DNA from: Propionibacterium freudenreichii subsp. freudenreichii
Lineage (GTDB): Bacteria > Actinomycetota > Actinomycetes > Propionibacteriales > Propionibacteriaceae
Direction of reading: 5' to 3'
Length of the DNA: 32,000 bases
NCBI RefSeq assembly: GCF_000940845.1
Contig: NZ_CP010341.1
Location: 2,070,001-2,102,000 of the forward strand
Each line of letters starts with the position of its first letter. Position 1 is the stretch's first letter. The position numbers were made by a program, and so were the translations under genes. Of this stretch, positions 1-32,000 are shown one piece after another. Under the pieces are notes generated by a model. That model was not told the DNA's origin, made no database searches, and saw only the letters and a list, made by a program, of their open reading frames with translations.

Positions 1-233
1 AGTTCCTTGTAGGCCATGGCGATACAGAACATCGGCAGGAAGGCCAGCAGGATGATGGCCGGGGCCTTGAGGCCGGCACCGGCGGCCACGACCAGGCCGA
101 GGCTGGCGGCCAGCGAATAGGCCGGAGCCACCGAGGCGGTGCCCACCACGACCGAGCCCAACAGCCCCAGCGCGCCGGAGCGCAGCCCTTTCTGTTTCGC
201 GGTTCCGGACTCGGCAACGGCGTTCACGCTCAT
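1..233 (-). CDS. APC-superfamily amino acid permease, N-terminal fragment (gene runs off the window start)
   Basis: Reverse translation from ATG (comp. 231-233): MSVNAVAESGTAKQKGLRSGALGLLGSVVVGTASVAPAYSLAASLGLVVAAGAGLKAPAIILLAFLPMFCIAMAYKEL. AGGAGG SD at comp. 239-244. Hydrophobic TM1/TM2 pattern typical of APC permeases. Confidence 0.75.
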   Translation of the reverse strand, partial: MSVNAVAESGTAKQKGLRSGALGLLGSVVVGTASVAPAYSLAASLGLVVAAGAGLKAPAIILLAFLPMFCIAMAYKE

Positions 234-443
234 ATCGACCTCCTGTGCGGAGCCAGGGCTGACGGATGGCCAGCCGATGTTTCGTATCGATCAACTCGAT
301 GGCTATGACGGTAGGAATCAGTTGTTTCAGGGCTGTTTCAGCCCAGTCACGTCTTTGCGACAGTTCCCACCAGGGGGCTGGGAAGTGAGGAAACAGTAGC
401 CGTGCCGGGGCGCCGCGAACAGGTGTCCAGCACACTGCGATGG

Positions 444-581
444 GGCGTTATCGCCCGATAGCGGTGCGATCACGCTCAGCGGGGCCCGGGTGTTCGCCCA
501 CGGCGCACGGTCGATAACGCCCACCCGGGGGTCAGATGGTGGACCCCGGGTGTGGCGGGGCCGCGGGAATTGGCGTTATCG
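444..581. repeat. Three copies of the 10-mer GGCGTTATCG (444-453 +, 512-521 inverted, 572-581 +), plus an 11-bp-stem inverted repeat at 522-552
   Basis: Exact 10-mer read three times within 140 bp of the 535-bp intergenic region upstream of the permease. CACCCGGGGGTC (522-533) pairs with GACCCCGGGTG (542-552). Confidence 0.6.
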
Positions 582-632
582 GGTGCTGTGCCGTCCCGGA
601 ATGCGGACAATCGGGCGGTCCACGACATGACA

Positions 633-675
633 GATCTGCCCGGTGCGCCCTCGGGGAGGGTGCACCGGGCAGATC
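633..675 (-). terminator. Long hairpin downstream of purA (about 20-bp stem with one mismatch, GGG(G) loop); a second hairpin lies at 688-707
   Basis: GATCTGCCCGGTGCGCCCTC / GAGGGTGCACCGGGCAGATC inverted repeat about 95 nt after the purA stop. No clear U-tract. Confidence 0.5.
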
Positions 676-767
676 CGGATGGCGTTGGGCCCACCTGCGG
701 TGGGCCGTCTGGTGTTGGGCCTGGCGGTGTTGGGCTTGCAGGCGCCGGGCCTGCCGGCGCCGGCGAC

Positions 768-2445
<1,678 letters not shown>

Positions 2446-2463
2446 GAACCAGCTCTCCCCCAT

Positions 2464-2529
2464 GTCGTGATGATCCGGTCGTGATGATCCGGGGCGCGAT
2501 GCCCCGGTCGTGATGCCCCGGTCCTGATC
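2464..2529. repeat. Tandem array of about 14-bp units: GTCGTGATGATCCG x2, then GGGCGCGATGCCCCG, GTCGTGATGCCCCG and GTCCTGATC
   Basis: Read directly from the sequence. Lies immediately upstream (minus sense) of the small membrane protein ORF. Confidence 0.8.
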
Positions 2530-2657
2530 TGTGTGGCCCAAGCTATGGGAGTGGCGCCGCCGGCGACAAGGCCGCCGCACGCAGCGGACCGGCCACCGTC
2601 GGGTGACGATGGCCGGTCCGCGTCATGGCGGGGCCGGTGGTGGCACCGCGGCCGGGA

Positions 2658-4154
2658 TCAGTCGCCCAGGTTGTAGGGCAGGCCGACCGGCTGGCCCGAC
2701 AGGTTCACCAGGATGTTCTTCGTCTGCTGGTAGGCATCCAGGATCATCTTGTGCGTCTCGCGCCCGATACCGGAATTCTTGTAGCCACCGAAGGGGGCGC
2801 CGGCCGGGAACGCGTTGTACTGGTTCACCCAGATGCGCCCGGTGCGCACCCGGGTGGCCACGCGGATGGCCCGCTCGAGGCTCTTCGAGAACACGCCACC
2901 GCCCAGGCCGTAGATCGAGTCATTGGCCATGCGCACCACGTCGTCCTCGTCCTTGAAGGGGATCACCACGCCGACGGGTCCGAAGATCTCCTCGCGAGCC
3001 ACGCGCATGTCGTTGTCGCCCACCAGCAGCGTCGGCTCCATGAACACGCCCTTGCCCAGGTCTCCGGTGGTGACGCGCTGGCCACCGACCGCCAGGCTGG
3101 CTCCCTCCTGCTTGCCGAGGTCGACGTATTCCAGGATCTTGTCGAGCTGGCGCTCGTCGATCTGGGCACCCATCTGGGTGCTCGGGTCGAGCGGATCGCC
3201 GATCTTCACGTTCTCGAACGAGTTCGTGAGCCTGGCCATGAAGTCGTCCATCACCGATTGCTGCACGAAGATGCGCGAACCCGCCGAGCAGACCTGGCCC
3301 TGGTTGAACAGGATGCCCATCTCGACGCCGTTCAGCGCCACATCGGGGTCGGCGTCGTCGAAGAACACCGAGGCGGACTTGCCGCCGAGTTCGAGGGTGG
3401 CCGGGATGATCTTCTCGGCGGCGGCGAGCGCGATCCGGCGTCCCACCTCGGTGGATCCGGTGAAGGCGAGCTTGTCGACATCGGCGTGCTGCAGGTATTC
3501 GCCGGACTTGCCACCCGAACCGGTGATCACATTGAACACGCCGGTCGGCAGGATGCCGGCCTCGTCAACCAGGCGGGCCAGTTCCAGCACCGACAGCGAG
3601 GTGGCGCTGGAGGGCTTGAACACCACCGTGTTGCCCGACACCAGTGCGGGGGCGAGCTTCCAGGCGGCCATCAGGAACGGGAAGTTCCACGGCACGATCT
3701 GGCCGATGACGCCCAGCGGTTCGCGCAGGATGATGTTCAGCGTGTTCTGGTCGATCATGGTGGCCGCGCCCTCGTCGGCACGCATCACGCCGGCGAAATA
3801 GCGGAAGTGGTCAACCGACAGCGGGATGTCGGCGTTGCTCGTCTCGCGGATGGGCTTGCCGTTGTCCATCGATTCCACGGTGGCCAGGAAGTCCAGGTTG
3901 TCCTGGATGAGGTCGGCGATGTCGAGCATCGCCCGGGAGCGCGCCTGCACCGGGGTCTCGGCCCAGCCCAGGAACGCCGCACGGGCGGCGCGTACCGCGT
4001 CATCCACGTCACGCTGCGTGGCGTCGGGGATGGTGGCCAGCGCGCTGCCGTTGGCCGGGTTGAAGGCATTGATGGTGGCGCCGTCCGACGCCTGGCGCCA
4101 CTCGCCACCGATGTACATGCCATAGGTGTCGGGTAGCTGGTAGTTGCTTGCCAT
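2658..4154 (-). CDS. NAD(P)-dependent aldehyde dehydrogenase
   Basis: Starts at MASNYQLPDTYGMYIGGEW with a GAGGGAG SD. Motifs ELGGKSA and FNQGQVCSAGSR (catalytic Cys) and VPWNFP. The 4155-5033 extension in the ORF track is an artefact. Confidence 0.95.
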   Translation of the reverse strand: MASNYQLPDTYGMYIGGEWRQASDGATINAFNPANGSALATIPDATQRDVDDAVRAARAAFLGWAETPVQARSRAMLDIADLIQDNLDFLATVESMDNGKPIRETSNADIPLSVDHFRYFAGVMRADEGAATMIDQNTLNIILREPLGVIGQIVPWNFPFLMAAWKLAPALVSGNTVVFKPSSATSLSVLELARLVDEAGILPTGVFNVITGSGGKSGEYLQHADVDKLAFTGSTEVGRRIALAAAEKIIPATLELGGKSASVFFDDADPDVALNGVEMGILFNQGQVCSAGSRIFVQQSVMDDFMARLTNSFENVKIGDPLDPSTQMGAQIDERQLDKILEYVDLGKQEGASLAVGGQRVTTGDLGKGVFMEPTLLVGDNDMRVAREEIFGPVGVVIPFKDEDDVVRMANDSIYGLGGGVFSKSLERAIRVATRVRTGRIWVNQYNAFPAGAPFGGYKNSGIGRETHKMILDAYQQTKNILVNLSGQPVGLPYNLGD

Positions 4155-4572
4155 GGGTGTTCTCCCTCGTTGGAGTCCCGACGGCCCCTTGCCGGTGGTC
4201 CATCCGGGCGGGGATGGCGACCGTGGGGCCGGCGGGTTGACGGCATCGTCGTGGGGTCCGAACCCGGTGGACCCGGGCCCGGGGATCGCGCGGGCGATCA
4301 TCAGATTCGGCGCGGGCCCGCAATGGCCGGCCCCCGTGAATCGGCCGCATCGCTGCGGCGGCACGTGGATGCGCCCGGCCATCGTCCCTGACCAGGGCCC
4401 CGGGGAGCCCCGGCCCATGCCCGCCGGAATGCGGGCGCGGGTGAGACGGTGCGCGTACGACGCGTCCCATAGAGTTTGGAGAAACGGTAGCGCGCCCGCC
4501 CAAGCGGTGACCGGTGGCTGATCGCCGGACCGCCGGCCACGGGGCGCGCACAGTGAGCACGGGAGGCAACGG

Positions 4573-5586
4573 ATGCGGATCATCGCCGATGTGGACACGG
4601 GGATCGATGACGCCTTGGCGCTGGTGGCGGTGGCCGCCCATGTCGACGCCGAGCTCGTGGGGGTGACCACCACCACGGGCAACACCACCTCGCACCTGGC
4701 GGCGCGGAACTCGGCGGCGGTGCTGTCGCTGGTGGGACGCGATGACGTGCCGGTGCTGGTCGGCAGCTCGAAGCCGCTGGAGGTGCCGGTGGCCACCACC
4801 CCGGAGACCCACGGTGAGTTCGGCCTGGGATATTCGACCGCCCCCGAGGCCATCACGGGCCCGTTCAGCGAGCACGGCATCGAGGAGCTGTGGCTGCCGG
4901 AGTTGCGCGAACACCCAGGCCAGACCACCCTGCTGGTCACCGGGCCGCTGACCAACCTGGCCATCGCACTGCGCGCCGAGCCGGAACTACCCCGGCTTGC
5001 CCGTCGGGTGGTGATCATGGGCGGAGCCTTCAACTACCCGGGCAACACCACCCCGAGTGCCGAGTGGAACGCATGGTGCGACCCGCATGCGGCCGCCGAG
5101 GTCTATGCCGCCTTCTCGGGGCTCGAGGCCGACCGGCTCCCCATCGTCGCCGGACTGAACGTCACCGAGACGGTGGAGCTGACCCCCGCCGACCTCGACG
5201 AGCTGGCCATCGGGGCCGGCGCACGGCCCCCACACCTGACTGCCCGGTCGGCACGCGACGTCGGCCCGGCGGACACCGGCGTGCCCCTGGTGAACCTGGT
5301 GACCGATGCGCTGCGCTTCTACTTCGAGTTCCATGCCGACCACGGCTACGGGTACCTGGCGCAGGTGCACGACCTGCTGGCCGCCCAGATCGCCCTGGGT
5401 GAGGTGGATCCGACGATGAGCCCGCAGTGGGTGGGCGTCGAGAAGGAATCCGCCCTGACGCGGGGCACCACGGTCGCCGACTTCCGGCAGTTGCTGCACC
5501 GCCCGGCCAATGCCCGCGTGGTCACCGCCGTGGACGCCCGCGCGAGCGTGGAGGCCTTCAAGGCGTCGGTGGCGCGACTGATCTGA
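4573..5586 (+). CDS. Nucleoside hydrolase (IUNH/Rih family)
   Basis: N-terminal MRIIADVDTGIDDALAL (DxDxxxDD signature). GGGAGG SD upstream. 337 aa. Confidence 0.9.
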   Translation: MRIIADVDTGIDDALALVAVAAHVDAELVGVTTTTGNTTSHLAARNSAAVLSLVGRDDVPVLVGSSKPLEVPVATTPETHGEFGLGYSTAPEAITGPFSEHGIEELWLPELREHPGQTTLLVTGPLTNLAIALRAEPELPRLARRVVIMGGAFNYPGNTTPSAEWNAWCDPHAAAEVYAAFSGLEADRLPIVAGLNVTETVELTPADLDELAIGAGARPPHLTARSARDVGPADTGVPLVNLVTDALRFYFEFHADHGYGYLAQVHDLLAAQIALGEVDPTMSPQWVGVEKESALTRGTTVADFRQLLHRPANARVVTAVDARASVEAFKASVARLI

Positions 5587-5602
5587 GGCGGGTGGGCAGC
5601 GC

Positions 5603-5651
5603 GGGATCGCCGCGTTGCCGCGCCGCCGGGTCGCCGGGTTGCCGCGCCGCC
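5603..5651. repeat. Tandem duplication of about 24 bp (GGGATCGCCGCGTTGCCGCGCCGCC / GGGTCGCCGGGTTGCCGCGCCGCC)
   Basis: Read directly. Lies in the convergent intergenic region between the nucleoside hydrolase and the YhhQ-like gene. Confidence 0.7.
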
Positions 5652-5709
5652 CATGGCGCCCGAACGGGTGCCCAGGGGTCAGGCAAGTGCCCCCGAGTCC
5701 GACGCGTGG

Positions 5710-6390
5710 CTACGCGTGCGGGCGCTCGTCGGCGCGGGCGGCAAGCGCCTGCTGATAGGTGGGTTCGTGGGCCTTGATCACCCGGATCACCCGGGCGGTC
5801 ACGGGCATCAGCAGGTACTGCAGGGCCACCTTGTACACGAATCCGACCACCGTGTAGTTCGCCCACTGGCCCAGCGTGGTGAGGCCGATCACCGGCGCGG
5901 CGATGGTGCAGAACAGGATGGTGTCGATCAGCTCACCCAGCCCGGTCGAGCTGGCCAGGCGGGCATACAGGCCCTTCTCCTGGTGGCGCTTCTTGCCGAT
6001 CCACATGATGAGGGAGTTGACGCTCTGCCCTCCGGCGAAGCCGACCATGCCGGCCAGCACCACCTGCCAGACCGGACCCAGCGCCAGCTCGAGGGCCGAT
6101 TGCTTGGCATTGGAGTAGTCGTCTCCCAGCCCGGGCAGCACGATGATGATCCAGTAGATGCCGGCGCTCACCGCATTGACGATGAAGCCCATGATGATGG
6201 CCCGCCGCGCGGCCACCGGGCCGTAGATCTCGGTGATGGCGTCGCCCAGGATGTAGCTGAACGGGAAGATGAAGAAGGCGCCGTCGGTGATGATGGGGCC
6301 GAACTGCACGCCCTTCGATGCGCCGATGCCCGACAGCACGATCACCACGCACATGATGGCCAGCATGAAGGGGAAGATCGACGATCCCAT
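5710..6390 (-). CDS. yhhQ: VUT/YhhQ-family membrane transporter (queuosine-precursor transporter family)
   Basis: MGSSIFPFMLAIMCVVIVLSG...FIFPFSYILGDAITEIYG...LGELIDTILF, polytopic, 226 aa. The start could be further upstream (GTG near 6456). Confidence 0.8.
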   Translation of the reverse strand: MGSSIFPFMLAIMCVVIVLSGIGASKGVQFGPIITDGAFFIFPFSYILGDAITEIYGPVAARRAIIMGFIVNAVSAGIYWIIIVLPGLGDDYSNAKQSALELALGPVWQVVLAGMVGFAGGQSVNSLIMWIGKKRHQEKGLYARLASSTGLGELIDTILFCTIAAPVIGLTTLGQWANYTVVGFVYKVALQYLLMPVTARVIRVIKAHEPTYQQALAARADERPHA

Positions 6391-6667
6391 CTGGGCGTAG
6401 GCGGGACGCCGCCCTGCGGGACCTGCTGGCGCTGCGGGATCGCTGGAAGGACTCACGGCCCCAAGTTTAGGCGGCGCGGGGGCCGTCGCCGACCATGCCC
6501 GGAGGTCGTGCACAGGGCAGGCCAACGGGGGGTCGGCACGTCCCTGCGGCGCCGGGACGCATGCTGCGCTGGTGCGTCCGGGCAGACGTGCGGCGCCCCG
6601 CCGCCTCTGGGACCACGTGCGACGCCCCGCCGCGTCCGGCGCTGGTGCACCCGGGAAGAATGGACAC

Positions 6668-7222
6668 ATGATCACACCCCCCGATCTGCGCCACTGCCGC
6701 CTCGGGACCAGCTTCGGCCAGCTCGTGGCCGTGGCGCGCTCGTCCGGCGGCACGCAGGGCCTGAGCGCACTGTTCGGCGTCGACCCGGGGGAGGAACTGG
6801 GAGTTGGCCAACTGGGCGAGCAGGTCACGCCCGGCTCCGACCCGCTGCTGGCCTCGGTGGCCACGCAGTTGGACGAGTACTTCGCCGGGGAGCGCCGCGG
6901 GTTCACCGTGCCGCTGTCGCCGGCGGGCAGCGACTTCGAGCGCCATGTGTGGACGATGGTCGCCCGGGTGCCCTACGGCACCACGGCCAGCTATGGCGAG
7001 ATCGCCGAGCAGCTGGGCAACCGGGGACTCGCCCGCGGGGTGGCCACCGCCATCGCACGCAGCCCGATCAGCGTGATCGTGCCCTGCCACCGCGTGGTGC
7101 GCAGCGATGGGAGCCTGTCGGGAAGCGCCCGGGGCATTGAACGGCGCCGGGCACTCCTTGAACTTGAATCACATGCCCTTGACTCGCAGGGCTCGGCGGA
7201 TGCGACGAGAATGGCACCATGA
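6668..7222 (+). CDS. ogt: Methylated-DNA-protein-cysteine methyltransferase, paralog 1 (divergent)
   Basis: PCHRV active-site motif (SPISVIVPCHRVV). TTASYGEIAEQLG helix. Start taken at MITPPDL. Confidence 0.85.
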   Translation: MITPPDLRHCRLGTSFGQLVAVARSSGGTQGLSALFGVDPGEELGVGQLGEQVTPGSDPLLASVATQLDEYFAGERRGFTVPLSPAGSDFERHVWTMVARVPYGTTASYGEIAEQLGNRGLARGVATAIARSPISVIVPCHRVVRSDGSLSGSARGIERRRALLELESHALDSQGSADATRMAP

Positions 7223-7854
7223 CCGCCTCATCCCCCAGTGTCTCCCCCGCACCCGGCGCGCCCGACCAGCTCGGTGCACACGACCAGCCCGGGGCATCCA
7301 CCGCAGCAGGCGCATCCCACCGGGCGGGCGTTGCCGCGTCCCGCCGGTTCACCCGGGTGGCCACCCCACTGGGCGAGATGATCCTGGTCAGCGATGGCGT
7401 CGCGGGTGGCCAGGCCCTGTGTGGCGCCTATTTCACCGGGCAGCGCCACCAGCCGACGTCCGACCAGCTGGGCACCGAATGTGACGCCGGCACCGACCCC
7501 TTCCTGCAGGCGGCCGCCGACCAGCTCGGCGAATACTTCGCCGGCACACGCCGCGAGTTCGACCTTCCCGTGGCCGCCCGGGGCACCGACTTCGAGCAGC
7601 GGGTCTGGGCCCTGTTGCGCCGGGTCGGGTTCGGCACCACCACCAGCTATGGGCAGTTGGCCGAGCAATTGGGCAACCGACACCTGGCCCAGGGCGTCGG
7701 CCAGGCCGTGGGACACAATCCGGTGAGCATCGTGGTGCCCTGCCACCGCGTGCTGGGGGCCGATGGCCGCCTCACCGGCTATGCCGGCGGCGTCGAACGC
7801 AAGCAGGCCCTGCTCAGCCTGGAGCAGTCCGCCCTCGGGACGCGCCTGTTCTAG
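7219..7854 (+). CDS. ogt: Methylated-DNA-protein-cysteine methyltransferase, paralog 2
   Basis: HNPVSIVVPCHRVLGADGRLTGYAGG, TTTSYGQLAEQLG. ATGA start/stop overlap with paralog 1. The Pro/Ala-rich N-terminal 45 aa may not be translated, so the start is uncertain. Confidence 0.85.
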   Translation: MTASSPSVSPAPGAPDQLGAHDQPGASTAAGASHRAGVAASRRFTRVATPLGEMILVSDGVAGGQALCGAYFTGQRHQPTSDQLGTECDAGTDPFLQAAADQLGEYFAGTRREFDLPVAARGTDFEQRVWALLRRVGFGTTTSYGQLAEQLGNRHLAQGVGQAVGHNPVSIVVPCHRVLGADGRLTGYAGGVERKQALLSLEQSALGTRLF

Positions 7855-7950
7855 CCTCCAGGGCTCCCGGTCCCCACGAGCCCAGCCCCCAGCCCCCAGC
7901 CCCCACGCATGCTGCCCCCGCGTACACCCGGGACACGACGCCGACCTTCA

Positions 7951-7972
7951 TACAATCGCGATGTGATCGCGA
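7951..7972 (+). promoter_or_regulatory. Candidate -10 box (TACAAT, 7951-7956) abutting a 7-3-7 inverted repeat TCGCGAT-GTG-ATCGCGA (7956-7972), upstream of the multicopper oxidase
   Basis: Sequence pattern only. About 90 nt upstream of the oxidase start. No convincing -35 box. Confidence 0.3.
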
Positions 7973-8060
7973 CCCCGCCTCAATGGCCCGGCGCCATCAT
8001 GGGTGGTGCGGGCGCCAAGCCCCCCGCCGGGTGCGCGGGGCCGTCCGGGGAGGAATGACG

Positions 8061-9581
<1,521 letters not shown>

Positions 9582-9597
9582 GGTGGCCCCGCGCCCG

Positions 9598-9631
9598 ATG
9601 TGCACCCTCGTATGGTGCACACGTGCATTTT
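9598..9631 (+). terminator. Hairpin (GTGCACC-N7-GGTGCAC) followed by GCATTTTCC after the oxidase stop
   Basis: Inverted repeat plus a short T-tract 17 nt after the stop codon. Confidence 0.45.
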
Positions 9632-10006
9632 CCCGGCGCCGGAGCCACCAATGACACCGGGATCACCGACAAATGTCGATCACGATCATTCAGGTACCCG
9701 GTTTTCTAAGCCATTTGTGAAATTTTGTTACCTTGCCCGATCAGTGACCTAACATCGGGTCCACAAGTGAAGATAGTCCGTTTGTGCTGATGGGGACTCC
9801 CCGTCGGCACCGCATCACACTGCCACCACCCCGAAGGCGCGTCCCAACACGGTGACGCCCCGTCGCAGCGCTCTATCAGAACCCGGTTCTGCTCATGGGT
9901 GGGGGGATTTATCTCCGCCCCCTCCTCCAGCCCTGCGACAGGCCCGGTCCCCTGAAGCGCCCTGAGTTTGTTGGAGACTCCTGACCTTGGAAACGAGGAT
10001 GGGGTT

Positions 10007-10351
10007 ATGCCGAAGGAACTGGCGAATGGGAAGCCGACGACGCGTCGCTACTCGGTCGAGGAGAAGGCCGCCGCGGTGCGGATGGTGAGGACGCTGCGCG
10101 CGGAGCTGGGCGTCACGCAGGGGACGGTGCAGCGGGTCGCGACGCAGCTCGGTTACGGGGTCGAGTCCGTGCGGATGTGGGTCAAGCAGGCCGACGTCGA
10201 CGACGGTGTCGTCCCCGGTGTGAGCTCGGCGGAGGAGCAGCGGGTGAAAGAGCTCGAGCAAGAGAATCGGGAGCTGCGCCGGGCCAACGAGGTGCTGAAA
10301 CGGGCGGCGTCTTTCTTCGGGGCGGAGCTCGACCGCCACTACCGGAAGTAG
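10007..10351 (+). CDS. IS3-family transposase OrfA (HTH / leucine-zipper part)
   Basis: MPKELANGKPTTRRYSVEEKAAAVRMV...ELEQENRELRRANEVLKRAASFF. GAGGA SD 7 nt upstream. Confidence 0.85.
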   Translation: MPKELANGKPTTRRYSVEEKAAAVRMVRTLRAELGVTQGTVQRVATQLGYGVESVRMWVKQADVDDGVVPGVSSAEEQRVKELEQENRELRRANEVLKRAASFFGAELDRHYRK

Positions 10352-11271
10352 TCGCGTTCATCGACGCGAACAAGGACGACGTCGTGGACGGTCGCCGGCT
10401 CGGAGTCGAGCTCATCTGCAGACTGTTGCAGGTGGCTCCGAGCAGCTACTACGCCGCCAAGACCCGTGCGCCCTCTGCCCGTGCGCTGCGTGACGAGGAA
10501 CTGATCCCGCAGCTGGTCGAGATCTGGGAGGCCAACTACCGCGTCTACGGGGTCCGCAAGCTCTGGAAGGCTGCCCGGCGTGGGGGCATCATGATCGGCC
10601 GCGACCAGACTGCGAGGCTGATGCGCGTCGCAGGGATCGAAGGTGCGAGGCGGTCGAAGCGGGTGAAGACCACGCGGCCGGACCCGGCGTCGTCGCGGCA
10701 CCCGGACCTGGTCAAGCGGGAGTTCACCGCGACGGCACCGAACCGGCTCTGGGTGACCGATCTGACATTCGTGCCCACCTGGGCTGGCGTCGCCTACGTC
10801 TGCTTCATCATCGACGCGTTCTCCCGGATGATCGTGGGGTGGCGGGTCGCGTCACATATGCGCACCGAGATGGTCCTCGACGCGATCGAGATGGCGCGCT
10901 GGTCCCGAGGCGCCCACCATGAGGATCTGCGGTGTCACAGCGACGCGGGCTGTCAATTCACATCGATTCGCTACGGCGAACGCCTCGCAGAGATCGGTGC
11001 GACACCCTCGATCGGGACCGTCGGCGATTCGTATGACAACGCCCTGGCCGAGACGGTGAACGGCTACTACAAGGCCGAGTTGGTTCGCGGGCCCACCCGC
11101 TCGGGACCGTGGAAGACGGTCGAGGATCTCGAGCTCGCGACGCTCGGCTGGGTGCACTGGCACAACACGCAGCGCCTCCACGGATACCTCGGAGACGTCC
11201 CACCCGCCGAGTTCGAGAACGCGTTCTATGCTGTCCCCAACGACAGCAATCTGCTGATCGGAATCAAATAG
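10342..11271 (+). CDS. IS3-family transposase OrfB (DDE/RNase-H-fold catalytic part), expected as an OrfAB fusion by programmed -1 frameshift
   Basis: The -1 frame is open from 10177. DDE residues in WVTDLTF, CHSDAGCQFTS and YDNALAETVNG. The exact slip site within about 10310-10351 is not identified (no A6G heptamer seen). Confidence 0.85.
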   Translation, partial: PEVVAFIDANKDDVVDGRRLGVELICRLLQVAPSSYYAAKTRAPSARALRDEELIPQLVEIWEANYRVYGVRKLWKAARRGGIMIGRDQTARLMRVAGIEGARRSKRVKTTRPDPASSRHPDLVKREFTATAPNRLWVTDLTFVPTWAGVAYVCFIIDAFSRMIVGWRVASHMRTEMVLDAIEMARWSRGAHHEDLRCHSDAGCQFTSIRYGERLAEIGATPSIGTVGDSYDNALAETVNGYYKAELVRGPTRSGPWKTVEDLELATLGWVHWHNTQRLHGYLGDVPPAEFENAFYAVPNDSNLLIGIK

Positions 11272-11320
11272 CGCGAGTCTCCATCAGACCCAGGGCGCTT
11301 CACCCATTTCGGAGGTAGCA

Positions 11321-11500
11321 ATGTACGAAAACGGAACGAATCCCACGGTTGCCACGGGGGCAATCTCAACGGTGGCGTTGAGCACCGGAACCTGGATCGG
11401 CATCGCGGTGGGCGTGGCTCTCCTGCTCGCCATCGCGGTGTTCATCGGCATCCAGGTGGGACGCCGCGCCGCACGCAAGGGCACTGGCGACCAGGCATGA
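11321..11500 (+). CDS. 59-aa single-pass membrane micro-protein (below the size seen in the ORF track)
   Basis: MYENGTNPTVATGAISTVALSTGTWIGIAVGVALLLAIAVFIGIQVGRRAARKGTGDQA. GGAGG SD 6 nt upstream. About 80% GC3. Its stop overlaps the synthase start (ATGA at 11497-11500). Confidence 0.6.
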   Translation: MYENGTNPTVATGAISTVALSTGTWIGIAVGVALLLAIAVFIGIQVGRRAARKGTGDQA

Positions 11501-13032
11501 CCAAGTCTCCCGCTCTCTACCGCGTGATCCTGCTCGTCTGGGCAGCCCTCTTCGGGCTGGCCCTGCTCACCACAGCCGGCTCCCTGAGCCGTGAGATCAC
11601 GCAACGGCCCGTTGCCGGGGTACTCGCCCTGGTCACCCTGCTGTTCATCGGATACTTCTGGCTGAACGGCATCAAGGACGTGCTCTACACCGCCTGGTAC
11701 TACCTAGTGATGCGCGGACGCATCCGCCCGGTACGACGCCGCGAACTGCACCGTCACCCACCGCGCGTGGTGATGGTGTACTGCACCCGCAATGACTTCA
11801 ACGCGAACTCGCTGGCCGCCAGCATGAAACAGCGGTACACAAACGTGCACACCGTCATCCTCGACGATTCCGACAAGCCCGAATACCTAACAATGATAGA
11901 TATCTTCGCGGCCACCCATGATGTGCAGGTGGTACGCCGTGAAAACCATGTCGGATTCAAGGCAGGAAACCTCAACAACTACCTTACGGGAGCCGACTAC
12001 GACTATTTCGTGATCCTCGACAGCGACGAGATCATCCCGCCGCGGTTCATCCGCCGCATGCTCGACTACTTCGCGTCCGACCAGTCGATCGGCATCGTGC
12101 AGGCCACCCACGTGGCCACGCGCAACGTCACCCGCTTCCAACAGAAGTTCTCGCTGGGGGTGGACTCGCACTGGCCGGTCTACCAGTCGGTGAAGAACCG
12201 CTACGGGTTCCTGTCGCTGCTCGGCCATGGCGCCATGGTGAGCAAGCAGGCCTTCGACGCCGCCGGGGGCTTCCCGCTGATGGTGGCCGAGGACCTGTGC
12301 TTCTCGCTGGCCGTGCGCGAGCACGGGTACACCACCGTGTTCGCACCCGACGTGACCTGCCAGGAGGAGTTCCCGGTGGACTACCTGGCGTTCCGCAAGC
12401 GCCACAGCAAGTGGACGCAGGGGAACATGGAGTTCATCCGCAAGAACACCCGTCCGATCATGACCTCACGCCAGCTGCACTGGTACGAGAAGCTCGACAT
12501 CGTGCTGTTCACCTATGCCCTGCCGCTGACCGCGGTGTTCTCGGTGTTCGTGGTGATCAACGTCGTCGTGCTGCCGATGATGCATGCCTCCTTCCAGTTC
12601 CCGCTGTGGATGCTGATCCCCACGGTGGCGTTCCTGGTGGCCCCCATGGTCAACGACGTGGTCTTCCACTGGGCGAGGATGGCCCACACGAAGCTGCTGA
12701 GCTACTCGGGCGGCTCGATGATGCTCTACGGGTCGATGTACTTCACCAGCCTGCGGTCGTCGCTGAAGTCGATGTTCGGCAACTCGGTGTTCCTGGTGAC
12801 GCCGAAGGACTCCACGGCGATCTCGTTCCGCGAGGCGTTGCGTTCCACCCGCAGTGAGCTCATCTTCGCCGGCGTGCTGGCGGTGATCTCGCTGGTGTTC
12901 ACCCGCTCGGTGTTCCCGGTGTTCCTGCTCGTGCTGCCGGCGATGGTGGCGCCCTATCTGATGGTGCGACACCAACCGACGCGCGCCGAGCTCCATGAGC
13001 GCCAGCGGGGCAAGGTGTTGCAGGCGGCCTGA
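11497..13032 (+). CDS. Processive family-2 glycosyltransferase / membrane-embedded polysaccharide (beta-glycan) synthase
   Basis: Two N-terminal TM helices, then a GT-A domain with ILDDSD, RRENHVGFKAGNLNNYL, ILDSDE (DxD), VAEDLCFS and FRKRHSKWTQGN (QxxRW-like), then C-terminal TM helices. Motif set resembles BcsA/CrdS/OpgH/Tts-type synthases. Confidence 0.88.
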   Translation: MTKSPALYRVILLVWAALFGLALLTTAGSLSREITQRPVAGVLALVTLLFIGYFWLNGIKDVLYTAWYYLVMRGRIRPVRRRELHRHPPRVVMVYCTRNDFNANSLAASMKQRYTNVHTVILDDSDKPEYLTMIDIFAATHDVQVVRRENHVGFKAGNLNNYLTGADYDYFVILDSDEIIPPRFIRRMLDYFASDQSIGIVQATHVATRNVTRFQQKFSLGVDSHWPVYQSVKNRYGFLSLLGHGAMVSKQAFDAAGGFPLMVAEDLCFSLAVREHGYTTVFAPDVTCQEEFPVDYLAFRKRHSKWTQGNMEFIRKNTRPIMTSRQLHWYEKLDIVLFTYALPLTAVFSVFVVINVVVLPMMHASFQFPLWMLIPTVAFLVAPMVNDVVFHWARMAHTKLLSYSGGSMMLYGSMYFTSLRSSLKSMFGNSVFLVTPKDSTAISFREALRSTRSELIFAGVLAVISLVFTRSVFPVFLLVLPAMVAPYLMVRHQPTRAELHERQRGKVLQAA

Positions 13033-13046
13033 GCGCCGCAGCGTCA

Positions 13047-13094
13047 CCAGTGGCCTGAAGGCCACGGGGTTGCCAGTGGCCTGAAGGCCACGAG
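13047..13094. repeat. Two 22-bp direct repeats (period 26 bp), each containing the hairpin GTGGCC-TGAA-GGCCAC
   Basis: CCAGTGGCCTGAAGGCCACGGG (13047-13068) and CCAGTGGCCTGAAGGCCACGAG (13073-13094). Confidence 0.85.
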
Positions 13095-13109
13095 GCTCCC
13101 CACAGAACA

Positions 13110-13143
13110 GTGAAGGCCCGGTGGATATCCACCGGGCCTTCAC
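13110..13143. terminator. Perfect 34-bp palindrome, probable bidirectional terminator between the synthase and tRNA-Pro
   Basis: GTGAAGGCCCGGTGGAT|ATCCACCGGGCCTTCAC. It generates mirror-image artefact ORFs on both strands in the track. Confidence 0.6.
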
Positions 13144-13148
13144 CATCT

Positions 13149-13223
<75 letters not shown>

Positions 13224-13373
13224 AAGCTGACAGTCATGCCCGACATGTCGGAGCACAGCTGCAAAGCCGTCGATCAGTCTAACCCAAAGGCCCCCCGCGC
13301 CACCAATTGCCCGCGCTGACCCGGGTTCCCCGTGTCGCCCGCAGCTGCCCCACGCAGGGCCTGCCGACGCGCG

Positions 13374-14345
13374 TCATTCCCGGGTGTCGCTGGCCACCAG
13401 GGTGAGCAGGGCCGCCTCCGGGCGGCAGAACAGCCGGTAGGGCGCATAGGGCGAGGTGCCCATGCCGGCCGACACGTACATCCAGGCGGCCGCCCCGTCA
13501 TGTTCCCAGCGGCTCAGCCCCTTGGCATGGCCCGGATCGATGTCGCAGTTGGTGACGATCGGCTGGCCGGTCGGCAGGCACACCTGGCCACCGTGCGTGT
13601 GCCCGGCCAGGATCAGCGGGAAGCCGTCGTCGACCATCGCATTGAGCACGCGCTGATAGGGGGCGTGCGTGACGCCCAGCGAGACGTCGGCCCCGGTGTC
13701 CAGGGGCCCGGCCACCGCGTCGTAGTGGTCACGCCCCACATGGGCGTCCCCGGTCCCACGCAGCTGCACGCGGCGACCGGCAACTGACAGGGTGGTGTCG
13801 ACGTCGTCGAGGTAGGTCCAGCCGTGCGAGGCCAGCTGGTCGCGCAACTCGCCGGTCGGCAGGGCCAGGGCGGGATCGTCGGCGTGGTGGCGTTGGTGCC
13901 GGCCGGTGGCACCGCGCCACAGATAGCCCAATGGATTGCGGAAGTGCGGCTTGACGAAGTCATTCGAGCCGAAGACGAACACCCCGGGCAGGCGCAGCAG
14001 CGGGCCGAGCGCGGCCATCATGGGGGCGATGGCGCTGGCTTCGGACACATGGTCACCGGTGCTCACCACGAGATCGGGCTCCAGGGCCGCGAGGCCGGCC
14101 AGGAAGCGCAGGGCATCGTCCTGGCGCGCCAGCAGGTGCAGGTCGGAGATGTGCAGCACGCGGATCGGCGCGCTGCCCGGCGCCAGGATCGGGATCCGAT
14201 GGCGGCGGATGAGGAAGGCATGTGCCTCCACCAGGCCGCCTGCCAGCATCGAGGCCCCGAACCCGAGCCCGGCACCCATCAGGGACTTCAGCGCCGATGT
14301 GTGGTGGGTCACGGCCGACCCGGTGGGTGATGGTTTCTGCGTCAT
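13374..14345 (-). CDS. Metallophosphoesterase (calcineurin-like), membrane-anchored
   Basis: Motifs HISDLH, STGDH, GSND, GHTHGG. ATGA overlap with the upstream PBP gene. Confidence 0.85.
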   Translation of the reverse strand: MTQKPSPTGSAVTHHTSALKSLMGAGLGFGASMLAGGLVEAHAFLIRRHRIPILAPGSAPIRVLHISDLHLLARQDDALRFLAGLAALEPDLVVSTGDHVSEASAIAPMMAALGPLLRLPGVFVFGSNDFVKPHFRNPLGYLWRGATGRHQRHHADDPALALPTGELRDQLASHGWTYLDDVDTTLSVAGRRVQLRGTGDAHVGRDHYDAVAGPLDTGADVSLGVTHAPYQRVLNAMVDDGFPLILAGHTHGGQVCLPTGQPIVTNCDIDPGHAKGLSRWEHDGAAAWMYVSAGMGTSPYAPYRLFCRPEAALLTLVASDTRE

Positions 14346-16549
14346 GAGCGTCCTGTGTAGGCGGCGGGCATCGAAGTGGTGGTCGGGGTGTAGGGCGCGA
14401 ACTGGGTGGCGGGCGTCTTCGGCAGCTGCGCCGACATCATCGCCTTCCAGATACCACCGGACTCGGTGGTGGAGTTGCCCGACAGGACGGCGCCGCTGCC
14501 GGTGCGCAGTCCGGTGAGGGTCTGCTGGCGACCGGTCCAGTAGGTGTTGCCCGGATCAACCGAGATCATCGCCACGCCCTCGAGCTCGGGGGTGTAGGCG
14601 TTGAACCACACGGCCGACTCGGTCTCGGTGCTACCTGCGGTACCGGTCTTGCCGGCCTGGTCGTAGTTGCCGGGCACCTTGCTGGCCACGCCGGTGCCAC
14701 CGGTCTTCAGCACCTGTTGCATCACCAGGTTGACGCCGTCGGCCACCGTCGGGTCGATCACCTGCTTGCAGTTGCCCGGGGGCACCGGCAGGCTGTTCCC
14801 GTCAGCGGTCTTGGCGGACGCCAGGATCACGGGGTCGCAGTGGATGCCCCGGTTGGCGAAGGTGGCATAGGCCTCGGCCATCGAGATCGGCGTCACGTTC
14901 AGGGCGCCCAGCGTGAACGAGGGCACGTTCTGGTAGTTCTCCATGGGCGTGTTCGAGTCGGCCAGCTGCATGCCCACCGTCTCGGCCATCTTGATCGACG
15001 AGCAGATGCCCGCGTCACGCTCCAGGGCCACGAAGTAGTTGTTCACCGAGGCCCCCATGCCGGTGAGCATGTTCATGTTGCCGGTCTTCCACGAGTTCGA
15101 CACGGTCCAGCCCTGGCCGTCACCCGACTTGAAGACGAAGTTGCCGTCGCAGTTCTTGAAGGTGGTGCCCTCCCAGTTCTTCGTGGCCGGCGCGTTGTAG
15201 TAGGTCTGCGAGGGGATGAAGCCCTCACTGATCGCCGCCGCGGCCACGAAGGCCTTGAAGGTGGAGCCTGCCTGGTAGCCCTCGGCGCCACCCATGTCCT
15301 GGCCCACCGCGTAGTTGTAGTAGGTCTCGCCGGCATCGGTGTTGGTGCCCATCACCGGCTTGCTCTGGGCCATGGCCTTGATGAGGCCGGTCTTGGGATC
15401 GGTCATCACCGCCACGGAGACCACCGGGTCGGTCGGCTTGACCAGGGCGGTGATCGCCGACTGGGCCGCGTCCTGGGCGTCCGGCTCGACGACGGTCTGG
15501 ATCTTGAGCCCGCCGCGGTACAGGGCGCGCTTGCGGGCATCACGGTCGGCACCCAGCGAACTCATCTGGTCCGACAGCAGCACGTTCTCGGTGTACTGGC
15601 AGATGAACGGATACTTCGACGAGGCGCAGCCCGAATAGTTCTCGGTGACCTTCGACTGGTCGAATCCGGTGTCCTTGGCCTGCTGCACCTGGTCGGAGGT
15701 CAGCTGGGGTAATCCGGTGAACCAGGTGCCCTCCTGGTCCCACTTGAGCATCTGCTCCAACACCACATTGCGACGGGCGATGGCCGCGTCGGGATGGTTC
15801 ACGGGGTCGGTGTCGCTGGGGCTCTGCACCAGGCCGGCGAGCATCGCGGACTGCTCGAGGTCGAGGTCCTTGGCGTCCACCCCGAAGTAGTGCTTGGCGG
15901 CCGCCTGCACGCCATAGGCACCGTCGCCGTAGTAGGCGATGTTGAGGTAGTTCTCCAGGATGGCGTCCTTGGCGGCCTTCAGGCTGCCCTTCTGCTTGGT
16001 GAGCTCCTGTTCCAGGGCCACTGCGTAGCGCATCTCCAGGATCTTGCGGCTCATCGTGGGGGCCTGGGCCTCCTGCTCGGCCTTCGTGTCGCCATTGTCC
16101 TGGGCGATCTGGATGCGCACCTGCTTCACATACTGCTGGGTGAGCGTGGAACCACCACCACTGTTGCCGACCACCTGGCCCAGGGCGGCGCGCAGGATGC
16201 CCTGGGCGTCCACCGCACCGTGGTCGTAGAAGCGATGGTCCTCGATGGCCATCTGCGCCTTCTGCATCTGCGGGGAGATCTGGTCTAGGCCCACCGGCTC
16301 GCGGTTCTGGTCGAAGAAGCTCGCCAGCACGTCGCCATTGGCCAACAGGATCTGCGAGTTTTCTGCCTGGTGCGGAATCGTCAGCTGGGTGGTCACGTTG
16401 TTCAGGCTGCTCGACGCCGACCCCGCGGCGTCGCTCGCCAGCGCGGCAAAGGGGATGCCCATGCCGGCAATGAACACGCCGCAGGTGACGCTGAGCACGG
16501 CCAGAATCACGAACGAATACAGCCGAGAATCACCCTGCCGAGAACTCAT
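14342..16549 (-). CDS. ponA: Class A penicillin-binding protein (bifunctional transglycosylase/transpeptidase)
   Basis: Start trimmed to MSSRQGDSRLYSFVILAV (TM anchor). GT51 motifs EDHRFYDHGAVD and GGSTLTQQYVK. Transpeptidase motifs STFK and KTGT. Confidence 0.93.
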   Translation of the reverse strand: MSSRQGDSRLYSFVILAVLSVTCGVFIAGMGIPFAALASDAAGSASSSLNNVTTQLTIPHQAENSQILLANGDVLASFFDQNREPVGLDQISPQMQKAQMAIEDHRFYDHGAVDAQGILRAALGQVVGNSGGGSTLTQQYVKQVRIQIAQDNGDTKAEQEAQAPTMSRKILEMRYAVALEQELTKQKGSLKAAKDAILENYLNIAYYGDGAYGVQAAAKHYFGVDAKDLDLEQSAMLAGLVQSPSDTDPVNHPDAAIARRNVVLEQMLKWDQEGTWFTGLPQLTSDQVQQAKDTGFDQSKVTENYSGCASSKYPFICQYTENVLLSDQMSSLGADRDARKRALYRGGLKIQTVVEPDAQDAAQSAITALVKPTDPVVSVAVMTDPKTGLIKAMAQSKPVMGTNTDAGETYYNYAVGQDMGGAEGYQAGSTFKAFVAAAAISEGFIPSQTYYNAPATKNWEGTTFKNCDGNFVFKSGDGQGWTVSNSWKTGNMNMLTGMGASVNNYFVALERDAGICSSIKMAETVGMQLADSNTPMENYQNVPSFTLGALNVTPISMAEAYATFANRGIHCDPVILASAKTADGNSLPVPPGNCKQVIDPTVADGVNLVMQQVLKTGGTGVASKVPGNYDQAGKTGTAGSTETESAVWFNAYTPELEGVAMISVDPGNTYWTGRQQTLTGLRTGSGAVLSGNSTTESGGIWKAMMSAQLPKTPATQFAPYTPTTTSMPAAYTGRS

Positions 16550-16742
16550 GCTTGCCAGCCTAACCGGCAACCGGGACAATGGACGCGTTGCACCAGCTGT
16601 GAGTCGCCCATGGCTGGCTCCGGACGAGCACCGTTGCAGTCCGGGGATCTCAACGGATGAGAGCAACGAGGGGGTTCACTGAGTGTAGGTCTCAGGTGTA
16701 TTTTTGGCGGATTCAGGTATCGCGCGAAAAGGGGGGCGCCCG

Positions 16743-17126
16743 ATGGCTGTTACTGATGTTGAGGACTGGCCGCTGCAGGCAAGATGCCGAGGCATGAACG
16801 ATGCCCTGTTCCCGGAGGGTCGGGACCAGAAGCGGGCGAAGACCGTGTGCATGGGTTGTCCCGTGCGCGCACAGTGCCTTGCCGAAGCACTCGACCACCG
16901 CATTGAGTGGGGCGTGTGGGGCGGCATGACCGAGCGGGAGCGGCGCCAGCTGTTGCGCCAGCGTCCCGAGGTGAAATCGTGGGCAGCAGTGCTCACGCAG
17001 CAATCCGACGCACAGTCCTCACGACTACGCGCCGCAACCCATCCGGCTCGACGACGCTTCGGACTGCCGCTTGAGCCCATCCACGATCCGCGCCAGGGCG
17101 CGGGAGAGGCTACCCATGAGCAATGA
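16743..17126 (+). CDS. whiB: WhiB-family Fe-S transcription factor
   Basis: Cys pattern CRGMN...C-X2-C-X5-C (VCMGCPVRAQC). WGVWGG turn. Basic C-terminal tail. AAGGGGGG SD. Confidence 0.9.
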   Translation: MAVTDVEDWPLQARCRGMNDALFPEGRDQKRAKTVCMGCPVRAQCLAEALDHRIEWGVWGGMTERERRQLLRQRPEVKSWAAVLTQQSDAQSSRLRAATHPARRRFGLPLEPIHDPRQGAGEATHEQ

Positions 17127-17307
17127 CGGAGCACGCCCCGAGGGGCACCAGGTGCGATGGGAATATCTCACCGCACCGATCCTCAGCCACGTGAGCCAAC
17201 AGATCCTCAACAATTTCGGAGCTGACGGCTGGGAGCTCGTCCAGGTGGTTCCGGGACCGAACGCCGATTCGTTGGTCGGATATTTCAAGCGGGAGGCCAG
17301 GCCATGA
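17116..17307 (+). CDS. DUF4177-like small protein
   Basis: MSNDGARPEGHQVRWEYLTAPILSHVSQQILNNFGADGWELVQVVPGPNADSLVGYFKREARP. GGGAGAGG SD. ATGA overlap with the next gene. Confidence 0.7.
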   Translation: MSNDGARPEGHQVRWEYLTAPILSHVSQQILNNFGADGWELVQVVPGPNADSLVGYFKREARP

Positions 17308-17759
17308 GCAAGCCCAGTGACAAGTTGAAGGCCCTGGGCATCTCCTTGCCCGACGTGGCCACGCCGGTGGGCTCCTACCTGCCGGCGCTGCGTGTGGGTG
17401 ATCTGGTGTACACCTCGGGCCAGCTCCCCCTGCACGATGGTCGCCTGACCACCGGGCTGGTGGGTGGTCCGATCGACGAGAAGGCCGCCACGGCCGCGGC
17501 GCGCGTGGCCTGCCTCAATGCGTTGGCGGCAGTGGCCGACATCGCCGGGGGCATCGATGCGATCACCGGGATCGTCCGCGTGATGGTGTTCGTGGCCAGC
17601 TCCGACGGGTTCACCGAACAGGCCGCGGTGGCCAATGGGGCATCCGACCTGCTGGCCGAGATCTTCGACGAGCAGGGACGTCATGTGCGCAGCGCGGTCG
17701 GTGTGGCGGTGCTGCCCAAGAACGCCTGCGTCGAGGTGGAGTTGGTCGCGAGCCTGTGA
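17304..17759 (+). CDS. RidA/YjgF-family protein
   Basis: 151 aa with a family-like pattern (VYTSGQLPL...AVGVAVLPKNACVEVELVA). Confidence 0.85.
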   Translation: MSKPSDKLKALGISLPDVATPVGSYLPALRVGDLVYTSGQLPLHDGRLTTGLVGGPIDEKAATAAARVACLNALAAVADIAGGIDAITGIVRVMVFVASSDGFTEQAAVANGASDLLAEIFDEQGRHVRSAVGVAVLPKNACVEVELVASL

Positions 17760-17766
17760 CACGGCC

Positions 17767-18519
17767 ATGGCCAGTGGGAACACGATGAACGAACACAACG
17801 CATCGACGGGCGCCGGGAAATCTGCCGCCGGGTCTGACCGCGAAACCGGTAAGGTGGCCGCGGCCCACGAGATCTTCCAGATCCTGCACCAGACCTATCC
17901 CGACGCCCGCTGCGCGCTGACCTTCCACGACCCCTTCGAGCTGCTGGTGGCCACGGTGTTGTCGGCCCAGACCACCGACAAGGGCGTTAATAAGGTGACC
18001 CCGATCCTGTTCGACCGCTACCCCGACGCTGCCGCACTGGGTGCCGCCTCGCTGCCCGAGGTGGAGCGGATCATCCGGCCCACCGGCTTCTTCCACAACA
18101 AGGCAACGGCCATCGTGGGCATCGGGCAGGCGCTCACCGAGAACTTCCACGGGGTGGTCCCCCGCGAGATCGATCAGCTCACGTCGCTGCCCGGCGTGGG
18201 ACGCAAGACCGCCCAGGTGGTGCGCGGCCATGCCTTCGGCATTCCCGGTGTCACCACCGATACCCATGTGTTGCGGGTGAGCAAACGGCTGGGATTTACC
18301 AACTCGACCAAGCCACTCGTCGTGGAGCGCGATGTGAGTGCCCTGTTCGACGAATCGGTGTGGACACTGCTGTCGGACACCCTGATCTTCCACGGCCGGG
18401 CGCGCTGCCACGCCAAGAAGGCGGCCTGCGGAGCCTGCCCGGTGGCCGGACTGTGCCCCAGCTTCGGCATCGGAGCCACCGATCCCGACGAGGCCGAAAG
18501 GCTCGTGCGCTCGCCGTGA
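17767..18519 (+). CDS. nth: Endonuclease III
   Basis: HhH-GPD motif (LTSLPGVGRKTAQVV). Catalytic-region Asp in TDTHVLRV. C-terminal 4Fe-4S cluster C-X6-C-X2-C-X5-C. Confidence 0.93.
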   Translation: MASGNTMNEHNASTGAGKSAAGSDRETGKVAAAHEIFQILHQTYPDARCALTFHDPFELLVATVLSAQTTDKGVNKVTPILFDRYPDAAALGAASLPEVERIIRPTGFFHNKATAIVGIGQALTENFHGVVPREIDQLTSLPGVGRKTAQVVRGHAFGIPGVTTDTHVLRVSKRLGFTNSTKPLVVERDVSALFDESVWTLLSDTLIFHGRARCHAKKAACGACPVAGLCPSFGIGATDPDEAERLVRSP

Positions 18520-18604
18520 CCGCAGGTGAGGCATTCCACCGGGCACGGACCGTTGTGCGCCCGACACGATGCGTGCCGCAGGCACGCCCTGAGAAGAGAG
18601 AACG

Positions 18605-19303
18605 ATGACCACCGGCCAGACCAATCCCCCCACGATCCCTTCCCCCCTGGCCGTTCCCTCGTCGTTGCGGGGGCTGCAGACGGCGCTGACCAGCCCCGAC
18701 CCCGCGGCCCTGTCGCGCCTGCAGCACCCCCAGCCCGACGACAGCAGTTCGGCAGTGCTGATCCTGCTGTCCGACGGACCCGATCCCTCCGTGCTGTTCA
18801 CGGTGCGCGCCCGCAACCTGCGCCATCATTCGGGGCAGATCTCCTTCCCCGGCGGCCATGCGGAGGCCTACGACGACAACCTGATCGACACCGCCCTGCG
18901 CGAGGCGCGCGAGGAGGTCGGCCTTGATCGGGCCGAGGTCAACATCCTGGGCACCCTGCCGTCGGCGGAGATCCCGGTGAGCCACTCCGTGGTGGCACCG
19001 GTGGTCGGCTGGTGGCGTCCCGATAACAGCCTGGTGGCCAGCCCCAGCGAGGTGGCCAGCATCCAGCGCTGGCCGGTGAGCAAGCTGGCCGACCCCAGCC
19101 ATCGGGTGAACGCCCAACTGCGCCCCGACAGCATCATCGGGCCGGCCTGGCAGTTCGACGACCTCTTCCTGTGGGGCTTCACCGGGCTGGTCACCGACAT
19201 CCTGTTGCGCCTGGGTGGGTGGGAGAAGCCCTGGCACCACGACCGCGTCGTGCCGGTGCCCCAGCGCTTCCGCTCCGAGGTGTTCGACCCGGACGCGCCC
19301 TGA
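18605..19303 (+). CDS. Nudix hydrolase, CoA-pyrophosphatase-like
   Basis: Nudix box GGHAEAYDDNLIDTALREAREEVGL preceded by RARNLRHHSGQISFPGG. Confidence 0.85.
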   Translation: MTTGQTNPPTIPSPLAVPSSLRGLQTALTSPDPAALSRLQHPQPDDSSSAVLILLSDGPDPSVLFTVRARNLRHHSGQISFPGGHAEAYDDNLIDTALREAREEVGLDRAEVNILGTLPSAEIPVSHSVVAPVVGWWRPDNSLVASPSEVASIQRWPVSKLADPSHRVNAQLRPDSIIGPAWQFDDLFLWGFTGLVTDILLRLGGWEKPWHHDRVVPVPQRFRSEVFDPDAP

Positions 19304-19341
19304 GTGCATCGGCCATACTGGAAGGCACCGGGAGGCGAACG

Positions 19342-19695
19342 ATGACCCGAATCGATGTCTGGCTGTGGAGCGTGCGCCTGTTCAAGACGCGCTCCATGGC
19401 CACCCAGGCCGTCAAGGGCGGCCACATCCGCTACAACGACGCGCCCGTCAAGCCGTCCCAACAGGTGAGCCCCGGGGACATCATCACCGTGCGCCGGCCC
19501 GGCTGGGACCGTCGCTTCGAGGTGTTGACCCTGCTCAACAAGCGCGTCGGGGCCAAGGTGGCCGTGACGGCCTACCGTGACCTGTCACCGGCCAAGCCCG
19601 CCTGGCTGTCCGCGCCGGTCGCCCGACGCGATCCCGGCACCGGACGGCCCACCAAGAAGGAACGCCGCGAGATCGAGAAGTTGCGCGGCTACTGA
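19342..19695 (+). CDS. S4-domain RNA-binding protein (Hsp15/HslR-like)
   Basis: MTRIDVWLWSVRLFKTRSMATQAVKGGHIRYNDAPVKPS. GGGAGG SD 6 nt upstream. Confidence 0.8.
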   Translation: MTRIDVWLWSVRLFKTRSMATQAVKGGHIRYNDAPVKPSQQVSPGDIITVRRPGWDRRFEVLTLLNKRVGAKVAVTAYRDLSPAKPAWLSAPVARRDPGTGRPTKKERREIEKLRGY

Positions 19696-19798
19696 GCCGT
19701 TGCCCCGGTCCAGGCGCCCCGCTTCCTGACCAGGCCGTGGCGCCCTCTTGCTTGGACGCCCCCGTCGCGCCCCATCCCGTGAGCAGGGCCGTCGCGCC

Positions 19799-21544
19799 CT
19801 ACTTCTTCAGCAGGGCCGTGGCCCTGGCCTTCGCAGCCACGGCATCGGGTGCCTGGACGGCGGCCTCGGCGGCCTGTCGGCATTGTTCGATCGTCACATC
19901 GCCGAGTTGCACGCCCACGGCGGGCAGTGCGGTGGCGGCCATCGACAGCGAGGTGATGCCCAACCCGGCCAGCACGCAGGCCAGCAACGGATCGGCGGCG
20001 GCCTCGCCGCACACCCCCACCGGCTTGTGGCGCTTGATCCCGGCATGGCCGGCCATCTGGATCAGTGAGAGCACCGCCGGCTGCCAGGGATCGTTCAGGT
20101 CGACCAGCTTGGACGACAACCGATCCGAGGCCATCGCGTACTGCGTCAGGTCGTTGGTGCCGATACTGAAGAACTCCACCTCGGCCAGCACCTGCTCGGC
20201 CTTCAGGGCCACCGCCGGCACCTCCACCATGACGCCCGGCCACAGCCCGCGATCGCGGCACTTCGCCGCGAAGCTGCGGGCCTCGCCCACGGTGGCCACC
20301 ATCGGAGCCATCACCCACACATCGACGTCAATGCCCTTGCGTGCCTCGGCGATGGCATCCAATTGGTGGATGAGCAGCCCGGGGTTGTCGGCGGCCAACC
20401 GCAGTCCGCGCACCCCGAGCGCCGGATTCGCCTCGGCGTCGAAATTGGCGAAGGCCAGCGGCTTGTCGGAGCCGGCGTCCAGCGTGCGGATCACCACATG
20501 GGTGCGTCCGCCACGCCCGGCATAGGGCTCGAGCACCGAACGGTAGATCTCGGCCTGCTCGGCCACCGACGGTTCCTCGGGGGCGCTGAGGAAGGCCAGC
20601 TCGGTGCGGAACAGCCCGATGCCCTCCGACTCGCCCGCGGCCGCCTTGCCGGCGGCATTGCCGTCACCCACATTGGCCAGCAGCTGCACCGCGTAGTCGT
20701 CGCTCGTGCGCCCCGGGCCCCGCCATTCGCGAACCCGGTTGAAATAGGCGTTCGACTCGGCCACCGCGGCCATGGCCTGCTCCGGGTCGGGGTTGGCGAC
20801 CACGGTGCCCGCGGCCCCGTCGACCAGCACCGTGGTGTCGTTCTTGATCTCGCGCAGCGCCACGCCGGTACCGACGATGCAGGGGATGCCCAGCTGGCGG
20901 GCAATGATCGCGGTGTGGCTCGTCTTGCCGCCGGCCTCGGTGACCAGGCCCACGGTCAGCTCGGGGTCCAGCCCCGCGGTGTCGGCCGGGGCGAGGTCCT
21001 CGGCGAACAGCACCACCGGGCTCTTGGGACGCGGCACGCCCGGCTCCGGTTCCCCGCGCAGCTCGGCCACCAGGCGATCGCGGATATCACGCAGGTCGGT
21101 GGTGCGCTCGGCGTAGAGCCCGCCCAGCCGATCGAACTGTGCCACCAGGTTGTCCGTGGCCTGCACCACGGCCCATTCGGCTGAATCGCCATGCTTGATG
21201 AGCTTCTTCACCGCCCGGGTGAGGCCACGATCGGCAACCAGCTGGGCGGTGGCATTGAGCACCTCCCGGGCATGCCCGGTGACGTGTTCGGCCTTGTCAA
21301 GCAGCACATTCTGCACGGCGACCACCGCATCGGCGAAGGCATTGACGGCCTGGTCCTGCTCGGATTCGGCGATGGTGCCGCCGCTGGGCAGCTGTGGACG
21401 CGGCTGCACGCGGTTCACCGGCGCATAGGCCACCCCGGCCACCACGCCGGTGCCAGTGACCACGAGTGCGGCGCCCGACGACGCAGCCGATGGGACAGTG
21501 CTTGCTGAAGCCGGGCTTGCTGGAGCCGGATTTGCTGGAGACAT
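19799..21544 (-). CDS. ptsI: Phosphoenolpyruvate-protein phosphotransferase (PTS enzyme I)
   Basis: Full-length EI pattern: GGKTSHTAIIARQLGIP (active-site His), FFSIGTNDLTQY, CGEAAADP. GGGGGAG SD. Confidence 0.95.
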   Translation of the reverse strand: MSPANPAPASPASASTVPSAASSGAALVVTGTGVVAGVAYAPVNRVQPRPQLPSGGTIAESEQDQAVNAFADAVVAVQNVLLDKAEHVTGHAREVLNATAQLVADRGLTRAVKKLIKHGDSAEWAVVQATDNLVAQFDRLGGLYAERTTDLRDIRDRLVAELRGEPEPGVPRPKSPVVLFAEDLAPADTAGLDPELTVGLVTEAGGKTSHTAIIARQLGIPCIVGTGVALREIKNDTTVLVDGAAGTVVANPDPEQAMAAVAESNAYFNRVREWRGPGRTSDDYAVQLLANVGDGNAAGKAAAGESEGIGLFRTELAFLSAPEEPSVAEQAEIYRSVLEPYAGRGGRTHVVIRTLDAGSDKPLAFANFDAEANPALGVRGLRLAADNPGLLIHQLDAIAEARKGIDVDVWVMAPMVATVGEARSFAAKCRDRGLWPGVMVEVPAVALKAEQVLAEVEFFSIGTNDLTQYAMASDRLSSKLVDLNDPWQPAVLSLIQMAGHAGIKRHKPVGVCGEAAADPLLACVLAGLGITSLSMAATALPAVGVQLGDVTIEQCRQAAEAAVQAPDAVAAKARATALLKK

Positions 21545-21782
21545 TGGGGCGCTCCCCCTTCAACGCTGAATGGTCGATTACCCAGTGTTCCACGTGCGAC
21601 GCCCCGGCGAACCGCGTCTGCCAAATCCGCGTCGACAGTGCTGTGAAGCCCCTCGCAGGGCCCGCGAGTGTGTGAGTATTAAGGGTGAACGAGGGCCCAT
21701 CACGGGGCCTGCGGGGACGCGCCCGTCCCCGTCGTCGATCAGCCCGGAGCCAGCGCCCCGTGGCGGATATGAGGAGAAGAAC

Positions 21783-22049
21783 ATGGCCAGCAAGCAAGCA
21801 GTCGTCGGCTCCGCAATCGGTCTGCACGCGCGTCCTGCCGCGATCATCGCCGACAAGGCCGGCGAATACGACGACGACATCCTGCTGTCGAAGGTCGGCA
21901 GCACCGAGGAACCCGTCGATGCGGCCTCCCCGCTGATGATCATGACCCTGGGCGCCAAGAAGGGCGACACGGTGAACATCGAGTCCGATGACGCCACCGC
22001 CGTGGACGAATTGGCGACGCTCATCGCATCGGACCTCGACAAGGAGTGA
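21783..22049 (+). CDS. ptsH: Phosphocarrier protein HPr
   Basis: MASKQAVVGSAIGLHARPAA (His-15 motif). 88 aa. GAGGAG SD. Confidence 0.93.
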   Translation: MASKQAVVGSAIGLHARPAAIIADKAGEYDDDILLSKVGSTEEPVDAASPLMIMTLGAKKGDTVNIESDDATAVDELATLIASDLDKE

Positions 22050-22055
22050 CCCTGC

Positions 22056-22086
22056 GCGGTCGCCGGCCCAAGCCGGCCGCGACCGC
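22056..22086 (+). terminator. GC-rich hairpin after ptsH
   Basis: GCGGTCGCCGGC-CCAA-GCCGGCCGCGACCGC. No clear U-tract. Confidence 0.45.
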
Positions 22087-22125
22087 TCCCGGGAACGCCC
22101 CACGCACGGTAACGCCTTGATCCTG

Positions 22126-22142
22126 ATACCCCCCGGGGGTAT
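22126..22142. promoter_or_regulatory. CsoR/RcnR-type operator candidate: ATACCCCC-C-GGGGGTAT
   Basis: Perfect 8-1-8 palindrome with a C/G tract flanked by ATA/TAT, 21 nt upstream of the copA ATG. It overlaps a TATACA(T) -10-like hexamer. Confidence 0.55.
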
Positions 22143-22162
22143 ACATCAGGTGAGGAGTTTCT

Positions 22163-24808
22163 ATGAGTGAAGCGTCACATCCCACGATCACGCCGGGCAC
22201 GGGCTCCGGCGTGGTCTACACCTGCCCGATGCACCCGGAGGTGCGTGAGGGCTCGCCGGGGCGTTGTCCGATCTGTGGCATGAACCTGGTGCCCGCCGAC
22301 GAGCAGGGCGGTTCGCCCGCCCCGCAGGCGCACGCGGTCTACACCTGCCCCATGCACCCCCAGATCCGCGAGGCCACGCCGGGACGCTGCCCGATCTGCG
22401 GCATGAACCTGGTGCCCGCCGACGAGGTGGCTGGCGCATCAGATGGTCACGCCCCGATGCAGATGGACCACTCCGCTGGCCCGTCGCACCCCGCTGATTC
22501 GTCGTCCACGCAGGGCAACCACCCGATGGCGATGACCACCGATCATGCGACGCCTGCCGCAACCATGGCATCCGGCACGACGCCGAAGCATGACCACACC
22601 ACCCCTGGTCACGACATGCAGGGCCACGACATGCACGGCCACGACATGCAGGGTCACGGGACACCCGCGCCGGGCGCGCCGTCGGATCAGGCCGACGCCT
22701 CCGGCGTCACCTGGTACACCTGCCCGATGCACCCCGAGGTGCGTGTCGACCATCCCGGGGCCTGCCCCATCTGCGGCATGGCACTGGAACCCGTGGTGAC
22801 CACCGCCAGGACCGGCACCAACCCCGAACTCACCGACATGCGCCGCCGTTTCTGGGCGGGCGTGGTGATCACCGTGCCGATCCTGGTGCTGTCGATGGTC
22901 CGCCCGCTGTTCGGTGGCTTCATGGACGCCGTGGGCGACCAGCTTGCCGCCTGGCTCGAGCTGGTGCTCGCCACCCCCGTGGTGTTGTGGGCCGGCTGGC
23001 CCTTCTTCGTGCGCGGCGCGATCTCATGGCGCACCGGCAAGCTCAACATGTTCACGCTCATCTCGATGGGCACCGGCGTGGCCTATGTCTACTCGTTGAT
23101 CGCCACGATCGCGCCCGGCGTGTTCCCGCAGACGATGCGCACCGCCCAGGGCACCGTGGAGCCGTACTTCGAGGCGGCCGCGATGATCACCGTGCTGGTG
23201 CTGCTGGGACAGGTGATCGAACTCAGCGCCAGGGCCCGCACCTCCGGATCGATCCGCGCCCTGCTCGACCTGGCCCCCAAGAAGGCCCGGCTGGTGATGC
23301 CCGACGGCACCGAGCATGAGGTCGCCGTCGACACGCTGCAGGTCGGTGACCGGGTGCGTGTGCATCCCGGCGAGAAGGTTCCGGTCGATGGCGTGGTCAC
23401 CGACGGCGCCTCCCACATCGATGAGTCGATGGTCACCGGGGAGCCGATGCCCGTGGCCCGCCACGTGGGCGACCGGGTGATCGGCGGAACCCTGAACACC
23501 CAGGGCAGCCTGGTGGTGAAGGCCGACAAGCTCGGCCATGATTCGGTGTTGTCCGGCATCATCGCGCTGGTCTCCAGCGCGCAGCGTTCCCGTGCCCCCA
23601 TCCAGGGGCTGGTGGACAAGGTGGCGGCCTGGTTCGTCCCGATCGTGCTCGGCCTGGCCGTGATCGCCTTCATCGTGTGGATGCTCGTCGGGCCCGCACC
23701 CCGCCTGCCCCATGCGATCGTCGTGGCGGTCTCGGTGCTCATCATCGCCTGCCCCTGTGCCCTGGGGCTGGCCACCCCGATGGCGGTCATGGTGGGCGTG
23801 GGACGCGCCGCCACTGCCGGCGTGCTCATCCGCGACGCCGAGGCGCTCGAGGAACTGTCCAAGGTGAACACCTTGGTGGTCGACAAGACCGGCACGCTCA
23901 CGATGGGGCATCCCACCGTGACGCAGGTGGAGACCACCGCCGATCACGACCAGTCCGAGGTGCTGCGCCTGGCGGCCGGCGCCGAGAAGGGTTCGGAGCA
24001 TCCCCTGGCGCGTGCCGTGTTGGAGGCCGCCGCCACCCGCACGTTGACCGTCCCCGATGTGTCGGACTTCCACGCCACGAGCGGCGCGGGCATCAACGGC
24101 ACCGTCGAGGGGCACCATGTGTGCATCGGCAACGAGGAGCACGCCCGCCCCAACGAGGAGCTCACGGCCGCCGCCGCGAGCATGCGGACGCGCGGTGCGA
24201 CCGCGGTGTTCGTGAGCGTCGATGACAAGCCGGCCGCCGTGCTGGCCATCGAGGATCCGCTCAAGCCCACCAGCCGCAAGGCGCTGGCAGCGCTCGTGGA
24301 TGCCGGGGTGCATCCGGTGATGGTCACCGGTGACGCCGAGGCAACCGCCCGTGCGGTGGCCGATGAGTTGGGCATCGATGAGGTGCATGCCGGGGTGATG
24401 CCCGACGGCAAGGTGCAGGTGATCAACCAGCTGAAGGCGGCCGGTGGCGTGGTGGCGATGGCCGGCGACGGCATCAATGACGCCCCCGCGCTTGCTGCCG
24501 CAGACGTCGGCATCGCCATGGGTGGCGGCACTGACGTGGCCATCGAGAGCGCCGGCATCACGTTGATCGGCGGCGACCTCGACGGGATCGTGCGCGCCTG
24601 CCACATCTCGAATGCCACGATGCGCACCATCCGGCAGAACCTGCTGTTCGCGCTGGTCTACAACACCGCCGGCATTCCCCTGGCCGCCGGCGTGCTGTAC
24701 CCCGCGTTCGGATGGCTGCTCTCGCCGATGTTCTCGGCCGCTGCCATGGCGCTCAGTTCGGTGAGCGTGATCGGCAACTCGCTGCGCCTGCGCGCCGTCC
24801 GCTTGTGA
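22163..24808 (+). CDS. copA: Copper(I)-translocating P1B-type ATPase with an atypical triple N-terminal metal-binding region
   Basis: TGE, CPC ([13 protein letters not shown]), [17 protein letters not shown]7 YN (LVYNTAGIP) and TM8 MALSS are Cu(I)-type signatures. The N-terminus has three YTCPMHP...CPICGM modules. Confidence 0.95.
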
Positions 24809-24868
24809 CCCCGGCCCGGTTATGACCCCGGCGCCCGCGGTGATCGGTTGACCACTGAACTGACGATC

Positions 24869-24912
24869 GGCCCGCCCATCCCTGCCACCCACGGTGACAT
24901 GATGGGCGGGCC
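24869..24912 (+). terminator. Hairpin after copA (12-bp stem GGCCCGCCCATC / GATGGGCGGGCC), followed by CTTTGTC
   Basis: Inverted repeat about 60 nt after the stop codon. Confidence 0.5.
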
Positions 24913-24939
24913 CTTTGTCGCCCACCGGAAGTTCCAGCC

Positions 24940-26157
24940 ATGACAGCGTCGACGCCCACACCGGCCACCACGGCCCCCGGCGCCGCACATCCGACGGGCG
25001 GATGGCGTCGCGACCTGCGCATCGCCGGCACCTGGTGGGTGGCCTCCCGGGCCGTCTACCTGCTGGCGGCGCTCATCCTGGGCTGGACCGGACATGCCAC
25101 GCCCCGCCAGACCGGATTGCCGTGGCCCGTCGACGCCTATCAGCGCTTCGACGCCGGGCACCTGATGCGCATCGCCTCGGAGGGCTATTTCGCCTTCGAC
25201 AGTGGCCATCCCGCCCACGATGAGGCCTTCTTCCCCGGCTTTCCCCTGCTCACCCGGGCGCTTGCGTCGTTGTGGGGCGGGGCGCATCCGTCGATCGCCG
25301 CGGCCGTCGTGGCGGGCACGATCGTCTCCTGGCTGGCAGCGTTGGCGGCCGGGGTGCTGCTCGTGCGCATCACCCGGGAGTACCTCACCTCCGGTGAGTT
25401 CGCGGGCGGACGGGTGCGTCCCCATGCAGCGGCCGGGGTCTTCCTGCTGGGGCCCTATTCGGTGTTCCTGATGGCCCCCTACACCGAGGGCCTGTTCACC
25501 ACCTGCGCCCTGGCCTGCTGGTACCTGGCGATGCACCGCCGGTGGAACTGGTCGCTCGTCGCGGCGACGGCGGCGGGACTGGTGCGCGTCAATGGCGTGT
25601 TCCTGTTGCCGATGCTGCTGGTGATGATGCTGCGACAGGGCTGGCCGCACCCGAACCGGTCATGGTGGCGCGTGCTCACCCTGGCCATCCCGCTGTGCGC
25701 CCCGCTGGGCTACCTGGGCTATCTGTGGGCCCGCACCGGCGATCCCCTCTACTGGCTGCACGTGCAGGCCGAGGGTTGGGGACGTGGCTCGGCACCGATC
25801 TGGGACGTGGTGGTCAACAGCGTCCGGCACATCGTCTCGGCCGAATGGTTCATCGGCTACCAGCAGGTGTTGGAGTTCGTCTTCCTGGCAATCTTCCTCG
25901 CCACGCTGTGGTGGTGTTGGCGACTGCGGCGCTATGAGTGGCTGGTGTTCGTGGCGATCACGCTGGTGAGCCTGTGCCGCGGCCCGGTGCTGCTGTCGCT
26001 GCCGCGCAATGGCCTGGACTGCTTCCCGGTGATGTTGGCCATGGCCGCCGCACTGTCCACCCGACGCCGCTGGTTGCGCTGGGCGACGCTCGTGTTGATG
26101 GCGGCCACGGCCGCCATCAACACCCTGACGCTGCTGGCCGATGAATGGACCGGCTAG
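24940..26157 (+). CDS. Polytopic membrane glycosyltransferase, GT-C fold (PIG-V/PMT_2-like mannosyltransferase family)
   Basis: About 10 predicted TM segments. DAGHLMRIASEGY...EAFFPGFPLL pattern in the first loops. The overlapping antisense ORF 24820-25650 is judged an artefact. Confidence 0.7.
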   Translation: MTASTPTPATTAPGAAHPTGGWRRDLRIAGTWWVASRAVYLLAALILGWTGHATPRQTGLPWPVDAYQRFDAGHLMRIASEGYFAFDSGHPAHDEAFFPGFPLLTRALASLWGGAHPSIAAAVVAGTIVSWLAALAAGVLLVRITREYLTSGEFAGGRVRPHAAAGVFLLGPYSVFLMAPYTEGLFTTCALACWYLAMHRRWNWSLVAATAAGLVRVNGVFLLPMLLVMMLRQGWPHPNRSWWRVLTLAIPLCAPLGYLGYLWARTGDPLYWLHVQAEGWGRGSAPIWDVVVNSVRHIVSAEWFIGYQQVLEFVFLAIFLATLWWCWRLRRYEWLVFVAITLVSLCRGPVLLSLPRNGLDCFPVMLAMAAALSTRRRWLRWATLVLMAATAAINTLTLLADEWTG

Positions 26158-26191
26158 CGCCGCACTGCCAATGGACCGGCTGGCGCCGCAC
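26144..26191. repeat. 22-bp direct repeat (21/22 identical, period 26 bp) spanning the GT-C stop codon
   Basis: AATGGACCGGCTAGCGCCGCAC (26144-26165) and AATGGACCGGCTGGCGCCGCAC (26170-26191). The TAG stop in copy 1 reads TGG in copy 2. Confidence 0.8.
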
Positions 26192-26195
26192 GGCA

Positions 26196-27808
26196 TCATC
26201 GCTCGGCTGGTTTCAACGGCGCCACCACCGGATAGAAGTCGTGAATGGCATAGCGGCCACAGGAGATGACATCCATCGTTCCGGCAGGGGATGCGTCCGG
26301 AAACGAGAAGGGATAGGAATCGGCGTCGGTGATGAAGAAGGTCACCTGTGCGTTGACGGCGTCATGGCGATTCGCGAGCCACGATCCCGCATGGAGCTGG
26401 TCATCGACCTGGACGATCTGGCGTGGATCGGCCGCATATGCCTTGGGGGCCCGCATCGTCCAGAACAGTCCGGCACCCGTGCGTCCGGAAGCATCAACCC
26501 AATCCGTGACACAGCGCAGATCGGCGTCGACGACCGAAACCGTCGCATTGATCCTCGGCATGGTGAGTGCGCACACCACGCCGAGGAATATGGCCGCACC
26601 CACAACACCCGCCGCCCGGAGAGTCCCGATAGATTCCCGCGCCGGCAACCAGGCAAGAATCCGGCGCGATATTCCTCGTGCCGCGAATTCAACCCCCGGC
26701 AGGACAGTGAGTGCCAGAAAGGGCAGGAACGCCCAGGGTTGTAGATAGCGAGTGGCCTCACTGCCCATCACAATCACCGCCACCGCCACGATGAAGGGGC
26801 CCAGGCAGGCACTCAGGGCAATGAAGGAATGCACGACCTTCCCCCGACGCACCACGGCGAGGGCAATGACGATCGAGGCAATCCACATTCCAAGGGTTAT
26901 GCACAATGACGCAATGCCGGCGCGAGTGGCGAGGGTGTCCGAGACCTGCCTCGCGTGGTAGGCCAACGATGCACCGATGTCCCGCAGATGCCAGTAGTCC
27001 TCCGTCGTGGCCACGATCGAGTGGGCGAAGGGGATGCGCAATGCCATGCCCAGGGCCGTTCCCACACACAACACGAGGCCAGCCCGGCACAACGCCCGTG
27101 ACGACAACTGACTGCACACCCGCAGGACGAGCAGCACGGCGCCCGCCGGAAGGACGAACCACAAGGCATACAGGGGATTCGTCATCGTGCAGAAGGCGAC
27201 GACGCCCGCCGTGGCCAGGGTGGCGCCCATCACGTGCCGACCGGCGCCACCCGACCGCATGGTATTCACCCGGCGCAATAATCCCAGGGTTACCACCGCG
27301 CCGATCACGGTGCCCGAGTAATAGGTGGTCATTGCCAGGTCCGACGCCAGGAGATATCCCCGGCGTTCCGCACCGTCCAGAAGTGCCAGCAGGCACACGC
27401 CGGAAAATGCCGCCAACGAGCGCCGCACAGGCCATTCACCGGGGCGCCTTGCTCCGGCGACAAATCGAATTGCAGCGTACAGGGCCAGGAGTTCACTGCC
27501 GCATTAGCCATCAGGGTGGCCCGCACACCCATCCCGAACAATGCGAGCAGGAAATACACGGCGGTCTCCGGAATGAACAACACCGGCGACATCGCCCAGT
27601 CCTGGGGCTGGCCGGCGGCCAGTGACCTGGCCATCAGCACCGTCACCAGGGAATCGGCATTGACGAAGAGCATCAATTCAAGGGCCTCGGCCAGATGGGC
27701 CACCACCAGGCCCGCCAGCACCGCCGCAACGGCATATCCCGAGGCCTCGCGCCACCCGGCCGGAATCCTCCCGACAAGGCCGTCGCGGCTGGCGCCAGCA
27801 TTCAGCAC
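26196..27808 (-). pseudogene. Polytopic membrane protein with a C-terminal extracytoplasmic domain (about 537 aa if intact), split by a frameshift near 27485-27503
   Basis: ORFs 27329-27808 and 26196-27428 are colinear. The downstream frame is open back to a TAA at comp. 27504-27506 and reads plausibly (SELLALYAAIRFVAG...). The upstream frame turns W/C-rich after ...MANAAVN. Confidence 0.65.
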
Positions 27809-27821
27809 AGATCAGTTCCCC

Positions 27822-29257
27822 GGCTCTTCGCGATCCGGGGTGTAGCGGGGGGTTGAGTCTGGCTGGCGTGTCGGGGTGGGTGTGAGGGTCGGGGTCTTCC
27901 GATGATGGGAGTTCCTACGCTGCCCATCTGAAAGACCCCGACGTGTCCCACGCTACCTTTGCTGCCCCCGATCTGACCACGTTCGCCCGCCTGGATGACC
28001 TCGGCCTCGTGGTGGTGGGCCAGAGAGTCCTCCCGGATCGCTGCGAGGTGGCCTGCCGGGTGGTGGACGATGACCGGTGGTGTCGCGAGTGTGGGTGCGA
28101 AGGGATCCCCCGCGACACCGTGGTCCGTCGCCTCGCCCACGAGCCCTCGGGCTGGAGACCGGTGACACTGGTGGTGCGAGTGCGTCGCTACCGCTGTTCG
28201 GGGTGTGGGCGTGTGTGGAGGCAGGACACCACTGGGGCGGCCCAGCCGCGCTCGAAACTGTCCCGGGGCGGACTGCGTTGGGCCCGTGGCGGGCATCGTC
28301 GTCCAACACCTCACCGTCGCCCGGGTCGCTGAGGGTCTGGGCGTGTCCTGGGACTGCGCCAACACCTCCGTCCTGGAGGAGGGACGCAGGGTCCTCATCA
28401 ACGATGAGCATCGCTTCGAGGGTGTGACCACGATCGGGGTGGACGAGCACGTGTGGCGGCACACGCGCAGGGGCGACAAGTTCGTCACCGTGATCATCGA
28501 CCTCACCCCGCTGCGCGAGGGAAGGGGTCCTGCCAGGTTGTTGGACATGGTGGAGGGCCGCTCCAAGAAGGCCTTCAAGGAGTGGCTCAGCCAGCAAGAC
28601 CCTGCGTGGCGCGACCGGATTGAGGTGGTCGCCATGGACGGCTTCACCGGGTTCAAGACCGCAGCGAAGGAAGAACTCCCCGACGCGGTGGAGGTCATGG
28701 ATCCCTTCCACGTCGTCCAGCTCGCCGGCGATGCCCTGGACCACTGCCGCCAGCGCGTCCAGCAAGACACCACCGGACATCGAGGCCGGTCCGGGGATCC
28801 CCTGTACGGGGTGCGCAAGACCCTGCACACCGGGATGGATCTCCTCACAGACAAGCAACGCACCCGCCTGGAGGGCGTCTTCGCCCAGGACGCTCACGTC
28901 GGGGTGGAAGCCACCTGGGGCATCTACCAGAAGATCGTGGCCGCCTACCGCGATCCCGACCCCAAGGCCGGGCGAGCCCAGCTGGCCCACGTCATCGAGG
29001 TCATCAGCCGCGGCGTTCCCGCCGCCCTCGCTGAGATCATCACCCTGGGGCGCACCCTCAAGCGGCGCGCCACAGACGTCCTGGCCTACTTCGAGCGCCC
29101 CCACACCTCCAACGGCCCGACAGAAGCCCTCAATGGCCGACTGGAACACCTGCGCGGCTCAGCCTTGGGCTTCCGAAACCTGACGAACTACATTGCCCGC
29201 AGTCTCCTCGAGGCCGGAGGATTCAGACCCCAACTACACCCTCAATCGTGAAGAGCC
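27822..29257 (+). mobile_element. ISL3-family insertion sequence, 1436 bp
   Basis: GGCTCTTC... terminal inverted repeats (about 24 of the first 30 nt match). Perfect 8-bp target duplication AGTTCCCC at 27814-27821 and 29258-29265. Confidence 0.9.
27943..29251 (+). pseudogene. ISL3-family transposase, split by a frameshift near 28280-28290
   Basis: N-terminal zinc-finger part (CRECGC...CSGCG) in ORF 27943-28332. DDE part (IGVDEHVW, VAMDGFTGF, NGPTEALNGRLEHLRG) in ORF 28205-29251. ISL3 transposases are normally a single ORF of about 430 aa. Confidence 0.85.
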
Positions 29258-29455
29258 AGTTCCCCTTCATCGCTGCGTGCCGCGCTGACCCGCCAATCGG
29301 CAACGCAAGGGGGAACTCCGCGGGAAAGACAATAGGGCACGAGGGCTCGCGTCCGAACCATTCCCGACGTCAGGCGCCGGCCTGCCGGGCGATCGACATC
29401 CCCTACCGGCGGGCCGGCCGGGGCGGGCCGTCAGCTCACCGGCCGGCCCCGCAGG

Positions 29456-29683
29456 TCACTGCTTGCCCTTCGGCGATGACGCGTCGCCGTCCACGACCGT
29501 GGGCGTGCTCGGTTGCACCACCACCAGGGTGGGCCGCTGCACCCCTGCCGCCTGCGCCTCGGCGGGTGAGACGAATGTCATGCCGCCCAGTGCGATCGCC
29601 GCGGCCGAGCCGAGCGCCACGAAACGGCGACGCCACGGATGCCTGTTCACCGACACTTCCTGTGGTCCATTCATCGTGTTCAT
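29456..29683 (-). CDS. Small secreted peptide precursor with a Tat-type signal (75 aa)
   Basis: MNTMNGPQEVSVNRHPWRRRFVALGSAAAIALGGMTFVSPAEA|QAAGVQRPTLVVVQPSTPTVVDGDASSPKGKQ. About 83% GC3. GC hairpin at 29409-29452 downstream. The SD is weak. Confidence 0.5.
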   Translation of the reverse strand: MNTMNGPQEVSVNRHPWRRRFVALGSAAAIALGGMTFVSPAEAQAAGVQRPTLVVVQPSTPTVVDGDASSPKGKQ

Positions 29684-29854
29684 GGCCCCAGAATTGGCGC
29701 GGAGCCTGTGCGTGTCTTGTGAGGCCCGTTCCCCGGGGATGTGACTTCCGGTGGTGCCCCGCAGGGCGCTCGCTACAGTCGTGGCAAGGCCCATCAGCAC
29801 CCCCATCGAACCCCTGCCAGCCCAGTTCCCGCCGACCCGACGCGAAGGAGTCCC

Positions 29855-31762
29855 ATGGCCACCCCCCGGGGCTCACGCCCACCCGGTGATTCAATCCGGG
29901 GCTCCCGCCCACCAGCCGACCCCATCCGGGGCTCCCGCCCACCAGCCGACCCCATCCGGGGCTCCCGCCCACCAGCCGACCCCATCCGGGGCTCCCGCCC
30001 ACCGGCCGACCACCCCCGCCCCACGATGGTGCGTCCGCACTGGGCACTGCTGGAGGGCCGGGCCGGATTCGCCCACGACGACCAGGACGTCGGCCTGCGC
30101 CAGGGATGGTTCCGCGAGGGCCGCGACGCACAGGCCTTCGACCGCACGATCAGGCTGCCGTTCCCACCCGAGTCGCGCGCCTCGGGCATCGGCGACACCG
30201 GCTTCCATCCGGTGGTCTGGTACCGCATCGCCATTCCCGCCGGCATGCTGGAATCGCTGGGCCATGGCCCCGGCCGGCGGCTGCTGGTGCACTTCGGCGC
30301 CGTCGACCATGACGCCATCGTCTGGGTGGACGGCACGGAGGCCGGCAGCCACCAGGGCGGCCAGAGCGCCTTCACCCTGGACATCACCGACTGCCTCGGC
30401 CCCGGACCCGACCACCACATCGTGGTGCGCGCCCACGACGACCCCACCGACCGCAGCCAGCTGCGGGGCAAGCAGGACTGGCAACCCCGCCCGCACGCCA
30501 TCTGGTACGAACGCTCCACCGGCATCTGGCGCCCGGTCTGGCTGGAATCGGTGCCAGACACCCACATCAGCCAGCTCAGTTGGCGGGTGTCGCTGCGCGA
30601 GGGCACCGCCATCGCACTGATCGAGCTCAACCACGCGCCGCGCCGCGGTGTGCCCGTGACGGTGACCCTGGGGCTCGGCGGCAAGCCCATCGCCGCCACC
30701 CGTGCCACCCTGCGCGAACGCGCCGGACGGATCCGGGTGAGCATCCCCCACGCCCGCCGCTGGGCATGGTCGCCCGCCAACCCCCAACTGCTCGACGCCA
30801 CCATCAGCGCCGGCGACGACCGTGTGACGAGCTACGTGGGAATGCGCGACGTCAGCGTCGGCACGCGCCGATTGGAGATCAACGGCCAACCGACCTACCT
30901 GCGCCAGGTACTGGAGCAGTGCTACTGGCCCGACAGCCTCTACACGCCGCCGGACGTGCAGGCCCTGGACGACGAGCTCGCCCTGATCGCCGGCCTCGGC
31001 TTCAACGGCCTGCGCATCCACCAGCAGACCCCCGATCCCCGCCTGCTGTACCGCGCCGACCGGGCCGGGCTGCTGGTCTTCGCCGAGATCGGCAATGCAA
31101 TGGAGTACACCCCGCTCGCGGCCCGCCGGTTGCGCCGCGAATGGAGCGACACGGTGCTGGCCACCCGCAGCCACCCGAGCATCGTGTGCTGGGTGCCGAT
31201 CAACGAGTCGTGGGGCGTGCCGGGGATCGCCCACGACGCCGAACAGGCCGCCTTCGCCACGGCGATGGCCACGCTCACCCGCCACCTCGACCCGACCCGG
31301 CCAGCCCTATCCAACGACGGCTGGCAGCACGTCGACTCCGACCTGCTCACCCTCCACGACTACACGGCCCGCGCCGTGGTGCTGCGTCGCCGCTATCGCC
31401 ACAAGGGCGTCCAACGACTGCGCACCCGCGACCAGGTGGGCCCGGCGGCTCGTTTCATCGTGCTGGGCGACGAACAACGCACCCAGCTACCGATGCTGCT
31501 CGACGAATGTGGCGGCGTGCGCTTCGCCCCCGGCGCGGCCCGCCGCGGTGGCGGCTGGGGCTATTCGTCGGTGCGCACCGCGCGGGGCTTCCGTCGTCGC
31601 CTCGCCGCGATCATGACCGCCATCCGGTCAAGCGATGCGCTGGGCGGGTTCTGCTGGACCCAGCTCACCGACACCGCCCAGGAGGTCAACGGGCTGTGCG
31701 ACGAACAGCGTCGTCCCAAGCTCGACCCTGAGCAGCTGCGCGCGATCTTCGGACCGCGGTAG
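29855..31762 (+). CDS. Glycoside hydrolase family 2 enzyme with a repeat-containing N-terminus
   Basis: GAAGGAG SD 4 nt before ATG 29855. GH2 patterns LLVHFGAVDHDAIVWVDGTEAGSHQGGQSAFTLDIT, GIWRPVWLE, WVPINESWG and LLDECGG. No signal peptide. Confidence 0.85.
   Translation: MATPRGSRPPGDSIRGSRPPADPIRGSRPPADPIRGSRPPADPIRGSRPPADHPRPTMVRPHWALLEGRAGFAHDDQDVGLRQGWFREGRDAQAFDRTIRLPFPPESRASGIGDTGFHPVVWYRIAIPAGMLESLGHGPGRRLLVHFGAVDHDAIVWVDGTEAGSHQGGQSAFTLDITDCLGPGPDHHIVVRAHDDPTDRSQLRGKQDWQPRPHAIWYERSTGIWRPVWLESVPDTHISQLSWRVSLREGTAIALIELNHAPRRGVPVTVTLGLGGKPIAATRATLRERAGRIRVSIPHARRWAWSPANPQLLDATISAGDDRVTSYVGMRDVSVGTRRLEINGQPTYLRQVLEQCYWPDSLYTPPDVQALDDELALIAGLGFNGLRIHQQTPDPRLLYRADRAGLLVFAEIGNAMEYTPLAARRLRREWSDTVLATRSHPSIVCWVPINESWGVPGIAHDAEQAAFATAMATLTRHLDPTRPALSNDGWQHVDSDLLTLHDYTARAVVLRRRYRHKGVQRLRTRDQVGPAARFIVLGDEQRTQLPMLLDECGGVRFAPGAARRGGGWGYSSVRTARGFRRRLAAIMTAIRSSDALGGFCWTQLTDTAQEVNGLCDEQRRPKLDPEQLRAIFGPR
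29866..30015 (+). repeat. 30-bp tandem repeat, 5 copies (three identical central copies, diverged outer copies)
   Basis: Unit CCGGGGCTCCCGCCCACCAGCCGACCCCAT at 29896, 29926 and 29956. Diverged copies at 29866 and 29986. In frame with the GH2 CDS, encoding (GSRPPADPIR)n. Confidence 0.95.
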
Positions 31763-31899
31763 TACGGCTCGTTTCGCGCGCAGCGCTAGCCTCGATGACT
31801 GGAGTTGGCCCCGTCAGCCCGCCAGGGCAGGTTCGCGGGCCACCGTGCGCCGGGGACACCTGCGCCAACCAGAGGACCATGCGCTCATAGGAGGACACA

Positions 31900-32000
31900 T
31901 TGGCAACGCTGACGGTGACCGAGCAGAACTTCACCGAGACCATCGAGGGCAACCAGATCGTGTTGCTCGACTTCTGGGCGTCGTGGTGTGGCCCTTGCAT
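31900..32000 (+). CDS. trxA: Thioredoxin, N-terminal fragment (runs off the window end)
   Basis: TTG start 6 nt after AGGAGGA. Translates to (M)[32 protein letters not shown], with the WCGPC active site. Confidence 0.85.

Follow-up and report, generated by a model that had tools for sequence, protein, structure and literature searches.

An IS3-family insertion beside the gtf capsule synthase unit of Propionibacterium freudenreichii and its probable role in gtf transcription

We analysed a 32,000-nucleotide stretch of Propionibacterium freudenreichii DNA (the window), in which a complete IS3-family insertion sequence (IS) stands directly upstream of a micro-ORF and the polysaccharide synthase gene gtf (gtfF). 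The locus is the already published IS-gtf capsule polymorphism of this species, and the finding is known, not new. Transcription that exits the IS probably drives the micro-ORF and gtf well above the weak native promoter, leading to a capsule.

The published system (PFREUD_19370, gtfF; Deutsch et al. 2008, 2010; Falentin et al. 2010) has the same species, the same gene and two transposase ORFs directly 5′ of it. The window was likewise from P. freudenreichii, the gene 3′ of the element was gtf/gtfF, and the IS occurred in some strains only. Nothing essential differs; the Gtf allele of the window (AJQ91551.1) is other than the CIRM-BIA1 type. An earlier note on this DNA had named the gtf case of P. 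freudenreichii as a possible match. This was correct in organism and locus, and the synthase of the window matches protein entries of P. freudenreichii exactly, including AJQ91551.1 and CEG90338.1, in a protein cluster that includes CBL57431.1 of CIRM-BIA1.

Two papers link an upstream IS to enhanced gtf transcription and capsule (PMC2909200; PMC12191393). According to a 2025 review, the data of Deutsch et al. 2010 comprised 68 strains, all with gtf, of which 24 agglutinated. The gtf mRNA was 18–264-fold higher in the agglutinating strains, and two transposase genes lay upstream of gtf (PMC12191393). The published link between IS and expression is correlative and comes from comparing different strains, not isogenic ones, and the review words it that the IS "could be responsible" (PMC12191393). 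Since the published record covers this locus with raised gtf transcription, the switch is an ON switch and not a silencing one. The earlier note had proposed an IS-controlled switch of a surface polysaccharide acting in either direction; activation agrees with the literature, whereas silencing is opposite to it. The long-read genomes paper of Deptula 2017 makes no mention of gtf or capsule.

The insertion sequence and the synthase unit

The features of the locus are collected in Table 1.

Table 1. Coordinates of the features at the gtf locus (window numbering), with lesions found at the same locus in other strains
Feature	Position	Strand	Remarks
Native intergenic region, multicopper-oxidase gene to insertion point	9582-9952	+	multicopper-oxidase gene at 7983-9581
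Terminator-like hairpin in native intergenic region	9599-9621	+	terminator scan
Promoter-like TTGTTA-19-TAACAT	9725-9755	+	sequence reading
Target duplication CCC, left copy	9950-9952		single CCC in empty-site loci
Complete IS3-family insertion sequence	9953-11302	+	1350 bp; ends 5′-TG...CA-3′
Left inverted repeat (IRL), starts TG	9953-9980	+	28 nt
orfA, 114 aa	10007-10351	+	Pfam HTH_Tnp_1
ALIL frameshift pseudoknot, between orfA and orfB	10306-10440	+	Rfam RF01497
orfB transposase, −1 frame relative to orfA	10342-11271	+	stop codon 11269-11271; Pfam rve, HTH_21, rve_3
TATGCT, TANNNT-type −10 candidate of an outward promoter (speculative)	11227-11232	+	sequence reading; inside IS 3′ end
Right inverted repeat (IRR), finishes CA	11275-11302	+	28 nt
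Target duplication CCC, right copy	11303-11305		read in sequence
GGAGG Shine-Dalgarno (SD) of micro-ORF	11311-11315	+	8 nt beyond IS end
Micro-ORF, 59-aa single-pass membrane micro-protein	11321-11500	+	MYxN N-terminus, TM helix, basic tail
gtf/gtfF, 511-aa GT2 polysaccharide synthase, intact	11497-13032	+	Pfam Glyco_trans_2_3, Glyco_tranf_2_3, Glycos_transf_2
Strong hairpin cluster 3′ of gtf	13050-13143	+	two copies of GTGGCCTGAAGGCCAC; perfect 15-bp stem 13110-13143
tRNA-Pro(CGG), convergent with gtf	13149-13223	-	RNA-gene search
Lesion, W15* nonsense codon	11540		IS-bearing locus
Lesion, +AG	11543		IS-bearing locus
Lesion, 1-bp deletion	11617		IS-bearing locus
Lesion, +T	11831		IS-bearing locus
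Lesion, ISL3 within gtf with 168-bp IS-adjacent deletion of micro-ORF			IS-bearing locus
Lesion, ISL3 within micro-ORF			IS-bearing locus
Lesion, SD GGAGG to GGATGG			IS-bearing strain L071

The element is an intact IS3-family element with an ALIL-type frameshift signal. Overlapping ORFs with a −1 frame, the ALIL signal, TG...CA inverted repeats and a 3-bp duplication relative to the empty site place it in this family. Its length, the 25/28 complementarity of its inverted repeats (TGAAG...CTTCA) and its CCC duplication had been read in the earlier note, and all three were confirmed. An equal match between the repeats was found in 0/100 shuffles. The orfB product scored 315 bits against NCBIfam transpos_IS3 (cutoff 160), and the exact orfA protein is recorded on 540 contigs under a name referring to an IS3 family element of P. 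freudenreichii. The ALIL match to RF01497 reached 51.9 bits (gathering score 50, E 1e-11). ALIL pseudoknots stimulate programmed −1 frameshifting between orfA and orfB, and depositors annotated a 421-aa fused orfA/orfB product in other strains. Among the elements of P. freudenreichii, ISPfr12 and ISPfr13 belong to the IS51 group and ISPfr11 to the IS3 group. The ALIL match and a provisional orfB comparison with IS6110 (54% identity) hint at the IS51 subgroup for the element of the window.

The micro-ORF overlaps the start of gtf (11497) by ATGA. It is a real, conserved gene, judging from its sequence relatives: the exact protein is found on 203 contigs, where it is named hypothetical, and in Actinoplanes and Saccharibacteria homologous small ORFs lie directly next to those of Gtf homologues. 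The micro-ORF had zero Pfam or NCBIfam family matches. This clade of synthases may have a functional partner in the 59-aa micro-protein. The GT2 domains of Gtf, together with 55% identity over residues 49-488 to the homologue of a Streptococcus locus (L046), identify it as a processive GT2 beta-glucan synthase of the Tts/Gtf type. According to the literature, its product is a (1→3,1→2)-beta-D-glucan capsule (PMC12191393; PMC5146858), and gtf as a single gene suffices to make the polysaccharide (PMC12191393). Tts of Streptococcus pneumoniae serotype 37 and Gtf of Pediococcus/Oenococcus are homologous GT2 membrane synthases that also form single-gene beta-glucan capsules. Unlike these, the Propionibacterium gene is preceded by the conserved micro-ORF, as in the closest Actinoplanes and Saccharibacteria homologues, and its expression is probably set by an IS polymorphism.

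The transcription unit probably ends at the hairpin cluster downstream of gtf. The fold of 13033-13150 had an energy of −77.2 kcal/mol (z −8.0), and 0/200 shuffles were equally stable.

Occupied and empty sites among strains

A scan of genome contigs with Gtf gave zero P. freudenreichii loci; the best match, at 68% identity, was in Saccharibacteria MAGs, whose loci served for micro-ORF conservation and did not help with the empty site. Exact-protein look-ups supplied the empty-site loci instead. Other strains have the uninterrupted empty site ...GGTCCCCATTTCGGAGG..., which reads GGTC-CCC-ATTT with a single CCC copy in loci L057, L059, L061 and L064. The single-CCC uninterrupted site was present in 4 complete genomes and 10 further loci. 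The earlier note had predicted such an empty site in related genomes. The site exists; its real form is CCCGGTCCCCATTTCGGAGGTAGCAATG, with four Cs, and not the predicted GGTCCCATTT, which has one C fewer.

Among the 42 retrieved P. freudenreichii loci, window included, the IS was present in 28 and the site was empty in 14. The insertion point and orientation were identical in all occupied loci, which represent one insertion event, so that co-orientation counts once. The occupied state was found on several flanking haplotypes, and some downstream haplotypes were nearly identical to those of empty-site loci. Since the same site and orientation recur in these 28 loci on several haplotypes, the insertion is a segregating species-level polymorphism and not private to a strain. 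The CIRM-BIA1-type Gtf allele (CBL57431.1 = P0004) also occurs with the IS at the identical site, and a single position, in the right inverted repeat, distinguishes the IS copy of the window from the CIRM-BIA1-type copy. The 14 full IS copies at this site in other strains were all 1350 bp, with 5/1350 positions varying. The insertion had earlier been called recent, a term to be used with reservation in view of the number of loci and haplotypes that share it and the variation among its copies.

Transcription of the synthase unit

At the junction, the earlier reading held in each particular. The IS ends 18 bp short of the micro-ORF ATG (11321) and before its GGAGG, and the transposase genes and the synthase are all on the + strand. 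No terminator-like site was detected between the orfB stop (11271) and the ATG, where junction folds were not significant against shuffles (z −1.7 and −0.95). The AT-richer native upstream region with its TTGTTA-19-TAACAT was also found as described, with a GC content of 59% over 9582-9952 against ~70% in the flanks. In empty-site strains, the native region and 11306-11320 form a 386-bp intergenic region. An E. coli-type promoter scan of 9400-13400 gave zero matches, a result that says nothing either way in an actinobacterium of 67% GC. When Rfam was searched for riboswitches or leaders 5′ of gtf, the matches were limited to tRNA-Pro, ALIL and tfoR, the last below threshold.

The 18 bp between the IS end and the ATG cannot accommodate a resident promoter together with a leader. 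In the proposed mechanism, the IS3-family element, inserted 8 nt 5′ of the SD of the two-gene unit (micro-ORF and Gtf/GtfF), would separate all possible native promoters from the ribosome-binding site. Because the IS stands between those promoters and the SD, an mRNA bearing the SD would start inside the IS or cross it. Transcription at the right end could arise in two ways. The first would be read-through from the transposase promoter, possible because no terminator follows orfB; this is geometrically sound and a candidate route. The second would be an outward promoter within the final ~100-140 bp of the IS, as in IS6110. Either way, IS-driven transcription would result in the capsulated phenotype. 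We infer both the origin of the transcript in the IS and the choice of promoter.

IS6110 of the M. tuberculosis complex is also an actinobacterial IS3-family element, of ~1355 bp against 1350 bp here, with 3-4-bp duplications. Its 3′ end has an outward promoter, and co-oriented downstream genes are upregulated within a few hundred bp; it acts as a mobile, orientation-dependent promoter, for example 5′ of phoP and Rv1468c (PMC4517164; PMC3701491). Element and host differ from ours, and the outward promoter is mapped in IS6110, whereas the P. freudenreichii element offers a candidate hexamer. In a provisional comparison, as a lead, this TATGCT pairs up with a TACGCT in IS6110; it is at chance level, as a hexamer of its type is expected ~1 per 220 nt at this GC. 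The distances differ as well: insertions at phoP lie 75-196 bp upstream, whereas here 18 bp remain before the start codon and the IS takes the place of the entire native promoter. A relationship between the two elements is a lead: orfB had 139 identities over 255 aa (54%) with IS6110 orfB, and the termini were alike, again in the provisional comparison. No named IS6110/IS987 relative was among the best 120 matches of the orfB protein search, all of them closer copies from actinobacteria with no name beyond "IS3 family transposase"; a link to IS6110 is thus no more than a lead.

In IS911, IS2 and IS981, which are of the same family, an outward −35 in the right inverted repeat joins a resident −10 and the neighbour gene is activated (PMC9330008). 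Such a hybrid promoter is unlikely here, because no usable −10 follows the best −35-like hexamer over the IS end, TTCACC (11299-11304), at a spacing of 16-18 nt, and a start site from such a promoter would land at or past the ATG.

RNA-seq of the capsulated strain CIRM-BIA138 gave equal normalised exponential-phase levels, with values of 39 for gtfF (PFCIRM138_06180) and 37 for a transposase (PFCIRM138_06175) (PMC5146858 Table S1); the locus tags of the two are adjacent-numbered. In the stationary phase they rose 6.2-fold for gtfF and 15.4-fold for the transposase, and ALIL RNA rose 3-fold (PMC5146858 Table S1), a co-induction whose replicate pattern is common to many stationary-phase genes and in which the IS reads are multi-copy.

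The IS could instead be a linked marker that contributes nothing, with other cis or trans polymorphisms raising gtf expression. The cross-strain correlation in the literature (PMC2909200; PMC12191393) and the cautious wording of the review (PMC12191393) would fit this, as would the growth-phase response of gtfF, which indicates that regulators exist (PMC5146858). However, an element that isolates the unit from all native promoters upstream and leaves 18 bp cannot be transcriptionally neutral. Its presence on several downstream haplotypes, some near-identical to empty-site ones, argues against a single nearby causal SNP, and the loss-of-function lesions cluster in IS-bearing loci. We consider this explanation unlikely.

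Slightly less probable still is that the IS supplies no promoter and removes a negative cis element, such as an anti-SD CCUCC (~9921-9928), another 5′-UTR structure or an operator, thereby relieving translational repression and stabilising the mRNA. In the empty site, the final 96 nt do pair CCUCC with the GGAGG in their minimum-energy fold. However, this fold made up 2.9% of the ensemble and was less stable than shuffles (z +1.4), and a longer 146-nt empty-site fold had z +0.3. SD sequestration in the empty site was therefore rejected, its folds being no better than shuffles. Removal of such an element would also leave the transcript start of the separated gene unexplained, and the effect reported in the review, 18-264-fold, is at the mRNA level (PMC12191393). 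That the insertion is polar and silences the unit is very improbable: the native promoter-like region is now 1.35 kb away and IS insertions in promoters often inactivate genes, but the literature has the IS enhancing gtf transcription and going with capsule (PMC2909200; PMC12191393), capsulated CIRM-BIA138 has a transposase beside gtfF (PMC5146858), and inactivating gtf lesions in IS-bearing loci would be pointless in a gene already silent. Transcription exiting the IS is the explanation we favour.

Lesions in the unit and use of the locus as a marker

The capsule masks the surface proteins behind anti-inflammatory (IL-10-inducing) properties and also affects biofilm formation (PMC12191393). 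The state of the gtf locus is therefore a practical marker for the choice of cheese starter and probiotic strains, as the literature already recognises.

Seven distinct lesions of the gtf unit were found, all in IS-bearing loci and 0 in the 14 empty-site loci, under biased sampling. They comprised three frameshifts, one nonsense codon, ISL3 insertions, the 168-bp deletion and the SD change. Confinement to IS-bearing loci is expected if the IS brings about expression of the gene and this expression is sometimes costly. We tentatively suggest, as a reading with somewhat less than an even chance of being right, that the locus is a two-step evolutionary toggle, in which the IS turns the micro-ORF and gtf on and the costly capsule is later lost by independent second-site lesions. 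If so, the lesions would account for non-agglutinating IS-bearing strains. No reports of gtf pseudogenes were found in the literature searched. The remaining gains are modest and concern an IS-derived gtf promoter, a role of the micro-protein for the synthase, and a genotype rule: presence of the IS together with an intact micro-ORF and gtf could predict phenotype better than the IS alone.

Structure and distribution of the IS3 insertion

The IS3-family element upstream of the micro-ORF and gtf is complete, since it has inverted repeats, TG...CA termini, CCC on both sides, orfA and orfB, an ALIL pseudoknot and, in the depositors' annotation of other strains, a 421-aa fusion product. A match like that between the inverted repeats occurred in 0 of 100 shuffles. 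The orfB product reached 315 bits with the NCBIfam model of IS3 transposases, for which the cutoff is 160, and the ALIL pseudoknot is a stimulator of -1 frameshifting known from IS3-family elements. The bounds, repeats, duplication and spacing described in the earlier note were all reproduced. The orfA protein is recorded on 540 contigs by exact-protein look-up. The same IS family is present, at 90–94% transposase identity, in genera that include Micrococcus, Microbacterium, Kocuria, Brachybacterium and Agrococcus, and numerous hits are on collapsed contigs of 1350 bp; this indicates recent spread of the element across actinobacterial genera.

Features of the IS, the junction and the comparison loci (window positions; L-numbers denote retrieved comparison loci)
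Feature	Position	Strand	Locus	Description
IS3-family element	9953-11302	+		1350 bp
Inverted repeats	9953-9980 and 11275-11302			28 nt each, 25/28 complementary
CCC flanking the IS	9950-9952 and 11303-11305			both sides
orfA	10007-10351	+		114 aa, HTH_Tnp_1 match
orfB	stop end 11271			-1 frame; HTH_21/rve/rve_3 matches
ALIL pseudoknot	10306-10440			Rfam, above gathering score
GGAGG	11311-11315			Shine-Dalgarno of micro-ORF
Micro-ORF	11321-11500	+		59 codons
gtf	11497-13032	+		511-aa GT2 synthase
GGAGG to GGATGG	11311-11315		L071:128-146	micro-ORF Shine-Dalgarno, one IS-bearing strain
168-bp deletion	11304-11471		L094-L097 (L094:1770-1790)	flush with IS right end
ISL3 in micro-ORF	11439-11448		L086:1505-2943	LT599498.1, transposase same strand
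W15*, TGG to TAG	11540		L060	gtf codon 15
+AG	11543		L058/L103	gtf
1-bp deletion	11617		L062	gtf
+T	11831		L107	gtf
ISL3 in gtf	12237-12244		L094-L102 (L094-L097 with the 168-bp deletion)	8-bp duplication
Micro-ORF counterparts			L001:5821-5997, L002:5829-5999, L008:1746-1913, L018:5837-6001, L021:5837-6001	

Loci in both IS states were fetched by exact-protein look-ups, giving 42 with the window included. The empty site (...CAGGCCCGGTCCCCATTTCGGAGGTAGCAATG) was found in four complete genomes (L057, L059, L061 and L064) and 10 further loci, where 386 bp separate the multicopper oxidase gene from the micro-ORF. It equals the window less the IS and one CCC exactly; the site predicted in the earlier note was one C short. 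The IS was present in the other 28 of the 42 loci (window included) at identical position and orientation, and the 14 full copies at the gtf site are all 1350 bp with 5 variable positions. The IS-bearing state was found on several downstream haplotypes, some of which nearly match empty-site ones (e.g., L068 vs. L067). This distribution qualifies the recent insertion proposed in the earlier note. The IS is a single old insertion now segregating within the species, not a recent strain-private event, and it has probably moved between backgrounds by recombination.

At L060 (2590-2633), the DNA to the left of the IS is unrelated (...CACCTAT/TGAAG, without CCC) and other genes lie upstream, a sign that IS copies have recombined. 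At L068 (1-1110), an ISL3 element lies at about window position 9606, within the hairpin behind the oxidase gene. This intergenic region is a hot spot of IS events.

Transcription of the micro-ORF/gtf unit

The IS-gtf finding is not new. An IS upstream of gtf (PFREUD_19370), a gene that is single-copy in all strains, is described in the genome paper of CIRM-BIA1 (PMC2909200). Deutsch et al. 2010, as summarised in a 2025 review (PMC12191393), associated the IS with raised gtf mRNA and capsule. The earlier note described the P. freudenreichii case correctly, and the window is that case. What the locus can still add concerns the driving promoter, the conserved micro-protein and the second-site lesions.

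Between the right end of the IS and the ATG at 11321 there are 18 bp. Because 8 nt separate the IS from the Shine-Dalgarno sequence, every native promoter lies beyond 1.35 kb of IS, including the hexamer pair TTGTTA-19-TAACAT (9725-9755), which sits in a 59% GC stretch. Since 18 bp is too short for a promoter and leader, and expression goes up and not down, the mRNA with the micro-ORF Shine-Dalgarno would have to begin inside the IS or run across it. Transcription may start at the transposase promoter and read through into micro-ORF/gtf. Read-through is permitted because the stretch from the orfB stop codon to the ATG has no terminator-like site; the junction folds without significant structure (z -1.7 and -0.95), in agreement with the lack of a hairpin noted earlier. 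Alternatively, an outward promoter at the 3' end of the IS may drive the unit. Within the final 200 bp of the IS, the sole TANNNT hexamer is TATGCT (11227-11232), and chance predicts one. As a lead only, orfB aligns over 255 aa (139 identities) with an IS6110 sequence, and the termini are alike. A hybrid promoter spanning the IS end is unlikely, as the spacing is wrong.

RNA-seq of the capsulated strain CIRM-BIA138 in exponential phase gave normalised counts of 39 for gtfF (PFCIRM138_06180) and 37 for the transposase with the locus tag numbered next to it (PFCIRM138_06175); in stationary phase, gtfF, the transposase and the ALIL RNA were up 6.2-, 15.4- and 3-fold (PMC5146858). These counts are weak, circumstantial support for transposase/gtfF co-transcription, because the replicate pattern is common to many induced genes and the IS reads are multi-copy.

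Relief of a 5'-UTR structure that sequesters the Shine-Dalgarno sequence is an unlikely alternative; one fold supports it by pairing CCUCC with GGAGG, but shuffled sequences fold more stably (z +1.4). A role of the IS as a pure hitch-hiking marker fits poorly with its separating the gtf unit from all native promoters and with its presence on several haplotypes. Of the IS-controlled switch proposed in the earlier note, the ON direction is supported, whereas silencing of micro-ORF/gtf is contradicted by the literature, which in the summarised form reports the opposite.

Second-site lesions in IS-bearing loci

All seven lesions expected to lower Gtf, with ISL3 in gtf and the 168-bp deletion counted as one, were in IS-bearing loci, and none was seen among the 14 empty-site loci. 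The five within gtf are inactivating and arose independently in other strains. Random placement over the 42 loci gives P = 0.044 for seven of seven in the 28 IS-bearing ones, in a sample that is biased because intact Gtf was the query for most loci. Only the micro-ORF-anchored set is fair, and there lesions were present in 3/6 IS-bearing vs. 0/4 empty loci. Such a pattern points to occasional selection against IS-driven expression; no report of it was found in the literature searched.

The 168-bp deletion is a typical IS-adjacent deletion. It takes the Shine-Dalgarno sequence and almost the whole micro-ORF, leaves the IS end approximately 25 bp from the gtf ATG, and occurs in the same strains as the ISL3 inside gtf. 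In LT599498.1, the ISL3 copy in the micro-ORF separates the IS3 element from gtf, stacking one IS upon another.

Micro-ORF, origin of gtf and neighbouring features

The micro-ORF and the synthase start overlap in ATGA. The micro-ORF protein is recorded on 203 P. freudenreichii contigs, and similar small ORFs adjoin the starts of Gtf homologues in Actinoplanes (L008, L011, L014, L018 and L021) and Saccharibacteria MAGs (L001-L003 and L019). Their common design comprises M-Y-[D/E/G]-N, a stretch rich in Gly, Ala, Ser and Thr, a single TM helix and a tail of Arg/Lys, with Y2 and N4 invariant among the homologues compared. No matching family was found in Pfam and NCBIfam. Judged by these comparisons, the micro-ORF is a real gene, and its product could serve this synthase clade as a partner subunit.

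The window synthase matches P. freudenreichii AJQ91551.1, CEG90338.1 and others residue for residue. In a genome collection of 185,579 species, the closest Gtf relatives (47–68% identity) were from Saccharibacteria and Actinoplanes, not Propionibacteriaceae. The GC content of gtf is 58–66%, below the approximately 70% of its flanks, and the gene has tRNA-Pro(CGG) as its downstream neighbour. Together, these features suggest that gtf is a horizontally acquired cassette.

A very stable hairpin cluster (13033-13150; -77 kcal/mol, z -8.0) lies downstream of gtf, directly next to the tRNA-Pro 3' end. The cluster contains a tandem pair of GTGGCCTGAAGGCCAC palindromes and a perfect 15-bp stem (13110-13143), varies among strains at 13058-13109, and could be a terminator or REP-like repeat. 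The downstream metallophosphoesterase gene (13374-14345, minus strand) is called as 323, 305 or 301 aa by strain, which points to start-site or frameshift polymorphism. Upstream, the multicopper oxidase (7983-9581) has a Met/Gly-rich insert (…QGMGGMGGMGGMHGSGMGGMNGSSGSMMG…), a feature of copper-resistance oxidases, and its gene is followed by a terminator-like hairpin (9599-9621).
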